NCBI GenBank assembly: GCA_946186245.1
Contig: CAMHMN010000003.1
Span: 5,733 to 69,732 of the forward strand
Origin: an uncultured Clostridia bacterium
GTDB lineage: Bacteria > Bacillota > Clostridia > Oscillospirales > Acutalibacteraceae
Direction of reading: 5' to 3'
DNA length: 64,000 nt
The stretch's first letter is position 1, and the number at the start of each line of letters is the position of its first letter. Both the position numbers and the translations under genes were made by a program. Of the stretch, positions 1-64,000 are shown one piece after another. Below the pieces are notes generated by a model that made no database searches, was not told where the DNA came from, and saw only the letters and a program-made list of their open reading frames with translations.

Positions 1-338
1 CCGCATTTCGGACAGTATTTCTCGTTGTCGATCATCAGACAGGTCGTCCAGCTGTAGCCGCATGCCCGGCAGATATGCGTCCTCTGCACCGGTCTCGGGC
101 CGTAAATGCACTGCATGATCTGCTGGTAGGGTTCAAAGGCTCCTTCACCCGCTTTGGTACCGCATTTGCGGCAATATCTGTCCTCCTCGCTCAAAGGCGC
201 GTGACAATGGCCGCAGCGTGTCGGATCGGGTGTGACCCAGCCATCATTCTTGGCGCCGCAGCTCGGACATTTCTCGTCCCTGAAATGAAGCTCCGCTCCG
301 CAGCGTCGGCATCTTCCCTTCGGATTGATTTGACTCAT
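1..338 (-). CDS. Cys-rich multi-zinc-ribbon protein, N-terminal 112 aa only (gene runs off the left edge)
   Basis: Not in the ORF track because there is no stop in the window. Hand translation of the minus strand from ATG 338-336 gives MSQINPKGRCRRCGAELHFRDEKCPSCGAKNDGWVTPDPTRCGHCHAPLSEEDRYCRKCGTKAGEGAFEPYQQIMQCIYGPRPVQRTHICRACGYSWTTCLMIDNEKYCPKCG... It has six CxxC pairs, equivalent to three zinc ribbons. GGAGA lies 7 nt upstream. The start overlaps the stop of the radical SAM gene as ATGA. Confidence 0.7.
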   Translation of the reverse strand, partial: MSQINPKGRCRRCGAELHFRDEKCPSCGAKNDGWVTPDPTRCGHCHAPLSEEDRYCRKCGTKAGEGAFEPYQQIMQCIYGPRPVQRTHICRACGYSWTTCLMIDNEKYCPKC

Positions 339-1450
339 TGTGATTTCTCCTTTCGCATGACAGATGTGATACAGAACATTGGCTGATGATGATCAAAATC
401 CCATGTGTGTGTGGAATCTCCGGCGCAGAATTCTCTCTCGGCGCATTCCCGGCACTTTTGGCAGAGCTGCGTGCGGTCGCTGCGGAATGCCTTGAATCCG
501 TCCCGCCACACCGCGGAAAAGCTGTCGCGCGCAATATTGCCCTGAATGAGTTCGGGACGGCGTTCAATGTCGAGGCAGGAATAAATATCCCCGTTGCAGA
601 GAATGCTGCCGACGTAGATTCCCGAGCCACAGATGAAATAATTGTCCCGCAGCTCATGCTCGTACTCGTAGGAAAGATAATGGGAACAGCCGAAGCAGAC
701 GTCCATCGGCGTGTCCGCTGCATATCGCTTTTCCCTGATAAAATCCAGCAGGCCGCGCATCTGTTCATCCGAGAGCAGCAGTTCCGGATGCTGAAGCGCC
801 CTGCCGATCGGCTCGATATTGATGACCCGCCATGATTCAACGCCCGTTTCGCACATCAGTCGGTAAAGCCTATCCATCTCACTGAAATTGCCGCTGTGAA
901 TCACCGAGGTGATCTGCACGCCGATACCCGCCGAATGAAGGCATTCCACAGCGCGCAGCACCTTCCGGAAGCTGCCCTTCACCCTGCGGAGGGCGTCGTG
1001 CGTTTCCTCCAGTCCGTCCAGGCTCAGCGTGACGGAACCAAGGCCCAGAGCCGCCATTTTTTCCGCGCGGTTCCGGTCGATCAGGGTGCCGTTGGTGGTG
1101 ATTCCCCACGGGAAGCCGAGCGAACGGATGCTTCCGGCGATGGCAAAGAAATCCGGGTGAAGCAGCGGTTCGCCGCCGGTCAGACAAATCATCACGCTGC
1201 GCGGCTCGAAATTCCCGGCGACTTCTTCCAGCGTGCGCAGAAGCAGACCGGTGTCCAGGATTCTCCCCTCTCCCCCGCCGCAGCTGCTTCCGCAGTGCAG
1301 ACAGGCAAGATTGCAGCGGTCGGTCAGTTCCACAAAGAGATAGGTCAGACGGGGATGAGCGCGCAGATAATTCCTGTACTCCGCGAGCCTGCGCATATCG
1401 CGGGTTTTGATTTGCATTTTGCTCCGTTCCAATTTCGGTTTCACCTTCAC
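335..1450 (-). CDS. Radical SAM / SPASM-domain enzyme (peptide or protein maturase-like)
   Basis: CNLACLHC (CX3CX2C) sits near the N-terminus, followed by the TGGEPLL SAM-binding motif. The C-terminal Cys cluster (CGSGIYVGSILCNGDIYSC ... CQKCRECAEREFCAG) is typical of SPASM auxiliary clusters. The track start is GTG 1450. ATG 1417 (MQIKTRD) has the better RBS (ACGGAGCAAAATG). Confidence 0.85.
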   Translation of the reverse strand: MKVKPKLERSKMQIKTRDMRRLAEYRNYLRAHPRLTYLFVELTDRCNLACLHCGSSCGGGEGRILDTGLLLRTLEEVAGNFEPRSVMICLTGGEPLLHPDFFAIAGSIRSLGFPWGITTNGTLIDRNRAEKMAALGLGSVTLSLDGLEETHDALRRVKGSFRKVLRAVECLHSAGIGVQITSVIHSGNFSEMDRLYRLMCETGVESWRVINIEPIGRALQHPELLLSDEQMRGLLDFIREKRYAADTPMDVCFGCSHYLSYEYEHELRDNYFICGSGIYVGSILCNGDIYSCLDIERRPELIQGNIARDSFSAVWRDGFKAFRSDRTQLCQKCRECAEREFCAGDSTHTWDFDHHQPMFCITSVMRKEKSQ

Positions 1451-1472
1451 CCTTCAGCCTTCCACTTTCAGC

Positions 1473-2780
1473 CTAAACCAACCTCATCTCCCGCTTGCGT
1501 CTTCTGAGCGTGCGCATGACGTCCGCCGTTTCCAGCCCGGAAGGACAGACCGCGCTGCAGGCGCCGCAGCCTGTGCATTTTTCCGCGCCGAAGGAAGCCG
1601 CCTTGTCAATCTCTCCCTTTTCGTAGCACCGCATCGCCAGATAAACCGGCAGACCCATCGGGCAGACCGTGACGCACTTTCCGCATCGGGTACAGGTGGT
1701 CTTTTCGGGTCGCGGAAGGGAATGCATCACCGTGATGGCACGGGTACCCAGAGGAACGGGCGTGGATAAATCGGTGACGGTCACGCCGTTCATGGTGTCG
1801 CCGAATATCACGTAATTAGGCACTTTGTTCACGCCCACGAATCGCAGCACGTCCTCCAGCGTCGTGCCGTTGACCACAATGGCGTTGCAGGGATGCTTAA
1901 TGCAATCCCCCGAGACGGTGACGATTCCGTTTGTCTGAGGAATGCCCCTGAGAAGGGCATTTGCGGCAGCCCGCAGCGCCTGCACCCCTATCGGCAGAAA
2001 GTTCCCCTTGGGATAATACTGCCGCTTGAATTTGGATATCAGAGGGAAGCCGCCGCTCATCCGCACCGGCTTGACGAAGCCCATGATGTCCGAACCCGGA
2101 CGCATATGCACTTCGTCGCAGTCGAAAATCGCCAGCTTGGCGCTGCCGCCGTCCAGCGCTTTCAGCACAATGGTGATGCCGTCGGTCACTTCCGAGGCGA
2201 ATTCGCTCACCGTTTTGAGGGCGCTGCTCACGTAGGGACTGTCGTCCAGGGCGATGGCAGCCATTTCCCTGATATCCCTCTCACGCGCGCGAAGAATTTT
2301 GGTAATCAGCGGCTTTCCGTCAAATTCGTCGATGATTCCCGCCTGATGAATGGTGCGCAGCACGCCGTCAATCGTCATGGTGCTGAGGCTGTGCTGCACG
2401 GTGGGCAGCGGAGGAACGGTACTGTCCGGGCGTATGACAGCGCAGAACAGGTTGCCCAGAAGCTCGTGCTCCATGGGGACAATATCCTCCACAAAGCCCG
2501 ATACGGGCGACATGATCCACGACGGCCCCATCTTCTCACCGGGATGGGGCATGGTGCGTGCCAGCGGGGAAAACCTCGCGCAGCGGTCGCCCTTCTGCGG
2601 AACCGGATACATGATCTCCCCTCCGGGGTCATAAAGCGGCACATGCACACAGTCCCTGATGGGTACGGAGCAGAGAGGAGCGGAAAATGCAGGCTCCTTG
2701 TGCTGTTCCAGATCGACATGTCTGCCGGTATTGAAAAAATTGATGTTCTTTGTCCCCAATCCATTATTCACCTCTTGCAT
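1473..2780 (-). CDS. RnfC-like protein with C-terminal 2x[4Fe-4S] ferredoxin domain (degenerate nucleotide-binding region)
   Basis: The N-terminus has an RnfC_N-like pattern (FNTGRHVDLEQHK ... SPVSGFVEDI). An SLBB-like segment follows, then CTRCGKCVTVCP and CTGCGACSAVCP. The usual GMGGAGFPT and NGAECEP motifs of RnfC appear to be replaced. It lies 22 nt upstream of the radical SAM gene on the same strand. Confidence 0.65.
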   Translation of the reverse strand: MQEVNNGLGTKNINFFNTGRHVDLEQHKEPAFSAPLCSVPIRDCVHVPLYDPGGEIMYPVPQKGDRCARFSPLARTMPHPGEKMGPSWIMSPVSGFVEDIVPMEHELLGNLFCAVIRPDSTVPPLPTVQHSLSTMTIDGVLRTIHQAGIIDEFDGKPLITKILRARERDIREMAAIALDDSPYVSSALKTVSEFASEVTDGITIVLKALDGGSAKLAIFDCDEVHMRPGSDIMGFVKPVRMSGGFPLISKFKRQYYPKGNFLPIGVQALRAAANALLRGIPQTNGIVTVSGDCIKHPCNAIVVNGTTLEDVLRFVGVNKVPNYVIFGDTMNGVTVTDLSTPVPLGTRAITVMHSLPRPEKTTCTRCGKCVTVCPMGLPVYLAMRCYEKGEIDKAASFGAEKCTGCGACSAVCPSGLETADVMRTLRRRKREMRLV

Positions 2781-2848
2781 ATTTTGCGTTACCGGGCTTT
2801 AATTCAATATATAAATACTATAATACCGCTTCGGAGGTAAGTCAAGAC

Positions 2849-3292
2849 ATGACGATAAAATTGCTGCCCGGAAATCCCTGCAAATCCGCGCTGGTATTCT
2901 GTTCAGAGGATGAATTTTTCCATATGGGGATAACCCCCGATGATCTGACCCTGCAAAACAGAAAAACCCGGCTGCTTCTCGCAAGAATCTTCGACCTGCT
3001 GCGGGAATTTGCCGGACTTCGCCGCGAAGGGTATTTTGTTGCCGTCACCTGCCGTCCGGTGAATAAAGGAGGCGGAAGGTTTTACATCCAATTCACCGAT
3101 AAACCCAGCGGCAGGCTTTTTGAATTCCGTGAAGCCGACGACCTGCTCGACGCAATCAGTCAGCTGCAGGGGAAATTGAATTGGTCGCATGTCAATATCT
3201 GCCATTCGGACGGTGAATACAGACTCTACATACCTGCCGGGCTGCATCTCTCAAAAAGCGCCGCTGCCATACTGAGTGAATATTCGGTGTGA
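2849..3292 (+). CDS. Short MecA-like adaptor protein (tentative)
   Basis: ATG 2849 follows GGAGG (2833-2837). The track ORF from 2750 is an upstream extension without an RBS. The layout resembles short clostridial MecA: an N-terminal beta segment, then ...FEFREADDLLDAI...GEYRLYI...LSEY at the C-terminus. This is a call from memory only. Confidence 0.45.
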   Translation: MTIKLLPGNPCKSALVFCSEDEFFHMGITPDDLTLQNRKTRLLLARIFDLLREFAGLRREGYFVAVTCRPVNKGGGRFYIQFTDKPSGRLFEFREADDLLDAISQLQGKLNWSHVNICHSDGEYRLYIPAGLHLSKSAAAILSEYSV

Positions 3293-3489
3293 AACCCGCG
3301 GGAAGAGGGCGGCGCTGAATCCCATTCCCCCCCCTGTGGGGAGGATCGTATTCCCGCTCCGATCCACGGCGCAGACGCTCCCTTCATCTGAAAAATAATG
3401 CCCAATTTTCGCTATCATTATTTGTGTACAATTTTACATGTTAAATTGTTTAAAAAATTGTTAAAATGATGGAATTCGCGGTGCCGTTA

Positions 3490-3498
3490 TGGTATAAT
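3490..3498 (+). promoter_or_regulatory. Extended -10 promoter element (TGgTATAAT) for the pullulanase gene
   Basis: TGGTATAAT at 3490-3498 lies 45 nt upstream of ATG 3543. The -35 (TGGAAT, 17-nt spacer) is weak. Confidence 0.45.
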
Positions 3499-3542
3499 GT
3501 ACCTATTGCCAGACAGGCACTACGAAAGGCAGGTTTTTCACA

Positions 3543-5498
3543 ATGGCAAATCTCTATGATACAAAAGAATTCAACCAAAAATACTACTACGGCGGCTCGC
3601 TGGGCGCGATTTATTCCCCGGAAAAGACGACATTCCGACTCTGGGCGCCAACCGCTTCCAAGGTAACGCTCCAAATATTCCGCGAAGGTCTGGGCGGCGA
3701 CAAACTCGACACCATCGAAATGACCCCGTCGGAAAACGGCACCTGGCTGCATGTTATGAAGGGCGACCAGAACGGCATTTATTATACCTACTGCGTTACC
3801 GTCGACGGCAAGACCAATGAAGTGGTCGATCCTTACGCCAAGGCAGTCGGCGCCAACGGCCTGCGCGGCATGGTCATCGACCTGAAATCCACCGATCCGG
3901 AGGGCTTCCGAGAGACGCCCCGTCCGGCATTCGGCGATGGCAGACCTACCGACGCGGTGGTCTATGAAACCCACGTCAGGGATTTTTCCAATCACTTCAG
4001 CTCAAAAAGCAACTTCCCCGGCAAATTCCTCGCCTTCACCGAAACCGGCAAGACGCTCAAGGACGGCACGAAGACCGGCGTCGATCACCTGAAGGAGCTG
4101 GGCATCACCCACGTGCAGCTGCTTCCCTCCTACGACTACTACACCGTGGACGAAACCAAGCTCGACAGACCGCAGTTCAACTGGGGCTATGACCCGCTCA
4201 ATTACAACGCTCCCGAAGGCTCCTATTCCACCGACGCTTACGACGGCGCGGTGCGTGTCAACGAGTACAAGCAGATGGTGCAGGCACTCCACAAGAACGG
4301 CATCCGCGTCATCATGGACGTCGTTTACAATCACACCATGTTCGGTGAGGAAAGCTACCTCAACCTGACCGTCCCCCATTATTATCACCGCACCCGCGAG
4401 GACGGCACCTTCTATGACGGCTCCGCATGCTGCAATGAAACCGCCTCCGACCGTCCGATGTGCCGGAAATACATCGTCGATTCGGTGGTGCACTGGGCTT
4501 CCGAATATATGCTCGACGGCTTCCGGTTCGACCTCATGGGCATTCACGACATCGTGACCATGAACGAGATCCGCGAGGAATTGAACAAGATCGACCCCAC
4601 CATCATCGTCTACGGCGAAGGCTGGACAGGCGGCGAATGCGGCATTCCTGACGAGCTGAGAGCCCTCAAGTGCAACGCCAAGCAGTTCCCCGGCGTAGGC
4701 GCGTTCAGCGTCGATATCCGCGACGGCATCAAGGGTCATGTGTTCGAGCTGAAAGAGAAGGGCTTCGTCAGCGGCGCCAAGAATTTTGAGGAAACGGTCA
4801 AATTCGGTCTCGTGGGCTGCATTGACTTCCCCGGAATCGACATGAGCAAGGTCAATTACTCCAAAAAGGGCTGGGCGCTCAATCCTTCACAGGCGGTCAA
4901 TTACGTCGAGGCGCATGACAATCTCACCATCTGGGATAAGCTCGCCACCTCCAACCCGGAGGACGACGAGGCCACCCGCATTCGGATGGATAAGCTGGCT
5001 GCCGGCATCGTATTCACCGCACAGGGTATTTCCTTCATTCAGTTCGGTCAGGACTTCCTGCGCACCAAGTACAACGAGGAACTCGGCGGCTTTGACGAAA
5101 ACAGCTTCCGTTCCCCCGACAAGGTCAACAACATCGACTGGAACCGCAAGTCGGAGTACATAGACGTCTTCAACTACTACAAAGGACTCATCGCCTTCCG
5201 CAGGGCGCATAAATCGCTGCGATTGGCCGACGCCAGTCAGGTCTGCGACAATCTGAAATTCCTCTGCTGTCCTGCGCCCAACATGGTGTCCTTCACCGTC
5301 GCGGCAAGCGAGGAGGGGGACGACCGCGACCTGCTGGTCATCTACAATGCCAACCGCGAAGCCGTGGATTATGAATTGCCCGACGGCGAGTGGGAAATTT
5401 TCGTCAACGGCGAAAAGGCCGGCACCGAGGCGCTCCTTACCGCAAGCGGAAAGATTCAGATGGCAGGCATCTCCATGATCGCCGCCGTCAGAAAGTAA
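3543..5498 (+). CDS. pulA: Type I pullulanase (GH13)
   Basis: N-terminal CBM48-like segment (FRLWAPTASKVTL), FNWGYDPLNYNAPEGSYS, VIMDVVYNHT, GFRFDLMG, YGEGW and YVEAHDN, matching GH13 regions I-IV and the pullulanase YNWGYDP signature. Confidence 0.9.
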   Translation: MANLYDTKEFNQKYYYGGSLGAIYSPEKTTFRLWAPTASKVTLQIFREGLGGDKLDTIEMTPSENGTWLHVMKGDQNGIYYTYCVTVDGKTNEVVDPYAKAVGANGLRGMVIDLKSTDPEGFRETPRPAFGDGRPTDAVVYETHVRDFSNHFSSKSNFPGKFLAFTETGKTLKDGTKTGVDHLKELGITHVQLLPSYDYYTVDETKLDRPQFNWGYDPLNYNAPEGSYSTDAYDGAVRVNEYKQMVQALHKNGIRVIMDVVYNHTMFGEESYLNLTVPHYYHRTREDGTFYDGSACCNETASDRPMCRKYIVDSVVHWASEYMLDGFRFDLMGIHDIVTMNEIREELNKIDPTIIVYGEGWTGGECGIPDELRALKCNAKQFPGVGAFSVDIRDGIKGHVFELKEKGFVSGAKNFEETVKFGLVGCIDFPGIDMSKVNYSKKGWALNPSQAVNYVEAHDNLTIWDKLATSNPEDDEATRIRMDKLAAGIVFTAQGISFIQFGQDFLRTKYNEELGGFDENSFRSPDKVNNIDWNRKSEYIDVFNYYKGLIAFRRAHKSLRLADASQVCDNLKFLCCPAPNMVSFTVAASEEGDDRDLLVIYNANREAVDYELPDGEWEIFVNGEKAGTEALLTASGKIQMAGISMIAAVRK

Positions 5499-5551
5499 CC
5501 GTCGGATTCATTCTGCGGGTTTGCTTTTTTCAGACCATACAGCTTCAGAAT

Positions 5552-5587
5552 ATCGGGGAGAGCCACCTTCTTCCCGATATTTTTTTA
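5552..5587 (+). terminator. Rho-independent terminator after pulA
   Basis: ATCGGGGAG (5552-5560) pairs with CTTCCCGAT (5570-5578) at 8/9, followed by a T6 run. Confidence 0.6.
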
Positions 5588-5703
5588 TAACAAAATAACA
5601 AATATTTCATTGATTATTGCAGCGGTATGTGCTATACTTATTTTGTATATGTGTATATATGGATGAAATAATTGTAAATTTATTGAAAAACAGTAAATTT
5701 TTA

Positions 5704-5732
5704 TTGACAAACGCATTCATCCGCATTATACT
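5704..5732 (+). promoter_or_regulatory. Sigma-A-type promoter
   Basis: TTGACA (5704-5709), 17-nt spacer, TATACT (5727-5732), about 30 nt upstream of the ATG 5763 gene. Confidence 0.55.
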
Positions 5733-5762
5733 TTAAGAAGAACACGGAGGATATGTAAACCT

Positions 5763-6575
5763 ATGAGTGAAATTTTTAATGCGGTCATCGCAAGATTCAT
5801 TGAGAACAACAAGGGCTTCGCCGTCGCTTCCACCGAAACCAAGGGCAACCAGGAAACGGCCATCCTGACCGACGGCGATCGCAACGCCAAAATCGTCTAT
5901 ACCCCCGATACGAAGAGATTTTTCCTCTTCAAAGCCGCCGCGGACAGCGCAAGCGACGATTATCTGGAAATGCAGAGCTATTTCTTCGATCCCACCGGAG
6001 ACAGCGTGTCAGACGCACGCGAGGCCTGCTCGGTGGCAAATGAATTTTCCGAAACCTTCAGCGGCCCGGCTCCCATGAATGTCATTCCTGAAGCCTCCAG
6101 AAGGTTGAGCAAGAAAGAGCGCGACAGCGACGAATCCTCGGCGGTCTACTTTGTCAACCGCATTCCCGGTGTGCTGCCGGAATGCCGTGAACCGCTGCTC
6201 CTGCACAAGGAATACTTCGATATGCTGCTTCCCAACAAATTCTGTGAGGAAGTAGTGGTTTCCGCCGTGGCCCGTCTTCTCAGCGACAAGACCCGCAAGG
6301 CACAGGCGGAGCAGTTCTTCGCTTTTCTCAACAAAATGTATGACTCAGGCGATATGGACGTCAAGAGCATCATCACTATGACCATTCTCAACAGCATTAC
6401 CGGACAGGAACGCATCGAAACCGTCGAAGACCTGCTCTCCGAGGGACTCAGGAAGGCGTGGAAGTCCGCCAGGAAATTCATCGGTAAAGAGGTAAAGCCG
6501 GAGAAGGAAAGCAAATACAAGCTGGCCGCCGATAAATACCGCGCGCAGCTTATGGATAATATGCAGAACAAATGA
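5763..6575 (+). CDS. Hypothetical cytoplasmic protein (270 aa)
   Basis: ACGGAGGA RBS, no TM segments and no motif I recognise. It lies 24 nt upstream of the next gene, so the two are probably co-transcribed. Confidence 0.6.
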   Translation: MSEIFNAVIARFIENNKGFAVASTETKGNQETAILTDGDRNAKIVYTPDTKRFFLFKAAADSASDDYLEMQSYFFDPTGDSVSDAREACSVANEFSETFSGPAPMNVIPEASRRLSKKERDSDESSAVYFVNRIPGVLPECREPLLLHKEYFDMLLPNKFCEEVVVSAVARLLSDKTRKAQAEQFFAFLNKMYDSGDMDVKSIITMTILNSITGQERIETVEDLLSEGLRKAWKSARKFIGKEVKPEKESKYKLAADKYRAQLMDNMQNK

Positions 6576-6599
6576 TTCTGAAATAAAGGAGAGATCGTT

Positions 6600-8447
6600 G
6601 TGAACAACCATAATGTTGGCGGAAAGAATTATCCTATGGGCTACAACCCGCAGCAGCCGGTCGTACAGCAGCCCGTCAGACCCCAGCAGCCGGTCATGCA
6701 GCAGCCTGTCAGACCCCAGCAGCCGGTCATGCAGCAGCCTGTCAGTCCCCAGCAGCCGGTTATGCAGCAGCCCGTCAGACCCCAGCAGCCGGTTATGCAG
6801 CAGCCCGTCAGACCCCAGCAGCAGATGTATGCTGTACCGCAGTATCAGCCGCCTGTGATCCGTCAGACGCCTCCGCACACAATCCAGGCCAGGGAAGCCA
6901 TCGGCTCGATGAATAAGGCGCTCTTCGTCATTCTCTCGGTGCTGTTCGGCTGGATCTTCAGCCGCTCTCTCTTCTCGTTCCAATACGGTGTAGGGATGAC
7001 GGTGATGGGTCTTTCCTTCTATCTCATTTACGTTCCGTTTATCCTCGCCAAGGGCAAGAAAAAGACTTCCCTCTTCAGTTGGCTTCTCTTTTTCCCGCAG
7101 ATCATTATCTTCGCCTCCTTTACCTTCTACTCTGATTACAGGATGATCATTGTCGGTCTGGTGGCTTCGTTCATGATCGCGGCGATACAGACTACGCTTC
7201 TGTCCAATTGCACCACAGGCAAGCCCTTCTCCTTTGAGCTGATATGCGACACATGTGTCACTTATTTCGCTTTGCCCTTTATGAATATCGGCAATACCAT
7301 TGCCGGCATTTTCTCCAACAAGGAAAAGGGGGAAAAGAAAAACCGGACCTGGCTTAAAATAGCCATCGGCGCGGCGATTTCGTTCCCGGTCGTCTTTATT
7401 CTCGTCATGATTTTCGCCTTTGCCGACGAAATGTTTGCCATGTGGGTCAGTAAGATTCTCCGGATTCTGAATCTCAACCCCTTCAGAATTACTGCGGACA
7501 TCATTTTCACCCTCATCGTGATGCTCTATGTCATGCCTCTGGCGGTTTCTCTCCGCAGCGGCTATCACAAGCAGTACAACCACAAGGAATCCCGCCGTTT
7601 CTTTGACCCGGTCATCACTGCCACCGTGCTCTTTGCCGCCAGTGTGGTCTATCTGATCTTTGTGGCTGCGCAGTTCACCTATCTCTTTGCCGGCATCGGC
7701 AGTCTGCCGAAGGATACCACCCTGGCCGAATACAGCAGAAGAGGCTTCTTCGAGCTGGTGTTCGTCATCGTGGTCACTACCCTGATCATGGGCATTGTAT
7801 GCATGCTGACCAAGAATAATCAGCACGGCAAACTTCCCGTCTATGTCAAGATCGCACTTCTCATCATTACCCTGAGCAACGTCGTGATCATCGTTTCGGC
7901 TGCACGCCGCCTGATTATCTACATCAATGCCTATAACCTCACGGTTTCACGCTTCAACGCCGCCGTTCTGATCGCGTTGATGGCAGTGGTGGATATCGTC
8001 GTGGCTCTCCGGATCATATTTGACCGGCTGAAAGTTTCGGCTGTCATAGGCAGCATTGTCGTTCTGACGGCCGCCGCTTACTGCATCTTCAACGTCAACG
8101 GATTCGTTGCCAAATACAACGTCGACCACTACCTGTCTGATCCGGTCAAGTACCAGATCGACGTCGAATACATGGTAAGAGATCTTTCCGTCGCCGCTGT
8201 TCCCCAGCTGGAACGCCTCATGGAAAAAGCGCCCAGCGAGCAGGTCGGACAGCACGCAAAGCTGGCCATCGCTTACATCGCCGACCAGGCAGACCTCTTC
8301 GCGGGGGATGAAAAACACATAGCCCGCTGGACAATCGACCGTCAGATTGCCGTTAATATCATCGACAAGCACGAAATCACATGGGAAATGTCAGAGGAAT
8401 ATTTCGATAAATACATGTCGACCTATTCCAGCTACAGATACCTGTAA
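6600..8447 (+). CDS. Polytopic membrane protein with Pro/Gln-rich repeat N-terminus (DUF4153/DUF4173-like, tentative)
   Basis: GTG start follows AAGGAGAG. The N-terminus carries five QQPVRPQQPVM repeats, followed by about 12 hydrophobic helices and a soluble C-terminal tail. Confidence 0.7.
   Translation: MNNHNVGGKNYPMGYNPQQPVVQQPVRPQQPVMQQPVRPQQPVMQQPVSPQQPVMQQPVRPQQPVMQQPVRPQQQMYAVPQYQPPVIRQTPPHTIQAREAIGSMNKALFVILSVLFGWIFSRSLFSFQYGVGMTVMGLSFYLIYVPFILAKGKKKTSLFSWLLFFPQIIIFASFTFYSDYRMIIVGLVASFMIAAIQTTLLSNCTTGKPFSFELICDTCVTYFALPFMNIGNTIAGIFSNKEKGEKKNRTWLKIAIGAAISFPVVFILVMIFAFADEMFAMWVSKILRILNLNPFRITADIIFTLIVMLYVMPLAVSLRSGYHKQYNHKESRRFFDPVITATVLFAASVVYLIFVAAQFTYLFAGIGSLPKDTTLAEYSRRGFFELVFVIVVTTLIMGIVCMLTKNNQHGKLPVYVKIALLIITLSNVVIIVSAARRLIIYINAYNLTVSRFNAAVLIALMAVVDIVVALRIIFDRLKVSAVIGSIVVLTAAAYCIFNVNGFVAKYNVDHYLSDPVKYQIDVEYMVRDLSVAAVPQLERLMEKAPSEQVGQHAKLAIAYIADQADLFAGDEKHIARWTIDRQIAVNIIDKHEITWEMSEEYFDKYMSTYSSYRYL
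6651..6815 (+). repeat. Five tandem 33-bp repeats (CAGCAGCCGGTCATGCAGCAGCCTGTCAGACCC)
   Basis: Read directly. Units are at 6651, 6684, 6717, 6750 and 6783 with 0-3 mismatches each, in frame (QQPV[MV]QQPV[RS]P). Confidence 0.9.
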
Positions 8448-8457
8448 AACCGTGTGA

Positions 8458-8502
8458 AGTGTGGAGTGAAGCAGTCATCGCCGCTTGACTCCACACTTTT
8501 TA
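8458..8502. terminator. Terminator between convergent genes
   Basis: AGTGTGGAGT (8458-8467) pairs perfectly (10 bp) with ACTCCACACT (8488-8497), followed by TTTTT. Confidence 0.7.
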
Positions 8503-8522
8503 GTTTCACAGTTCACACGGAG

Positions 8523-9425
8523 TTACGGTGTGACGAATTCGTAGCCCCCGGCACGCGCGCTGTCGATGAAATCGCCGAGTATCGCGGCATTGGTAGGAGA
8601 AACCGCGTGGAGAAGGTAGATTCCGCCGGGATGAAGCCTTTCGGTCAGCTTCTCCAGCGACTGCGCCTTGTCTCCCGGGGAATTGGTGTCCCAATCCTTG
8701 TAGGCAAAGCTCCACAGGCAGGTCTTATACCCCATATTGCTGGCAAGTGCAAGGGTCTGCTCGGAAAATTCGCCCTTCGGGGGACGGAGAAGGTGCATCT
8801 CATAGCCGAAGTTTTCCCTGACGTAGTCGTGCAGCAGGCCTATTTCCTCACGGCAGGTGTCAAGCGACTTCTCCGGCATGGAATAATGCCGCCAGGTGTG
8901 GTTGCCCACAACCTGCCCCTCGTCAACCATCCGCCTGACCAGCTCGCCTTCCCGTTTGGCGTAATCTCCCGTGATGAAGAACACCGCCTTTACCTTTTTC
9001 TCTTTCAGCGTATCAAGAATTCTGGTGGTGTAGCCGTTTTCATATCCCTCGTCAAAGGTCAGGTAGATTTTTTTACTTTGCGGCTCATTCTGCGCCGAAG
9101 CGTCACAGTCGGTGAGATCCATGAAAAATCCCCCCAGTCCGCCGTATTTTTCCTGGGAAGTCACCGCGTCACGGGGACGATTCAAGGGGTCAAAATTCCT
9201 GCCCTGCCCCCAGCAGATTTTCTTTCCGCTGAGCGAGGTGATTTCAATCGCCGGCTGCTTTTCCGCCGTCGTGGGCTGTTCGGATGCCGAAGGCCGTGTT
9301 TCGTTTGCCTTCGGCTTTGATTTCGGCGACGCCGATACATTCAAAAACGTATTGACCGCAAACGCCGTAGAAAGCATGAAGACACAGGCCGACGAAATCA
9401 GAACGGTTTTGTCTTTTTTGTTCAT
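8523..9425 (-). CDS. Polysaccharide deacetylase, NodB domain (PdaA-like peptidoglycan MurNAc deacetylase)
   Basis: N-terminal TM/signal segment, then YLTFDEGYENGYT, KAVFFITGDY and VGNHTWRHYS, the NodB motifs. Confidence 0.85.
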   Translation of the reverse strand: MNKKDKTVLISSACVFMLSTAFAVNTFLNVSASPKSKPKANETRPSASEQPTTAEKQPAIEITSLSGKKICWGQGRNFDPLNRPRDAVTSQEKYGGLGGFFMDLTDCDASAQNEPQSKKIYLTFDEGYENGYTTRILDTLKEKKVKAVFFITGDYAKREGELVRRMVDEGQVVGNHTWRHYSMPEKSLDTCREEIGLLHDYVRENFGYEMHLLRPPKGEFSEQTLALASNMGYKTCLWSFAYKDWDTNSPGDKAQSLEKLTERLHPGGIYLLHAVSPTNAAILGDFIDSARAGGYEFVTP

Positions 9426-9497
9426 TTTCTATTCCGTCCTTTTTACTGTTTATTCAAGGCTGATTCAATGCCCCTTTTATTTTGCCCGCGCATACGC

Positions 9498-9548
9498 AAA
9501 AAAAGCCCTGCATGATTCTTGCAAGCATGGAATTATGCAGGGCTTTTT
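9498..9548 (-). terminator. Rho-independent terminator after hflX
   Basis: GCCCTGCAT (9505-9513) pairs with ATGCAGGGC (9535-9543) over 9 bp. An A-run on one side and a T-run on the other give a U-tract on the minus strand. Confidence 0.8.
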
Positions 9549-9617
9549 CATATTCTCGATAATGAATTGGCGGAACAGCAGATGAAAGATTCCGTTTTGT
9601 AATATTTACCAAAAAAA

Positions 9618-10865
9618 TTACAATTCGTATACAAACGATTTCAATCGCTGCGCCGTCACGGCATCTATCAGGCAATCCATCAGCAGGCCGCTGTCGGTGT
9701 ATTCCTCCGAAAATACCGTGCCGTTTTCCCGGACCATTGCCGACTGTCCTATATCGCGGAAGGGAAAAAGCAGCTTCACCCTCGCCTTCTGCACCGGAAG
9801 CGCTTTCTCGACGGCTTCGAGCAGTTCGCGGAAACCCTCTCCCCTCTTGGCGCTGATCCGCACGCCTTCCACGCCGCCGATCTCGCCCATGTCGGCTTTA
9901 TCGGTCTTGTTGAGCACGGTAATGATGGGTTTATCGCCTGCACCCAGTTCGTTCAGCAGATTCCGGGTGATGCCGAGATGATCGCGGAATACCGGCGACG
10001 AGCAGTCGCAGACATTCAGGATGATATCCGCCTGCACGGCTTCTTCCAGCGTGGATTTGAAGGCTTCGACGAGATGATGGGGCAGACGTCGGATAAATCC
10101 CACCGTATCCACCAGCATCACGCTGCTGCCGGAAGGAAGTTCCAGCGCCCTCGCCGTGGGATCGAGCGTGGCAAAGAGCATGTCCTCCGAAAGCACACCC
10201 GCGTCGGTCAGGGCGTTGAGCAGGGTTGACTTGCCGGCGTTGGTATAGCCGACAATCGCAACCGAAATCACGCCGTCCCGTCTGCGCCTTTCACGCTGGC
10301 GGTCACGCTGCCTGGCGACCTCCGCGAGCTTCTCCTTCAGCGAATCAATGCGCCTGTGAATGTGCCTGCGGTCGGTTTCCAGCTTGGTTTCACCGGGGCC
10401 TCTGGTGCCGATGCCGCCTCCCAGACGGCTCATGGCAACGCCCTTGCCTGTCAGCCGGGGCAGCATGTATCGCAGCTGCGCCAGCTCCACCTGCAGCTTG
10501 CCCTCGTTGGAACGGGCGCGTGAGGCAAAAATATCCAGTATCAGCATCGTGCGGTCAATGGTGCGTACGTCGGTGGCCTCTTCGATATTCCTCATCTGAA
10601 TGGGCGAAAGCTCGCGGTCAAAAATAATCAGATCGACCTCGTTGTCGCGGCAGAAATCCGCCATATCCTTCAGAAATCCCGATCCGACGCATGTGGCAGG
10701 ATCGAGCGACGGACGCTTCTGACAGATCACGCCCGCGACCTCCGCGCCGGCTGTACGGGCAAGTTCCCTCAGCTCGTCGAGGGATTCCTCGGTATCGGGT
10801 TCACCGAGATCCACGCCCGCAAGAAGGGCTACGGTCGGTCTGGTGCCGGTTTCATGAAGTTCCAT
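9618..10865 (-). CDS. hflX: GTPase HflX
   Basis: HflX N-domain (LQVELAQLRYMLPRL, GGGIGTRGPGETKLETDRR) plus G-domain motifs GYTNAGKST, DTVGF and NKTD. Confidence 0.95.
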   Translation of the reverse strand: MELHETGTRPTVALLAGVDLGEPDTEESLDELRELARTAGAEVAGVICQKRPSLDPATCVGSGFLKDMADFCRDNEVDLIIFDRELSPIQMRNIEEATDVRTIDRTMLILDIFASRARSNEGKLQVELAQLRYMLPRLTGKGVAMSRLGGGIGTRGPGETKLETDRRHIHRRIDSLKEKLAEVARQRDRQRERRRRDGVISVAIVGYTNAGKSTLLNALTDAGVLSEDMLFATLDPTARALELPSGSSVMLVDTVGFIRRLPHHLVEAFKSTLEEAVQADIILNVCDCSSPVFRDHLGITRNLLNELGAGDKPIITVLNKTDKADMGEIGGVEGVRISAKRGEGFRELLEAVEKALPVQKARVKLLFPFRDIGQSAMVRENGTVFSEEYTDSGLLMDCLIDAVTAQRLKSFVYEL

Positions 10866-10874
10866 AGGCGGTGA

Positions 10875-12002
10875 TTAATCCTTATCGACGTACTTGTTCA
10901 TGACGCTGATCATGAAGAAGGAGCCGAATATCGCTCCCAGTACGGAGAATACAATGTTGATCAGGAAGAACGTCAGCTGCTTGTCAAAGAGATAGCTCAG
11001 GGCAGCCGAGAAATTGGTGGTGTCGCTGACATAGGACAGCACCATGCCGAGGAACATGAATATCACGGAGATCACAGCGCTGACGGACATGCAGATGCCC
11101 ATCCCGGTGCCTTTGGAACGAACGCCGTGCAGCATGGTGTAAAACACAACGGCCAGCATGCCTGCCGGGAAACAGAGCGCCGCCATGTGGAAATCCGCGA
11201 TCATGGAAACGATCAGGTAGGGAATCACGCCGATGCAGGCGCCCAGCGCAGCGCCGAGAATGCCCTTGCCGACAGTGCCCTCCATCTCGGTCGTAGGCGA
11301 ATCGTCCTTGTCGGAGTGTGAATCGCCCATGATCTCGCGGTATTCGTCGCCGCTGTCGTCAAAGCTCACGCGCTCATTGTCATAATCGGAATAGCGGTCG
11401 CGGTCGTCATATTTTGACTTCATGCCGGAGTATTCGTCATAGGACTCGTCATACTTGCTGCTGTCCGGCTTTATGGGCGCATATCTGCTCTCATAATCGT
11501 CCTCTTCGTTGCCGCGTTCAGGCTTGGGCGCAGGCGCTGCCTTGGCGGGACGGCGATTCTGCTTCTGCTTGGCGCTGCATTCGGCGCAGAGCGGCTGAAC
11601 CATATTGTCGACAAACGAACGCTTTGTGGCCTTCGCACCACACTTGACGCAGACGTTCGGCACACGGAATCCCATGCGACGGGCTTCCGCCGCAATGAAA
11701 TCCAGCAGGCTGTCCATCGTGCGAAGTGAAATTGAGCCTCTGCTCTCGTCAAAGAACACGGCAAGATAGTTTTCCACATCGCCGACCTGTCCCTGGTTGA
11801 GCTCTCCCTCCTCGGCGGCAATCGCATTCTCCAGGTTGTCGAACGCTCTGTTGTCCGACGCTGACAGCATGAATACGAACAGCTTGCCTCCGTCCTCCTC
11901 GCTCACCGAAAAGCCGCATCCCTGATAAACGCCGTAAACGACGTCGCCTTCCTTGCGGTAGTTGTTTGCCGACTGCCATGACGAAAGTGATGAACTCATC
12001 AT
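10875..12002 (-). CDS. Hypothetical membrane protein with internal zinc ribbon
   Basis: AGGAGG RBS. CVKCGAKATKRSFVDNMVQPLCAECS zinc ribbon, an acidic low-complexity linker and four C-terminal TM helices. It lies 9 nt upstream of hflX on the same strand. Confidence 0.65.
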   Translation of the reverse strand: MMSSSLSSWQSANNYRKEGDVVYGVYQGCGFSVSEEDGGKLFVFMLSASDNRAFDNLENAIAAEEGELNQGQVGDVENYLAVFFDESRGSISLRTMDSLLDFIAAEARRMGFRVPNVCVKCGAKATKRSFVDNMVQPLCAECSAKQKQNRRPAKAAPAPKPERGNEEDDYESRYAPIKPDSSKYDESYDEYSGMKSKYDDRDRYSDYDNERVSFDDSGDEYREIMGDSHSDKDDSPTTEMEGTVGKGILGAALGACIGVIPYLIVSMIADFHMAALCFPAGMLAVVFYTMLHGVRSKGTGMGICMSVSAVISVIFMFLGMVLSYVSDTTNFSAALSYLFDKQLTFFLINIVFSVLGAIFGSFFMISVMNKYVDKD

Positions 12003-12343
12003 GTTTCCACATCCTCCTAATAATCTTCAATAAACAATTTCATTTATTAATAAGAATATTTGCTTATCAACCACAGATTATTTTACATCATTCATTCCGA
12101 ATCGTCAACCTAAATCTCTTTAATTATTGGCTCCGAAATAATATTTTAAAAATTCTTCATCTTTTTGATCGGCTTGATGAATTTAATGTGTTATAAATAA
12201 CTGCTTAAAAATCGTTTAAAATGACATAAAAAAATTATTGAAAAAATATATAAAATATGATATATTAAATATGATGCATTCTAATATATTATTTTTTTCA
12301 GCCGATTTGCTTCTGCTGCCGGCTGAAAACGGAGGCTTTTTTT

Positions 12344-13003
12344 ATGAACGACATATTGTCTTTTATCGGTCTGCAGATCTCCTCTTTTGACCGGAATGTA
12401 CTTTACGCCGTCAATCATTCCATGCGCAATTCCGTGATGGATACGGTCATGCCCTTCATAACCAAGCTCGGCGACAAGGGGATTTTCTGGATCGCGCTCG
12501 CCATTATCCTGCTCATACCCAAAAAGACCCGCAAAACCGGCGCCGCGATGGGAATTGCCATGCTGCTGGGCGTGATCATCGGCAACGGCATTCTCAAAAA
12601 TTTCGTCGCACGCACCAGACCCTTTGATCTGGCCAATCCGGTGCTGCCCAAGCATCGGCTGCTCATTGACGCGCCGACCGATTACTCCTTCCCGTCGGGC
12701 CACACCCTCGCAAGCTTCGAGGCTGCCACCGCAATCTACAAGGATCACACCCTCTACGGATTTGCCGCATTTGTGCTGGCACTCCTGATCGCCTTCTCCC
12801 GCATCTATCTGCAGGTGCATTATCCGAGCGACGTGCTCGGCGGCGCAATACTGGGCTTCCTGCTCGGTCTGCTGGGCAGCACGATCGTGCGCTGGTTCAC
12901 GGATATGCGGGCTGCACGCAAGGCCAGAAAGGCCGAAAAAGAAGCCGAAAAAGAGAGCAAGACTCCGGAAAAGGCTTCGGAAACAACTTCTGAATACATG
13001 TAA
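12344..13003 (+). CDS. PAP2-family phosphatase (undecaprenyl-diphosphatase-like)
   Basis: KNFVARTRP, PSGH and SRIYLQVHYPSD (acid phosphatase motifs 1-3), multi-TM, with a Lys/Glu-rich tail. Confidence 0.88.
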   Translation: MNDILSFIGLQISSFDRNVLYAVNHSMRNSVMDTVMPFITKLGDKGIFWIALAIILLIPKKTRKTGAAMGIAMLLGVIIGNGILKNFVARTRPFDLANPVLPKHRLLIDAPTDYSFPSGHTLASFEAATAIYKDHTLYGFAAFVLALLIAFSRIYLQVHYPSDVLGGAILGFLLGLLGSTIVRWFTDMRAARKARKAEKEAEKESKTPEKASETTSEYM

Positions 13004-13065
13004 TCGCAGACTGGCAGCCGGATCATTTCACACCCGGTTTTCAGGTAAGAAAGGGGATCTGATAA

Positions 13066-14349
13066 ATGGCCGTTTTTGATTTGTCCTCATTGAAATTCAG
13101 CTCTCAGGCCAATAAAGAGCTGAATGAGCGTTCAGTTAAAATCAACAGGCAACTTCATATTATCGGTCTTATTATCAGCATTATGATGTTCATCGTCACA
13201 TTGGTGCTGCTGATAATCGCCATCACAAAGGTTTACTCTATCAACAAGGATTTTACGTCCGGCAATGTGTCCTACACGACGGCTAACAACGTCAATCAGA
13301 TAGTGGCTTCCCTGCTGCTGCTGCTTGTCACCTCCATGACGGGGCTGATTTTCTTCAGACTTTACCAGGCCAAGCCGCCGTTTTCCAAAGGCAATATCCG
13401 CATTATCCGCGTGGTTGCCATTATGCTGATACTGCTTTCGGTCCTTCCGATACTCTTCCAGGTAGGCGTCGCGGGATTCTTCAATATTGCGATAAAGAAG
13501 ATTTCGATCAACTATATGTACATCTTTATAGGCGTGATCTTCTACTGCATATCCTATGTGTTTGAACACGGCGACATCGTGCAGAGCAAAACGTCGGAAT
13601 CGCTCTCGGTACAGGAAAATATGATTCTGACCATGGCCGAAGCCGCTGAAGCCAAGTCCGGAAACGTCGGACAGCACATCAAGAGAGTGTCCGAATACAC
13701 CCGCACACTGGCGAGAAACATGGGGATGACCGACGAGGAATGTGAAAACCTCCGCCTGGCCTCCATGCTGCACGACATAGGCAATATACTCATTCCCGAA
13801 GAGATACTCGGAAAGGACAGCTCCCTCAACGACGAGGAATTTGCCATCATGAAGACGCATGTCGTCGCCGGCGAGCAGCTGCTTCAGAACGCTGAGGGAC
13901 AGGTCATGGAACTTGCCCGACAGGTCGTCATAGACCATCATGAACACTGGGACGGCAACGGATATCTCGGAAAGGTCGGCAAAGAAATCAGTCTGCCCGG
14001 CAGAATCGTCGCCGTCGCCGATACCTTCGACATGCTGATCAGTGCCAGAGGCTACAAGAGCGGCTGGGACTCCAACAAGGTCTACCACGGCATTTGCGAT
14101 GACAGCGGCAAAAAGCTCGACCCTGAAATCATCAAGGTTTTCATTCAGTGCTACAAGGAACTTCTGGAAATCTACAAAAAATACAACAAGACGGTCAGCA
14201 GAGACGTTGCGCTCTCTGACGAAATTGTCGCCGGATACGACAAGATTCTCGGCGAATTCAGTTCCAAGAACAAACCCAGCGAAGAAGAATCGGTCAGTGC
14301 CTCCAAATCCTATCAGGACGTCGAGCTTGACCTCCGCAGACTTATCTGA
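13066..14349 (+). CDS. Membrane-anchored HD-GYP domain protein (probable c-di-GMP phosphodiesterase)
   Basis: About five N-terminal TM helices, then HIKRVSEY, MLHDIGN and HHEHWDGNGYLG. Confidence 0.85.
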   Translation: MAVFDLSSLKFSSQANKELNERSVKINRQLHIIGLIISIMMFIVTLVLLIIAITKVYSINKDFTSGNVSYTTANNVNQIVASLLLLLVTSMTGLIFFRLYQAKPPFSKGNIRIIRVVAIMLILLSVLPILFQVGVAGFFNIAIKKISINYMYIFIGVIFYCISYVFEHGDIVQSKTSESLSVQENMILTMAEAAEAKSGNVGQHIKRVSEYTRTLARNMGMTDEECENLRLASMLHDIGNILIPEEILGKDSSLNDEEFAIMKTHVVAGEQLLQNAEGQVMELARQVVIDHHEHWDGNGYLGKVGKEISLPGRIVAVADTFDMLISARGYKSGWDSNKVYHGICDDSGKKLDPEIIKVFIQCYKELLEIYKKYNKTVSRDVALSDEIVAGYDKILGEFSSKNKPSEEESVSASKSYQDVELDLRRLI

Positions 14350-14377
14350 CGCGGGTTTTAATGGCGGAATCATACAA

Positions 14378-14422
14378 AATGCGCAGGTTGTTGAATCAAC
14401 AGCCTGCGCATTGTTTTTATTT
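14378..14422. terminator. Strong terminator between convergent genes
   Basis: AATGCGCAGGTTGTTG (14378-14393) pairs with CAACAGCCTGCGCATT (14397-14412) at 15/16, followed by GTTTTTATTT. Confidence 0.85.
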
Positions 14423-14426
14423 ACTG

Positions 14427-16058
14427 TCAATAATACCGCATGGGGTTCGTCGGGGAATTGTTCTTGCGTATCTCAAAGTGAAGATGCGGTCCGGTGGAAT
14501 GTCCGGAATTGCCTACACGCCCTATCGCCTGTCCCTTTGACACGGTAGCCCCGGAAGAAATGCTGACCGCGCTCAGATGCGCGTAGCAGGTGGAATATCC
14601 GTTGCCGTGAGAGATGATGATATGCAGGCCGTAACCTCCGGCGGTGCGTTTGACGGTGGCTTTGCCGGAATCGGCGGCCACAACTGTGCGCCCGTAGACT
14701 CCGCTGGTGGAAATGTCTACGCCCTTGTGGAAACGACCCCATCTGGGTCCGAAGGGAGAAGAAATGGTGCGGACGCCCGGCACCGGCCACGCGAATTTAC
14801 CCGATCCGACGCTGCTTGCCTTTTTGGTGCCGACCTCGTAGACTGCCTCGACAGGCTCCTTGGTGACGGTGGAAGAGATGACCTCGCTGGAAACCTGCAC
14901 GCCGTTGATTTCGGTGACCTGCTTCACGACCTCGCGTTCGCCGTTTTCGCCCTTTGTGACGCATTTTTTATAGGAAGTGGGCTTTTTGTTGTTCTTGACG
15001 GTTTTTTTGGTGAATTTGATTTTTTCCTTGATCGTCACGGTGCGTACCGTCTGTACCTTCAGAACGGGAAGCTCTTTTTCCACCAGTACGGATGTGCCGG
15101 GTTCAGGCGTATCCTGGAGATTATCATTGAGCTTCATCAGACGTTTGTAGGACATATTGGCTACATTCGCGATCGACTGGGCGGTATCGCCCTCCATGAC
15201 GGTGTAAAGCTGCGTTTCCGTTCGCTTTTTTGAGATGGTCTTGGCAAATTTATCGGACGACACGATCCTGTCGGTGGAATACAGGCCGCTTATGATGTCG
15301 GTCGTACCCATGAAGCTGACCTTTTCGCCGGGGGTGCCGGTCTTGTACTGATCGAGGAAGGTCTCCATGATGAACTGAATATCGCCGTAGCTCTTGGCGG
15401 CGGCGCAAAGCTCGCCGTTTATGTAAAGTCCGTATGCATTCTCCACGTCGCTGCTGTCCGCCAGCAATGCCTCACAGAGAGTTTCCGAACTCATATTCAT
15501 GGAGGAGCTCACCGAAGCAATGGAATATTTCGGCGTGAGAGACTCGATATATCCGTTATTGGTATTGACGGTGCGCTGGCTGAGAAGCTCCACCGCGTTG
15601 TTGTAGACGCTCTCGTCCTCTATGTAACCCAGCGACTTGCCGTTGCAGGTCACCTCCAGCGCGTGCGGCAGACTCATGACGGCCGAGATGACGGCGGTCA
15701 GGGCTCCGATACAAATCAACGGAAGCACCACATTCACCACACCGGCAAAGAATCCCCTGTGCAGGCTGAATGTCGCGCCGACACCGGCTTTTGCTTTGAT
15801 CTCGCCGCAGATGCAGCGGAATTCATTCCACGCGCCGGCAGTCGGCTGCGCCACATGACGGCTCAGGAATCCGGCTATCCTGCCGCCCACAGGACTGAAA
15901 AACTTCCTGATCCTGCGGCGTTTGTTGTAGGTAATAAACTGGATTCTCAGGCCGATGAAGCAGAGCATGCGATAAGCCCTTGCCAATATATTCATCTTTT
16001 TCTTTTTGCCGTTTGCCTTAATTTTTCGGATGATTTCGCGTTTTGACAGATTGCTCAC
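14427..16058 (-). CDS. M23 family metallopeptidase with LysM domain
   Basis: GTG start follows GGAAGGAGAG. It has a TM anchor and a LysM domain (YTVMEGDTAQSIANVANMSYKRLMKLN). The C-terminal M23 motifs are HKGVDIS and NSGHSTGPHLHFE. Confidence 0.9.
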   Translation of the reverse strand: MSNLSKREIIRKIKANGKKKKMNILARAYRMLCFIGLRIQFITYNKRRRIRKFFSPVGGRIAGFLSRHVAQPTAGAWNEFRCICGEIKAKAGVGATFSLHRGFFAGVVNVVLPLICIGALTAVISAVMSLPHALEVTCNGKSLGYIEDESVYNNAVELLSQRTVNTNNGYIESLTPKYSIASVSSSMNMSSETLCEALLADSSDVENAYGLYINGELCAAAKSYGDIQFIMETFLDQYKTGTPGEKVSFMGTTDIISGLYSTDRIVSSDKFAKTISKKRTETQLYTVMEGDTAQSIANVANMSYKRLMKLNDNLQDTPEPGTSVLVEKELPVLKVQTVRTVTIKEKIKFTKKTVKNNKKPTSYKKCVTKGENGEREVVKQVTEINGVQVSSEVISSTVTKEPVEAVYEVGTKKASSVGSGKFAWPVPGVRTISSPFGPRWGRFHKGVDISTSGVYGRTVVAADSGKATVKRTAGGYGLHIIISHGNGYSTCYAHLSAVSISSGATVSKGQAIGRVGNSGHSTGPHLHFEIRKNNSPTNPMRYY

Positions 16059-16262
16059 TCGATGTCACTCTCCTTCCGAGCTGCATACCGTTCAGAAGCG
16101 GTTATCTGGCAGTTACAATACTGTTATATTATACTACAATTCTGTAATAATACAACCCCGAAACGACAATTTCTTGCAAACTCGGTATAAAATAATCCAA
16201 TCGTAGGGCAATTAAATGAATTTTGTACAAATGATTCATCACGAAACCGACATATATGTGAA

Positions 16263-17216
16263 TTATTCCACCCGCTGACCGCTGAAATTGATTCCGTCCG
16301 TGAACTTGTCAAAATCCCCGCTGCCCTTGCGGGCCACCTCTTTTTCAAAAAGCTCCATCAGGCGCATCGAATCCACCTGCGCCATGTCGGTCAGCTCAAA
16401 GAAATTCCTGCTCGAACGGCTGCTTCTGTCGTGAGGGTTGAACCACATGCTGCCCGTCATATTGCCGTAGTCAAAATCGGTTTCCGCCTGTCTGGGATGA
16501 AACTTGCCCGACAGCACGCCTCCCGCCGTTCCCGGTCTGACATAGGGAAGCAGCTTTTCGGCGGCTTCGGCGATGGGCTTTTTGAGAAAATGGCTGTCGT
16601 TTCTCAGCGATATGGCATAACTGAAATCTCCCGCCAGCGTCACGGCCGACTTCCTCGGCGTATGCAGACCGTAAAGATCGCAGATCAGCAGCGAATAGAT
16701 CACCGCGGCGGCAGCCTTGATTCCTTCACAGGCGGGCAGACAGTCGCTCAGGCTGATCTCATCCGGCCTGCGTCCGGTATCGTGCAGCAGGAGCATCACA
16801 TCCAGGTTGTTCTCGATGACATTGTGATATTTATAATTGATTCCGCGCTCGTCGGTTTTTTCCAGCAGCTCAATATTGTAATACACCAGCGGATGAACCG
16901 TCCGGTCATAGCAATAGTGACTGCAAAAACCCAGGGCATAGGAGTATATCAGGTTGTAATCCTCTCTGTCAGCGCAATAGCGGCAGACCTTTGCCAGAGA
17001 ACGCAGCAGCGTGGAAGGATTTCCTTTGTGCATTGCCGAGCCGTAGGAACGCAGACTTCCCGTCTGCCACGGCATACTCCGGTGGTAAAACAAAATATCA
17101 GGCCCCTGACAGCCCCACAGAAAGGCGTCGGTTTCCGCTTCAGGAAACAATCCGCTGAGAAAACTGTCCCGGCAGATGCGTCTTCCCATCAGCCAGTGAC
17201 TAATAATATCAGGCAT
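16263..17216 (-). CDS. Zinc-dependent phospholipase C family protein (tentative)
   Basis: ATG 17216 follows ACGGAGG. The N-terminus MPDIISHWLMG is typical of the family and further His/Asp residues are scattered through the protein. The track ORF to 17336 is an extension across a terminator hairpin. Confidence 0.7.
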   Translation of the reverse strand: MPDIISHWLMGRRICRDSFLSGLFPEAETDAFLWGCQGPDILFYHRSMPWQTGSLRSYGSAMHKGNPSTLLRSLAKVCRYCADREDYNLIYSYALGFCSHYCYDRTVHPLVYYNIELLEKTDERGINYKYHNVIENNLDVMLLLHDTGRRPDEISLSDCLPACEGIKAAAAVIYSLLICDLYGLHTPRKSAVTLAGDFSYAISLRNDSHFLKKPIAEAAEKLLPYVRPGTAGGVLSGKFHPRQAETDFDYGNMTGSMWFNPHDRSSRSSRNFFELTDMAQVDSMRLMELFEKEVARKGSGDFDKFTDGINFSGQRVE

Positions 17217-17244
17217 ATTCAAAACCTCCGTTTGGCTCCAAATA

Positions 17245-17294
17245 AAGAAAAAACGACACAAAGCGGACGACATAATCGCCGCCCGCCTTGTGTC
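17245..17294 (-). terminator. Terminator-like hairpin about 30 nt upstream of the phospholipase C-family start codon
   Basis: On the minus strand GACACAAGGCGG pairs with CCGCTTTGTGTC (12 bp, one G-U), followed by GTTTTTTC. It lies about 280 nt downstream of the previous gene. Confidence 0.7.
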
Positions 17295-17571
17295 AGAAAA
17301 GAGTATCAAAAAAGGGATAGGAGTAGGTGTAGTCACTTTAAAATCATAACGGAAATTTCAAAACCGACAAAGAAGAACATATGCACCGGATAACCGCACA
17401 GAGGTTCGTTTGACTCCCGCTATTGGTTTTAGTATAAAGAAATTTTATGAATACACCATTAACTGAAGAATAATACTTTGTGAACAAAGAAACGGCATCT
17501 TTTAGCTTTTTTTACTTTTTAACATAACTTTTATGGTATTTTTACAAAACAGGGCCGCAGCGCATTGACCG

Positions 17572-18231
17572 TTACTTTCCTATCATAGAATACGCAACCG
17601 CCACCTGCGTCCGGATGTCCGACAGAATCCGGTTGACGCCGAGTGACTGGACGATATACCACCTGTTGTTGACCTTCGCCATGGAAATCTCCGCCGAAAG
17701 CACGTCTTTTTTTGCTTTGGCGGCTCGCTTCTTTATCGCCGAAGCGAGCAGTTGGGCAGGATCCCCCTCTGTCCCCTCGTCGACGGATGCCATCAGATCG
17801 CTCAGAGCAAGCTCGCAGATTGCTCCGAAATCCACAGGCAGCGTCAGATTTACCTGCGCGATAGCCGAATTGCCGTGAATGCTGATGCTTTCGACTTTCC
17901 ACTCGATGCGTCCGGCAAGCGAGGAACAGGCTCTGACAGCCTCCTCGCAGTCGCCGGAGGGATCCAGCTTTGCCATGCAGCAATTATTCATGCCGGCAAT
18001 ATCGTAATCACACAGGCTCCCCAGGTACGAATGCAGCAGACTCTCGGTCATGGTGCTGTCATCCGATTTGCTTTCGCCGCAGGAGGCACAGGCCATCATC
18101 TGTACCGAAAGCATGAGTACGAGCAAACACAACGCCGCGGTACGACGCAGGACATGAAATGAGAGGTGATTGATTTTGCTAACCATAAAAGCGTCTACTC
18201 CCTTCACTAGCATGTTCTTGAGAAAAATCAT
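17572..18231 (-). CDS. Hypothetical lipoprotein (NTF2/DUF4878-like, tentative)
   Basis: Signal peptide with Cys (LLVLMLSVQMMACASCG). The likely true start is ATG 18186 (GAAGGGAG RBS). ATG 18231 would overlap the upstream stop as ATGA. The C-terminal half resembles the 47636 lipoprotein. Confidence 0.6.
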   Translation of the reverse strand: MIFLKNMLVKGVDAFMVSKINHLSFHVLRRTAALCLLVLMLSVQMMACASCGESKSDDSTMTESLLHSYLGSLCDYDIAGMNNCCMAKLDPSGDCEEAVRACSSLAGRIEWKVESISIHGNSAIAQVNLTLPVDFGAICELALSDLMASVDEGTEGDPAQLLASAIKKRAAKAKKDVLSAEISMAKVNNRWYIVQSLGVNRILSDIRTQVAVAYSMIGK

Positions 18232-19667
18232 CGGTAAGTCCTTCTGGTTGCCTTGCGGCGGGAGACATTCCGCTTGAGACTGTTCATCTTCTGCTTATTG
18301 GAGTAGGAGATAAAGATATAGGCGACGACTCCCAGTATGGCCAGCACAAGAAACACCCTGAAAAACGTCGAAGCAAACAGATTATTGACCCAGTCGAGAA
18401 TGGCAAGCAGCGTGCTGCGTTCCACCGATTCGCTTGCCACCAGGTTGATCCTGCCTATCTCCTCACCGTCGTAGCTCAGCACGGCGGTGCCGAGCTTCTG
18501 CCCCTTGCGTATGGGAGCCACTGCCTCGTCGTCCACAAAGGTGATCTCCTTGGTGACGCTGGTGGACTTGACGCCCTTGGGGAGTATGGTGCTGAAATCG
18601 TCCTGCGGCACAAGCGTAATGCTGTCCTTGTTCCACGCCAGCTTGAGGGGGATCTCGGTAATCGGCACGTTGGTGTTGTAGATATCGGTGATGTACAGGT
18701 TATTGAACGCCCATTCAAACAGATTCCTCGCGTCGATGAAAGCGTAATTCCGGTCCTTTGCCGACGGCGCGTGGTCGTTCAGCAGCACGCAGATGTAGTG
18801 GTAATCCCTGCCGCCTATGTTCTTTTTGGCGTAGGAGGCGTAGCAGTGACCCGACTTGATGAGGTAGCCCGTCTTGACCCCTTCGCAGTACTGATAGAAG
18901 TAATCGGTGCCGTCCGCACCGGTTTCGCCTTCGCGTATGAGCAGGTTGGTGGAAACCACCCAGTGGACGTTGGGATTCTTGTTGGTGGGCTTGATGCCGT
19001 AGGAATGAGGGGTGTAGGCGATCTGGGCAAGCTCCGGAATTTTCATCAGATGATTGGCGATCAGCGCCATGTCGTGCGCCGTGGAATAGTGATTTTCAAA
19101 ATCCGTCGTCAGACCCGAGGCACATTTGAATTTGGTGTTGGTGCAGCCGATCTCCACGGCGCGGTCATTCATGAACTTGATGAATTCCTCGTTGGTATCG
19201 CTGCCGTAGTACTGCTTGCTGATGTAATAGCCGATCGCTTCGGCGGCTCCGTTTTCCGAAGCCACAAGCGCGTCGTAAATCAGATCGCGCAGGGTAAAGC
19301 GTTCATTGACCTTGATGTGCGTCCACACGCCGGTCGCGCCTTCCTTGTTGTAGTTGACGAATCGCACGGCGCGCGAATCGACCACCACCATTTCGTCCAG
19401 GGAATCGGCTCTTTCGTAGGCGATAATGCAGGTCATCATCTTGGTCAGCGACGCGGGAAGCATCTTTTTGTCGGGATCCTTTTCATAAACCACCTTGCCC
19501 GTGTCCATGTTCAACATATATGCCGTCTCGCAGACCGGCTCGTATTCCGAACGGAATGCCGCCTTTACTTCCGCCGGTTTTGCCTGCGGCAGGATAAAAT
19601 AAGAAAAACTCAACAATACGGCAAACACCGCACAAAACAGCCGCTTGATTTCTTTTGATAATTCCAT
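18228..19667 (-). CDS. D-alanyl-D-alanine carboxypeptidase (S11, PBP5/DacB-like)
   Basis: SLTK (SxxK), SEN (SxN) and KTG motifs, an N-terminal signal and a C-terminal TM anchor. Confidence 0.9.
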   Translation of the reverse strand: MELSKEIKRLFCAVFAVLLSFSYFILPQAKPAEVKAAFRSEYEPVCETAYMLNMDTGKVVYEKDPDKKMLPASLTKMMTCIIAYERADSLDEMVVVDSRAVRFVNYNKEGATGVWTHIKVNERFTLRDLIYDALVASENGAAEAIGYYISKQYYGSDTNEEFIKFMNDRAVEIGCTNTKFKCASGLTTDFENHYSTAHDMALIANHLMKIPELAQIAYTPHSYGIKPTNKNPNVHWVVSTNLLIREGETGADGTDYFYQYCEGVKTGYLIKSGHCYASYAKKNIGGRDYHYICVLLNDHAPSAKDRNYAFIDARNLFEWAFNNLYITDIYNTNVPITEIPLKLAWNKDSITLVPQDDFSTILPKGVKSTSVTKEITFVDDEAVAPIRKGQKLGTAVLSYDGEEIGRINLVASESVERSTLLAILDWVNNLFASTFFRVFLVLAILGVVAYIFISYSNKQKMNSLKRNVSRRKATRRTYR

Positions 19668-19846
19668 TATGATCGTACAACTCTCCTTGATTTTTATTTT
19701 ATTGAATATTATAGCATATATGATTCATTTTTAAAATGATATAAAAGTAAATTAACAGTAAATATATAAAATAAGTTGTTTTTGTCAGGATAATGATGTA
19801 TAATATCAGGTATGAGCCTTTGTCACGGACAGGAGCGATACAATAA

Positions 19847-20593
19847 ATGATATATGTTACAGGCGATATGCACGGAGCCGTCTCCCGCTTTGAAGAAAAA
19901 CCCTTCGCCAAGCTGCACAGCGGTGATATTCTGATCATATGCGGGGATTTCGGATTCATCTGGAACGGAGACGGGCAGGAGGAAAAAATCCTCCAGTTCA
20001 TGGGCAGACAGAAGTACAGGATTCTCTTTGTCGACGGCTGCCACGAGAATTTTGACAAATTATACAGCTACCCGGAGGAGCAATGGTGCGGAGGCAAAAT
20101 CCACGCCATTAACGACAATGTCTTTCACCTCTGCCGGGGACAGGTATTTGACATAGAAGGACAGAGCATCTTCACCATGGGAGGCGGATTCAGTCCCGAC
20201 GCCGATATCCGCACAAGCAGAGGCATGCGCTGGTGGGAAGAGGAAATGCCTACCGTGCAGGAAATGGAACAGGCAGCCACCGAGCTTTACCGCCATTCGC
20301 TCAGGGTGGATTACATTATCACTCACGAATGTCCCACCAAGGTCAAAAATCTGCTCTCAGACAGCAAGACCAATTTCAATTCACTCACGGCGTTCTTTGA
20401 CGACCTGTGCGACAGGGTGCAGTATAAGCATTGGTTCTTCGGCTCCATGCACAAGGACAGACACATTTCCTCCAAGCACACGGCCGTTTACCTTGAGGTG
20501 CTGCCGCTTGAGGTGCCTCAGAGCTCCTTCTCGGAGCCGCTCAACCGATATTTCCTCCGCAGGGGAAGAAAAGACGACGAGCAGTACAATTAA
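19847..20593 (+). CDS. Metallophosphoesterase family protein
   Basis: YVTGDMHG, ICGDFGF, DGCHENFD and ITHECP, the calcineurin-like motifs. Confidence 0.8.
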   Translation: MIYVTGDMHGAVSRFEEKPFAKLHSGDILIICGDFGFIWNGDGQEEKILQFMGRQKYRILFVDGCHENFDKLYSYPEEQWCGGKIHAINDNVFHLCRGQVFDIEGQSIFTMGGGFSPDADIRTSRGMRWWEEEMPTVQEMEQAATELYRHSLRVDYIITHECPTKVKNLLSDSKTNFNSLTAFFDDLCDRVQYKHWFFGSMHKDRHISSKHTAVYLEVLPLEVPQSSFSEPLNRYFLRRGRKDDEQYN

Positions 20594-20638
20594 GCGATTG
20601 ATTCAAATCACATACATTTTCTTGAAAGGTGACACCAA

Positions 20639-21181
20639 ATGAAAAACAAAACCAATACCGCACTGATAGCTGTAATCTGTGTCCTGATCGCCATTGTTTT
20701 CTGCGCAGCGGTCTTCTTTTTGGTCAAGGGAAAATCCGGAGACGCCGAAAACGAGGAATCCTTCCAAGGTCCTCTGCCCGATAGCTACGTCGGAAGCTGG
20801 GCGCTGCCCGCCGACAGCCATGTGCTTCAGTCGCCGCGGACCGCTGACATGACCGAGGATGAAGTGCTTGCCGATGAAAACGACTTCGGACTGATGCTTA
20901 CATACGGCATTTACAGCAGCCACCGGATCGGCAGCGTCAACAATCCCACCTACAAACTCGAGAAAAACTGCGGTACCGACGCGATGGACGAACAGGGCAT
21001 GCAGAGCAGCGGTATTATGGATGAATTCAACAGCAACGCTTCCATCAGCAAAATCGAGGTCTACAACGAGGACGGCAGCCAGCTCTGCGACACCGTCTTT
21101 ATCATCGACGACCAATACCTCGTCTATTACGGAACGGGCAATTACGTATTCTGCGCGGTCAAACTCGATGCGGTAGGCTGA
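20639..21181 (+). CDS. Hypothetical membrane-anchored protein
   Basis: AAAGGTGA RBS and a single N-terminal TM (ALIAVICVLIAIVFCAAVFFLV). No recognisable domain. Confidence 0.55.
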   Translation: MKNKTNTALIAVICVLIAIVFCAAVFFLVKGKSGDAENEESFQGPLPDSYVGSWALPADSHVLQSPRTADMTEDEVLADENDFGLMLTYGIYSSHRIGSVNNPTYKLEKNCGTDAMDEQGMQSSGIMDEFNSNASISKIEVYNEDGSQLCDTVFIIDDQYLVYYGTGNYVFCAVKLDAVG

Positions 21182-21255
21182 AGCGCTCGCTAAATGAAGA
21201 ATGGATGAGCGCCTGCGGCGCTGGAATTAATAAAAACATTTGAGGAGAAGACATT

Positions 21256-22287
21256 ATGGCTGTAAAAGACATCATACTGGGGCTGTCCAACGCAAACGGC
21301 CCTTCCGGCGCGGAAGGATCCGCCGCCCGGCTCGCAATGGAGCTGCTATCGGATTATACACCTGTGGTGCGCGATTCGCTGGGCAATGTAATGGCCGAGC
21401 TGGGCGATCCCAACTCCCCCAACCACATTCTCATTGACGCACACATCGACGAGATCGGTCTGGTCGTCACGGACATAGACAACGACGGCTTTGTGCATTT
21501 CGCACGCTGCGGAGGCGCGGACCGCCGCGTCATGATGGGCAGCGAGGTCTGCGTCATGAGCAAAAGCAAGATAAACGGCGTGATCTGCTGCCGTCCTCCC
21601 CACCTCACACGCGGCGAGGACGTTTCAAAGGTGCCGGATTTCAAGGACATGGCGGTGGACATCGGCTATTCCGCCGACAAGGCACGCGAACTGGTCCCCA
21701 TCGGCACCCGCATCGCCTTCAGGAGCAGACCGGCTTCCCTGCTGGGAAGCAGAATTTCCGGCAAGGCAATGGACAACCGCGCCGGAGCCGCCGTGATCAT
21801 CCGCACGGTGGAACTTCTGGAGCCGAAATGCGCCCGACTGGACTGCCATGTGACGGCGCTGCTTTCCACCCGGGAAGAGGTGGGACATCTCGCCGCCGGA
21901 TGCGCTGCCTTCACGGTGGCCCCCACGCAGGCCGTCGTGGTGGATACCGGATTCGGTCAATACCCCGGCTGTCCCGAGGAAGTCTGCGGCAAGCTGGGCG
22001 AAGGCCCCATGATCGGCTTCTCGCCGGTACTCAGCCGTGCCATCTCCAAAAAGCTGGTTTCCGTTGCCGATGAACAGGGCATTCATTGGCAGTATGACGT
22101 CTGCGGAGGCAGAACCGGCACCAACGCCGACGACATTGCCGTCACCGCCGGAGGAATTCCCTGCGGGCTGCTGTCGGTTGCCATCCGGAATATGCACACG
22201 CCCGTCGAAACGGTGGACTGGGACGATGTGGAAAAGACCGCACAGCTGCTTGCCGCCTACATAAGAAGCGGCGGCGTGGAGCAATAA
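21256..22287 (+). CDS. M42 family metallopeptidase
   Basis: AHIDEIGLVVT, GKAMDNRAG and EEVG motifs. Paralog of the next gene. Confidence 0.85.
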   Translation: MAVKDIILGLSNANGPSGAEGSAARLAMELLSDYTPVVRDSLGNVMAELGDPNSPNHILIDAHIDEIGLVVTDIDNDGFVHFARCGGADRRVMMGSEVCVMSKSKINGVICCRPPHLTRGEDVSKVPDFKDMAVDIGYSADKARELVPIGTRIAFRSRPASLLGSRISGKAMDNRAGAAVIIRTVELLEPKCARLDCHVTALLSTREEVGHLAAGCAAFTVAPTQAVVVDTGFGQYPGCPEEVCGKLGEGPMIGFSPVLSRAISKKLVSVADEQGIHWQYDVCGGRTGTNADDIAVTAGGIPCGLLSVAIRNMHTPVETVDWDDVEKTAQLLAAYIRSGGVEQ

Positions 22288-22313
22288 GGAAAAAAGGAGA
22301 ACTGAGAAAGAAT

Positions 22314-23342
22314 ATGCTGCGTGACACACTTGCAAGACTCTCGGAGCTTCACGGCGTTTCCGGCGTGGAGGACGAGGTCAGAGAATATATCATCAAGGAA
22401 ATCAAGCCCTATTGCGACGAGGTAAGCGTAAACAGCACCGGCTCGGTCATCGCCTTCAAAAAGGGCAGAAACACCCCCGAAAACAAGCTCATGCTCTGCG
22501 CCCATATGGACGAGGTGGGTCTGATCATCACCGACGTGGAGCAGAACGGACTGCTGAAATTCGCCACTGTGGGCGGCATCGACGCCCGCGTGCTCTGCGG
22601 CACTCCCGTCCTTGTCAGCGAGGATAAGCTGCCCGGCGTGATCGGCGCCAAACCCATTCACCTGCTGGAGGAGGACGAAAAATCCAAGGCTCCCGGAGTG
22701 AAGGAAATGCATATCGACATCGGCGCGCTCACCAAAGAGGAAGCGCTTCAATGCGTCCTGCCGGGAGATTACGCGGTATTCGACACCCGTTTCGGCGAAT
22801 TCGGCGACGGTCTGCTCAAGGGCAAGGCGCTCGACGACCGCGCGGGCTGCGCCGTTCTGATGGAAATCATCAAGCGCGATCTCGACTGCGACCTTTATTT
22901 CGTATTTTCCACCATGGAAGAAGTCGGGCTCAGAGGGGCGAAATGCGCCGCATTCAGCCTTGCCCCCGACATGGCGATCGTAGTGGAATCCACCACCGCC
23001 GCCGACATTCCCGGCGTGGATGAATGCAGCAAGGTCTGCAGAGTCGGCGAAGGCGCGGTCATTTCCTTCATGGACAGAACCACCATTTACGACAGAGGAC
23101 TTTTAAAGCTGGTACAGAGAACCGCCAACGAACGCGGCATCAAGTGGCAGTTCAAGAAGGGCGTGACCGGCGGCAATGATTCCGGCAGCATTCACAACAG
23201 CCGGGGAGGCGTGAGAACGGCGGCCATTTCCCTGCCCTGCCGGTATCTGCATTCCCCCTGCGCCGTGATTGCGGAAAGCGACCTCAACGCGGTCTGCGAA
23301 CTGGCCTGCGCCCTTGCCGAAAAAGCCGCTGTCAGCAAATGA
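22314..23342 (+). CDS. M42 family metallopeptidase (glutamyl aminopeptidase / FrvX-like)
   Basis: HMDEVGLIIT, GKALDDRAG, MEEVGLRGA and CRYLHSP. Confidence 0.9.
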   Translation: MLRDTLARLSELHGVSGVEDEVREYIIKEIKPYCDEVSVNSTGSVIAFKKGRNTPENKLMLCAHMDEVGLIITDVEQNGLLKFATVGGIDARVLCGTPVLVSEDKLPGVIGAKPIHLLEEDEKSKAPGVKEMHIDIGALTKEEALQCVLPGDYAVFDTRFGEFGDGLLKGKALDDRAGCAVLMEIIKRDLDCDLYFVFSTMEEVGLRGAKCAAFSLAPDMAIVVESTTAADIPGVDECSKVCRVGEGAVISFMDRTTIYDRGLLKLVQRTANERGIKWQFKKGVTGGNDSGSIHNSRGGVRTAAISLPCRYLHSPCAVIAESDLNAVCELACALAEKAAVSK

Positions 23343-24130
23343 TTGCCCGCTGTCAGATGAACCGTTCCGCCCCTGAAAGAAACATCCGTCTGCTGCTCTT
23401 TGACCTGGACGGCACGCTGCTCGACAGCGGAAAGCGCATTTCGCAGCGGAATCTTGCCGCAATTGCCGAATGCCGCCGCAAGGGAATCATGATCGGCGTT
23501 GCCACCGCACGCAGTGAATCCACCTGCGCGCGATTCGTCCGGGAAATAGAACCCGACCTGCTCATTTCCAACAGCGGCGCCCTTGTGCGGCTCCTCGGCA
23601 AGATCATTTATGAGTGCGGATTCAACGCCGCCGAGACTTCCGCCATCATAAACGCCGGCGTTGCCGAACATCGCGGCATTACGGCGGACTGCGCCGACGT
23701 CACTTATACCAACCGCTACATCGAGTTCTTTCACGAGTCGGGAATGGAATACACCGATTTCTCCGGTTTTTCCCGCAGCTGCTTCAAAATCTGCATTGAG
23801 GGAACGGATGCGGAATTCGCCGATCGCACCGCCGCGCTGGTGGAAGACTGCTCGTGGCTTGCCTTCTCCGACTGCGACTGGTTCAAATTCTCCAAAGGCG
23901 GCGTTTCCAAAGGGGACGCCCTGCGCCATGTGGTGAGCAGCACGGGCATTCCGGCGGAAAATATGGCGGCTTTCGGCGACGATTTCGTCGATATCGAAAT
24001 GCTCGACCTCTGCGGCGTCGGCATTGTCATGTCCAATGCCGTGGATGAGGTGAAAAAGCACGCGGATGTTGTCATTGACGACAACGACAGCGACGCTATC
24101 GCGGAGTATTTGCATCTTCACGTTCTGTAA
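23339..24130 (+). CDS. Cof-type HAD-IIB hydrolase
   Basis: LLLFDLDGTLLDS, VATARS and FGDDFVDIEMLDLCGVGIVMSNA. The start overlaps the upstream stop as ATGA. Confidence 0.85.
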   Translation: MIARCQMNRSAPERNIRLLLFDLDGTLLDSGKRISQRNLAAIAECRRKGIMIGVATARSESTCARFVREIEPDLLISNSGALVRLLGKIIYECGFNAAETSAIINAGVAEHRGITADCADVTYTNRYIEFFHESGMEYTDFSGFSRSCFKICIEGTDAEFADRTAALVEDCSWLAFSDCDWFKFSKGGVSKGDALRHVVSSTGIPAENMAAFGDDFVDIEMLDLCGVGIVMSNAVDEVKKHADVVIDDNDSDAIAEYLHLHVL

Positions 24131-24241
24131 ATTTTAGATAATCATATACCGATTGTATTATACAGACTGGTATATTCATCCACGATTCAACACATCGGAA
24201 ATTATTCCGTCACAAACAATCAATAGAAAGTAGGCGCTTCT

Positions 24242-24979
24242 ATGATAAAAATGATAGACCAGAGCAGCTTTGAGGCTGCCAGGGAATACTGCCTCGGCGA
24301 TCCCTTCGGCTGCCGCATTCTGGCGGCTATGCTGGCATACGGCACGGACAAGCCCTTTGCGCTCTTCTGGGCACAGTATGAGGGCGACAGTGAAGAGGGC
24401 GCCATAACGGCCGTCATTTCACGGTTGGATACCGCCATGACGGTCTGCGCCAAGGGCAGCTACGATGAGGAGGAGCTTGACTGCTTCATTCAGGCCAATA
24501 TGGGCTACACCGGCGCGCTTCGTCCGGCGCGTGAAGGCGAAACCGCCAACGGCCTTGTGATGCGGCTCGCCAGGAGAAAGAATGTCGTATCCGCCACCGA
24601 CGCGGAAATCAACCCCGAAATCTCCGACGTTTACGCCGTCATGGAGGAATGTGCCGGCACAGGCTTTGAAGTGCCGCGGTTCGACGATTTCTACAGCGAC
24701 ATGATCTACCGCAAGAAGGCGAAAACCGTCCTTTCGGCCATCGTCCGCGCCGACGGAATGCCGGCTGCCTGCGGAGCCGTTCACCTCTCCCCCGGCACCG
24801 CGCTGCTGACGATCTGCGCCTGCGTTCCCGAACTTCGCGGCAAGGGCTACGCCGGCAAGGTGGTCAACGCCCTGCTGGAACGCTGCGCCGACCGCGACGT
24901 TTATCTGATGTGCATGCCTTCCCTGCACGATTTCTACGCCAAGTACGGATTTTTGACGGTTGGCGGATTCATTTATTGA
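24242..24979 (+). CDS. GNAT family N-acetyltransferase (tentative)
   Basis: The C-terminal acetyl-CoA motif-like LRGKGYAGKVVNALL and the ...YAKYGF ending are typical of GNATs. Confidence 0.6.
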   Translation: MIKMIDQSSFEAAREYCLGDPFGCRILAAMLAYGTDKPFALFWAQYEGDSEEGAITAVISRLDTAMTVCAKGSYDEEELDCFIQANMGYTGALRPAREGETANGLVMRLARRKNVVSATDAEINPEISDVYAVMEECAGTGFEVPRFDDFYSDMIYRKKAKTVLSAIVRADGMPAACGAVHLSPGTALLTICACVPELRGKGYAGKVVNALLERCADRDVYLMCMPSLHDFYAKYGFLTVGGFIY

Positions 24980-24995
24980 ATGGCTGAATCAAATA

Positions 24996-25050
24996 GAAAA
25001 ACAACCTGCCGCCTGATCGACCGATCAAAAACGGCAGGTATTTTCTTTTA
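24996..25050. terminator. Bidirectional terminator
   Basis: ACCTGCCG (25004-25011) pairs with CGGCAGGT (25032-25039). An A-run lies to the left and ATTTTCTTTT to the right, between convergent genes. Confidence 0.7.
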
Positions 25051-25069
25051 GCGGATCAATGACCGATCA

Positions 25070-25984
25070 CTAGAATTTCACTGAATTGATAAATGTCTCA
25101 AACGCCTTTTTGGATTCTTCCGAGCGGCTCACGAACCATCCGTTGCTGATGCCTTTGTTCTGGATCACATAGACGTTGTCGCCTTGCTGCACATAATAAT
25201 TATAGTAATCGTAAGTGTCGGTTTCTTTATCGCTCTTTTCCACGGAGTACGTTACCCCGCCGATCTTTAATTCTTCATATTCCTTGTCTTCCTTGAGGAT
25301 ATCCGCCAGCTTGGCGTCCTTGTATTCCTCGATGCCAAAACGGTAATCTATTGTTTCGGAGTCTTGGGAGTACTTCCAGATGAATTTCTTGCTCACCACG
25401 GTGCCATCCGGCTTTTCCTCCATATCGGTGCTTTCGGAGTACACAGGAATATCCGTTTCGGTGGAGTATTTGATTTTGTCGAGCTTGATATCATTGAGTG
25501 CAGTTTCTTTTTTGTCAGAAAATGTAACCTGCTGAAGCATCTTGTCCAATTCATCGTCGATGGTTTCTGTATCGGCGGATTTGTACTGCACGCCGTAAAC
25601 ATTCTCTCCGTCCTGATAAAAAGCCATACGGGTTTTTTTGCCGGATGAATACAGGATCAGTTCCTTGCCGTTGTATTCCTTTCTTTCTACCTTTGTTTCG
25701 CCGAGCTCGTCCTCCAGTTTATGCCCTTCGGCGTCGGTAACGGCATATGCAATCGTGCGTTCATCCGATAACTTGTACAAAATCGTCTTGCTGACGAGCT
25801 TGCCGTCGGCTGTTTTTTCTACTGATCTTTGCACCGTCTCAAACTCTTTGGGAGGAGTAAAGCTCATCCCCAGAACGGATGTGTCATCCACAACCCTGTT
25901 CTTGCCGTCTTCTCCGCAACCCACCAAAGCGATTGTCATAAAAGCTGCCAGTAAAACGGAAACGATCTTTTTAGCTGATTTCAT
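25070..25984 (-). CDS. Hypothetical lipoprotein
   Basis: MKSAKKIVSVLLAAFMTIALVGCGED lipobox, AAAGGGG RBS, Lys/Glu/Asp-rich mature part. Confidence 0.65.
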   Translation of the reverse strand: MKSAKKIVSVLLAAFMTIALVGCGEDGKNRVVDDTSVLGMSFTPPKEFETVQRSVEKTADGKLVSKTILYKLSDERTIAYAVTDAEGHKLEDELGETKVERKEYNGKELILYSSGKKTRMAFYQDGENVYGVQYKSADTETIDDELDKMLQQVTFSDKKETALNDIKLDKIKYSTETDIPVYSESTDMEEKPDGTVVSKKFIWKYSQDSETIDYRFGIEEYKDAKLADILKEDKEYEELKIGGVTYSVEKSDKETDTYDYYNYYVQQGDNVYVIQNKGISNGWFVSRSEESKKAFETFINSVKF

Positions 25985-26112
25985 AACGAAACAACCCCTT
26001 TTTCCGGATAGTGAATATAATTTGAAAATTGTAAAGCAACAACGCTACTTCAAATGTATTATATTCAATTCTGCACGGGTTGTCAATAGCAACCGATAAA
26101 CAGAGGGCAATA

Positions 26113-26149
26113 AACAAAAAAGCCAACCGTCCTATTGGACTGGTTGGCT
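26113..26149 (-). terminator. Rho-independent terminator directly after the 5S rRNA gene
   Basis: On the minus strand AGCCAACC pairs with GGTTGGCT, followed by TTTTTT, starting 4 nt after the 5S 3-prime end. Confidence 0.85.
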
Positions 26150-26152
26150 GAT

Positions 26153-26268
<116 letters not shown>

Positions 26269-26307
26269 TCTTTTTTGTCATCGCCTGTTCTCCGTGGCGA
26301 CTTCAAT

Positions 26308-26336
26308 ATGTTACCACATCGATTCTGATTTGTCAA
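26308..26336 (-). promoter_or_regulatory. Candidate promoter for the orphan 5S gene
   Basis: On the minus strand TTGACA (26336-26331), 17-nt spacer, TGgTAACAT extended -10 (TAACAT 26313-26308), about 40 nt upstream of the mature 5-prime end. Confidence 0.5.
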
Positions 26337-26575
26337 GTGTTTTTTTTATTTTTTTTAAAATTTTTTCCGGCTTTGTTTTCTTCCCTCCGAGAGAGGAAAT
26401 AACGCCGCCAAATATTGACATTTTTTTAACAATCGTTCTTCGTTTTTTGTTCCAAATCAATCATAATAGTTACAAACGCCCATGTGCTATTGACATAAAA
26501 CGAAATAAATATATAATGAATGTATAAAAGTTATTTCAAATTTTTTACGTTGCATCTATAGGGCAGGAGGTTATT

Positions 26576-27718
26576 GTGATTATGAAGAAAAAGAATCTCA
26601 CAAAGCTGTTTACCATTCTGGCATCCGGCGCGCTGATTGTCAGCACGGTTCTGGTTTCCTCTTTCAGCGGATCGGATGCCGAAACACGGACGGTCAGGGA
26701 AGAAACCGTCGCCAAAAGCGGATCCTTCGAGTATTCCAGGGAAATCTCGGTCAGGAATCTGAACCTCGGCAGATTATTCGGCAACAACGAACAGGATAAA
26801 GACAACGACCAACCGGGCGAGGCACCCGCTCTCACTCCCGAAACCACCACCACTGCAACCGTCCTCACAACCAAGCAGGCCACTTCCACCACCGCCTCCA
26901 AAACGACGACCGTCAGGAAAACCACCACGACGACCGCAAAAATTCCCACCGATGAGTCCAAGAATATACAGTATATAAAGGATCCCGACTACAAATCCCC
27001 GTATTACATCGTTGTTTACACCGGCAGCCAGTCCGCCGTCGTTTACGGCAAGGATGAATCCGGCGCTTACAACAGAATCATCAAGGCATTCACCGTTTCC
27101 ACCGGCAGACATAATGCCACCCCCACCCGCAAGGGCGTTTACAAGATCAGGGCAAAGTACAGATGGCGCAAGCTCATGGGCGACTGCTACGGTCAGTATT
27201 GCAGCAGCATCAGCCCCAATTACCTCTTCCACTCTGTGCCGTATGCCAACCGCAGCGTCAATTCCCTCTACAACAATTCCTACAACAACCTCGGCAGAGC
27301 GGTGTCTCACGGCTGCATCCGCATGTGTGTCAGGGACTGCAAATGGGTGTTTGACAACTGCCCGATAGGCACCCAGGTGCATGTCGTCTGGGAATCCGGA
27401 CCCAAGGGCGCAGGCGTTCCGAGACGCAAGAGCGGTTCCAGATACAGCGGATGGGATCCTTCCGATCAATGGGCACCCGGCAACCCCTACTTCAACGGCG
27501 TTTCCACCACCGAATCCAAGCCCGTTACCACGGTAAAGACCACCACCACCGCAAAACAGACTTCCAAACTCACCTCGGGCACTTCGTCCACCGCATCCTC
27601 CGCTTCCCCGACAAAGTCTTCTCAGACTACGACCGAAAAAACACACGCATCCTCCACCACTACCAAAAAAACCACCACCGCTCCTTCCGAAGTCAGCAGT
27701 GAAGAAGCCGTAGGATAA
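26576..27718 (+). CDS. L,D-transpeptidase (YkuD domain) with Thr-rich linkers
   Basis: AGGAGG RBS with GTG 26576 or ATG 26582 as start. Signal/TM segment, YkuD motifs HSVPY...SHGCIRM, and Thr/Ser-rich segments on both sides. Confidence 0.88.
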   Translation: MIMKKKNLTKLFTILASGALIVSTVLVSSFSGSDAETRTVREETVAKSGSFEYSREISVRNLNLGRLFGNNEQDKDNDQPGEAPALTPETTTTATVLTTKQATSTTASKTTTVRKTTTTTAKIPTDESKNIQYIKDPDYKSPYYIVVYTGSQSAVVYGKDESGAYNRIIKAFTVSTGRHNATPTRKGVYKIRAKYRWRKLMGDCYGQYCSSISPNYLFHSVPYANRSVNSLYNNSYNNLGRAVSHGCIRMCVRDCKWVFDNCPIGTQVHVVWESGPKGAGVPRRKSGSRYSGWDPSDQWAPGNPYFNGVSTTESKPVTTVKTTTTAKQTSKLTSGTSSTASSASPTKSSQTTTEKTHASSTTTKKTTTAPSEVSSEEAVG

Positions 27719-27768
27719 TTCTCAGCCGTATGAAGGATCTGTTCAGCTGAATTTGCACACATACTGTT

Positions 27769-27822
27769 CACCGTTATTTCTGCCATCACGACGGACGCCG
27801 CAGAAATAACGGTGATTTTTTA
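27769..27822 (+). terminator. Strong rho-independent terminator
   Basis: CACCGTTATTTCTGC (27769-27783) pairs perfectly (15 bp) with GCAGAAATAACGGTG (27800-27814), followed by TTTTTT. Confidence 0.9.
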
Positions 27823-27853
27823 TCTGAAATGTGTGGAATTATCGGGAACGATG

Positions 27854-28166
27854 TGCTATAATTATAATGAAGTGATATTTTCATTTTTCAGACGATTGTA
27901 AAAGTAAAAAAAGCAAGCGAAGCGTCATAATTAGCGAGCGAATGCGAGCGCGGGTTTCCAAAGGGATAGTGTCTCTTTGGCGGGTCAAGGGCAGAGCCCC
28001 ACGAGCGAGACGAAGTCGAGCGAGCAAGATGCACTTAAATAATCAGCAAACTCAGGCGAATACAGAAGCTGTCCCATTCTACGATTCGTCTTGCCCCTAA
28101 TGGAGAAAAAACCCGTTTTATAAGTCGCACCAACCCGCTGATTTCAGGCATTTTACAATCGGCTAT
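27854..28166 (+). repeat. Leader/MITE-like repeat element, copy A (promoter + GC-rich hairpin module bounded by inverted termini)
   Basis: Blocks in order: TGcTATAAT (27854-27862), GATATTTTCA (27874-27883) and left terminus CGATTGTAAAA (27893-27903). Then AAAAAAAGCAAGCG, GCGGGTTTCCAAAGGGA (27950-27966, hairpin with TCTCTTTGG) and GGGTCAAGGGCAG (27982-27994). Then GAGCGAGCAAGA (28018-28029) and GGCGAATACAGA (28055-28066). The right terminus TTTTACAATCG (28151-28161) is the perfect 11-bp inverse of the left terminus. The element ends 39 nt before ATG 28200. Confidence 0.75.
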
Positions 28167-28199
28167 TCTTTTTTTGGAAGGAGAATCGGTGAAGAAGGC

Positions 28200-28775
28200 A
28201 TGAAATACCTGGGGGAATTCTTATCCTATATATTAATCGCCGTTTTTGCCCAGAACCTGCTACTCGGCAGGGCGGTCGGCATGAGTGACATCATCACGGC
28301 AACCCGCCACAGACGGTCGCTGACCAATCTGCTTCTGCTTGTGGGAGGCTGGTCGACTACCGGCATCATGCTCATGTGGCTCCTGTCCAGATTTGTGAAG
28401 GACATGGACGATTATCTCATGTTTGCACTGCTGCATTCGCTGGTCTGTGCGGTGGCATATTACGCGTCGGACAGGCTGCTCGCCCGTTTCAGTCCCCGGC
28501 TGTACGCAACCTTTCAGGAAGTCATGCCCCACGCGCTGATCAATGCCATTGTGGTGGGAGCACCGCTGTCGGCGCTGTCTTCCGGCATTCCCAGCTGGTA
28601 TGCCGCCCTTGGGTACGGAATCGGTTCGACGCTGGGCCTGGGCCTGGGTGTGATTCTGATCAGGAACGGACAGGAAATACTCAATCAGCCCGACGTTCCC
28701 AGAGCGTTTCAGGGCGTGCCGATCATGCTGCTCTACATCGGAATTCTCTCCCTCGGGTTCTGCGCTTTTTTATAA
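28200..28775 (+). CDS. Stand-alone, divergent RnfA/RnfE (Rnf-Nqr) family membrane protein
   Basis: Six predicted TM helices. The N-terminus LIAVFAQNLLLGRAVGM parallels RnfA LVNNFVLVKFLGLCPFMG. The C-terminus PDVPRAFQGVPIMLLYIGILSLGF parallels RnfA [24 protein letters not shown]. No other rnf or nqr genes are adjacent. Confidence 0.6.
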   Translation: MKYLGEFLSYILIAVFAQNLLLGRAVGMSDIITATRHRRSLTNLLLLVGGWSTTGIMLMWLLSRFVKDMDDYLMFALLHSLVCAVAYYASDRLLARFSPRLYATFQEVMPHALINAIVVGAPLSALSSGIPSWYAALGYGIGSTLGLGLGVILIRNGQEILNQPDVPRAFQGVPIMLLYIGILSLGFCAFL

Positions 28776-28854
28776 AAATGTAATTTTTTCATCATTCTAT
28801 ACAATCAGGAATATTTTCATTGAAAATCAATCAATAAAAAGGACGGTAATTGAC

Positions 28855-29829
28855 ATGCAGTGGATAGAAACCAACATATACACCACCACCGAGGGCATTG
28901 AACCGCTTTGCGGCCGGCTTTACGCGGTGGGGCTCAACGGTGTGCAGATCAAAGACGCGTCGGATTTCAACGACTTCATTGAAAACGAGACGCAGTACTG
29001 GGACTACATAGACGAATCGCTCGAGCCGCTGAAAACCTGCGAAACCTGCGTCACGGTGTATCTCACTGACGACGCGGACGGAAGGGAGCTGCTCAGCCAC
29101 ATCCGCGGTACGGTCGCGGAGCTGAAAGCACTCGACGCGGAAGGCAGATTCGGCAGGCTGGCAATCGAACTGAACGGCATCAACGAGGAAGATTGGGCAA
29201 ACAACTGGAAAAAATATTACAAACCGTTTAATCTTGGAGAAAAATTACTGATTAAACCCGAATGGGAACATCTCAATGACAGCGACGCACAGGACAAAGT
29301 GGTGTTGAGCATGAATCCCGGTCATCTTTTCGGAACAGGCACCCACCATTCAACGCAGCTCTGCATGATCGAGCTGGAAAAGTACGTGCGCAGCGGCGAC
29401 AGGGTGCTTGATCTGGGCTGCGGCAGCGGAATTCTCTCGATTCTTTCGCTGCTGCTGGGGGCGGAAAGCGCTGTCGCTGTGGACATCGACCCGGCTGCTC
29501 CCGCCACTGCGATGGAAAATCTCTCCATGAACGGCATTTCTCCCGACCGGTACAGCGTACTGGTGGGCAACGTCATTGACGACGAGGCGCTGAGGGAAAA
29601 AATAGGTGGGGATTATGACGTGGTTGTCGCCAACATCGTGGCGGACGTTATCATAGCGATGAGCCGCACGGCGTATTCTCAGACCCGCAAGGGAGGCGTA
29701 TTCATCACCTCCGGCATCATCGGACCGCGCTCGGACGAGGTCAGGAACGCAATCATCGAGGCGGGCTTTGAAATAGCGGATCTTCACGAACAGAGCGACT
29801 GGGTGTGCATTACGGCTAAGAAAAACTGA
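28855..29829 (+). CDS. prmA: Ribosomal protein L11 methyltransferase
   Basis: PrmA N-domain, FGTGTHHSTQLC and VLDLGCGSGILS SAM motif. Confidence 0.93.
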   Translation: MQWIETNIYTTTEGIEPLCGRLYAVGLNGVQIKDASDFNDFIENETQYWDYIDESLEPLKTCETCVTVYLTDDADGRELLSHIRGTVAELKALDAEGRFGRLAIELNGINEEDWANNWKKYYKPFNLGEKLLIKPEWEHLNDSDAQDKVVLSMNPGHLFGTGTHHSTQLCMIELEKYVRSGDRVLDLGCGSGILSILSLLLGAESAVAVDIDPAAPATAMENLSMNGISPDRYSVLVGNVIDDEALREKIGGDYDVVVANIVADVIIAMSRTAYSQTRKGGVFITSGIIGPRSDEVRNAIIEAGFEIADLHEQSDWVCITAKKN

Positions 29830-29840
29830 CCAAAATGACG

Positions 29841-29854
29841 AATTTACGTAAATT
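29841..29854. promoter_or_regulatory. Perfect 14-bp palindrome AATTTACGTAAATT (candidate operator)
   Basis: Read directly, about 90 nt upstream of the XRE regulator gene. A TTGACA...TGTCA inverted pair follows at 29872-29891. Confidence 0.3.
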
Positions 29855-29945
29855 TGGTGTGTTAGCCGCCCTTGACATTTGGTGAGTGTCACAAAATCCC
29901 CGATATTCGGTATAATAATGATGATAGATATCTAGGGGGATTTAT

Positions 29946-30203
29946 ATGTTTATCAACAAATCGTTCGACGGAAAAAACAACGTGTGCGGCAGAAATGTGG
30001 CCGTCATGCGCAAAAAGCTCAATATTTCACAGCGTGAGCTTGCCGAGCGTATGCAGCTGATGGGCTATGACCTTGATAAAAATGCCATACAGCGCATTGA
30101 ATCCGGTCAGCGCTTTGTAACCGACATCGAGGTACAGGCGCTTGCGAAGGTATTCGACGTGGAGCTGCCCACCTTATTTGATGAAAATCTGAGCGAAGAA
30201 TGA
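29946..30203 (+). CDS. XRE-family helix-turn-helix transcriptional regulator (85 aa)
   Basis: AGGGGGA RBS. LNISQRELAERMQLMGYDLDKNAIQRIESGQR is a classic Cro/CI HTH. Confidence 0.85.
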   Translation: MFINKSFDGKNNVCGRNVAVMRKKLNISQRELAERMQLMGYDLDKNAIQRIESGQRFVTDIEVQALAKVFDVELPTLFDENLSEE

Positions 30204-30257
30204 GCCATTTCACAGATCTTATCATGCCTTTATGTTATTGTGCAAAATAAAAATAGG

Positions 30258-30306
30258 CAAAAAGCCGCACTGTCAGCAATTTAATGGTTGACAGTGCGGC
30301 TTTGTG
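30258..30306. terminator. Bidirectional terminator
   Basis: GCCGCACTGTCA (30264-30275) pairs perfectly (12 bp) with TGACAGTGCGGC (30289-30300). An A-run lies to the left and TTTG to the right, between convergent genes. Confidence 0.85.
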
Positions 30307-30349
30307 AATATATAATTGTAATACTAAGAGCTTTTCATATATAATGTCA

Positions 30350-31075
30350 TTAATAGTACAGGTTTTCGGTTATCCAGCTTCTTGCCTGCGCCAGCACCTT
30401 CTTGTCGTTGTTGAAGCGGAATGTCTTGACCGCCAGGCTGTAATCCGCCCAGATGAATCGCTCTATCTCGGACTTCTGTATCACGATGTCCTCCCCCGGC
30501 ATTTCCGCCACGAAGAAGATGACCTGCTTGGTGATCCTGCCCTTGGGATGGTATTCGCTGATCGTGCGGAATCCCTCCAGCGGCTCAATATTCAGACCCG
30601 TTTCCTCCCGTACCTCGCGCACGGCGGTCTGCCGCTCGTCCTCATGGATTTCCATATGCCCCTTGGGAAATCCCCAGTTGTTGCCCTTGCGGTTTTTAAT
30701 CAGCAGATATTCCACATTGCCGCTGTGCCGGCGGAATATCACCGCGCCGCAGGATTTTTCATAAAGACAGGTGATTCTCGCGGGAGCAAAATCCTTTCTC
30801 CCCGCCAGCACCTCCCGTATGAGAGGCTCGTAGATGATGTTTTCTTCATCGGCGCATATGTAATAGATCCTTCCGTCCAGCTCGGTCACAGCCATCACAC
30901 GCACCCTGACACAGTCGGCGGCAAGCGGCTTGTCCGGACTGAATATCAATATATTGTGCAGCACATTGCCGTCGTCTGACGATATGCCGGAATGTACCGT
31001 GTAATTCCGGCCGCAGTAGCTTCCCGCGTGGAATATTTCACGGCTTATCTGCACGTTTATCATATTGCCAAGCAA
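30350..31075 (-). CDS. NUDIX hydrolase with N-terminal extra domain
   Basis: TTG start 6 nt after GGAGGG. Nudix box GFPKGHMEIHEDERQTAVREVREETGL. Confidence 0.85.
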   Translation of the reverse strand: MLGNMINVQISREIFHAGSYCGRNYTVHSGISSDDGNVLHNILIFSPDKPLAADCVRVRVMAVTELDGRIYYICADEENIIYEPLIREVLAGRKDFAPARITCLYEKSCGAVIFRRHSGNVEYLLIKNRKGNNWGFPKGHMEIHEDERQTAVREVREETGLNIEPLEGFRTISEYHPKGRITKQVIFFVAEMPGEDIVIQKSEIERFIWADYSLAVKTFRFNNDKKVLAQARSWITENLYY

Positions 31076-31217
31076 AACATACCCTCCATTCCATTATTTT
31101 TCTCACTATAATTAATATTTTACTCCATTTAGCGAAAATTACAATATCAGATTGATATAATTTTCAATATTTTCAAATTAATATTTCAATTATCTCAAAA
31201 AACGGAGGAATTACAAA

Positions 31218-32054
31218 ATGCTTATTGTTTCTATGGGCGCGCTCATCTCTCTGGCGGTCATCATGCTGGTATGCTTCGTGATGCCATTTGCGCTGTTTTA
31301 TGTGCTTTATCGCTATGCCGACGGCAAGGTGAAGACGCTGCTCTTTGGCGCGGCTGCCTATCTGGCCTGCGGTGTGATCATTGACACATTGATCGCCACC
31401 CTGCTGGACATGATCGGCGGAATCAATTCAAACGCGGTGCTTTATCTGCTTTACGCGGTGGTGCTCTCCCCGGCCTTCTTTATTCTGGTGAATTATTTCA
31501 TTATAAAGCGGTTTGGGGCCGACAATATCAAAACCACCGGCGACTCGATGATGTATTCCCTCGGCTACTCCTCCGCCTTCAATATCCTGTCTACAGGCCT
31601 TATTTCTGTGATGTATTTTCTCACGCTGCTGGACATCAGAAACCGTTCCGGTCAATTCCTGGTGGTGAGCGACGCCGATTATGTCAGCGCGTCAGACACC
31701 GTCAGCGGAAGCAATCTGATCAATGAGAGCGTTTTCAGGGAAATGGAGATGCTCTGCGGCAAGCCCGTGAGCTACTACATGATGTTTGTGGTCAGCTGCC
31801 TGTGGGCGTTCGCCGCCTACGCCGCGATGATGCTGGTCATCTGGCTGGCGGTCAGGAAGACCGATAAGGTCATTCTGCTGTCGTTTTCGTATGTGATCAG
31901 GCTCTTCATCACGCTGCCGGATATTCTCGAGAGATTCCACATCGTGACAAGTCCGTGGATGATTCAGACTGCCAAAATCGCGGTGCTTGTCATTGTCTGG
32001 GTCGCAGCCGTCTTCTGCCGCAAGACCTTCATCGACTCAAAAGACGCGGAATAA
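31218..32054 (+). CDS. Polytopic membrane protein (YhfC-like, tentative)
   Basis: ACGGAGGA RBS, about 7 TM helices. The N-terminal pattern (helix, short basic loop, LLFGAAAY...) resembles the YhfC intramembrane protease family. Weak call. Confidence 0.5.
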   Translation: MLIVSMGALISLAVIMLVCFVMPFALFYVLYRYADGKVKTLLFGAAAYLACGVIIDTLIATLLDMIGGINSNAVLYLLYAVVLSPAFFILVNYFIIKRFGADNIKTTGDSMMYSLGYSSAFNILSTGLISVMYFLTLLDIRNRSGQFLVVSDADYVSASDTVSGSNLINESVFREMEMLCGKPVSYYMMFVVSCLWAFAAYAAMMLVIWLAVRKTDKVILLSFSYVIRLFITLPDILERFHIVTSPWMIQTAKIAVLVIVWVAAVFCRKTFIDSKDAE

Positions 32055-32121
32055 CCCTTCTTTACAATCATACCATCCTACCCTCAACTGTACACGGATC
32101 CGAAAGGGGGACAGTTTTGCC

Positions 32122-34092
32122 ATGAAGTATTACATCGACCGCAAAAGACTTGGGATTGCCGAGATTTTTTCGTCAATGCATCCGATTTTTTCACCTTCCA
32201 ACGACATGAACGCAAAGGAAACCGTGCGTCTGATGTGCGAGCAGAGCTTCCGCACAAGGGCGAAGATCGCCGCCGGCATCAACCGCGCCATCCACAGGCT
32301 TACGGGAGAAAGTACGGTAGACGTCGAGGAATATCTCAACGACGATATCAGAAATCTCGCCGAGACGCCGGTGAAAGCAGACAATCTGAACGACCTGCTC
32401 CCCTTTATGAAATGGCTCGAAGAGCTTCACCGACAGAATTCACTGGCAATAGAGCGCAGTCAATACAGTCTCAACGACGCCGCCAACCACATGGAGCGTC
32501 AGGCGGGCGAATTTCTGAGAAGCTGCTCCGCCAATATGATGTGGCAGAATATTTCACTCACCGAGGAAGAAGGCGGCCTCATGCTCAACCTCAACGAGCA
32601 TTTCTGGGGCAAGGCACAGCTGTTCTTTCCCGATGTGGCAACGTCGTTTGAAGGCGCGTTCCCGCTGGTCGGAATGCTCTTTTGCATAGAAGCCGAACAC
32701 GGCGACGACGGATTTGAATTCAGCTTTGTGGTAAACGTGGAATTCGGCACGGACGATATGGAGCTTCGCGCCCTGCAGAACCGCAACTGGGTCCGGCTCA
32801 CCTTCAGATGCAGCCGTCCCGAACTGCGTCCCGCGCTCTTTGATTACGGCAGATGCCTGCGGGATTTCGGCAAGTGCGGACACAGCTTCATCGAGGATTG
32901 GTGCGGCGAGGCCATTATCAAGGAACAGACCCTCGGCAGCGCTTCCATGTCCGAACGTGAACAGACGCTGCTTCCGCTCGCCAAGATCATCCGGACAGCC
33001 TATCATATGGCGGAAGTCCACGCCGAGGAAGGGAAGATCCCCGATCAGTTAGCCATTCCAAACAAGGTGCTCGAGCTGTTGGGCAACCGCTACCGATTCG
33101 GACTCTACCGCGCACTCTTTCAGGAAACCGATCAGCAGGATCTTTACGATATTCTGGAAAGGGCGGTGGACGCCTGGAGCGAGGACGAAGTCGATTCGGT
33201 TTCCACCGAGCTGTGGAATTTTGCCGACACCCTCCGCGCAAAGGAACGCGGGGATTCCGTCCGCTGTTTTTACGACAGGCTGATACAGATGATGACCGAC
33301 TGCACCTCCGAATTCGACGGGGTAAGCAGAATATACGGCCGCTATTCCGAGGCGGAAGAAAAAATGCGCGCCGTCATAGAACCCAGGCTGCTGGAAAACG
33401 GCTTTACCGGCAGCTATCCCCATTACCGCCGCCGCAGAGGCAAAAAAGGCGAATACATCAGCGTACTCACCTCCAACGTCAACAAACGCACGGTAAACGG
33501 GGTAATGACCTATTATTTCGCCATCTCCGCAGCCGTCAAACGGCTTGAACGGCGAGGAAAGCGCAAGTCCGCCGAATATTTTGCGGCGGGAATGCCATTT
33601 GAAGCCACCACGGCCGAGGATTGCGCCGCCGTATACGACCGCCGCACAAAATACGCCCAGCTTGGCGGTGAGTACGACGACGAGAGCATTGAAGTAAATA
33701 TCGACATATTCGAGGGCTTATCCGACGAAAGCCAGACCGCCGACACCGCCAACGACCTGCTGAAATTCGTCGGCGTCGCGCTGGACGCATTCAAAGGAAA
33801 GGCCATGCCGCGGTGGTATCGCAAAAAACGCCGCAGGTCGTCGGTAAAATACAGGAACGAAACAACGACAGGCGGCGTCTTTTTCAGATATCTGCCCTTC
33901 GGGTTATATATTGCCGCCCTGCTGATGGGGGCATATGTGGTCGGCAGCAGATTCTTCGATCTGAGCGGTTATCTCCCCTTTGCCGACGGCAGACAGGCCC
34001 TGACCGTTTCGCTGCTTGCGGGAACGGCGCTGACGCTGCTCTGCACCCTGCTGCGCATGCGGTCGCTTCGCAGGTATATCTGGCGATATTGA
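32122..34092 (+). CDS. Hypothetical 656-aa protein with two C-terminal TM helices
   Basis: ATG 32122 follows AAAGGGGGA. The track ORF from 31987 overlaps the previous gene and has no RBS. No motif recognised. A basic stretch (RKKRRRSS) precedes the TM hairpin. Confidence 0.6.
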   Translation: MKYYIDRKRLGIAEIFSSMHPIFSPSNDMNAKETVRLMCEQSFRTRAKIAAGINRAIHRLTGESTVDVEEYLNDDIRNLAETPVKADNLNDLLPFMKWLEELHRQNSLAIERSQYSLNDAANHMERQAGEFLRSCSANMMWQNISLTEEEGGLMLNLNEHFWGKAQLFFPDVATSFEGAFPLVGMLFCIEAEHGDDGFEFSFVVNVEFGTDDMELRALQNRNWVRLTFRCSRPELRPALFDYGRCLRDFGKCGHSFIEDWCGEAIIKEQTLGSASMSEREQTLLPLAKIIRTAYHMAEVHAEEGKIPDQLAIPNKVLELLGNRYRFGLYRALFQETDQQDLYDILERAVDAWSEDEVDSVSTELWNFADTLRAKERGDSVRCFYDRLIQMMTDCTSEFDGVSRIYGRYSEAEEKMRAVIEPRLLENGFTGSYPHYRRRRGKKGEYISVLTSNVNKRTVNGVMTYYFAISAAVKRLERRGKRKSAEYFAAGMPFEATTAEDCAAVYDRRTKYAQLGGEYDDESIEVNIDIFEGLSDESQTADTANDLLKFVGVALDAFKGKAMPRWYRKKRRRSSVKYRNETTTGGVFFRYLPFGLYIAALLMGAYVVGSRFFDLSGYLPFADGRQALTVSLLAGTALTLLCTLLRMRSLRRYIWRY

Positions 34093-34120
34093 TGCCGGCG
34101 TACCAAGCCGGTTATCCGAT

Positions 34121-34444
34121 TCACATGAGAATGTACAGAAGGGCAAAAATAAGCCGTTCGTCGGCATTTTCTCTCATCAGCAGAAGCAAGATCGCGGTAA
34201 TCAGCGCCCTTTCGGTATCCTCCTGCGAAATTTCCGTTTTTTCGGGCTTGTGATTCTCCACGGCAGGTCGGATTTCTTCCCTTTCCGGCTCGCAAAGCGG
34301 CGAATCTCCGGGGCATTCCGCCATGACGGGCAGCCCCGACGGCGGCGGTGAATTCCGCATGGCCGCCTGCGCCCTTCGCTGCATTTCCATCACCCGCATG
34401 GCGGCGTCGTGCTGCATCTGTGCAAAGCTGTCAAATTGCTGCAT
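34121..34444 (-). CDS. Hypothetical small protein (107 aa), third gene of a small-protein operon
   Basis: GTGAGGTG RBS 5 nt upstream. C-terminal hydrophobic motif ALITAILLLLMRENADERLIFALLYIL. Confidence 0.5.
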   Translation of the reverse strand: MQQFDSFAQMQHDAAMRVMEMQRRAQAAMRNSPPPSGLPVMAECPGDSPLCEPEREEIRPAVENHKPEKTEISQEDTERALITAILLLLMRENADERLIFALLYILM

Positions 34445-34456
34445 ACAGTCACCTCA

Positions 34457-34816
34457 CTATTCGGATTCCTCACGCGATGCTCTGAGCGAGGGAATGATAC
34501 GCATGATCGATACGATCCTGCCGGCTTCCTCCGCCCTTTTGAGCCTTGCGCCGCTGAGATAGGGCATCAGCGCGTGAATCAGACGGGTCATGTCGTCCTC
34601 CTCATTCAGCTTGCCGAGCAGCGGCGCCAGCTTATTCAGGGCCGGAACAAGGCCTGCCGGGCCTTCCGGATGTGTCGGGGAGCTTTCCGCGCGGCTGTCG
34701 CCTGCCGGAATGTCGCCGGAAGGATCCAGCCCCAGCTGACGCGCCGTTTCCCTGAGCCTTGCCATGGATTCGGGATCGTTCAGCACCGAACCGAGAAGTT
34801 CGTTGATGTTGTCCAT
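34457..34816 (-). CDS. Hypothetical small protein (about 119 aa)
   Basis: ATG 34816 lies 7 nt after ACGGAGG. The track GTG 34822 is too close to the RBS. Helical ends with a Pro/Gly/Ser-rich centre. Confidence 0.5.
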   Translation of the reverse strand: MDNINELLGSVLNDPESMARLRETARQLGLDPSGDIPAGDSRAESSPTHPEGPAGLVPALNKLAPLLGKLNEEDDMTRLIHALMPYLSGARLKRAEEAGRIVSIMRIIPSLRASREESE

Positions 34817-34829
34817 ACGCACACCTCCG

Positions 34830-35063
34830 TCAGCCTTTCAGCTTTCTGAGCAGCGCCTGCGCCTTTGGCTCGGACATCAGGCGGGACAGAGCTTCCCTGT
34901 CGCTGAGAATGGCGCTGATTCCGGCAATATCTCTGTCTGTGAGTCTGCCGAGAGCCTGCGCTACGGCAGGATTGCGCTGCGCCGCCTTTCTGATTTTTTC
35001 AGAAGCGTCGCTCTCCGCTCCGGTTTCCCTGAGCAGCTTTTCCAGCTTGGATTCATTATGCAT
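34830..35063 (-). CDS. Hypothetical small helical protein (77 aa)
   Basis: First ORF of three tightly packed ORFs with 7-13 nt gaps. Its RBS is weak. Confidence 0.45.
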   Translation of the reverse strand: MHNESKLEKLLRETGAESDASEKIRKAAQRNPAVAQALGRLTDRDIAGISAILSDREALSRLMSEPKAQALLRKLKG

Positions 35064-35156
35064 GGTTGATCACTGTCCTTTGTACAATATATGCTTCATT
35101 AGGCATATTATTCATATCACAAGGGGTTTGTTACTTACCTCCATCAGAAAGGGGCT

Positions 35157-35657
35157 ATGAATACAATGAAAATACTGGTCATGTCCGACAGCCACGGAAG
35201 AAGCGATCTCGTGCAGAAATGCATCGCGCAGCACCCGGACGCGGAGGCTGTGCTTTTTCTGGGAGACGTTCTGATCGATATGAAGGGAATGGACAAAAAG
35301 TTTCCCGACAAACAGTTCTATTGCGTCAGGGGCAACTGTGATTATGACACCGAGGTTCCTCTGGAACGGCTGGTCACGCTGCAGGGCACGGGAATCCTGC
35401 TTACCCACGGTCACGCCCACAGCGTCTATTACGGACTGAATACCCTGATCGCCTGCGCCCGCAAGAACGGCGCAAAGATTGCTCTTTTCGGTCACACCCA
35501 TGTGCCCTACAACCAATATCACGACGGCATTTATGTGCTCAATCCCGGCTCGCTTTCCCGTCCGAGGGATTGCAGCAGACCTTCCTACGGCATGATCGAG
35601 ATCACTCCGAAGGGAATTCTCACAAATACATCTGATTTTAACCAATTTCTCATGTAA
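35157..35657 (+). CDS. YfcE/MJ0936-family metallophosphoesterase
   Basis: MKILVMSDSHG, FLGDV, LLTHGH and FGHTHVP. ATG 35166 is better spaced from AAAGGGG than ATG 35157. Confidence 0.88.
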   Translation: MNTMKILVMSDSHGRSDLVQKCIAQHPDAEAVLFLGDVLIDMKGMDKKFPDKQFYCVRGNCDYDTEVPLERLVTLQGTGILLTHGHAHSVYYGLNTLIACARKNGAKIALFGHTHVPYNQYHDGIYVLNPGSLSRPRDCSRPSYGMIEITPKGILTNTSDFNQFLM

Positions 35658-35749
35658 TCCACACGGGGTCAGAAAACATGACTAATTTTTATTGTTAAAA
35701 TTTATAAAAAACGACGTATAAAAACATTGATATTTTTATTAATCTTTTA

Positions 35750-36012
35750 TTTACATTTGGGATAAAAAGATTTATAATATGTTGTATATAGGATATTTTC
35801 AGGAAATCAATCAGTCGATTGTAAAGGCAAAAAATGGAAGCCGCACAGCGGCGGGTTTCCAAAGGGACGGTGTTCCTTTGGCGTGCGCGGAGCAGCACCC
35901 ATCGCAGCAATAACCTCGCGCAACCAATAGGGGGCAAGCATTAAAAAGGTCTGCGATTTTCAATGCGCAAATCCCCGGATGAATGGCTTTTTTGCACTTT
36001 TACAACCGGCTA
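35750..36012 (+). repeat. Leader/MITE-like repeat element, copy B
   Basis: TTTACA (35750-35755), 17 nt, TATAAT (35773-35778). Then GATATTTTCA (35792-35801), left terminus CGATTGTAAAGG (35816-35827) and an A-run. GCGGGTTTCCAAAGGGA (35851-35867) is identical to the 17-mer in copy A and forms a hairpin with TTCCTTTGG. The right terminus CTTTTACAACCGGCTA (35997-36012) matches copy A TTTTACAATCGGCTA at 14/15. The element ends 35 nt before ATG 36043. Confidence 0.75.
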
Positions 36013-36042
36013 AGGAAAACGATACAAAGGAGGGATATAATC

Positions 36043-37908
36043 ATGAGAAGATACCAATTGAGCGGATTGGAGCACGTCCATGTGTTGCGGCATGTTCCCA
36101 GAAGCTACGATATGACTCGCACTCATATTATGCACAAGGGCGTGAACAAGCACGTCGACGTTGTGCTCAGATGTTCCCCGAAGAACTGGAAGAAAAAGAA
36201 GGTCGCAGTCAGCGTTGTCAGAGGCGAAAAGAAGAACGACGCCGCACGCATCAGAGCCAACGCCAAAAAGGGATACGTTGCCGTACGCAGGGCTGCCAGT
36301 GATAAATTTGAAGCCGATCGCCTCGCCGCCGCGGCAGCGTACGAAACCAAGTACGGCAGACCGTCCGCAGGCGCTGACGCTCTCATTCACGACATGAAGA
36401 GCCAGCTTTCCACCATGGCCAAAAAGAGCGCCGATTTCATCGACGATCAGCTCAGCGCAAATCCCACGGTCACCTATCCTACTTTCAAATCCACTCCCGA
36501 CACCGACACCGCGGTTCCGGCCTCCGCCGAAACCGAAACGCCTCTTATCAGCCTCGAAAGCGAAAAGATTCTCAAGGAAGGCGGCTACCGCATGCCGGGC
36601 GACAGGCTCTATCCCAGCAACCCGTATGCAACCGATTATCTCAAACAGACCTCGGATGAGGAATTCCATATTCTGATGAATTCTCTGGAGAAATCGCTCG
36701 ACGAGGCATGCAAAAAATACGCCTCCCCCTCCGGAGACGCCGACGTCAGCACCCAAGCCGCTTCCCAGGTCAATGCCGAAACCGAGCCGCCCCATGAACC
36801 GGAAACGGAGAATCATTACTTCAGCAATTACACGGGCGGTTACAGGCTGCCCAACGACGTCAGTGTCAGCGTTTCCAAGAAGCAGGAAACCCATAAGGAG
36901 GAAAAGCCGGAGGTTAAAACCGAGGAAGAAAATCCGGCGCTCATGGAGGACTTCCAGCCCACGCTCAGATTCACCGATGGCGGAGAGCATTACATTCCCA
37001 CCGTTCCCGACAATTCCTTCACCACCGACAACTCCCCCGTGGACGATCTGTTCGACCGCGAACTGCATCGCCCCGGCGACAGATATGTCCCCCCTGCCTA
37101 TTACTTTGACGACGACGACAATGCCCCGGCTGCCTTTGAGGAAGAGGAAAATGAACACGAGGTTTCTCTCCCCGATGTGGTACCGGTTCAGACCGCACCG
37201 CAGCCGCAGGATATTTTCTATACGACAGACGACCAGACGCACGACGATCTCTTCTTCGGTACGTTCAGCGATGAACCCGACCGGGAGGATGTCCCTCCGG
37301 TCGTGCCGGAGGAAGAATCCGTTTCCCCGGATGATTTCGCCGCCGAAGGCTATCCGCGCGAGGATTATGAACAGCAGCAGGTGTTCTTCCCCACCCTGGA
37401 GGACAACACCCGGCTCTACAACCCGCCCCAGAATGAGGATAATTTTGCGCAGCCCACATTGTATCCCGAATCGGTCGAAACGCCCGTCAGCGAGGACGAT
37501 GATGACGATCCTCCCATGGTATTCCCCGACAGCGGAGAGAACGATCTTTCGCCTGCCGAGGAAAGCCCGTACGATGACGACGAGGAGCTGCCGCCTCCCA
37601 TGATTTTCCCTGACGAGGACGAAGAGCTGCCGCCCCCCATGATTTTCCCCGATGAGGACGAAGGCTACAGCCCCGCGCCGGTTTCACCCGACCGCAACGA
37701 GCCGTTTGAAGGAACCGCCGATCATCAGGGCTTGATAGACCGTTCCGGACAGACGCTTTTCAGCCGCACGGGCGACCAGATCAAGAAGGTCATCGGCGTC
37801 ATCCGCGGTTCGGATGACAGCGCCGCCGGTTCCAAAAAACAGGATCCTCCCATTCGCAATCAGAACGTGGAGATAACCTATTCCGACAGGGAAAGATACA
37901 ACAGATAA
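36043..37908 (+). CDS. Hypothetical acidic, Pro-rich low-complexity protein (621 aa)
   Basis: ATG 36043 follows AAAGGAGGGA. The track ORF from 35983 starts inside repeat B. A basic N-terminal region of about 90 aa precedes a long D/E/P-rich region with a duplicated EELPPPMIFPDEDE. Confidence 0.55.
   Translation: MRRYQLSGLEHVHVLRHVPRSYDMTRTHIMHKGVNKHVDVVLRCSPKNWKKKKVAVSVVRGEKKNDAARIRANAKKGYVAVRRAASDKFEADRLAAAAAYETKYGRPSAGADALIHDMKSQLSTMAKKSADFIDDQLSANPTVTYPTFKSTPDTDTAVPASAETETPLISLESEKILKEGGYRMPGDRLYPSNPYATDYLKQTSDEEFHILMNSLEKSLDEACKKYASPSGDADVSTQAASQVNAETEPPHEPETENHYFSNYTGGYRLPNDVSVSVSKKQETHKEEKPEVKTEEENPALMEDFQPTLRFTDGGEHYIPTVPDNSFTTDNSPVDDLFDRELHRPGDRYVPPAYYFDDDDNAPAAFEEEENEHEVSLPDVVPVQTAPQPQDIFYTTDDQTHDDLFFGTFSDEPDREDVPPVVPEEESVSPDDFAAEGYPREDYEQQQVFFPTLEDNTRLYNPPQNEDNFAQPTLYPESVETPVSEDDDDDPPMVFPDSGENDLSPAEESPYDDDEELPPPMIFPDEDEELPPPMIFPDEDEGYSPAPVSPDRNEPFEGTADHQGLIDRSGQTLFSRTGDQIKKVIGVIRGSDDSAAGSKKQDPPIRNQNVEITYSDRERYNR
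37582..37659 (+). repeat. Tandem duplication of a 39-bp unit (35/39 identical)
   Basis: GAGGAGCTGCCGCCTCCCATGATTTTCCCTGACGAGGAC is followed by GAAGAGCTGCCGCCCCCCATGATTTTCCCCGATGAGGAC, in frame. Confidence 0.85.
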
Positions 37909-37915
37909 TTACACG

Positions 37916-37973
37916 ATCCGCCATGAGCTGTGCTGCGTATCACTGCATCGCGGCGACATGGCGGATTTTAATT
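37916..37973 (+). terminator. Terminator-like hairpin
   Basis: ATCCGCCATG (37916-37925) pairs with CATGGCGGAT (37957-37966) over 10 bp with a long loop, followed by TTTTAATT. Confidence 0.6.
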
Positions 37974-37993
37974 CAGGGAGTAGATAATGCCCA

Positions 37994-38746
37994 ATGGATA
38001 AACAAACAAGGGCTTTGGCGCTGATCATCTGCGCGGTGGGATTTGTGGTCTTCGCCGCGCTGGCTGTCTATGTCGCATCAGGCAATCGCGGCGGCGGCGT
38101 GCTTCCGCAAGGTCAGACGGTGAAGTATTCGGCGGTTTCCACGTCCGACCGTTCGCAGACTGCTTCCGGGACACAGACAACCGCCGCTGCTCCCAAGTCA
38201 AATGAGGAAATGGTCCGGGTAAGGGATTTCGCACCGGAGATACGGGTCGATCTCAAGTACGCGGGCAAGAGAAACATGACCGGCAAACGCCTCTATGATT
38301 TCAGCGACGCGTACCTGCGCTACGGCACCGTCAAGAAGCTGATCCGCGCACAGAAAAAGCTGGAAAAGTACGGCATGGGGCTGGAAATCTGGGACGCGTA
38401 CCGCACGGTCAGGGCGCAGCAGAAGCTTTGGGCGGTATGCCCCAATGCGGCTTATGTCACCGATCCCTCCAAGGGGTATTCCTCACACACCAAGGGAAGT
38501 GCCGTGGACGTCACGCTCGTGGACACCGACGGCACCGAAATGGTCATGCCGACCGGATTCGACAACCTGACCAAGCTCGCCGACCGAGATTACAGCGACA
38601 TCGACGACGAATTCGCCCGCGAAAATGCAAGTCTGCTGGAAAAAACCATGAAATCCTGCGGCTTCACGGCCTATAAGGAAGAATGGTGGCACTTCACCGA
38701 CAAGGACCGTTATTCCGTACTCAAAGATTTCGTGCCGCCGCAGTGA
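37994..38746 (+). CDS. M15 family D-alanyl-D-alanine dipeptidase (VanX-like), membrane anchored
   Basis: N-terminal TM, LEIWDAYRTVRAQQKLW, SSHTKGSAVDVTL and EEWWHF. Confidence 0.85.
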   Translation: MDKQTRALALIICAVGFVVFAALAVYVASGNRGGGVLPQGQTVKYSAVSTSDRSQTASGTQTTAAAPKSNEEMVRVRDFAPEIRVDLKYAGKRNMTGKRLYDFSDAYLRYGTVKKLIRAQKKLEKYGMGLEIWDAYRTVRAQQKLWAVCPNAAYVTDPSKGYSSHTKGSAVDVTLVDTDGTEMVMPTGFDNLTKLADRDYSDIDDEFARENASLLEKTMKSCGFTAYKEEWWHFTDKDRYSVLKDFVPPQ

Positions 38747-38825
38747 CGTCGGCGCCGGCGGAATTCACGCAGGTACAAAGAGAAAAATTCATATATGAAA
38801 AATACATAATAATGCGATTAAACAG

Positions 38826-38854
38826 TTGACCTTTTTGATTATTTGTGTCATAAT
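38826..38854 (+). promoter_or_regulatory. Sigma-A-type promoter for the zinc-ribbon gene trio
   Basis: TTGACC (38826-38831), 17 nt, TGtCATAAT (CATAAT 38849-38854). Confidence 0.5.
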
Positions 38855-38950
38855 ATACAAGGAATACTTTATGTTTATTTTTTAGCTGCGGCATTGGTTA
38901 TCCAGTTCGGCGGTTTCATGTCGGCAGCTTATGTTTACGGAGGAATCTGC

Positions 38951-39769
38951 ATGGCTTTTTGTTCAAAATGCGGCAGCGAACTGCGCAGCGGACTGAAATT
39001 CTGCACCAAATGCGGCGCAGTGGTCAGCTCAGACGATGAAGACAGCGTCAGCGGCGGAAATACAACCAATACCACCACCGGCACCCGAAGCTCCTCACAG
39101 AACGGCTCAGGCTCAGGCACAGGGTACAAGAGCGCCGGCGCTTCGGGCAGTGAAACCGAAGCCCTGGTGGATACCAGACCGCTTGCTCCCACAATCGTCA
39201 TCGGGCCTGCTCCTAAAAAGGATCCTTCCCGTGGCTTGAAGAGCTTTGCAAAGGGCGCAGTGGGATTCATTATCGCGGTTGCGGTGATTATCATCGGCGT
39301 GTGTGTGTCCGCTCTGGTGGTGAGCAACTTCGGCACAAAAGCCCAGATCGAGGAGGTGGACGACACCAAATCCCAGCAAATGCTGGCGCTGGTGGACGAC
39401 GTCCGCAACCCGAACTTTGACGACGTAATTGACGATCTTCTTTCCAAAAAGGGCAAGGCGGAGGACTACAGTTTCCTGGAGGAATACACCGCCAAATTCA
39501 ACGAGATTCTCGGCGACGAATACACCGAGGAGGAAAAGCTCTTCTGCGACTGCTGCTATTACGTGTGGTACACGGAATATGAGGCCAAACGCTACGAATG
39601 GCTTTCCAACAACAGCGGCCTGCTCAATTATCTCTATGTAGGCAAGGCGGACAGATACCGCAAATACGCCGACACCCTTTACGAAATGCTTTCCTCCTCA
39701 AAATCCGATACCGATCTTAAAAATATCCGGATCTACTGCGTGGATCACAAGATCATCAACGAAAACTGA
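38951..39769 (+). CDS. Zinc-ribbon membrane protein 1 (272 aa)
   Basis: ATG 38951 follows GGAGGA. MAFCSKCGSELRSGLKFCTKCG, a Ser/Gly/Thr linker, one TM and an extracytoplasmic domain. The track ORF from 38843 is an extension. Confidence 0.7.
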   Translation: MAFCSKCGSELRSGLKFCTKCGAVVSSDDEDSVSGGNTTNTTTGTRSSSQNGSGSGTGYKSAGASGSETEALVDTRPLAPTIVIGPAPKKDPSRGLKSFAKGAVGFIIAVAVIIIGVCVSALVVSNFGTKAQIEEVDDTKSQQMLALVDDVRNPNFDDVIDDLLSKKGKAEDYSFLEEYTAKFNEILGDEYTEEEKLFCDCCYYVWYTEYEAKRYEWLSNNSGLLNYLYVGKADRYRKYADTLYEMLSSSKSDTDLKNIRIYCVDHKIINEN

Positions 39770-39857
39770 CCCCTGTCGTAATCATCTGCATTCTGCGGTT
39801 TGTCTGTCGTGAGAAACCGTAAATATACAATCTGTTTATCGAAAGGAAGCATGTATT

Positions 39858-40307
39858 ATGTTCTGTAAAAAATGCGGAACCGAGCTCCCCACAGGAGCGT
39901 CGGAATGCCCGAAATGCGGCAAGGCCGTTGAAACCATCATGGTAGCCGAAGAACCCAAGACCCAATCGGTCTCCACATCCGCTCCCGAGGCAGCCGAACC
40001 TGCGGCTCCCGTCAGAAAAAAGGCTAAGCCCGACAAGCTGACCCTTCCTTTGGCGATGCTGATCATTTCCGGCGCCGGTCTGGTCTATCTCTATATGAGC
40101 AATACCTTTTCCAGCATACTGTCATGGTTTACCTCGACCGGAGAAGAAAAGCACCTCAGACCCGAAATCAACACCGGCACCGATCCGATAGAGCTTGTCG
40201 GCAATATCGGCGCAATCGTCATTGCCGCGCTCTTCGTGCTGATGGCGGTTGCCGGACTGGTGATTCTCTTCAGACGTCTCGGCAGAAAGGTCTCCCGCAA
40301 GGATTGA
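39858..40307 (+). CDS. Zinc-ribbon membrane protein 2 (149 aa)
   Basis: MFCKKCGTELPTGASECPKCG followed by two TM helices. Confidence 0.7.
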   Translation: MFCKKCGTELPTGASECPKCGKAVETIMVAEEPKTQSVSTSAPEAAEPAAPVRKKAKPDKLTLPLAMLIISGAGLVYLYMSNTFSSILSWFTSTGEEKHLRPEINTGTDPIELVGNIGAIVIAALFVLMAVAGLVILFRRLGRKVSRKD

Positions 40308-40368
40308 TTTCTGTCCTGTATCAGAACAAACGTATTAATATTTTCAGATGAAAGTGAGGTAATCCGAC

Positions 40369-40902
40369 ATGTTTTGTTCACATTGCGGCGCTCAGAACGC
40401 AGACGACGATCTTTTCTGCGGCAGCTGCGGTCAGAAGCTGACTGGCGGTTCTTCCGCCGCAGCCATTGAGGACGAGGATCTTCCTCCCGTTATGGACAGC
40501 CGCGCCGAATTTGCCATGCTGCGTCCGCCCGAGTCGGAAATGCGTCCTTTGACCAAGCTGGCATACGACATACACGATTCCGAACAGGCCAAGACCATCA
40601 GCGCCGTGCTGAGCGTGGTATTCGTGGGGCTTTGTCTGGGAGTGATAGCCAATCTGCTGGCTATTTTTGAGAAGATGAACAACCTCACCTATTCTCTCAA
40701 GATCTCCAGCGGCACCAAGCTCTCCGACGAGATTTACAGTCAGCTCCGGGGCGACAACACAATGGATCTTATCTGGCTCTGCGTGCTCTTCGCGTCTTTG
40801 GTGCTGCTCTATATCGTCGTGGGAAAGATCAAGCTGAGACTTAAAAAAATCTATCGCAAGGAAAAGAAATTCAAGGCAAAAGGTCTTTTCATCGATATTT
40901 AA
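40369..40902 (+). CDS. Zinc-ribbon membrane protein 3 (177 aa)
   Basis: MFCSHCGAQNADDDLFCGSCG followed by two TM helices. Confidence 0.7.
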   Translation: MFCSHCGAQNADDDLFCGSCGQKLTGGSSAAAIEDEDLPPVMDSRAEFAMLRPPESEMRPLTKLAYDIHDSEQAKTISAVLSVVFVGLCLGVIANLLAIFEKMNNLTYSLKISSGTKLSDEIYSQLRGDNTMDLIWLCVLFASLVLLYIVVGKIKLRLKKIYRKEKKFKAKGLFIDI

Positions 40903-40911
40903 TTGAATTTT

Positions 40912-40954
40912 GGGCCGCGCCGGCATGTTTTCTGACCGGCACGGCTCTTTTTTT
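40912..40954 (+). terminator. Rho-independent terminator
   Basis: GGGCCGCGCCGG (40912-40923) pairs with CCGGCACGGCTC (40936-40947) at 10/12, followed by TTTTTTT. Confidence 0.65.
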
Positions 40955-41038
40955 GTCCGGAAACAATCCTGCACTTGAAAACCTATAAAATATATGGTAT
41001 TATGTAATTACAACTACAGTTAAGGGAGAGAGATAAGA

Positions 41039-41476
41039 TTGAAGATTTCCACCAAAGGCAGGTACGCGCTCAGACTTATGCTTGATCTCGCTGAGCATCG
41101 CGGCGAAGGATTTATCGCGCTCAAGGATATCGCTGAACGACAGGGAATTTCAAAAAAGTACCTCGAACAGATTATTCCTATGCTCAATACACCCGATCTG
41201 CTCCAGACCAACAGGGGATTCCAGGGAGGATACCGGCTGGCTTCACCCCCCGAAAAATATACCGTGGGCATGATTCTCAGGCTGACCGAAGGCAGTCTGG
41301 CTCCGGTCGCCTGCCTGACGCAGCATCCCAATGTCTGCGAAAGAGCCGACGAATGCCCTACCCTCTTCATCTGGGAAGGTCTCAACAAAGTCATTCGCGA
41401 GTATCTTGACAGCATTACCCTTCAGGATATTCTTGACAGGCAGAGCGAGGGTTATTCCAACAATTATATCATATGA
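41039..41476 (+). CDS. Rrf2 family transcriptional regulator (Fe-S-type, IscR/CymR-like)
   Basis: TTG start follows AAGGGAGAGAG. MKISTKGRYALRLMLDLA is the Rrf2 signature. Three Cys (C..x..C..x..C in ACLTQHPNVCERADEC) are candidate cluster ligands. Confidence 0.9.
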   Translation: MKISTKGRYALRLMLDLAEHRGEGFIALKDIAERQGISKKYLEQIIPMLNTPDLLQTNRGFQGGYRLASPPEKYTVGMILRLTEGSLAPVACLTQHPNVCERADECPTLFIWEGLNKVIREYLDSITLQDILDRQSEGYSNNYII

Positions 41477-41508
41477 TTTTTCTAGAAACACAGATCGGAG
41501 AGGTGTAT

Positions 41509-42372
41509 ATGAAGTACTTTGATCGCAGAATCCTCAGATCCGCTGCGTTGACCCTTGCCGCGGCCGTCTTTCTTTTGTCGTGCGTTTCCTGCACTTCCGA
41601 CAGCGTTGCAAGCCGGATAAAGGAAAACGGCGGCCTCAGAGTGGGCTATTGCTCCTGCTCCGCCGATGACGACGCGCCGTTTGTCATAAAGGACAGCCAA
41701 AACAAATTCGGCGGGCTGACAGGAGAGCCGGCTTCCAAGGTCGCCGGTTCCATGGCAACTGAATTGCTCTTCAGCCGCTTTTCCTCGGCGGACGCCTACG
41801 ACAAGCTGATGAATGGCAGTGTGGACTGCCTGTGGAATTGCCCTCCGCCCGCAAAGGAACTCGTTTCCTCTGTGAGAACGATCGAAACGGGTCTGTATTA
41901 CCGCCAGGTGATTATGACAACGGCTGACAGCAAGATCAGCCGTCTTGCCGACATCAAGGGCCAAAAGCTGGCCGTCGTGAGCGGTTCCGACGCTCAGATC
42001 GAGCTGCACAACGCTTCGGTGATGGAAAGCAGCCTCAAGCAGATCGTGGTGTGCTCCGACATGGCGCAGCTTCTTCGGGAGCTTGCTTCCGGAAAGGTGC
42101 AGTGTGCGGCGGTGGACGAACCGCAGGCACTTTATGCGGCAGCCAATTACAAAGAAAACGACGTCAGCTTCAAATGTGTGGAAACCCCCATCGCCGAGTG
42201 CAGACTGGTGATTGTGACCCGCGCGGACGACGCCGATCTTTGCTCCATCATAGCGGAAACATATGTCGATCTGTCCCGGAAGGGTCTGATCAAAGAGCTC
42301 TGCGAAGGGTACAATCTCGACATTCTGCTCAGGTCTTATCTCAAGGACAATCCCGCACAGGAAAGCGCGTAA
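41509..42372 (+). CDS. Lipoprotein, family-3 solute-binding protein-like
   Basis: ATG 41509 follows GGAGAGG. Lipobox LLSCVSC. The GLRVGY...PF...G...DCLW pattern is typical of SBP_bac_3. Tentative. Confidence 0.55.
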   Translation: MKYFDRRILRSAALTLAAAVFLLSCVSCTSDSVASRIKENGGLRVGYCSCSADDDAPFVIKDSQNKFGGLTGEPASKVAGSMATELLFSRFSSADAYDKLMNGSVDCLWNCPPPAKELVSSVRTIETGLYYRQVIMTTADSKISRLADIKGQKLAVVSGSDAQIELHNASVMESSLKQIVVCSDMAQLLRELASGKVQCAAVDEPQALYAAANYKENDVSFKCVETPIAECRLVIVTRADDADLCSIIAETYVDLSRKGLIKELCEGYNLDILLRSYLKDNPAQESA

Positions 42373-42414
42373 GTTCTACCTTCTTGCAGAAATAAAAAAC
42401 CGTTCACATACAAA

Positions 42415-42458
42415 AAGAACCGCGTCGGTCAATGGCCGATACGGTTCTTTTGATTTTG
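42415..42458. terminator. Terminator between convergent genes
   Basis: AAGAACCG (42415-42422) pairs with CGGTTCTT (42442-42449), followed by TTGATTTT. Confidence 0.65.
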
Positions 42459-42502
42459 CATTAATCTGCGGTGCTTGTGCTGTCCGGGGTAGCCTTCCTG
42501 CT

Positions 42503-43477
42503 TTAGGGCTCCGAACGGTCATCATCCGACGACGAATGAGAAGTGGTCGAGGAAGGTTCACTGCTGTGCGAAGTCGTCCTTGTGGTGGTCGGCTCGGTCG
42601 TCGTCTTGGTGGTGGACGGCGCTTCAGTCGTCGTCTTAGTGGTAGAAGGCGCCTCGGTGGTCGTCTTGGTAGTGGACGGTGCCTGCGTCGTCGTCTTGGT
42701 GGTGGACGGCGCCTGGGTCGTCGTCTTGGTGGTGGACGGCGCCTCGGTAGTCGTCTTGGTGGTGGAAGACGACACGGTGGTCTTCTTGGTTGTGGATTTC
42801 ACGGTGGTGGTCTTCGTGATGGGAGCCGCCGTCGTGACCGGTTTCTTTGAAGTGGTGGTCACCGCCGCAGAAGGCCCGGTTTTCCTGGTTGTTTTCTTTG
42901 AAGTCGTCTTGGTGGTGGACTTCTGGTTGGCAGCCTTGGTAGTGAGCGGTTTTGCAGACGTGGCCACCGTGGTTTTCTTGGTGGTCTGTCTGGTTGTCTT
43001 CTTGGTGGTGGTGTGTTTCACGGTCGTCGTGGTTTTGAGTTCCTCGTTGTTGACAACCGGCAGTTTGGTGGTCACCGTGGTCATAAAGAGGAATTGCTCG
43101 TCGATTTCGTCTTCCTCGACGTCGAGCGTTTCGGAGGTATAATCCTCGTCATCATCGTCGTCGATGAATTCCACTACCGTTACACCGCCGTCAATATTGA
43201 CCGGCTCCTCGGTGGTGGTGGTGGTAGGAGCGACCGTCGGCTGTTCGTCAGTCATGTCCTCGGAATCGCTCTCCGAAACGGCATAACCCGGCGTTTCTTC
43301 AATGGAGGTGTCGCTGAAGGAAGTAACGTAGTGAATTTTGGGAACCGGCTGCAGATAGCTGTCGGTCGATGTGCTGCTGCTCACAATACTGCCGCACACG
43401 AACACCGTAGCAAACAGCGCGACAAACATTGACATGACGATCATGAATTTCTGTGCAACAGACTTGTCCAGAAGCAA
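42503..43477 (-). CDS. Membrane-anchored Thr-rich (mucin-like) repeat protein
   Basis: N-terminal TM (FMIVMSMFVALFATVFVCG), an acidic region, then TTKTTT(E/Q)APS decapeptide repeats. The exact start is uncertain because TTG 43477 sits too close to AGGAGG. Confidence 0.6.
   Translation of the reverse strand: MLLDKSVAQKFMIVMSMFVALFATVFVCGSIVSSSTSTDSYLQPVPKIHYVTSFSDTSIEETPGYAVSESDSEDMTDEQPTVAPTTTTTEEPVNIDGGVTVVEFIDDDDDEDYTSETLDVEEDEIDEQFLFMTTVTTKLPVVNNEELKTTTTVKHTTTKKTTRQTTKKTTVATSAKPLTTKAANQKSTTKTTSKKTTRKTGPSAAVTTTSKKPVTTAAPITKTTTVKSTTKKTTVSSSTTKTTTEAPSTTKTTTQAPSTTKTTTQAPSTTKTTTEAPSTTKTTTEAPSTTKTTTEPTTTRTTSHSSEPSSTTSHSSSDDDRSEP
42601..42780 (-). repeat. About six tandem 30-bp repeats encoding APSTTKTTT(E/Q)
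   Basis: Units of TCGTCTTGGTGGTGGACGGCGCCTCGGTCG-like sequence every 30 bp from 42601, read directly. Confidence 0.85.
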
Positions 43478-43629
43478 CTCCTCCTTTCACCGGAATATGG
43501 GGCAATTACAGATAATACTCCATTTAAAAGCAAGTATAATTATATGACATAATTATGAGAATGTAAAGAGTAAAATCATTAAATTTTTTCTAATTTATCA
43601 TAATTAGATTGTAAAAATAGTGGAAAAAT

Positions 43630-46005
43630 TTACTTTTTTTGCAGATCTATTGTCTTTTCGAGCGCGTTGGCAAGGGCGCGGGCGATATTCTTGGGATTGT
43701 CGATGATCCATCTGGCGGAATCGGCGTTGTCGTGATATTCCACCTCCGCCAGGAGGCTGATCATGCCGTAGTAGGCGGGATCCCTTACCTCGGCGTAACC
43801 CACATTTTCAAATCCCTTCATGCCGTCCACGGTCTTGCTGCCGACGGTTGGCATAAAGGGGGATATCTTGCCCATTTCGTTTGCCATATTCTCACCCAGC
43901 AGCCGGCTCTGCTCACAGCCTGGGAAGTAATAACCCACTGCGCCGTACATCTTCTTGGAGGAATGAGCGTTGCTGTGAATGGCGAGATAGACGTCGGCGT
44001 CCTTGTTGTAAGCGTCGGTGGGACGGCAGTTGAAATTGATCTTCATGCTGACCGGCGGCATATAGACCACGCAGAGATATTCTTCCTCGAGTATCTTTTT
44101 CAGCTCGTTTCCGACGCGGTACATCTGTTCCCCTTCGGTGGTGGAGCCGGCTGCGTATTCATTCTTTGTCTGGCGTGAGGGCGAAAGGTAGATGATCGGC
44201 ACACCGCCCTCCTTGAAGCTGCGGCTGGGTATGGTGACGCATTCATTCCGGTATACGGAAGTCTTGGAGCGGGCAATCCATGCGCTCTTGCCGTTCAGAT
44301 TGAAGCGATACCATGTGGCGTCGCCGGAATCGCAGTCCCATTCCAGCGCAAGGTATCTGGCGCCTGCTTTGACGGTGCCGACACTGGAATAATTCGTGCC
44401 CGGGCCGGAATACACCGTCGTGCCGTTGCTTTTGACGGTGAAGGTGCGGTTGATGTAGATCTGATCGCTTTTTTTGGTTATCATGGCAAATGTAACCGAG
44501 CTGTCGACAGCTTCTCCGTTTTCATCCGTCACGCGGCAGTAGACCTGCATGGCGTGCCATGTGCAGTCGGCTTCCTCGGTCACCTTGGGCTCGGTGCCTT
44601 CCTGCCACAGTGTCCAGTCGGACTCGCCGGCCTTTTTGCGGTACCACTGATAACGCAGCCCGCTGCCGGAAGCGGTAATCGAAAACGAAGCCGTCTCGCC
44701 CGAATGAACCGTGACTTGCGCCGGCTGTGTGATGATTTTAACGGCGGGGGTGACGATGATCCTGGCCGACCTGGAATTGACGCTCGCGCCGGATTCATCC
44801 GACACACGGCAATAGACCTGCATGCCGTTCATTGACAGCTCGGCTCTGGCGGACAGCACGGATCCGGTCTGTCCGTACCATCTTTCCCATGATTTCGTAT
44901 CCGGCATGCGGCGGAACCACTGATAAGAGCATTTGCCCGTACCGCGGGCAGTAACGGATGTTTTCAGGCTCGTGCCGGACAGAACATTGGTGCTTACAGG
45001 TTGAACGGTAACGGAAAGCGGCTGGCTGATTCTGACGATCGCCGTATCGGAAACCAACTGCGCACCCGAAGCATCGGTGAGCTTGCAGTACACCTCCATC
45101 ATGTTCCATGAGGAATCGGCCTGTGCCGATATCATCGGCGAAGTCTGACTTGTCCAGACCGACCAGTCATTCGCACCGGCTTTTTTATAGTACCACTGAT
45201 AGGTGATTTCGCCGGTTCCCTTCGCCGACAGGAATATTTCGGGAACCTGACCCGCCTTTACCATCACGCCTTCCGGCTGTGTCTGGATGGAAAGCGGCTG
45301 CCTGACCGTTACCACGGCAGTTTCCGACAGGGCCGTGCCGCCGGCTTCGTCAGTGATCACGCACCATACGCGCATCAGGTTGCAGGTTTCATCGGCAATT
45401 GCCGACAGGCTGGGGGAAGTATTTCCGCTCCAGGCGGTTCCCTGGTTCATATCCGCCTTGCGGAAAAACCACTGGTAGTGCAGACTGCCGCTGCCCTGTG
45501 CCGACACGGAAAACGCCATTTTCTCGCCCGGTTTTACGGTGATATTCTTCGGCTGCTTTTGCAGCACAATAGGCTTTGCCAATCTGACAACCGCCGAATT
45601 GGACGAAACGGTGCTGCCGGAAGCGTCTGTCACCCGGCAATAGACCTTCATCATATCCCATGTGGAATCCGCCGTATCGGTGATGGAAGCCGTCGTATGT
45701 CCGCTCCAGACCTGCCATTTTCTGTTGCCTTGCTTGCGGCAATACCACTGATATTTCAGCTCCGATCCGGTCGCTTCCACGCTGAAGGACGCCCTGTTGC
45801 CTTCCTTGACGATGACGTCCGACGGATGGGATGTGATGGCAAGCGTCGCGGTCTCCGCGGGTGCGGCGTTGACCTTGCTTTCCCCCGCATAAACCTCCGC
45901 GCGTCCTCCTGCGGGTGAAATAAAGTATCCGGCCGCAAACGCAAGAGTCAACGCAATGGCGATCGCTTTTTTTGCCGACAAACGAATATGATCGTAGTAA
46001 CGCAT
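43630..46005 (-). CDS. N-acetylmuramoyl-L-alanine amidase (Amidase_3) with five Ig-like repeats and an SH3b-like domain
   Basis: Signal/TM segment, then five repeats of about 90 aa each carrying (Y/F)QW(Y/F)..K......W..W ... M.VYC.VTD. An SH3b-like segment (WYRFNLNGKSAWIAR) follows. Catalytic motifs are ADVYLAIHSNA and LLAEVEYHDN. ATG 46005 is preferred. The track TTG 46113 start runs through the amidase relic. Confidence 0.85.
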   Translation of the reverse strand: MRYYDHIRLSAKKAIAIALTLAFAAGYFISPAGGRAEVYAGESKVNAAPAETATLAITSHPSDVIVKEGNRASFSVEATGSELKYQWYCRKQGNRKWQVWSGHTTASITDTADSTWDMMKVYCRVTDASGSTVSSNSAVVRLAKPIVLQKQPKNITVKPGEKMAFSVSAQGSGSLHYQWFFRKADMNQGTAWSGNTSPSLSAIADETCNLMRVWCVITDEAGGTALSETAVVTVRQPLSIQTQPEGVMVKAGQVPEIFLSAKGTGEITYQWYYKKAGANDWSVWTSQTSPMISAQADSSWNMMEVYCKLTDASGAQLVSDTAIVRISQPLSVTVQPVSTNVLSGTSLKTSVTARGTGKCSYQWFRRMPDTKSWERWYGQTGSVLSARAELSMNGMQVYCRVSDESGASVNSRSARIIVTPAVKIITQPAQVTVHSGETASFSITASGSGLRYQWYRKKAGESDWTLWQEGTEPKVTEEADCTWHAMQVYCRVTDENGEAVDSSVTFAMITKKSDQIYINRTFTVKSNGTTVYSGPGTNYSSVGTVKAGARYLALEWDCDSGDATWYRFNLNGKSAWIARSKTSVYRNECVTIPSRSFKEGGVPIIYLSPSRQTKNEYAAGSTTEGEQMYRVGNELKKILEEEYLCVVYMPPVSMKINFNCRPTDAYNKDADVYLAIHSNAHSSKKMYGAVGYYFPGCEQSRLLGENMANEMGKISPFMPTVGSKTVDGMKGFENVGYAEVRDPAYYGMISLLAEVEYHDNADSARWIIDNPKNIARALANALEKTIDLQKK

Positions 46006-46063
46006 TGATTCTGCCGCCTTTCTTTTTTTATGACTCAAAACTGTGTGAATGGATTGACTGTGA

Positions 46064-46240
46064 TCAAAGAAGGATTGGTTCTGCCTGCCTACGGTATTCC
46101 TTCGCGTTGGCAAGGGCGCGGGCTATCTTTTTGGGGCATTGTGGGCGATTCGTCTGGCGGAAGGCCTATCACGCCGCTGAAAGCGACCGCGACAGAGCTG
46201 ACAGATATCATGACGGATGTCCGCAAAAACAGCACACCGA
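46064..46240 (-). pseudogene. Decayed 3-prime relic of a third Amidase_3 paralog
   Basis: 46103-46123 (CGCGTTGGCAAGGGCGCGGGC) is identical to 43663-43683 at the 3-prime end of the intact gene. Flanking sequence aligns at roughly 70 percent with indels that break the frame (..ARALANA.. retained; ..DSARWI.. region frameshifted). It has its own stop at 46064-46066. Confidence 0.5.
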
Positions 46241-46342
46241 TACATGACTCCCTTGATCTCATTTCGCTTCTCTTATTATTTCAGAGATGACATGGTTTTA
46301 TTTCAGTTATTTTCAGCTATTCAACAAATGAAAAATTAAACA

Positions 46343-47434
46343 TTAAACATTGAACAGGAAATGCACCACGTCGCCGTCCTTCATGACGTATTCCTTGCCC
46401 TCGGAACGGAGAAGTCCCTTTTCGCGGGCAGCTGCCAGCGAGCCAAGCTCCACGAGGCTGTCGTAATCAATTACCTCCGCCCGGATAAAGCCGCGCTCGA
46501 TGTCGGAATGAATCTTGCCCGCAGCCTGCGGCGCTTTGGTGCCTTTGGTAATCGTCCACGCCCTGACTTCCGGCTGACCGGCGGTGAGGAAGCTGATCAG
46601 TCCCAGCAGATGGTAGCCCGCGCGGATCAGGCGGTCGAGTCCCGATTCCTCCAAGCCCAATTCGCTGAGGAACATGAGCTTTTCGTCCGGCTCCATGCCG
46701 CTGATCTCGGCTTCGATTTCGGCGCAGATCGGCAGCACCTCGCTGTTTTCCTCAGCGGCGATCTTCTTGACCACCTCCAGATGGGGATTCACGGCGTCGC
46801 CGGAGAAATCGTCCTCGCTGAGATTGGCGGCGTAAATGACCTTCTTGCTGGTGAGCAGCGCCACGGTGGAGAGCATTTCCTGCTCCTCCTCGGTGAGGGT
46901 CATGGTACGCACCGACTTGCCCGATTCCAGCACTTCCCTGACGCGCTCGAAGAATTCCACCTCGGCGGCGAATTTCTTATCCCCCTTCATCGCCTTCTTG
47001 GAACGGTCGATCTTGCGTTCCACCAGCTCCAGGTCGGACAGAATCAGCTCGAGGTTGATGGTTTCGATATCGCGGGCAGGGTCGATGCTGCCTTCCACAT
47101 GAATGATGTCGTCGTTCTCGAAGCACCGCACCACATGCACGATGGCGTCACATTCCCTGATGTTGGAGAGGAATTTGTTGCCCAGACCTTCGCCCTTGCT
47201 CGCGCCCTTGACCAGACCGGCGATATCCACGAATTCCAGCGGGGCGTGGGTGATTTTTTCGGGATGGTACATCTCGGCGAGCTTATCCAGCCGCTTGTCC
47301 GGAACGTCCACCACGCCCACATTCGGCTCGATGGTGCAGAAGGGATAATTCGCCGACTGCGCGCCGGCGCTGGTGATCGCGTTGAAAAGTGTGCTCTTGC
47401 CGACATTCGGCAGTCCTACGATGCCTAATTTCAT
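46343..47434 (-). CDS. ychF: Ribosome-binding ATPase YchF
   Basis: [29 protein letters not shown], a TGS-like C-terminus, AAGGAGAA RBS. Confidence 0.97.
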
Positions 47435-47575
47435 TTACTGTTTTTCTCCTTTTTTCCGTCCGTATGTTCTTCAGACCGTCGGAAATGAAATTCTTTTATC
47501 AATTTATTATATCATAAATACGCGGTTTTCTCAATAGGTTACCGAAGATTTTTCCTGATTTTTCTTCCAATAAAC

Positions 47576-47615
47576 GACGGTCATTCCATGCCTTTTGCGG
47601 CAGAGAATGACCGTC
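47576..47615 (-). terminator. Terminator-like hairpin after the lipoprotein gene
   Basis: GACGGTCATTC (47576-47586) pairs perfectly (11 bp) with GAATGACCGTC (47605-47615). The U-tract on the minus strand is weak (GTTTATT). Confidence 0.55.
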
Positions 47616-47635
47616 CTGCTGGTCTTATGCTGAAA

Positions 47636-48325
47636 TCAGTCGTTGAATGTGACGCTGCTGCCCGATTCCTCGGCTTCCTCGGAGGACACCGGCTTGACGT
47701 CAGAATCGGAAACAGGCGCGACGTTGGTAAAATCGCCGCTCTCCACCATGGAATTCGCCTCATTGATGTAGCCCATCATCAGATTGAAGCTGGTGGAATC
47801 CAGAATGATGTACCATTTGTCCTTCTCCCGAGTGAGATTGACCCTGCTCTGGGTGGTGACATGCTTTGCCTCGGACATTTCGGATTCCCGCACGATTTCA
47901 TCCACCAGTGCTTCGCGCATTTCCTCGGCGGATATCCGGGAGCCTTTGAGCACCGTGTCCACGTAATTGTTGGTCACGGTGGAAGCAGCGCGGGAATATA
48001 TTTCCCGCAGATCGACGGTGGTAATGTTCAGCACCGCCGAACCGTTGGCGCCGGATGTCTGGATGTCGACAATCTCGATCTCCAGCGTCTTTGAAACGGC
48101 GTCCACGATCTTGCGTGTGCCGCTGCGGTCCCCGCTGTCAAAGCTCAGACCGTCGTATTCCTTTACATAGTCAAAGGCAGCCTTGTAGCTGCAGTCGTTC
48201 ATTCTCTTGTTGAATCTCTTGATCGCCTGTTCGGGCGTTTCAGCGTCGTTGCAGGCGCAGAGCAGAAGCATGACTGCCGCCAGCGCCAGCGCGGCAACCG
48301 TCCTGATGTTTGACCTGATCTTCAA
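47636..48325 (-). CDS. Hypothetical lipoprotein (NTF2/DUF4878-like)
   Basis: The probable start is TTG 48325, giving MKIRSNIRTVAALALAAVMLLLCAC. The track ORF to 48436 runs through a 12-bp hairpin. The tail ...REKDKWYIILDS resembles ...KVNNRWYIVQS of the 17572 lipoprotein. Confidence 0.6.
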   Translation of the reverse strand: MKIRSNIRTVAALALAAVMLLLCACNDAETPEQAIKRFNKRMNDCSYKAAFDYVKEYDGLSFDSGDRSGTRKIVDAVSKTLEIEIVDIQTSGANGSAVLNITTVDLREIYSRAASTVTNNYVDTVLKGSRISAEEMREALVDEIVRESEMSEAKHVTTQSRVNLTREKDKWYIILDSTSFNLMMGYINEANSMVESGDFTNVAPVSDSDVKPVSSEEAEESGSSVTFND

Positions 48326-48364
48326 ATCGATCCATTCCCCCCGATAGTTTTGCGCTATATCAGT

Positions 48365-48404
48365 TTGCAGACGGCGCGGGGTCAGAATACCACGCCGTCT
48401 GCAA
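48365..48404. other. Perfect 12-bp intercistronic hairpin
   Basis: TTGCAGACGGCG (48365-48376) pairs with CGCCGTCTGCAA (48393-48404) with a 16-nt loop and no U-tract on the minus strand. It lies between the 836-aa gene and the lipoprotein gene. Confidence 0.7.
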
Positions 48405-48445
48405 GGTTTTGATGTTGTTCTGTCCGTGTCAGTCAACCGCCGACC

Positions 48446-50956
48446 TTATCTTTCCTTCCTGCGGAGCATCTTGCGGAAATTCAGGCCGGTGTCCATGAGT
48501 ATCAGCACCACCGCGCCGATAAAGAGCATCACATAGATGACCACGGAATAATTGTAGGCCCAGTCCATCTCCACGAAGAACCGCTTGCCGTCTACGCCCA
48601 GCAGATCCACCTTGGCTTCCAGCGTATCCTGCAGGCCCAGCATGTACCACGCCTGGAAGAGCGATGCGCCTATGATCACGATATCGCTCATCAGCTTGGG
48701 CAGAAGGTTGCGCAGCGTAAGAATAAGGAAGATCAGCAGCGGCACGACAATCAGCACCGCGTTGAAGTAGCTGCCCTCCAGCATGCGGTCGCCTATCTGT
48801 TTGCCCATGATCAGATCCCAGCCGGACACGCCTTTGGCCGAATTGAAGAATTCCAGCGGATTGAGGACATTGCGCTCGGAATCGACACCCGCGTAATTGA
48901 GCACCACCAGCACTCCCGCCATCGCCGCAAAGAGCCGCATCGCGGTCGTGAAGAGCCACATATTTTCCGGCTCGTCGTCGTCCTCGTCCAGACCGTCATC
49001 GTCCTTGGGTGCAATGACAACGGCATTCGCGGCTTCCTCCGGGGTGACTTCCATCATCTGCTGGGTGCCGTCGGGCAGCTTGACCAGCGCCATGGTCATG
49101 ACCGCCTCCATTTTTTCCTCCTGATGCTTTCTGCGTCTGCGCAGCACCATCCAGCTGAAAAGCATGATCAGCGCGCCGCACGCAACGATGGCAATTCCGC
49201 CCATCAGCATGACAAAGATCAGGTTGATTCTCTGCACCTGATAGCTCACCGTGAAGGTCTGCGCGGCGATCGGGTGATCGAATTCGCTCTGGGACTTGCC
49301 CATCAGCACATCGTTCTTGCCCTTGCCCGTGACGGAGGATGTCCAGCTCACCGAACTTGCCTCGCCGGCGCCTCTGAATCCGTACTCGGTGACCTCGGTG
49401 TAGCCCGAAGCTTTGATGAATTCCGCAATGTCCACGTCCACCGTGACACTGCGCTTATTGAACATGGCAAATTTATCTTCGCCCTCAATTTTGATGGAAT
49501 TGCCCGGTCCGATATACTTCTGAAGCAGCGAAGTGGTTTCCTCGGCGGTGGCTCTCGGCGTGGTCAGCACCACGGCGTACTGCGAACGGGAAGCATTGAA
49601 GGGCTCAACGGCGATATCAATTCCGCTGCCCTTGAAAGCCTCGTTGAAGTACTTGGCGGCAAACTTCGCGCCGGAATCGTCGTCGCCTACCTTGTAGGCA
49701 ATGCTGATCTCCTGCGAAACCTTGTCGTCACTGCCGATTTCGGTGGTAACGGATACCTTTGAAACGCTGTAGACCGACGACGAATACACCGTGATGTCCG
49801 CGCTGCCCGCCTTTTCATACATGACGACCAGCGTCTTGCCTTCATCCTCTGTTTTCTTGGTACTGCTGCCCGCAGCCGTGGACTTGGAGTCGTCGAATCT
49901 GCTGCCGTCTATATTGACATAAGTGAATGTCGCGTCGCAGGTGCCGTCGCTTCTGCAGGGAAATCTGGAAAAGCTGACCTTCTCGCTGAGCACGCCGGTT
50001 TCGGAGAAGGCGGTGTTCAGCGAGCCGTCGCTGACATACTGGAAGGAACAGCCGCCGCCGAAGAGCTTGGAAGTGCATTCGTTGATCACATCGGCGCTGC
50101 CGTTGAAGGAAACGCGGTAACGGCTGGCGCCGTCGTCGTCCGATTTCCACTTGCCGGTGGCGTTTTCACCGACGCAGTTTTCCATGAATTCCTGTATATT
50201 GCTCTTGCCCAGCGCTTCCACTGTCTTTTTCGGGATCTTGATGGCAACCTCGCGTTCGTAGACAGCGCCTTCCTTGTCCACATCGTGAACCGTGCGGATT
50301 TCCAGGCTGTCTATCAGATATTTCGATATGGTATTGAGCTTGACCTTGGCGGAACCGAAATTGTCATTGTCATAGGAAACGCCGTTCATCGTGACCTTGA
50401 CATTGTCGGTCATGCTGGAAACGTCCTTTGACACATTCAGCTCATCCTTGAGCGCCGGCTTGACCCAGGCCAGCAGATCCTTGGATTCAAAATCCTCGGT
50501 GATGGAAAAACCGCTGGCGAAAAGATCCGCCTTGGGATCCTTGTATGTAAACTGCACCGTCGGGTTGCGTCCGATGAGCTCCTTGACCTTGGCCTTGTAA
50601 TCGTCAAGGGAATCGAACTTCATGCGGAATACAAACACAGCCTTGGTCTTGCTGTCATTGGTATACTGGCACTCAAAAGTCATCTGAGGCGGGCATTTCT
50701 TGCTGAGCACATCGGCGGCTTCCGACACCTTGAATTTGGTGAAAAGACCGTTCTGATCGCTCAGCTCGTCACAGGTGATCACCCGTTCGCCCTTGAACTG
50801 ACCGTCGATATTCAGATCGGTATTCATGCCGCAGCCAACCAGAAGCAGGGCGGCTATACAGCCCAGCATGAGCCAGAGCATTCTGATACGGCTGACGCTG
50901 CGGTGTTCCTCCGGGACGCCGGTCAATGTCTGTCTGTCGGATAAGATTTTTTCCAT
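48446..50956 (-). CDS. Hypothetical 836-aa lipoprotein / polytopic membrane protein
   Basis: AAGGGAGAG RBS and lipobox LLLVGCG. About 560 aa are extracytoplasmic, followed by a TM helix, an acidic cytoplasmic loop and 4-5 more TM helices. No recognised domain. Confidence 0.65.
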   Translation of the reverse strand: MEKILSDRQTLTGVPEEHRSVSRIRMLWLMLGCIAALLLVGCGMNTDLNIDGQFKGERVITCDELSDQNGLFTKFKVSEAADVLSKKCPPQMTFECQYTNDSKTKAVFVFRMKFDSLDDYKAKVKELIGRNPTVQFTYKDPKADLFASGFSITEDFESKDLLAWVKPALKDELNVSKDVSSMTDNVKVTMNGVSYDNDNFGSAKVKLNTISKYLIDSLEIRTVHDVDKEGAVYEREVAIKIPKKTVEALGKSNIQEFMENCVGENATGKWKSDDDGASRYRVSFNGSADVINECTSKLFGGGCSFQYVSDGSLNTAFSETGVLSEKVSFSRFPCRSDGTCDATFTYVNIDGSRFDDSKSTAAGSSTKKTEDEGKTLVVMYEKAGSADITVYSSSVYSVSKVSVTTEIGSDDKVSQEISIAYKVGDDDSGAKFAAKYFNEAFKGSGIDIAVEPFNASRSQYAVVLTTPRATAEETTSLLQKYIGPGNSIKIEGEDKFAMFNKRSVTVDVDIAEFIKASGYTEVTEYGFRGAGEASSVSWTSSVTGKGKNDVLMGKSQSEFDHPIAAQTFTVSYQVQRINLIFVMLMGGIAIVACGALIMLFSWMVLRRRRKHQEEKMEAVMTMALVKLPDGTQQMMEVTPEEAANAVVIAPKDDDGLDEDDDEPENMWLFTTAMRLFAAMAGVLVVLNYAGVDSERNVLNPLEFFNSAKGVSGWDLIMGKQIGDRMLEGSYFNAVLIVVPLLIFLILTLRNLLPKLMSDIVIIGASLFQAWYMLGLQDTLEAKVDLLGVDGKRFFVEMDWAYNYSVVIYVMLFIGAVVLILMDTGLNFRKMLRRKER

Positions 50957-51166
50957 ATCAATCTCTCCCTTTGCAATTGTGCAGCTTTCAGATCGGAAAT
51001 TGCAGGAGAATTATTCACATCTCGCACGACTGCACAAGCCTATTCAAACATATTATATAATAAATTTTGCTCAACGTCAATCATGCAAGGGCAAAATATG
51101 AAATAATATTTTAAATTTTTTATCATTTTTTATGGAAATTCATGCCTGCTCCCGCCATGATTTCTC

Positions 51167-51220
51167 CAAAAAAACTCCGTCTCCCCTGACGGTCTGTCCT
51201 GGACAGCGAGGGAGACGGAG
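51167..51220 (-). terminator. Rho-independent terminator after the second amidase gene
   Basis: On the minus strand CTCCGTCTCCC pairs with GGGAGACGGAG (11 bp), followed by TTTTTTT. Confidence 0.85.
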
Positions 51221-51256
51221 CAATTCATCTGATTGTTCCGCTGTTTTCAGCGTGAA

Positions 51257-53578
51257 TTATTTTTTCTTTTGCAGACCGAAGGTCTTTTCCAGCGAATTGG
51301 CAAGGGCGCGCGCTATTTTGTCGGTGTTGTTGATGATCCACTTGGCGGAATCCTTGTTGTCGTGATATTCGACCTCCGCGAGCACGCCGACCATTCCGTA
51401 ATAGGTGGGGTCGCGGACTTCACCGTAGCCGGTGCCGCCGAACGCCGACATGCCTTCTCTGAGCTGATTTTTGACCGTGGGCTTTTTGATGCTGATCTTT
51501 TTCATCTCGCTGACGATGTTCTGACTGAGCACCTTGCCCTGATTGCAGCTGGGAGAATAATAGCCGATGGCGCCGTAAACCGCTTTGGAAGAAATCGCGT
51601 TGCTGTGGATGGCGAGATAGACATCCGCCTCTCTGATATAAGCATCATACGCGCGGTTTTTCAGGCCAAGATGAAGCGAAGTGGGAGGAATGTAGGTCAT
51701 GCAGTAGTATTCCTCCTCCAGGATCTTCTTGAGAGCCTTGCCCACGCGGTACATCTGCGCCTGTTCGGTTGTGTTGCCATAGGCAAACTTATTGTCCGGC
51801 TGTTTGGAGGGCGAAATGTATATGATCGGAATGCCGCCGTCATTGAATTTGCGGTCGGGAATGGTGGTGTATTTGTCTTTGACGGTAACGCTGGTGCGGG
51901 GAACCCAGACGTTTTTGCCGTTGTACTTGAATCTGTACCATGTGGTATCCTTTCCGTCGGCTGCCCATTCCAGCGCTTCAAATGATTTTTTGGCGTTGAT
52001 CTTCGCCACGACGCTGTACTTTGTTCCCACGCCGGAATACACCTTGGTGTAGTTCTTGCTGATGGTAATGGTGCGTTTGAAGTAACGCTTTGAACCCTGC
52101 TTGGTTATCATGGCATAGACCGTGTCGCTTTTCAGCGTATTGTTTTTGCTGTCGGTCACCTTGCAGTACACCTGCATGCCGTTCCATGTGCAATCGGCTT
52201 TCGCGCTCATTTCCGGGGAGGTCATTCCGCTCCAGAGCGTCCAGTCGCTCTTGCCCGCCTTTTTGTAGTACCACTGATAGCTCAGGGCATTCGCCGAGTA
52301 GGCCTTGACCTTGAATGTCCCGGAATCACCGACATGCAGCGTCACATCCTCCGGCTGTCTGGTGATTCTCAGCTTGCCGGTGAGCAGCGCCGTGGCGGAT
52401 TCGGAATTTTTGCTCCTGTCGAGGGCGTCCGTGATCTTGCAGTACACCTGCATGCCGTCCCAGGTGGAATCGGACGTTCCCGAAGCCTTGGCCGAAGTGT
52501 ATCCCTCCCAGAGCGTCCAGTCGGTTGCGCCTTCTTTTCTGTAATACCACTGGTATTTCAGATTTCCCGAACCCTGCGCCTTGACGGTGAAGGAGGTCGT
52601 TTTGCCGGCCTGTGATACGGCGTCCGTCGGCTGCTCGAGAATGACCAGCGGCTCGTCAATGATGACCGTTGCCGCATTGGAATCAATGCTGCCCGACAGG
52701 TCGGAAACCTTGCACCGGACCTGCATCATCTTCCATGACTCATCGGAGGTTGCCGTGACGGAGGCGGTTGTCTGTCCGTTCCAGACCGACCAGTCCGATT
52801 CGCCCTGCTTCTTGCAGTACCACTGATAACTCATTTCCCCGCTGCCGTAAGCAACCACGCTGAAGGTGGCAGACTTGTTCAGCTTAACGACGACGTCTTG
52901 GGGATGGGTTTCGATGGAAAGCGGCTGATCCACCGTTACCACGGCGGTATTGGAATATTTGCTCCCGTTGGAATCGGCGACCTTGCAGCGGACCTGCATC
53001 AGATTCCACGACGGTTCGATGCCTGCCGTCGCGGTGGCTGCGGTCTGTCCCTTCCAGGCCGACCAGGCGGAAGCGTTGAGCTTTTTGATATACCACTGGT
53101 ACTTGATCTTGCCCTTGCCCTGCGCCTTGACCGTAAACGAAGCCGACTCGCCGACCTTTCCGGTAAGGCTCTGGGGATGACCCTTGATGGACAGCGGCTG
53201 ATCGACTGTCACTGTCACGGTCTTTGAATAAAGGCTTTTTGATTTGTCGGACACCTTGCAGCGGACCTGCATCATGTTCCAGGACGCATCAACCCTGCCG
53301 GAAGCAGAGGAATAAATACGTCCCTTCCAGGCCGTCCAGCCGGAGTCGCCGACTTTTTTGAAGTACCACTGGTACTTCACCGTCCCGTTTCCGGTGGCTT
53401 TGATGGTGAATTTCACCGTGTTGCCGGGTTTGGCGGTAACGTTTTTCGGCTGGGCGGTAACAGAGAGTGAAGCAGCGTAAACGATTCTTGTCCCGTCCGG
53501 ACTGAAGACTGCGTACGCCAGGACGAACGAGAGCGCGATCAGCAGAGCTGCGACTTTTTTATAGCCCGAGAAATTCAT
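51257..53578 (-). CDS. N-acetylmuramoyl-L-alanine amidase (Amidase_3) with five Ig-like repeats and SH3b-like domain, paralog of 43630-46005
   Basis: Same architecture as the first amidase: five YQWY repeats, WYRFKYNGKNVWVPR, ADVYLAIHSNA and VLAEVEYHDN, with AAAGGACGG RBS. Confidence 0.85.
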   Translation of the reverse strand: MNFSGYKKVAALLIALSFVLAYAVFSPDGTRIVYAASLSVTAQPKNVTAKPGNTVKFTIKATGNGTVKYQWYFKKVGDSGWTAWKGRIYSSASGRVDASWNMMQVRCKVSDKSKSLYSKTVTVTVDQPLSIKGHPQSLTGKVGESASFTVKAQGKGKIKYQWYIKKLNASAWSAWKGQTAATATAGIEPSWNLMQVRCKVADSNGSKYSNTAVVTVDQPLSIETHPQDVVVKLNKSATFSVVAYGSGEMSYQWYCKKQGESDWSVWNGQTTASVTATSDESWKMMQVRCKVSDLSGSIDSNAATVIIDEPLVILEQPTDAVSQAGKTTSFTVKAQGSGNLKYQWYYRKEGATDWTLWEGYTSAKASGTSDSTWDGMQVYCKITDALDRSKNSESATALLTGKLRITRQPEDVTLHVGDSGTFKVKAYSANALSYQWYYKKAGKSDWTLWSGMTSPEMSAKADCTWNGMQVYCKVTDSKNNTLKSDTVYAMITKQGSKRYFKRTITISKNYTKVYSGVGTKYSVVAKINAKKSFEALEWAADGKDTTWYRFKYNGKNVWVPRTSVTVKDKYTTIPDRKFNDGGIPIIYISPSKQPDNKFAYGNTTEQAQMYRVGKALKKILEEEYYCMTYIPPTSLHLGLKNRAYDAYIREADVYLAIHSNAISSKAVYGAIGYYSPSCNQGKVLSQNIVSEMKKISIKKPTVKNQLREGMSAFGGTGYGEVRDPTYYGMVGVLAEVEYHDNKDSAKWIINNTDKIARALANSLEKTFGLQKKK

Positions 53579-53686
53579 TTAACCTACCGTCCTTTTTAAT
53601 AATTTAGCAACTCTATTATAGCTGATTTTTATATTGCTTTCATCATTAATTTGTAAATTTTTCTTATCGGCGCGGCTGGTAGAATT

Positions 53687-54943
53687 TTACAGTCTCATGG
53701 GATCAAAATGCCGGAAAACCGGTGCGTTATTCCCTTCCAGATAGGCTGCCGCCGACCTTGCCGCGACCACGGAACAGACAGGCGCGCAGGCACCTGAAAC
53801 GGACACGGGAAGGGCAAAAAAGCAGTTTTTGAATTCCTCATGCGCCCCGATCACGGGCAGGCCGTCACGCGGCGCGGCAAAGGCATGGGAATATTTATAT
53901 TCCGGCCGGTTGATTTCGGCCCGGGGCAGCAGGGCGGCAACCTGATTCTTCAGGCGGCTGAATTCCGCCGGTTCGCTCACCTTTCCGGCGACGGCGGACA
54001 ATCCTTCCCTGTGAACGCTGTCCGCCCAGACCATTCCCCCGGGCGAAATGCAGCAGCTCACGGACCGTCTGCCGAAGGTGCGAAGGCTGCACCTTCCCGA
54101 CCAGCCGCTTTCCTCTTCCGACAGCTTCCGCACAGAGCAGCAGGCGGAATATTTCCTCGCCCCCCGGAACATGGCGCGGAATCCCTCGCTGCCGGCGGCA
54201 AAGATCAGCCGGTCGGCATAGACCGTGCGGTGGGTGGACGTGGTGATCATCACGCTGCCGCCTTTGCTTTTCGGCGTCTGAATGTCCAGCGCGCGGGTCT
54301 GTTCAAAGATTTCGGCCCCCAGCTCCTGCGCCTTCATCGCGCAGAGATGGGTGAAGGCGTAGGGATCGAATACCGCGCTTCCGTCTCTGGTGAGAATGCC
54401 GGCGCACATGTCAAACGCAAAGGCGCTTTCGGCTGTCCTGCAGGTAATCAGGGTGGTGTCGGGAAATGCCTTCCGGACGGCGAGGAATTCTCTCTCCACA
54501 AGCTCCGACAGTGTGGGATCGGCTGTGTAAAGCAGCGAATCGCGGCGTGCAAAGCCGCTGGCCAGTCCGGACTTCCTGTATGCGCCGTCAAGACCGGCGC
54601 AGAGATTCTGCAGGTCGTCCAGGGCTTCAAAGCCGATGGAATACAGGGCCAGCGCGTCATCCGTGCTCATCGTTCTGTCCAGTCCGGTAAGCGTGCGTCC
54701 GGCGTTGTATTCCGCGCAGCCCGGCATGTGTCCGGTATCCCCTAACCCCAGACCGTCCGATGTGATCAGAACCGCGCTCAGTCCCATTTCCGCCGCGAAA
54801 AGGACGCACATCGCCCCTGTCATCCCGCCTCCTGTCACACAGACGTCACAATGCCTGTCCCCGCTCAGCCACGGATACTGCCTGGGAACCTTTCCCGTGA
54901 TCGCCGGAGAATCATGCTTTACCCCGTAATGGTTGCCGTTCAT
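53687..54943 (-). CDS. FAD-dependent oxidoreductase (DAO family)
   Basis: ATG 54943 follows GGAAGGAAGG. DVCVTGGGMTGAMCV is the dinucleotide-binding motif. The track GTG 55039 start has no RBS. Confidence 0.75.
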   Translation of the reverse strand: MNGNHYGVKHDSPAITGKVPRQYPWLSGDRHCDVCVTGGGMTGAMCVLFAAEMGLSAVLITSDGLGLGDTGHMPGCAEYNAGRTLTGLDRTMSTDDALALYSIGFEALDDLQNLCAGLDGAYRKSGLASGFARRDSLLYTADPTLSELVEREFLAVRKAFPDTTLITCRTAESAFAFDMCAGILTRDGSAVFDPYAFTHLCAMKAQELGAEIFEQTRALDIQTPKSKGGSVMITTSTHRTVYADRLIFAAGSEGFRAMFRGARKYSACCSVRKLSEEESGWSGRCSLRTFGRRSVSCCISPGGMVWADSVHREGLSAVAGKVSEPAEFSRLKNQVAALLPRAEINRPEYKYSHAFAAPRDGLPVIGAHEEFKNCFFALPVSVSGACAPVCSVVAARSAAAYLEGNNAPVFRHFDPMRL

Positions 54944-55150
54944 TGCCACAGCCTTCCTTCCGTTTTCTATTCTCTGGGAGTATTGGCGCATTTCACGCGA
55001 ATATTCGCGCTGAAAACCTTCTTTATTCTCAAAAATCACTTGATAATTGACGCAAATTATGGTTAAATTAAGGGAGAGTGCTTTTTCAGCGTGCGGACTT
55101 GATCATTTCGCATTTCTCATCTCACTTTATTTCAGAAAGGGGTCTCATTT

Positions 55151-55699
55151 ATGTCACTCATCAGAAAATCGCTCGTATTGGTGCTGGCCGCTTCCATGCT
55201 GGCTCTTTCCGCTTGTCATTCCCCCAAAAAGGATCTGGTCACCTCCCCGGAGTCCTCGGCGGAATCCTCCCAGTCCTCCGGTGAGATCCAGACCGACGCA
55301 AAATTCAGCTTCACCACCACCGATATGGACGGGAATACGGTTTCCTTTGAGGATTTCGGCTCCGCCAAGGTGATACTGTTCAACATGTGGGAGCCGTGGT
55401 GCGGTCCCTGCCGCGGGGAACTGCCTGATTTGCAGAAGCTCTACGCCAAGTACAAGCCGAAGGGCCTGATGATCGTCGGAGTCTACAGCGACATAGACGG
55501 TCTGAAGGACATCGTCAGGGAAAACAAGATCAAATATCCGATGATAAAATCCTGCGCGGAATTTGAAAAATTCCAGACGGGATATGTGCCTACCACCTTC
55601 TTTACCGACGGCAAAGGAAACCTGCTTTCCGAGGAGTCCTATATCGGCTCAAAATCCTACCAAGAATGGGAAAGCGTCATTCTTTCCTATCTGAAGTAA
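55151..55699 (+). CDS. TlpA/ResA-like thiol-disulfide oxidoreductase lipoprotein
   Basis: Lipobox LALSAC, with [13 protein letters not shown] as the thioredoxin CXXC motif. Confidence 0.9.
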
Positions 55700-55842
55700 T
55701 GGACAGAAGGAAAAATGCCGTCACGGCGGCGCTGCTGGCAGCCGGCGCGGTTCTTATCGCCGCGGGAGCCGCATGGGGACAGCATCAGCAGGTGTTTGCC
55801 AAGGCAATCAGAATATGTCTGGAGTGCATCGGAATTGGATAA
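55699..55842 (+). CDS. 47-aa membrane micro-protein with C-terminal CXXC (ICLECIGIG)
   Basis: Below the ORF-track size cut-off. Hand translation gives [47 protein letters not shown]. The ATG overlaps the TlpA stop (TAATG). It has one TM helix. From memory it resembles the CD1871A-family CXXC proteins that accompany such clusters. Confidence 0.7.
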
Positions 55843-56695
55843 CAAAAAGAGAACGCTCATTCAGGCGGCGGCGGCTTTGCTCCAGAACGGTCACCTCACC
55901 GGCTTCTTTACCGGGAGAATCTACGAAGGCGCCGGCAAGAATGTCTGTGTGCCGGGACTGAACTGCTATTCCTGTCCCGGCGCGCTGGGAGCCTGTCCCA
56001 TCGGCTCGCTGCAGAACGCCCTTTCCGCCTGGAAATTCAGGTTTCCCTGCTATGTGCTGGGCTTTATGGTGTTTTTCGGCGCGGCATTCGGCCGGCTGAT
56101 CTGCGGATTCCTCTGCCCCTTCGGCTTTTTGCAGGATCTGCTTTTCAGGATTCCTTCGCCGAAGAAGCTGCGCACCTTCCCCGGCGACAGGCATCTGCGG
56201 TATGTTAAGTACGCCGTGCTGCTGCTCATGGTGGCGGTGCTGCCCTTCGCCTTCAAATTCACCCCCTTTTACTGCAAATATCTCTGCCCGTCCGGCACGC
56301 TTTCGGGAATTCTCCTCTCGGCAGCCGACAGCCGCCTGCGGGAACTCTGGGGCTGGATCTTCACCTGGAAGGCGCTGGTGCTGACGGCGGTCGTGCTTGC
56401 GTCGGTCGTCATCTGCCGTCCCTTCTGCAAATATCTCTGCCCGCTGGGCGCCTTCTACGCCCTCTTCAACAGGGTTTCGGCGGTCAGGCTGCATGTGGAC
56501 GGTGAAAAATGCGTGGGCTGCGGCGCCTGTTCCAGGGTCTGCGACATGGCGGTCAATCCCGTGGCCTCTCCGAATCACACGGAGTGCATCCGATGCGGCA
56601 AATGCGCGGGCAGCTGTCCTCACGGGGCAATCGGCTTCACCTGCTTCTCAAAGCCTTTGGGAACCGGTCCGGACCGCCCTGCCGGGAATCCGTAA
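55835..56695 (+). CDS. NapH/MauN-like 4Fe-4S binding polytopic membrane protein
   Basis: [39 protein letters not shown] and CPLGAFY, plus two ferredoxin motifs [11 protein letters not shown] and [12 protein letters not shown]. The probable TTG 55835 start overlaps the micro-ORF end. The track ATG 55715 would read through the micro-ORF in another frame. Confidence 0.8.
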
Positions 56696-56845
56696 TGCGC
56701 GAAACAAAAAAATATCCGGTTATTAATAAAAAATCAACCAATTCACAAAATATAGGTGTATAATAATTGGATAGGGAATGTATAATCCGAATATATGACC
56801 TGATATTATGATACATGATCACCAACAGAAGGGAAGAATGACAAT

Positions 56846-57532
56846 ATGGAAACAGGAAAAATACTTATTGTGGACGACGACCAGAACATCTGTGAGCTTC
56901 TCAGGCTCTATACCGAAAAGGAGGGTTACACCGTCGCCATCGCTCACGACGGACGCAAGGCGGTGGAGTGCTTTGACCAGGAAAGCCCCGACATCATCCT
57001 GCTGGACATCATGCTCCCCGAGCAGGACGGCTTCCAGGTCTGCCGCGAAATCCGCAAGAAATCCCAGTGTCCCATCATCATGCTGACTGCCAAGGGCGAA
57101 ACCTTCGACAAGGTGCTGGGTCTGGAACTCGGCGCCGACGACTATGTGGTCAAGCCCTTTGAGCCCAAGGAAATTCTCGCCCGCATCAAGGCGGTGCTCC
57201 GCAGAAGCGGCAAGCAGGATCCCAACGAGAAGAAGGTCGTCACCTTTGACAAGCTCTCCATCAACCTCAACAATTACGAGCTGAAGGTCAACGGCGTTCA
57301 GGTGGATACCCCTCCCAAAGAGATGGAGCTGATCTATCACCTCGCCAGCAATCCCAACCGCGTTTTCTCCCGCGATCAGCTGCTCGACGAGGTCTGGGGC
57401 TTCAATTACTACGGCGACAGCCGCACGGTCGACGTTCACGTCAAGCGTCTGCGTGAAAAGCTGGAAGGCGTCAGCGATCAGTGGTCGCTCAAAACCGTCT
57501 GGGGCGTCGGCTACAAATTTGAAGTGAAATAA
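56846..57532 (+). CDS. OmpR-family response regulator
   Basis: Receiver domain (ILIVDDD, ILLDIMLP, LTAKG) plus a winged-helix C-terminus (TVWGVGYKF). Confidence 0.95.
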   Translation: METGKILIVDDDQNICELLRLYTEKEGYTVAIAHDGRKAVECFDQESPDIILLDIMLPEQDGFQVCREIRKKSQCPIIMLTAKGETFDKVLGLELGADDYVVKPFEPKEILARIKAVLRRSGKQDPNEKKVVTFDKLSINLNNYELKVNGVQVDTPPKEMELIYHLASNPNRVFSRDQLLDEVWGFNYYGDSRTVDVHVKRLREKLEGVSDQWSLKTVWGVGYKFEVK

Positions 57533-57543
57533 CACTGTCTGCT

Positions 57544-59271
57544 ATGGATATGCAGTTTGACAACGAACCGATCAAAGACGGGGAGATTCCGCCTGACCCC
57601 GCAGGAGGATACGGAAACCAGAAAGCCAACGGCGCCTTCCTGAAAAAACGCGGCTTCAGGTCGTGGCTGGCAGATATTCTCATTGAAATGAAGCACATCG
57701 CCTCGCGCTCGCTTTTCACCAAGTATCTTTTTGTCACATCGGCGGTGCTGATATGCAGCCTGATCATATTCAGTATCATCCTGTCGGCGCTGATTTCCAA
57801 CCGCTGGCGCAGCGAAAAGCAGCAGCAGCTCGCCGACAACGCCCATATCGTCGCCGACAGGATGAATGCCTATGTCATTCCCGTGCCCATGCGCACAGGC
57901 GACGACAGCATGAATCCCACCATCCAGTATGTCGTCACCGACGCCGGCAAGGAAAAGCTCCGCTCGACTCTCGGCATTCTCAGCTCCAGCTGCGGCGCGG
58001 ATATCTTCATCGTGGACGCGCAGGGAACCACTGTCATCTGCTCGGAGGAATACCTTCACGCCGACACGCCCGACAACGAGGAATTCAAGTGCCGCCATCA
58101 GAAAAAGAGCATTTCTCCGTCGATTATTTCGGCGGCGGCAAGGGTCAGGGAATACCGCATGACCGACCGGCTGGGCGGCATTTACGACCAGAGCCACTTC
58201 ATCGTGGCGGTTCCCTTTGTCGCCGGCGGCGAAGTGGAAAAGGAATACATCGCAGGATTTGTGTTTGTGGCGTCCTCCGCCTCGGCCATATCCGATTTCC
58301 GCAGCGACGTCTCCCGCATCGTGGTGGTCGCCGTGCTGATCGCCGCCATCATCTCCTTCAGCATGGTGTATATGCTGACATACAAGCAGGTCAAGCCCCT
58401 CAGGGAAATGGTCAAGGCGGCGCGGAAGTATTCCGACGGCGATTTCTCCATGCGCATCAATTTCAAAAGCGAAAACGAAGTGGGACAGCTTGCCGACGCG
58501 CTCAATGAAATGGGCGCCAAGCTCGCCGAAAGCGAGACCATCAACCGCAGCTTCATCGCCAACATCTCCCACGAGCTCAAAACGCCCATGACCAACATTT
58601 CCGGCTATGTCAACGGAATCCTGGACGGCACCATTCCGCCCGAACGGCAGGACAAGTATCTGCGCATCATTTCCGACGAAACCAAGCGCCTTGCCCGTCT
58701 GGTACGTTCCATGCTCGATCTGTCCAAGATCGACAGCGGAGCCATGCAGCTCAAAAAACAGAAATTCAATATCTCTGAAGTCATTTTCCAGGCGCTGCTC
58801 TCCTTTGAACACAGGATTGAAGAAAAGCACATCGAAATTCAGGGTTTTGACGAGCTGGATCCCATCACTGTCAACGGCGACGCCGACCTCATTCATCAGG
58901 TGCTTTACAACCTCTTTGACAACGCGGTGAAATTCACCAATGAAGGCGGTTATATCCGTGTCAAGGCCACTGTGCAGAACAAGGTGGTCACCGTCAGCAT
59001 TTCCAACAGCGGCATAGGCGTTTCCACCGAGGAACTGTCGCACATCTTCGAGCGGTTCTACAAGACCGACAAGAGCCGCAGCTTTGACCGCCAGGGCGTC
59101 GGTCTGGGACTCTATATCGTCAAGACCATCGTCACCCTTCACGGCGGAAGAATTCACGCGGAAGGCTCCGAGGGAAATTACTGCAGCATCGTCTTCACGC
59201 TGCCCGAGGCGTCGGAAGGCTCCCGCAGCGTTCCCCGCGCCAAGAACCGCGGCGAGGAAGAGCAATCCTGA
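57544..59271 (+). CDS. Sensor histidine kinase (TM-sensor-TM-HAMP-HisKA-HATPase)
   Basis: Two TM helices flank an extracytoplasmic domain of about 170 aa. H-box FIANISHELKTP, N-box DNAVKF and G-box GVGLGL. Confidence 0.92.
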   Translation: MDMQFDNEPIKDGEIPPDPAGGYGNQKANGAFLKKRGFRSWLADILIEMKHIASRSLFTKYLFVTSAVLICSLIIFSIILSALISNRWRSEKQQQLADNAHIVADRMNAYVIPVPMRTGDDSMNPTIQYVVTDAGKEKLRSTLGILSSSCGADIFIVDAQGTTVICSEEYLHADTPDNEEFKCRHQKKSISPSIISAAARVREYRMTDRLGGIYDQSHFIVAVPFVAGGEVEKEYIAGFVFVASSASAISDFRSDVSRIVVVAVLIAAIISFSMVYMLTYKQVKPLREMVKAARKYSDGDFSMRINFKSENEVGQLADALNEMGAKLAESETINRSFIANISHELKTPMTNISGYVNGILDGTIPPERQDKYLRIISDETKRLARLVRSMLDLSKIDSGAMQLKKQKFNISEVIFQALLSFEHRIEEKHIEIQGFDELDPITVNGDADLIHQVLYNLFDNAVKFTNEGGYIRVKATVQNKVVTVSISNSGIGVSTEELSHIFERFYKTDKSRSFDRQGVGLGLYIVKTIVTLHGGRIHAEGSEGNYCSIVFTLPEASEGSRSVPRAKNRGEEEQS

Positions 59272-59293
59272 CCCGTTGCACAAACCCGTTGCA
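59272..59293 (+). promoter_or_regulatory. Direct repeat CCCGTTGCA-N4-CCCGTTGCA (candidate response-regulator site)
   Basis: Read directly. It starts immediately after the kinase stop codon and 100 nt upstream of the htrA start. Confidence 0.3.
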
Positions 59294-59392
59294 ATTTTTG
59301 TCCAACTTTCATTTTTTCATCATTATTTTAACATATCCGTGAGATGGTATTTTTTTCAATCGTAAAAATTTCATTGAAAAGAGGAATGATTT

Positions 59393-60685
59393 ATGAATCA
59401 GCAGAATCAACACGACATGTACCCCACCCAGACCACCGGATACCGTTCGGCCGGCTCCGGCACAACCGGATACGGATACGCTCCCTCCGGTCAGCAGCCG
59501 CTGCAGTACTCCACGCCGGTCACCCGGAAGTCGTCCGGCGGCAAAATCGCCGCGATCGTTGTGGCAGCCGTTCTGACCATCGGCCTTCTCGGTCTCGGCG
59601 CGGCGGCGCTCTTCCGCACCGGTTTTGACTCCACGGGCAGCGGTTCGGGCACTGTTCAGAACGACGGCAGCGCCGTTACCTTCAACGAGGTGGAAACTCC
59701 CAAGACCGATACCACCGTCGGCAGCGCAGGCGATCTGCTCACTCCGGCACAGGTCGCGGCCAAGGTGCGTCCCTCCATTGTCAGCGTCGTCACAGTGGAC
59801 AACGTCAGTTACATGAGCTCCAACAGCGGCGAAGGCTCCGGCATCATTCTCCGTTCAGACGGATACATCGTCACCAATTCCCACGTCATCGGCGACAGCA
59901 GCAAGTACGACGTTTCGGTCATCACCAGCGACGGTCAGTCCTATGACGCAAAGGTCGTCGGCTACGACGTGAAGTCTGACCTCGCCGTGCTCAAAATCAA
60001 CGCGACAGGACTTCCCGAGTGCGAGCTGGGCGACAGCAGCCAGCTTGTGCTGGGCGACTATGTCATGGCCATCGGCAATCCCGGCGGCAGACAGTTCGCC
60101 GGCTCGGTCACGCTGGGCATTGTCTCCGGCGTGGACAGAATCATCGACACCGAAAACACCGAATCCACCAGCGCCATGCGCTATATCCAGACCGACGCCG
60201 CCATCAATCCCGGCAATTCCGGCGGTGCGCTGGTCAATATGTACGGCCAGGTCATCGGCATCAACACCTCCAAGATTGCCGCTTCCGGCTATGAGGGCAT
60301 GGGCTTCGCCATTCCCTCCGTCAAGGTCAAGGAAATCGTCACCGACCTCATCAACTACGGTTATGTCGAAGGCAGAGTCAAGCTCGGCATCACCTGCGTC
60401 ACCATTTCCAGTGCCTACGAGAGCCAGGGCATTCCGGCAGGTCTGCAGATTTACGACATCAACAGCGATTCCGACATGAACGGCAAGGTGCAGAAGTACG
60501 ACATCATCACCCATTGCGACGGCAAGCGCATCACCGAGCTGTCCGCACTTCAGGATATCATGGTCACTAAGAAGCCGGGCGATACCATCCGACTCACCAT
60601 CTACCGTCCCGCCACGACTACCAGCGCTTCTCAGGAATTTGAAATCGACGTCAGACTCCTCAAGGACACCGGCGCAACCGACTGA
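59393..60685 (+). CDS. htrA: HtrA/DegP-family serine protease with PDZ domain
   Basis: TM anchor, catalytic TNSHVI, DLAVLK and GNSGGALVN, with a C-terminal PDZ domain. Confidence 0.93.
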   Translation: MNQQNQHDMYPTQTTGYRSAGSGTTGYGYAPSGQQPLQYSTPVTRKSSGGKIAAIVVAAVLTIGLLGLGAAALFRTGFDSTGSGSGTVQNDGSAVTFNEVETPKTDTTVGSAGDLLTPAQVAAKVRPSIVSVVTVDNVSYMSSNSGEGSGIILRSDGYIVTNSHVIGDSSKYDVSVITSDGQSYDAKVVGYDVKSDLAVLKINATGLPECELGDSSQLVLGDYVMAIGNPGGRQFAGSVTLGIVSGVDRIIDTENTESTSAMRYIQTDAAINPGNSGGALVNMYGQVIGINTSKIAASGYEGMGFAIPSVKVKEIVTDLINYGYVEGRVKLGITCVTISSAYESQGIPAGLQIYDINSDSDMNGKVQKYDIITHCDGKRITELSALQDIMVTKKPGDTIRLTIYRPATTTSASQEFEIDVRLLKDTGATD

Positions 60686-60720
60686 TCGGTTTTCCCGCTT
60701 ATCCCGTCACTTGATCTTCC

Positions 60721-60767
60721 GGCGGCAGATCTGCTTTTACCAGCGGATTTGCCGCCTTTCTTTTTCT
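60721..60767 (+). terminator. Rho-independent terminator after htrA
   Basis: GGCGGCAGATC (60721-60731) pairs with GGATTTGCCGCC (60745-60756), followed by TTTCTTTTTCT. Confidence 0.8.
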
Positions 60768-60794
60768 GCAAATATTCATTATTTATGAATATTA

Positions 60795-60808
60795 TGCATT
60801 TATATTCA
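60795..60808. promoter_or_regulatory. ARG-box-like site (TGCAT-TTAT-ATTCA)
   Basis: Matches the TGAAT-N4-ATTCA core at 9/10. Confidence 0.35.
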
Positions 60809-60960
60809 TCCGATTCGTAAGCAGATATTGAATTATCCGGCAACTGTTTCATTCTGTGGAAGTCTTGAATGCTGATTTTTCCGCAAATATACAAAAAAAT
60901 GCCTATAATTATCCGCCTGATGACGGGAATTATCCGCAAATGCACGAAAATTGCCATTTT

Positions 60961-60974
60961 TGAATAAATATTCA
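60961..60974. promoter_or_regulatory. Perfect ARG box core (TGAAT-AAAT-ATTCA), candidate ArgR/AhrC operator of argG
   Basis: The site reads TTTTGAATAAATATTCATTTTT and abuts the -35 of the argG promoter. Confidence 0.6.
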
Positions 60975-60983
60975 TTTTTCCAC

Positions 60984-61012
60984 TTGATTTATGCAGCCGC
61001 AGGCCGTATAAT
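60984..61012 (+). promoter_or_regulatory. argG promoter
   Basis: TTGATT (60984-60989), 17 nt, TATAAT (61007-61012), about 95 nt upstream of ATG 61109. Confidence 0.55.
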
Positions 61013-61108
61013 TATTTTTGTAATTGCAAATGCCGCGCGGCTGTGATATAATACTTTTAATGGCATCTCACGCGGCGTAAATAATGAATACTGACGGAGG
61101 AACATCAC

Positions 61109-62335
61109 ATGTCTGAGATCAAAAAGGTAGTACTCGCCTATTCCGGCGGATTGGACACATCCATCATCATTCCGTGGCTGAAGGAAAATTACAACGGCTG
61201 CGAAGTCATCGCCGTTTCTGGCGACGTCGGACAGGGCACCGAGCTGGACGGCCTGGAGGAAAAGGCTATCGCCACAGGCGCAAGCAAGCTCTACATCGCC
61301 GACCTCAAGAAGGAATTCGTGGACGATTATGTCTATCCCACGCTGAAAGCCGGCGCCGTTTACGAGAACAAGTATCTTCTCGGCACCAGCTTCGCACGTC
61401 CCATCATCGCCAAGAGAATCGTCGAAATCGCTCTGGCGGAAGGCGCCGACGCCATTTGCCACGGCTGCACCGGCAAGGGCAACGACCAGGTGCGTTTCGA
61501 GCTTGCCATCAAGCGTTTTGCTCCCCAGATGAAGATCATCGCTCCCTGGAGAACCTGGGAATTCAAGAGCCGCGAACAGGAAATCGAGTACGCGGAGCAG
61601 CACAACATTCCTCTTAAAATAAACAGAGAAACCAACTATTCCAAGGACAAGAATCTCTGGCACCTTTCGCATGAAGGCCTTGATCTGGAGAATCCCTGGA
61701 ACGAGCCTATGTACGATAAGATCCTGGAAATGGGCGTTTCCCCTGAGAAGGCTCCCGACGAGGCCACCTACATCACCCTGAGCTTCGAGAAGGGCATTCC
61801 GGTGGCGCTCAACGGCGAAAAGCTCGACGGCCCGGCCATGGTCGCCGCTCTCAACGAGCTGGGCGGCAAGAACGGCATCGGCATTGCCGACATGGTGGAG
61901 AACCGTCTGGTGGGCATGAAGAGCCGCGGCGTTTATGAAACTCCCGGCGGCACCATTCTCTATCACGCACACAACAAGCTGGAGGAAATCTGCCTTGACC
62001 GCGACACCTACCACTACAAGCAGCAGGTTGCCATCCGCTTTGCCGAGCTGGTCTATTTCGGCCAGTGGTACACACCTCTCCGCGAAGCTCTTTCCGCATT
62101 CGTGGACAGCACGCAGGAGAAGGTCACAGGCGACGTCCGCCTGAAGCTCTACAAGGGCAACATTATCGACGCCGGCGTTAAATCTCCCTATTCCCTCTAC
62201 GACGAGGACATCGCGACCTTCGACGAGGACGAGGTTTACGACCAGAACGATTCGGCAGGCTTCATCAACCTTTTCGGACTGCCCATTAAGGTTCAGGCTA
62301 TGAAGGAACAGGCTGCCGCAAAACAGGATAAGTAA
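61109..62335 (+). CDS. argG: Argininosuccinate synthase
   Basis: [13 protein letters not shown], with full-length similarity to ArgG by eye ([31 protein letters not shown]). Confidence 0.97.
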
Positions 62336-62367
62336 TTTTAATGACCGATTTAACCATTCGGTAATTC

Positions 62368-62421
62368 ATCGCGCAGGGCAGGGAAAACAGGTCTTTTTCC
62401 GTTCTGCGCGATTTTGCATTT
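62368..62421 (+). terminator. Rho-independent terminator after argG
   Basis: ATCGCGCAG (62368-62376) pairs with CTGCGCGAT (62404-62412), followed by TTTGCATTTT. Confidence 0.7.
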
Positions 62422-62457
62422 TATCAATTATTTTTATTTCAGAAAGGATGTTTTCTC

Positions 62458-63285
62458 ATGCCGGTTATTATCAATGAAAAAAAGTCATTTGACATTCCCA
62501 AGAAGGCAATTGCGCTTGTGGTGACACTGGTTGTCGTAATCCTTGTGCTGCTCAACAGCATCACCATTGTGGACGCGGGACACACGGGCGTGATCAATAC
62601 CCTCGGTCACGTCAGCGAGAACGTGCTTCAGGAGGGAATTCACATGAAAATCCCCTTCATTCAGACCATCGTCAAGATGGACAACCGCATTGTCAAGCTG
62701 GAAGTGGAGACGGAGGCCTTCTCCAAAGATCTGCAGACGGTCACCACCAAACTCGCCATCAATTACCGCGTTTCTAAGGACAAATCCTATGCCATCTACA
62801 AGAACGTCGGCAGCGATTACGAGACCATTCTGGTCAGTCCCGCGGTCAACGAGGTGCTGAAAGCGATCACCGCCAAATACACCGCGGAGGAAAGCGTCGC
62901 CAACCGTTCGCTCATTTCACTGGGGCTCATCGAGGAGCTGAACAACAAGCTCAACAAGAACGGGATTTACGTGGAGGACGTGAATATCATCAATTTTGAT
63001 TTTTCCGAGGCGTATATTGCGGCTATTGAGGAGAAGCAGGTAGCGGAGCAGCGGCTTCTGAAAGCCAGAACCGAGAAGGAAGAGGCGATTGTGAAGGCGG
63101 AAGCCGAAGCGGAGACACTGAGGATTCAGTCGGAAGCGCAGGCGAAGGCGAACAACATTCTGAGCAAGTCGCTGAGCGAGAATCTGATCAAGTACGAGAT
63201 GATGAAGAAGTGGAACGGCGAGCTGCCGATGGTGACGGACGGAAGCACAATTATTGATTTCTCGGAATTCGCAAAGAAGAAGTAA
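62458..63285 (+). CDS. SPFH/Band-7 (prohibitin-like) membrane protein
   Basis: N-terminal TM, an SPFH core (AGHTGVINTLG...IHMKIPFIQTIVKMDNR) and a coiled-coil EA-rich C-terminal part. Confidence 0.9.
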   Translation: MPVIINEKKSFDIPKKAIALVVTLVVVILVLLNSITIVDAGHTGVINTLGHVSENVLQEGIHMKIPFIQTIVKMDNRIVKLEVETEAFSKDLQTVTTKLAINYRVSKDKSYAIYKNVGSDYETILVSPAVNEVLKAITAKYTAEESVANRSLISLGLIEELNNKLNKNGIYVEDVNIINFDFSEAYIAAIEEKQVAEQRLLKARTEKEEAIVKAEAEAETLRIQSEAQAKANNILSKSLSENLIKYEMMKKWNGELPMVTDGSTIIDFSEFAKKK

Positions 63286-63295
63286 GGAAATAAGG

Positions 63296-63780
63296 AAAAA
63301 GAAAAAAAGCAAGCGCGCAGCGCCGAATAATGGGGTGCAGGGGGCCACTGCTCCCTGCCGGGTCAAGGGCAGCGCCCTTGCGGGAGTGGTGAGGGCAGAG
63401 CCCTCACGAGCGGAGCGGAGCGGAGCGAGCAAGACGAGCCAGGACACGCAACGGGGTCGGGCGAATACAGACGGAGGAAAGGCGAGCGCAGCGAGCATAC
63501 TGTGACACGCAGTTTCTAAAGAACACCGCGCGGTCAGGCGAATATCAATATCATCAACTATTACCAATCCACTTACATTCGCATACATTGGGTGCTTCTC
63601 AGGCGACCGCTCGCTGCTGACGCAGCATTGCTGGCACGTCATTTTCCGGCTTCGCTCCCTTTGGTTCATCAGGGTGTCATCTGATGCTTCGGCGACTCGT
63701 GGGGACGCCGTCCCCACACCCCCGCCAAAGGAGCCTTGCCCCTTTGGAATCCCATTGTACGGTGCGATTGTTGATTTTTA
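63296..63780 (+). repeat. Composite copy C of the leader/MITE-like repeat family (colinear left copy plus an inverted arm)
   Basis: The left part is colinear with copy A: AAAAAAAGCAAGCG (63302-63315), GGGTCAAGGGCAG (63360-63372), GAGCGAGCAAGA (63423-63434) and GGCGAATACAGA (63460-63471). There are perfect hairpins CAAGGGC/GCCCTTG, GTGAGGGC/GCCCTCAC and GTGGGGAC/GTCCCCAC. At 63719-63753 the GGGATTCCAAAGGGG...CCTTTGGCGGG module is present in reverse orientation. The element ends about 25 nt before the argH RBS. Confidence 0.7.
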
Positions 63781-63802
63781 GTGCAAAGGAGACTTTCAAA
63801 AT

Positions 63803-64000
63803 ATGCAGCTTTGGCAGGGACGCTTTTCAAAGGCGATCGACAAAAAAACCAACGACTTCAATTCATCCATTTCCTTCGACAGCCGGATGTTCCGCGAGGA
63901 TATCGAGGGCAGCATGGCTCATGCGGATATGCTCGGCACCTGCGGCATCATCGACCGTTCGGAAGCCGACAGGATCATCGAGGGCCTGAAGGGCATTCTC
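63803..64000 (+). CDS. argH: Argininosuccinate lyase, N-terminal 66 aa (runs off the right edge)
   Basis: ATG 63803 follows AAAGGAGAC. MQLWQGRFSKAIDKKTNDFNSSISFDSRMFREDIEGSMAHADMLGTCGII is the typical ArgH N-terminus. The track ORF 63684-63989 is in a different frame and is spurious. Confidence 0.92.
   Translation, partial: MQLWQGRFSKAIDKKTNDFNSSISFDSRMFREDIEGSMAHADMLGTCGIIDRSEADRIIEGLKGIL

What the first reader, a model, noticed from the sequence alone, without database searches (positions are those of the whole stretch)
1..2850. Coupled operon: degenerate RnfC-like ferredoxin, SPASM radical-SAM enzyme and a Cys-rich multi-zinc-ribbon protein
Three minus-strand genes are packed with a 22-nt gap and then a 4-nt ATGA overlap.
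- The first gene has RnfC architecture and two intact 4Fe-4S motifs, but appears to have lost the flavin/NADH motifs. That would fit a dedicated electron donor rather than part of an Rnf pump.
- The second gene is a SPASM-type radical SAM enzyme, the class that installs crosslinks or modifications on peptides and proteins.
- The third gene is invisible in the ORF track. It encodes a protein with at least six CxxC pairs and is translationally coupled to the maturase, which makes it a candidate substrate or partner.

I do not recognise this trio as a described system. The locus is cut by the window edge, so more genes may belong to it.
Basis: partly seen in the sequence, partly recalled or inferred. 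Interest (0 to 1): 0.72.

Follow-up and report, generated by a model that had tools for sequence, protein, structure and literature searches.

The report
Radical-SAM enzyme paired with Tyr-Gly zinc-ribbon protein
The conserved unit here is a two-gene cassette, not three genes: a radical-SAM/SPASM enzyme and a small zinc-ribbon protein that it probably modifies at an invariant Tyr-Gly loop, possibly by cutting tyramine out of the backbone as known "splicease" enzymes do.

Summary
The three minus-strand genes exist as described. They are an RnfC-like protein (1473-2780), a radical-SAM/SPASM enzyme (335-1417/1450) and a zinc-ribbon protein that starts at 338 with an ATGA overlap. Sequence-identical public contigs show the third protein is 123 aa and that the operon ends there.

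The trio is not a conserved system. It lies within about 2 kb of the rSAM only in relatives whose rSAM is at least 71% identical. One such relative keeps it in the same synteny while the rSAM pair sits 10 kb away.

The rSAM-zinc-ribbon pair is conserved across four phyla, in either gene order.

The enzyme is an outlying relative of TIGR04133, the uncharacterised "rSAM with lipoprotein" family. Partner proteins across this superfamily are unrelated in fold: zinc ribbons, TIGR04134 lipoproteins and acidic repeat proteins. They share one motif, x-Y-G-x-P, found in 60 of 80 loci against 1% of background ORFs.

That is the X-Y-G site used by splicease radical-SAM enzymes, which excise tyramine (-135 Da). 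I therefore read the zinc-ribbon protein as the substrate, modified at Ile78-Tyr79-Gly80. The chemistry is inferred, not shown. About 40% of zinc-ribbon homologues lack an adjacent rSAM.

The parts
335..1417 (-). Radical-SAM/SPASM enzyme, 360 aa from the ATG at 1417. The ORF extends to a GTG at 1450, giving 371 aa.
   Evidence: PF04055 scores 92 bits and PF13186 33 bits. The best NCBIfam hit is TIGR04133 at 273.8 bits, below its cutoff of 425. The AF2 model has pLDDT 83. Its nearest solved folds are SkfB, SuiB, PqqE, CteB and anSME, with TM up to 0.70.
1292..1315 (-). CX3CX2C motif (C35, C39, C42) that binds the SAM-cleaving [4Fe-4S] cluster
   Evidence: Read directly from the sequence. The motif is invariant in 18 homologues.
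371..688 (-). SPASM region with seven conserved Cys (C244, C263, C281, C322, C325, C331, C349) plus invariant D334 and H337
   Evidence: Alignment A1 and the Cys map. C263-X12-G-X4-C281 is present. The canonical fourth Cys of CX2CX5CX3C is absent.
1..338 (-). Zinc-ribbon protein, first 112 of 123 codons. It starts inside the rSAM stop codon (ATGA). This is the proposed substrate.
   Evidence: Three CxxC...CxxC ribbons. The AF2 model has pLDDT 81.5 with no helices. It is adjacent to the rSAM in all Zn-clade loci examined.
90..110 (-). Loop C77-I78-Y79-G80-P81-R82-P83, the proposed modification site (x-Y-G-x-P)
   Evidence: C77, Y79, G80, P81 and P83 are invariant in 21 homologues. YG is present in 135 of 148 best representatives from a profile search that did not force the motif. 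This is the lowest-confidence block of the AF2 model (residues 71-80, pLDDT 66).
1473..2780 (-). Degenerate RnfC paralogue, 435 aa. It is co-transcribed here but is not part of the conserved cassette.
   Evidence: TIGR01945 scores 140 bits against a cutoff of 246, and there is no PF01512 hit. It aligns full-length to RnfC 7zc6_C and 8ahx_C.
1545..1694 (-). Two intact CxxCxxCxxxC ferredoxin motifs of the RnfC-like protein (residues 363-373 and 402-412)
2193..2342 (-). Degenerate FMN/NADH-site region of the RnfC-like protein
   Evidence: Alignment to 7zc6_C shows GMGGATFP replaced by DEFDGKPL and ECEPYLTCD replaced by DDSPYVSSA.
2817..2845 (-). Promoter-like site TTGACT-17-TATAGT, 37 nt upstream of the RnfC-like ATG
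   Evidence: This is a consensus match only.

Best explanation
**What the unit is.** The functional unit is a two-gene cassette made of the rSAM/SPASM enzyme and the zinc-ribbon protein. In this lineage the cassette sits downstream of an unrelated, degenerate RnfC paralogue, between that gene and a convergent gene encoding an SH3_3 protein. It is probably read from the RnfC paralogue's promoter.

**Proposed mechanism.**
1. The enzyme binds SAM at the C35/C39/C42 cluster and generates a 5'-deoxyadenosyl radical. It uses its SPASM auxiliary clusters for electron handling.
2. It acts on its translationally coupled neighbour at the exposed C-I-Y-G-P-x-P loop between the second and third zinc ribbons.
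3. The most likely chemistry, by analogy with splicease rSAM/SPASM enzymes that act at X-Y-G sites, is excision of a tyramine equivalent from Tyr79. [quoted passage not shown] The predicted mass change is -135.06 Da.

**Shown versus inferred.** Shown: the domain content, the conserved pairing, and the shared motif across otherwise unrelated partner proteins. Inferred: that the motif is the target, the type of chemistry, and any downstream role (for example an electrophilic ketoamide as a protease-directed warhead or a structural switch).
For: **1. Pairing seen from the enzyme side.**
- Nine of nine genome loci with rSAM identity of at least 43% have a zinc-ribbon homologue directly adjacent. 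They come from Clostridia, an Anaerolineaceae MAG, two Planctomycetota MAGs and a Treponemataceae MAG. The partner lies downstream in some and upstream in others.
- Six further contigs at 57-100% rSAM identity show the same, with start/stop overlaps of 4-11 nt.
- Nothing else in the neighbourhood is conserved.

**2. A shared motif in unrelated partners.** Homologous rSAMs at 33-45% identity sit beside three other kinds of protein:
- TIGR04134 lipoproteins with 'QACYGTPQD' at the lipobox Cys;
- acidic proteins with five to seven 'VYGPP' repeats (L014, L015, L017);
- other signal-peptide proteins.

Sixty of 80 loci have an adjacent same-strand ORF of at most 260 aa containing YG.P, against 19 of 1,899 (1%) background ORFs. 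In 119 sites, Y and G are invariant by selection, the -1 position varies (C/E/L/I/V/M), +1 is P/T/V/A, and +2 is P in 67%.

**3. Match to the splicease site.**
- Spliceases act at X-Y-G with variable X (PMC11414181, PMC10533398, PMC11626197).
- The natural PlpA splice tags 'PIRPLYGLPI' and 'AVAAGYGVVFP' have the same YG-x-P flavour (PMC10533398).
- Spliceases are rSAM/SPASM proteins. Most known systems are binary: the enzyme plus a substrate, with no Y protein.
- TIGR04103, the PlpX family, is the second-best NCBIfam family for two of the three bona fide TIGR04133 members tested (L029, L077) and fourth for the third (L079).

**4. Exposure of the site.** The YG loop is the least confidently modelled, non-regular part of the zinc-ribbon model.

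**5. Enzyme architecture.** The enzyme has no N-terminal RRE domain. Its fold superposes best on anSME, which modifies proteins at a short linear motif (TM 0.70).
Against: - No experiment or mass datum exists for this family.
- The enzyme is not a PlpX-family member: TIGR04103 scores 113 bits against a cutoff of 725. That is no better than its scores against MftC, NirJ or AhbD. The link to spliceases therefore rests on the substrate motif alone.
- Richter et al. report that an activating helix, from a Y protein or from the leader, is needed by the spliceases they studied. The zinc-ribbon model has no helix, and no third small gene is conserved.
- From the substrate side the link is not obligate. 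In a metagenome scan seeded on the zinc-ribbon protein, 17-18 informative loci had an rSAM adjacent and 11 did not. Several of those 11 sit between argH and argC-argJ. YG is conserved in those too, so the motif could have an intrinsic structural role.
- In the zinc-ribbon family the conserved block is longer (C-[IV]-Y-G-P-x-P) than a minimal splice site.
- I could not read Scott et al. 2022 (Chem). I therefore cannot say whether this clade was already catalogued or tested there.
Confidence: 0.5

Rival explanations
1. The substrate and site are the same, but the chemistry differs. The rSAM would install a crosslink or other change at the Tyr-Gly loop. Options include a Tyr-to-residue+2 cyclophane as in triceptide enzymes, a thioether from the conserved Cys77, a C-O or C-C crosslink, or epimerisation.
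For: - SPASM enzymes nearest in fold (SkfB, CteB, SuiB, PqqE) all make crosslinks.
- Cys at -2 is conserved in 96 of 135 zinc-ribbon family members.
- The enzyme scores no better against the splicease model than against MftC or AhbD.
Against: - Cys is absent from the VYGPP-repeat partners and from many lipoprotein partners. A Cys-based link therefore cannot be the family-wide reaction.
- Invariant Gly with variable flanking residues fits X-Y-G splicing better than Omega-X-X cyclophane motifs, where the third residue is the conserved one. This point is from my own knowledge and was not tested.
Confidence: 0.25
2. One reading: a three-gene system in which the degenerate RnfC-like ferredoxin is the dedicated electron donor that reduces the rSAM cluster.
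For: - In the window the three genes are co-directional, with a 22/55-nt gap and no intervening promoter-like or terminator-like site.
- The protein keeps two [4Fe-4S] motifs and has lost its FMN/NADH site.
- It lies within about 2 kb of the rSAM in the window/L001, L084, L010 and L004.
Against: - The RnfC-like gene is absent from the neighbourhood in L005-L012 and L085-L087.
- The contig carrying L085 and L090 keeps it in identical synteny without the cassette.
- It is convergent in L004 and is separated by an unrelated gene in L010.
- The degenerate RnfC family extends to about 40% identity in contexts with RnfD/RnfE-like genes or with no rSAM at all.
Confidence: 0.1
3. The zinc-ribbon protein is not a substrate. 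It would be an accessory factor (a metal or electron carrier, a scaffold or a regulator) for an rSAM that acts on something encoded elsewhere.
For: - Four-Cys ribbons can bind iron.
- About 40% of zinc-ribbon homologues occur without an adjacent rSAM. Some are in arginine-biosynthesis operons, and some are in-frame with ArgC or a PfkB kinase.
Against: - Sister-clade rSAMs pair with proteins that have no Cys clusters at all. What those partners share with the zinc-ribbon protein is only the YG motif.
- Accessory proteins of SPASM enzymes are normally PqqD-like RREs. None was detected.
Confidence: 0.1
4. The rSAM belongs to an already characterised family with a different substrate, such as anaerobic sulfatase maturase, heme/cofactor enzymes (AhbD, NirJ), MftC or PqqE.
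For: - The best TM-score is to anSME (0.70).
- A Sulfatase-family gene lies directly upstream of the rSAM in L004.
- AhbD, NirJ and MftC models score 125-127 bits.
Against: - All those scores are far below the curated cutoffs (265-515 bits), and TIGR04133 scores twice as high.
- Sequence similarity to anSME is only E = 6e-5.
- The sulfatase neighbour is seen in one locus only.
- No MftA/B, PqqA/D or heme genes are nearby.
Confidence: 0.03

Closest known systems
TIGR04133 / TIGR04134 'radical SAM-associated putative lipoprotein' pair (NCBIfam hypothetical equivalogs; function unknown)
   Same: - TIGR04133 is the best-scoring curated family for the enzyme, matching full length at 273.8 bits.
- Both are two-gene cassettes, with the partner directly adjacent on the same strand.
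- The partner carries a Tyr-Gly-x-Pro motif.
   Different: - The window enzyme scores below the family cutoff of 425, whereas the three true members tested score 449-611 bits.
- The partner is a cytoplasmic three-zinc-ribbon protein with no signal peptide and no TIGR04134 hit, not a lipoprotein with a CarboxypepD_reg-like domain.
- Hosts are Clostridia, Planctomycetota and Spirochaetota rather than Bacteroidota and Fibrobacter.
Spliceases and spliceotides (PlpX/PcpX/RhaX/RcsX; TIGR04103, IPR026482)
   Same: - The enzyme is rSAM plus SPASM.
- The substrate is encoded next door.
- The substrate has invariant Tyr-Gly preceded by a variable residue, and known splice tags also have Pro two residues after Gly.
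- The architecture is binary, with no other conserved genes.
- The known enzymes have been shown to work on whole proteins (PMC11414181, PMC10533398, PMC11626197).
   Different: - The window enzyme is not a member of the PlpX family model (113 bits against a cutoff of 725).
- The substrate is a folded zinc-ribbon protein rather than a Nif11/NHLP-type leader-core peptide.
- No leader or Y-protein helix is evident.
- No protease or exporter genes are present.
- The reaction is untested.
Anaerobic sulfatase-maturating enzyme (anSME)
   Same: - It is a SPASM rSAM without an RRE domain.
- It modifies a protein, not a peptide natural product, at a short Pro-containing linear motif.
- It gives the best structural superposition (TM 0.70).
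   Different: - Sequence similarity is marginal (E = 6e-5).
- The target motif differs: C/S-x-P-x-R against x-Y-G-x-P.
- No sulfatase gene is present in the window's operon.
RnfC, the Rnf complex subunit C (for the first gene only)
   Same: Full-length homology and domain order: the RnfC_N barrel, a NuoF-like middle domain, SLBB, and a 2x[4Fe-4S] domain.
   Different: - The FMN/NADH motifs are replaced and there is no PF01512 hit.
- It scores below the TIGR01945 cutoff.
- No rnfABDEG genes were found in the 64-kb window.
- It forms its own family, annotated only as '4Fe-4S dicluster domain-containing protein'.

Membership tests
Radical SAM superfamily | CX3CX2C cluster motif and a PF04055 score above its gathering threshold | tested here: met
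   C35-X3-C39-X2-C42 is present. PF04055 scores 92.2 bits against a threshold of 29.5.
SPASM subgroup | A C-terminal PF13186 domain with about 7 Cys for two auxiliary clusters | tested here: met
   PF13186 scores 33.4 bits against 21.5. Seven Cys are invariant in 18 homologues, and CX12GX4C is present. The last Cys of the canonical CX2CX5CX3C is missing; D334 and H337 are invariant nearby.
TIGR04133 (rSAM_w_lipo) | Whole-protein score at or above the curated cutoff of 425 bits | tested here: not met
   The window enzyme scores 273.8 bits. Other Zn-clade enzymes score 261-279. The two Bacteroidales members tested (L029, L077) and the Fibrobacter member (L079) score 449-611.
TIGR04133 (rSAM_w_lipo) | An adjacent TIGR04134 lipoprotein | tested here: not met
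   The zinc-ribbon partner has no TIGR04134 hit at E <= 1, and I saw no signal peptide or lipobox. Bacteroidales partners score 40-107 bits against a cutoff of 39.8.
Splicease (PlpX equivalog, TIGR04103) | Whole-protein score at or above 725 bits | tested here: not met
   113 bits, ranking eighth among SPASM families.
Splicease systems in the broad sense (spliceotides) | An X-Y-G motif in the co-encoded substrate | tested here: met
   I78-Y79-G80 is present and YG is invariant in 21 homologues. The YG.P enrichment across the enzyme superfamily is 60/80 against 1%.
Splicease systems in the broad sense (spliceotides) | An activating helix supplied by a Y protein or by the substrate leader | tested here: inconclusive
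   No conserved third gene was found, and the AF2 model of the substrate has no helix. The enzyme has a conserved N-terminal helix (residues 2-20) whose role is unknown. No complex model could be run.
Splicease systems in the broad sense (spliceotides) | [quoted passage not shown] | not testable with these tools
   This needs co-expression and mass spectrometry.
Splicease systems in the broad sense (spliceotides) | Phylogenetic grouping with experimentally validated spliceases beyond type I | not tested
   Sequences of the 27 validated enzymes (Scott et al. 2022) were not available in the held library.
RnfC (TIGR01945) | A score at or above 245.95 bits, and a NuoF-like FMN/NADH domain (PF01512) | tested here: not met
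   140.3 bits, no PF01512 hit, and the binding motifs are replaced.
RnfC (TIGR01945) | Encoded together with rnfABDEG | tested here: not met
   The neighbours are a 146/147-aa gene of unknown function and the rSAM. No RnfD/E-like hit was found in the window.
anSME | Family-level sequence match and a sulfatase substrate | tested here: not met
   phmmer against 4k37 gives E = 6e-5. anSME is not among the top NCBIfam hits. There is no sulfatase gene in the window's operon.

The most novel reading that the evidence does not exclude
The whole TIGR04133-like superfamily would be a protein-backbone-editing system that excises tyramine at x-Y-G-x-P sites of ordinary cellular proteins. This includes the Zn-ribbon clade found here, the VYGPP-repeat clade, and the lipoprotein clade common in Bacteroidota, including gut-associated Bacteroidales MAGs. 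Ketoamide beta-residues would then be a widespread native protein modification rather than a feature of secreted RiPP natural products. Targets would include cytoplasmic zinc-ribbon proteins in Clostridia and the residue at or next to the lipidated Cys of Bacteroidales lipoproteins. The zinc-ribbon module found in arginine operons, and in-frame with enzymes, would be a further pool of targets.
Probability: 0.3. Interest if true: 0.8.

Novelty: new variant of a known kind. Interest (0 to 1): 0.55.

Why it matters
If the enzyme modifies the Tyr-Gly loop, this cassette gives a simple two-gene test case. One soluble 123-aa substrate and one 360-aa enzyme could assign a function to TIGR04133/TIGR04134, an uncharacterised radical-SAM superfamily that is common in rumen and other gut-associated Bacteroidales MAGs.

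If the chemistry is tyramine splicing, backbone beta-amino-acid and ketoamide installation would extend from RiPP peptides to folded intracellular proteins and to lipoproteins. That would bear on protease inhibition, lipoprotein processing and protein engineering.

The work also corrects the locus model. The RnfC-like gene is a bystander from a separate family of degenerate RnfC paralogues in Clostridia, which lacks any specific annotation.

Tried and rejected
- **Exact look-up of the 371-aa rSAM.** It found nothing, because public gene callers use the ATG start. The RnfC-like protein did retrieve the contigs.
- **Other candidate precursors.** No other YG-bearing or Cys-rich small ORF lies near the locus, and there is no second zinc-ribbon/YGP protein in the 64 kb.
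- **Other conserved neighbours.** No RRE/PqqD-like gene, peptidase or transporter is conserved next to the pair.
- **Fold search of the zinc-ribbon model against the PDB.** Only generic small zinc-finger matches were found, none at E <= 0.001.
- **Defence-system models (PADLOC).** Only generic viperin-core similarity of the rSAM domain was found.
- **anSME, MftC, PqqE, AhbD and NirJ assignments.** All rejected on family scores.
- **Literature.** TIGR04133/04134 are not discussed in the held papers. There is no paper on YGPP plus radical SAM. Scott et al. 2022 (Chem) is not held.
- **Complex prediction.** An enzyme-substrate complex could not be predicted with the single-chain tool.
- **Word-index homologue search with the zinc-ribbon protein.** It gave only 20 hits and no names. 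The exhaustive profile search gave 470 clusters at E <= 1e-10.

Full report
**1. Observation**

The window's left end carries three co-directional minus-strand genes.
- Gene 1 (1473..2780) encodes 435 aa.
- Gene 2 is an ORF from a GTG at 1450 to a stop at 335. The GTG lies 22 nt after gene 1's TAG.
- Public gene calls and the N-termini of homologues favour the ATG at 1417, giving 360 aa and a 55-nt gap.
- Gene 3 starts at 338 inside the ATGA that ends gene 2, with a GGAG upstream. It runs off the window after 112 codons.

Three ENA metagenome contigs encode the identical RnfC-like protein, and two of them extend past the window edge.
- Gene 3 is 123 aa in full.
- It is followed by an inverted repeat that I read by eye, which the terminator scan did not call. 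After that comes a convergent gene encoding an SH3_3 protein.

The operon is therefore complete at three genes. A promoter-like TTGACT-17-TATAGT lies 37 nt upstream of gene 1. The scan found no promoter-like or terminator-like site between the genes.

**2. The three proteins**

*Gene 1* aligns end to end with RnfC of the Clostridium tetanomorphum and Azotobacter vinelandii Rnf complexes (E about 1e-25).
- It keeps two CxxCxxCxxxC motifs.
- RnfC's 'GMGGATFP' and 'ECEPYLTCD' motifs read 'DEFDGKPL' and 'DDSPYVSSA' here.
- There is no PF01512 hit, and TIGR01945 scores 140 bits against a cutoff of 246.

*Gene 2* is a radical-SAM/SPASM enzyme.
- PF04055 scores 92 bits and PF13186 33 bits.
- The SAM-cluster motif is C35/C39/C42, and seven conserved SPASM cysteines follow.
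- Its best curated family is TIGR04133 'rSAM_w_lipo', matched full length at 273.8 bits, below the 425-bit cutoff.
- The next families score 113-127 bits: MftC, NirJ, AhbD, StsB and the PlpX family TIGR04103.
- The AF2 model (pLDDT 83) resembles peptide- and protein-modifying SPASM enzymes, with the best TM-score to anSME at 0.70. It has no N-terminal RRE domain.

*Gene 3* has three zinc ribbons.
- The AF2 model (pLDDT 81.5) contains only beta-hairpins.
- Its least confident block is residues 71-80.
- No solved structure resembles it beyond generic zinc fingers.

**3. What is conserved**

A scan of one genome per species with an rSAM alignment returned 80 loci.

*The rSAM-zinc-ribbon pair is conserved.*
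- A homologue of the zinc-ribbon protein lies directly beside the rSAM in all nine loci with at least 43% rSAM identity.
- These loci come from Clostridia, an Anaerolineaceae MAG, two Planctomycetota MAGs and a Treponemataceae MAG.
- The partner is downstream in some and upstream in others.
- Four further metagenome contigs at 57-84% identity show the same, with 4-11-nt overlaps.

*The RnfC-like gene is not conserved with the pair.*
- It is near the rSAM only in L084, L010 and L004, where rSAM identity is 71-84%.
- In L010 it is separated from the rSAM by a CAP/Ig gene. In L004 it is convergent.
- L085 and L090 are two views of one contig. There the RnfC-like gene keeps the pullulanase / 149-aa / SH3_3 / EPSP-synthase synteny of the window. 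The rSAM pair lies about 10 kb away on the other strand, next to an OGG glycosylase gene.
- The degenerate RnfC family extends to about 40% identity. All members lack PF01512 and are annotated only as '4Fe-4S dicluster domain-containing protein'.
- Distant members sit beside RnfD/RnfE-like genes (L089) or unrelated genes (L088).

The cassette is therefore two genes. In the window's lineage it lies between the RnfC paralogue and the gene encoding the SH3_3 protein.

**4. The key comparative result**

The zinc-ribbon family has an invariant core: C42-x2-C45 ... C56-x2-C59-G-T ... G64-x-G66 ... P70 ... C77-x-Y79-G80-P81-x-P83 ... C90-x2-C93 ... C109-x2-C112. The first ribbon is optional. In L087 the last ribbon is replaced by repeats, but 'VYGPPP' remains.

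More distant rSAM homologues (33-45% identity) sit beside quite different proteins.
- In the Bacteroidota loci, the partners tested are TIGR04134 lipoproteins (40 and 107 bits against a cutoff of 39.8). Many carry 'QACYGTPQD' at the lipobox cysteine, or 'EYG(T/A/V)P' a few residues later.
- In a Lachnospiraceae, a Coriobacteriales and an Anaeromyxobacteraceae MAG, the partners are acidic proteins with five to seven 'VYGPP'/'LYGP' repeats.

The statistics are as follows.
- An adjacent same-strand ORF of at most 260 aa containing YG.P occurs in 60 of 80 loci, against 19 of 1,899 background ORFs.
- Allowing variants such as YGPMP, 78 of 84 loci have a YG neighbour.
- The site profile is variable residue, Y, G, P/T/V/A, then P in 67% of sites.
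- The rSAMs next to lipoproteins pass the TIGR04133 cutoff (449-611 bits). The Zn clade scores 261-279 bits and the repeat clade 272-349 bits.

What the enzyme superfamily's partners share is a short Tyr-Gly motif, not a fold. This is the signature expected of an enzyme's target site.

**5. Mechanistic reading**

X-Y-G is the site at which splicease rSAM/SPASM enzymes (PlpX, PcpX, RhaX, RcsX, RasX) excise a tyramine equivalent (C8H9NO, -135.06 Da). [quoted passage not shown]

Several properties of known spliceases fit this locus.
- X is variable.
- Natural splice tags ('PIRPLYGLPI', 'AVAAGYGVVFP') have the same YG-x-P character.
- Most systems are binary.
- The reaction works on whole proteins.
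- According to a review (PMC10849128), such systems were mined precisely by looking for YG-rich neighbours of rSAM-SPASM genes. That work reported 939 predicted systems in 189 genera, of which 27 were confirmed.

I therefore propose that the window's enzyme acts on I78-Y79-G80 of the zinc-ribbon protein. The domain content, the pairing and the motif conservation are shown. The target site and the chemistry are inferred.

Weak extra support comes from NCBIfam scores. TIGR04103 is the second-best family for two of the three bona fide TIGR04133 members tested and fourth for the third.

**6. Evidence against, and limits**

- The enzyme is far below the PlpX family cutoff (113 against 725 bits) and is no closer to it than to MftC or AhbD.
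- The activating helix described for the spliceases studied by Richter et al. has no obvious counterpart in the substrate. The enzyme's conserved N-terminal helix is a candidate, but this is speculation.
- Seen from the substrate side, the association is partial.
  - A metagenome scan seeded on the zinc-ribbon protein gave 17-18 loci with an adjacent rSAM and 11 without.
  - Several of those 11 lie between argH and argC-argJ, or are in-frame with ArgC or a PfkB kinase.
- An exhaustive profile search found 470 clusters at E <= 1e-10.
  - Among the best 148 representatives, 135 have a ribbon followed by YG.
  - A few have 'YAP' instead.
  - Many carry the module inside larger proteins.
- The motif may therefore also have an intrinsic role. 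Alternatively, one enzyme may serve several substrates encoded elsewhere.
- I could not read Scott et al. 2022 or obtain validated splicease sequences. Whether this clade is already catalogued remains open.

**7. Verdict**

- The 'candidate substrate' idea is strengthened and made more specific.
- The 'trio with a dedicated RnfC-like donor' is not supported.
- The locus is best filed as a new variant within a known but uncharacterised kind, the TIGR04133-type rSAM/partner cassettes. It probably works like a splicease.
- Interest is moderate. The cassette offers a clean, testable entry into a widespread orphan enzyme family, but its chemistry is unproven and it may already be listed in a census I could not access.

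Noticed in passing
window 26152-26268 (-): A lone 5S rRNA gene (94.5 bits). There is no 16S/23S hit and no tRNA anywhere in the 64 kb. It is flanked by a 304-aa ORF with no Pfam hit and by a YkuD L,D-transpeptidase gene.
   Followed up: partly
window 43630-46113 (-) and 51257-53578 (-): Two large proteins (827 and 773 aa) combine Ig I-set/Ig_3 hits with an Amidase_3 cell-wall amidase domain; the 827-aa one also has an SH3_3 hit. A CAP/Ig protein with similar Ig hits separates the RnfC-like gene from the rSAM in L010.
   Followed up: no
L096, L098, L099, L105, L107, L108 (metagenome loci); L097: Zinc-ribbon/C[IV]YGPPP homologues without an adjacent rSAM sit between argH and argC-argJ. In L098 the module is in-frame with ArgC (424-aa ORF). 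In L097 it is in-frame with a PfkB carbohydrate kinase (429-aa ORF). It is unclear whether these are true fusions.
   Followed up: partly
window 2852-3292 (+): A divergent 146/147-aa gene with no Pfam, NCBIfam or PADLOC hit is conserved next to the degenerate RnfC-like gene in L001, L084 and L090. A 146-aa gene also occupies that position in L088. It may be the real partner of the RnfC paralogue.
   Followed up: partly
L089 6001-9987: In an Oscillospiraceae contig, a 41%-identical member of the degenerate RnfC family (no PF01512 hit) is followed, after a 1.1-kb uncalled gap, by RnfD-like and RnfE/A-like genes. This suggests that the flavin-less RnfC family may still work with Rnf membrane subunits in some genomes.
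   Followed up: no
L004 4438-5946 (+): A Sulfatase-family (PF00884) membrane protein lies directly upstream of the rSAM in one Ruminococcus MAG. It was seen in one locus only and is probably LtaS-like, but it is worth noting because anSME enzymes are SPASM rSAMs.
   Followed up: partly
representative proteins P0361, P0363, P0367: A small subclade of the zinc-ribbon family has C[IV]-Y-A-P instead of Y-G-P. It is a natural test of whether Gly is required.
   Followed up: no

Follow-up and report, generated by a model that had tools for sequence, protein, structure and literature searches.

The window analysed here is a stretch of 64,000 nucleotides from an uncultured rumen Clostridia-type bacterium; contigs that are identical or nearly so were found in 14 metagenome assemblies of bovine and rumen origin. 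Within it, a YkuD L,D-transpeptidase gene (26576-27718) is located upstream of an RnfA-like gene encoding 191 aa (28200-28775), whose product has only a distant Rnf/Nqr-type match (59 bits in Pfam; 57 bits for NCBIfam rnfA, against a cutoff of 229). The space between the two genes contains, in this order, a terminator with a perfect 16-bp stem (27768-27783/27800-27815) followed by a T-run, an extended -10 promoter of the RnfA-like gene, TGCTATAAT, on the plus strand (27854-27862), the plus-strand motif GATATTTTCA in the initial transcribed region (27874-27883), a 277-bp repeat unit in plus orientation (27889-28165, hereafter element A), a short duplicated sequence (28166-28174) and the RBS GGAAGGAG, which precedes the ATG at 28200.

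The initial annotation had read this space as one structured unit, extending from promoter to RBS and bounded by 11-bp inverted termini, which would form a closing helix in RNA or resemble the terminal inverted repeats (TIRs) of a MITE in DNA. The individual features that it listed, namely the terminator, TGCTATAAT, GATATTTTCA, the inverse CGATTGTAAAA pair, and the hairpins, are all present, and their coordinates were confirmed in the sequence. The extent of the unit has to be redrawn, since the repeat is limited to 27889-28165. The promoter, GATATTTTCA, and the RBS are judged to be native and outside the mobile element because they are also found at empty orthologous sites.

The pattern [AG]ATATTTTCA is found downstream of -10 boxes at 28810 and 31166 as well. 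It also occurs at 40337, approximately 13 nt upstream of an RBS.

Elements A and B and their empty orthologous sites

Element A starts with CAGACGATTGTAAAA and ends with TTTTACAATCGGCTA. Its left TIR (27889-27903, plus strand) is composed of CAGA and CGATTGTAAAA, and its right TIR (28151-28165, plus strand) of TTTTACAATCG and GCTA. Within these arms, CGATTGTAAAA occupies 27893-27903 and its exact inverse 28151-28161; the core is matched at 11/11 positions, and the similarity extends to 14 nt at 93%. Allowing at most one mismatch, CGATTGTAAAA is found 7 times in the window versus 1.25 expected, a number reached in 0/100 shuffles. Some other near-matches to this terminus, at 26425, 43606, and 59352, have neither a partner nor the interior blocks and were dismissed as chance occurrences. 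The element is flanked on the left by TTCATTTTT (27880-27888), a 9-bp target-site duplication identical at 8/9 positions to its right counterpart TTCTTTTTT (28166-28174). It should be mentioned that the surrounding tract is rich in T, so that similarity is easily obtained there, which counts against the MITE reading.

The interior of A contains a plus-strand double hairpin (27958-27999) that fits the pattern GGGTTTCCAAAGGG-N9-CTTTGGCG. The first hairpin (H1, 27958-27980) has the form CCAAAGGGA-TAGTG-TCTCTTTGG, and the second (H2, 27989-27999), GGGC-AGA-GCCC, is decayed. The coding capacity is small: the longest ORF has 52 aa and lies inside an open frame of 71 aa, with which no database protein shares words, and a protein-level search for further copies with this frame yielded no candidates.

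A second complete copy of the same family, element B (201 bp, 35812-36012, plus strand, termini CAGTCGATTGTAAAG...TTTTACAACCGGCTA), is located upstream of a 621-aa gene without known family (36043-37908). The two copies are approximately 76% identical over 198 aligned columns and differ by large indels; both termini and the order of blocks are kept. H1 of B lies at 35859-35881 and, as in A, H2 has decayed. The TIR core of B carries two changes, which produce an A-C mismatch and a G-U pair and are not compensatory. Its left target-site duplication, the 11-bp AGGAAATCAAT (35801-35811), is identical at 9/11 positions to the right one, AGGAAAACGAT (36013-36023), which is followed by the native RBS AAAGGAGGG and an ATG at 36043. 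On the bottom strand, a terminator-like hairpin with a T-run is found at 35852-35840. In general, A and B are non-coding insertions of 200-280 bp with imperfect 15-bp TIRs of the form YAG-N-CGATTGTAAAA, each placed inside a short native 5′ leader in the orientation of the gene. Their boundaries were set by the conserved ends CAG-N-CGATTGTAAA... and ...TTTTACAAYCGGCTA.

The homologs of the RnfA-like protein, and likewise those of the 621-aa gene, were retrieved together with their contigs. In a sister species (L131/L132), whose ortholog is 84% identical in amino acids and 87% in coding nucleotides, the gene order YkuD/RnfA-like/PrmA is kept, and the YkuD-RnfA-like intergenic region measures 172 bp versus 481 bp here; in three remoter lineages (75, 71, and 65% aa identity) it measures 160-207 bp. 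Element A is missing from the leaders at L131/L132, L133, L135, and L137, at which the terminator, the -10 box, and the position of the RBS are kept. The box reads TGTTATAAT or TGCTATAAT at the element-free sites L131, L133, L135, and L137, and sister species have a native promoter-to-RBS spacing of approximately 50 nt with nothing in between. L138-L141 lack element B in the same manner, with intergenic regions of 170-185 bp versus 385 bp here. In these relatives of the 621-aa gene the promoter, TTTACA-17-TATAAT, is identical. GATATTTTCA has counterparts at empty sites, GGTATTTTC in L131 and GGATATTTCAGG in L141, and in the latter GGATATTTCAGG is joined straight to AAAAACGAG...AGGAGG. A single AGGAAAACGA[TG] is carried by L138 and L141 at the position where B has its two duplicates.

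The breakpoints coincide with the inverted termini. Megablast alignments to the sister contigs restart at 28166 and 36013, which is the first base past ...CGGCTA in both copies. When the element is deleted along with one of its flanking repeats, both A and B align with the sister sequence without a gap, whereas deletion of the element alone leaves 7-10 surplus bases (for A, colinearity with the L131 leader versus a surplus of 7-8 nt). Since colinearity is restored only when one repeat is removed along with the element, the flanks bear the signature of a 9-11-bp target-site duplication that has since drifted.

Within the species, element A is present in 14/14 contigs that carry the gene, and all ten same-species loci are filled; presence and absence differ between species only, the filled state being the derived one, particular to this lineage. 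Variable sites among the same-species sequences amount to 5/277 nt in the element, 2/576 nt in the adjacent coding sequence, and 0/263 nt in the other flanks, and one of the variants breaks H1.

Further copies, locus C and the interior hairpin module

Logan contigs of four DNA runs (X1-X4) were placed on 27700-28300 at a likeness of at least 80%. In X4, the depth of the flanks is flat at 22.3 and that of the interior is 43-200, about 2-9 times the flank, with steps up at 27890-27893 and down at 28162-28165; similar steps are seen in X1-X3. In complex metagenomes, the depth reaches approximately 90 times the flank over GAGCGAGC-type sub-blocks. At least four other junctions with different flanks were found in X4, on contigs of similar depth. 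The left ends of these other copies read ...TAGAATAATAATAGG/CGATTG, ...TATGATAGAATAATAATAGG/CGATTG, ...CGACCG/GACGATTG, ...AAATTCGACCG/GACGATTG, ...AGG/CGATTGTAAAAG, and ...GCAGG/CGATTGTGAAAG (the slash marks the junction), and the right ends ACAATCGGC/GTTATCATTCTGTAAAGGAGG, CTTACAATCGGCTG, and ...CTTACAATCGGCTGAAAAATTC. One left flank is promoter-like and one right flank contains an RBS, so that other copies also seem to be placed in leaders. No joint skipping element A was seen in runs X1-X4.

Two complete copies (A and B) are known, the others being represented by contig ends, and the copy number looks low (approximately 3-7 times the flank depth in X4). A location between promoter and RBS is shared by A, B, and one or two further copies at least, and A and B are both in sense orientation, which could hint at selection or function instead of pure selfishness.

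With regard to a source of transposition activity, neither a transposase gene nor a full-length element with the ends of A and B was seen. An autonomous insertion sequence with the same ends was not found among the retrieved loci, and the TIR pattern occurs in same-species loci only. A metagenome scan with the left terminus CAGNCGATTGTAAARGNAAAAA returned 74 loci, but a single coding gene from a human-gut bacterium accounts for nearly all of them, a match regarded as coincidental, and in none of the 74 was the right terminus present within 700 nt. DDE families of the IS4, IS1, and ISAs1 types have ranges that include 9-11-bp duplications and short TIRs starting with CAG or TAG (ISfinder descriptions); a source of the TIR frame in one of these families would be only a lead.

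The initial annotation had reported the same ordered blocks at two other loci. By sensitive blastn and repeat finding, this holds for B (~35792-36012), and for the other, locus C, it holds for the interior blocks only. Locus C (63286-63800) separates an SPFH gene from argH and is a composite insertion of 515 bp. It comprises a plus-oriented, multi-copy unit of the interior type (63292-63475) with two intact GC-tipped H2-type hairpins (63364-63380 and 63389-63407), a unique, single-copy middle part (63476-63645), and a minus-oriented H1-H2 (~63699-63747). Its identity with the 5′ half of A is 84% over 154 aligned columns, restricted to the shared interior blocks, i.e., an A-run followed by GCAAGCG, the GC hairpins, GAGCGAGCAAGA, and GGCGAATACAGA; matching 11-bp termini are absent from locus C. 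Near-matches to TTTCCAAAGGGA at 23904, 13382, 30659, and 39245 were rejected, as they fall within coding sequence and have no hairpins. In related organisms in runs X1-X3, positions 63270, 63282, or 63285 are joined directly to 63801 or 63803, and two such joints whose joining sequence is listed have 23-33 nt containing an RBS. As the related contigs skip 63286-63800, the whole 515-bp spacer of C is also an insertion. Another genomic copy, homologous to the left end of C, is preceded by ...CAGGCGATTGTAA, which indicates that the interior type also exists inside the TIR frame.

Both A and B fit the 22-base pattern GGGTTTCCAAAGGG-N9-CTTTGGCG, which was scanned over one genome per GTDB species and was found at no fewer than 120 loci (at least 120). 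The matches listed include approximately 84 from Clostridia/Bacillota (with Acutalibacter caecimuris and Harryflintia acetispora as isolates), 19 assigned to Desulfovibrionaceae, Desulfovibrio, or Desulfocurvus, 10 from eight Methylobacterium strains, and 2 each from Verrucomicrobia, cyanobacteria (Rivularia and Calothrix), and Myxococcales. Instances are often situated at contig ends, and some genomes contain dozens. H1 of the module has the form GGGTTTCCAAAGGG-loop-CCCTTTGGCG and is followed by a G-rich ...GT linker; H2 has a freely varying stem of 7-10 bp and a conserved GC-RGM-GC tip. A perfect second hairpin follows 3-8 nt later in 102/116 listed instances with enough downstream sequence, and 84 of those 102 have the tip GC-(AGC/AGA/GGA/GGC)-GC. 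Among the listed instances, the H2 stems comprise 58 different sequences, and the linker before H2 is mostly GAGT (16) or GGGT (13), or else GGGGT or GGT, the canonical GT[AG]G foot of REP sequences not being seen. The frame around the module differs by lineage: the present organism has the TIR frame, Desulfovibrionaceae have a TTTTCAACTTGTTGAAAA hairpin upstream of the module, and in Methylobacterium the module forms inverted doublets.

Several searches with the module returned nothing. At 19 other loci, no Rfam family was matched at the module positions at the gathering threshold; there were no matches in 2.9 million viral contigs (0) or in PLSDB plasmids, and a literature search by sequence strings gave nothing relevant. 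RAYT-like ORFs were detected neither by the Y..NP motif nor by phmmer with E. coli RayT in the window and in 141 loci of approximately 8 kb each, which together gave 5131 six-frame ORFs. The gene context of the module, derived from crude ORFs (14 same-strand, 14 opposite-strand, 12 convergent, 6 divergent, and 52 inside probably spurious GC-rich ORFs), is not relied on.

The H1-H2 module is REP-like. It appears that the GC-rich interior of A and B, including the A-run, GCAAGCG, H1-H2, and the GAGCGAGC blocks, is a separate and wider-spread repeat that is nested in, or was captured by, the TIR frame, and that locus C represents an insertion of the interior-module type without this frame. A GC-rich interior is unusual for MITEs and counts against the MITE reading. 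As to the nature of the module, a tentative proposal, which we consider possible though rather doubtful, is that the double hairpin is an undescribed, sequence-conserved dispersed module of cross-phylum range. Such a module might serve as the recognition core of a horizontally spreading single-strand DNA enzyme (REP-RAYT-like, with a non-canonical foot) or as the binding site of a conserved host factor.

Nature of elements A and B

A and B are most probably MITE-like, non-autonomous elements that were inserted between a gene's own promoter and its RBS and that are likely to be co-transcribed in the 5′ leader, in the manner of Correia elements. Of the readings put forward in the initial annotation, the one based on MITE-like TIRs in DNA is well supported by the empty sites, the target duplications, the extra copies, and the breakpoints at the inverted termini. 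The copy search and the check for empty sites and duplications that it had proposed gave further copies with other flanks, empty sister sites, and duplications of 9-11 bp.

The features by which MITEs are recognized have been summarized previously (PMC10969869). A (277 bp) and B (201 bp) are shorter than 500 bp and lack a transposase gene, and their TIRs are common to A, B, and the contig ends of the other copies. The target duplications are present though imperfect (8/9 in A and 9/11 in B), presence and absence alternate at orthologous sites (L131-L137 for A and L138-L141 for B), and there are several copies per genome (two in the window plus the other junctions in X4). A and B constitute a new family of a known kind of mobile element, in an uncultured organism.

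The following steps can be envisaged. A DDE-type transposase encoded elsewhere would move the elements in trans. The native promoter would then transcribe the inserted element, lengthening the leader from approximately 50 nt to approximately 330 nt (A) or 260 nt (B). The termini could pair in the leader mRNA, as in Correia elements, and might change mRNA processing or stability. More speculatively, given the terminator-like hairpin and T-run on the bottom strand of B, a copy inserted the other way round might end the transcript of its host gene and be lost by selection, a possible reason for the shared orientation.

Evidence at the RNA level is as follows. A weak indication that A is transcribed comes from a metatranscriptome contig that is identical to 27933-28162 and about as deep as the neighbouring genes; it is single, of low depth, and unstranded, and could be DNA-derived. 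Rfam 15 contains nothing relevant to A, B, or C at the gathering threshold or at E ≤ 10 (best score, 15.5 bits for Clostridiales-2 against a cutoff of 58.6), in line with the earlier remark that the element could not be matched to a riboswitch or other familiar RNA family. The minimum-free-energy folds of A and B pair the termini and form H1, and the folding energies of the whole leaders are comparable to those of shuffled sequences (A, z = -0.48; B, z = -0.60). Taken together, the within-species variation, the ordinary folding, the non-compensatory termini, and the Rfam result fit a passively co-transcribed, DNA-level mobile element rather than a selected RNA structure. Nothing here indicates ligand sensing or a selected function in the leader RNA.

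Among the rival explanations, the one that survives best, yet is still unlikely, is that of an exapted MITE, i.e., an inserted leader that is now kept because it changes how the downstream gene is expressed. This might occur through an RNase III cut at the paired termini, stabilization of the mRNA by the GC hairpins, or an antisense block by the reverse-facing hairpin and T-run, for which the bottom strand of B (35852-35840) offers a candidate. The fixation of A in all 14 species contigs carrying the gene is compatible with exaptation, as are the sense orientation of A and B in their leaders, the promoter-like or RBS-containing flanks adjoining other copies, and the precedent of a Correia element downstream of the mtrCDE promoter (PMC10969869). 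On the other hand, the element varies more within the species than the flanks do, both copies have a decayed H2, and A and B have diverged by approximately 25% with large indels.

It has also to be considered whether the whole unit could be of the REP/BIME/REPIN type, moved by a Y1 (RAYT-like) enzyme via single-stranded hairpins or by recombination, with the 11-bp termini being incidental. For the interior this view has some appeal: H1-H2 consists of two GC-rich palindromes and is scattered over many genomes, with covarying second-hairpin stems (58 distinct), a conserved GC-RGM-GC tip, and a G-rich ...GT linker at the foot; both Methylobacterium and locus C have inverted doublets, and the latter spreads the interior without termini. 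However, the duplications and breakpoints of A and B lie exactly outside the inverted termini, whereas hairpin-guided Y1 transposition gives no duplications (REP features: PMC6006769). Insertion without target duplication is thus not what is seen for the TIR frame, which does not necessarily apply to the interior module. The canonical GT[AG]G foot is replaced mostly by GAGT or GGGT, and RAYT-like ORFs are lacking from the window and from the 141 loci of approximately 8 kb each, which is a weak negative. As an explanation of the whole unit, this reading is improbable.

The least probable reading, already largely refuted, is that of a structured cis-regulatory leader RNA, akin to the RNA reading of the initial annotation, in which a closing helix would enclose a hairpin domain and the downstream genes would form a regulon: the location of A and B between promoter and RBS in sense orientation, the folds that pair the termini and form H1, and the RNA contig over the element speak for it, but the element is missing from the orthologous leaders of all related lineages examined (four to five) and is found upstream of orthologous genes in none outside the species, the genes that follow it have no relation to each other (those for an RnfA-like membrane protein and the 621-aa protein, and argH), no Rfam family matches, neither covariation nor unusual stability is seen in the two full copies (given the z-scores, the A-C mismatch and G-U pair in the termini of B, and the variant that breaks H1), and flanking target duplications are not expected of a leader that evolved in place.

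Relation to known repeats and implications

The closest parallel to the preferred reading of A and B as MITE-like insertions in native leaders is found in the Correia elements (CREE/NEMIS) of Neisseria, which are likewise short, non-coding TIR elements with target duplications, are often located just upstream of genes, and are co-transcribed with them (probably so for A and B). Correia elements are 100-155 bp long and AT-rich, with TIRs of 26 bp, an IHF site, and a duplicated TA; their copies number in the hundreds. In contrast, the A/B family has TIRs of approximately 15 bp, a 9-11-bp duplication, an interior of GC-rich hairpins, and a low copy number, and there is no sequence similarity between the two. 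One Correia copy lies directly downstream of the mtrCDE promoter, the same geometry as that of A and B, and RNase III cleaves the mRNA at its paired TIRs (PMC10969869).

The RUP, BOX, and SPRITE repeats of pneumococcus resemble the A/B family in being small, interspersed, intergenic repeats of a Gram-positive organism, but their sequences and hosts differ. RUP has a TA duplication and is tied to an IS630-type transposase. BOX, unlike A and B, is without a TIR and target-duplication frame. These three small intergenic repeats are modular, sometimes nested or clustered, and transcribed with their neighbours (PMC3049150; PMC10969869).

For the interior module, the appropriate comparison is with the REP/BIME/REPIN sequences associated with RAYT (TnpA-REP). 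Like these, H1-H2 is a dispersed pair of GC-rich palindromes, sometimes arranged as inverted doublets, with a short, conserved, G-rich sequence at the foot of a hairpin of variable stem; in REP sequences this is canonically a 5′ GT[AG]G tetranucleotide (PMC6006769). REP families are normally lineage-specific, whereas the sequence of H1 is conserved across phyla. REPINs have neither TIRs nor target duplications, in contrast to the frames of A and B, which have both.

For annotation, these results mean that the 300-bp "leader" of the RnfA-like gene should not be modelled as a riboswitch candidate. The GC hairpins and small ORFs of the leader are repeat sequence, and the true regulatory parts of both genes, the RnfA-like and the 621-aa one, are the short native segments carrying the promoter and the RBS. 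At each of the two loci, the filled 5′ leader and its empty counterpart also form a clean, natural pair in rumen Clostridia that are uncultured, and these pairs could be used to gauge the effect of a MITE between promoter and RBS on gene expression. The value of the finding is modest and lies mainly in these leader pairs and in the cross-phylum hairpin module. If H1-H2 has a dedicated enzyme or binding partner, it would represent a new and widespread repeat system.

Distribution and framing of the H1-H2 double hairpin

The interior double hairpin of element A, referred to as H1-H2, comprises GGGTTTCCAAAGGG-N9-CTTTGGCG, followed by a second hairpin with a variable stem and a GC-RGM-GC tip. It lies at 27951-28001 in element A and at 35852-35900 in copy B, and two further H1-H2 regions (63340-63410 and 63699-63755) fall within locus C. 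Beyond the window, H1-H2 was detected at no fewer than 120 genomic loci (L001-L120) in at least six phyla, frequently at contig ends, and searches of Rfam, viral contigs, and plasmids did not find it.

In Acutalibacter caecimuris (L058, 3530-3990), the 550-bp spacer 5′ of pyrG starts with an A-rich run (AAAAAGGAAAAGTAAAAAAGAAAG), after which two H1-H2 modules are present. This layout, an A-run followed by a string of GC hairpins, is the same as that of the interiors of element A and locus C. Framed H1-H2 copies were also found in metagenome-assembled genomes of Desulfovibrionaceae (L002, L012, L030, L031, L045, L074, L082, L104, and L107), in which a separate hairpin (N5-8-TTTTCAACTTGTTGAAAA-N') is always located 5′ of H1-H2 and CCGGAGG is often located 3′ of it. 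This hairpin and CCGGAGG, placed around the common H1-H2 core, constitute a lineage-specific frame.

Leader motif and neighbouring genes

The [AG]ATATTTTCA motif occurs 4-13 nt 3′ of -10-like boxes at four sites (27874, 35792, 28810, and 31166), while at 40337 it is followed by an RBS approximately 13 nt downstream and has no clear -10 box. Its near-matches number 16 in the window versus 4.5 expected. The motif is native sequence, being also present in the empty sites of relatives, namely orthologous leaders that lack the element. It could indicate the region where transcription starts or serve as a common regulatory site.

The score of the 191-aa product of the 'RnfA-like' gene (28200-28775) falls far short of the RnfA/NqrE family cutoffs. 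The gene is located directly 5′ of prmA (28855-29829), and this stand-alone arrangement, with no other rnf genes adjoining it, is kept in all relatives examined (L131-L137). Neither Pfam nor NCBIfam gives a match for the 621-aa protein encoded at 36043-37908, which is conserved at 37-62% amino acid identity in four relatives (L138-L141), adjoining a metallophosphoesterase, and a D-Ala-D-Ala dipeptidase (VanX/M15-type) gene is also adjacent in three of them (not L141).

Elsewhere, a 5S rRNA gene (26152-26268, minus strand, 94.5 bits) is solitary, with no 16S or 23S rRNA reported in the whole 64-kb window. At 42543-43023, 6648-6855, 44492-45330, and 52152-53375, the sequence is repeated in tandem, the periods being 30, 33, and ~273-276 nt. 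Two paralogous regions (43634-45330 and 51264-53375), separated by ~7.6 kb, probably encode repetitive surface proteins.

Abundant sub-blocks of element A

The 22-nt left-terminus pattern of element A also falls by chance within a coding gene (...QTIVKEKTLIVFDEVQLCE...) belonging to a bacterium that is very common in the human gut, and this gene accounts for ~65 identical false matches among the metagenome loci L142-L215. In X3, a run from a complex rumen metagenome, the GCGAGC/GAGCGAGC-type sub-blocks (27910-27951 and 27994-28035) reach a depth of up to ~90 times that of the flanks. This depth far exceeds that of the remainder of element A, and thus these sub-blocks are part of a still more abundant repeat common to many rumen organisms.
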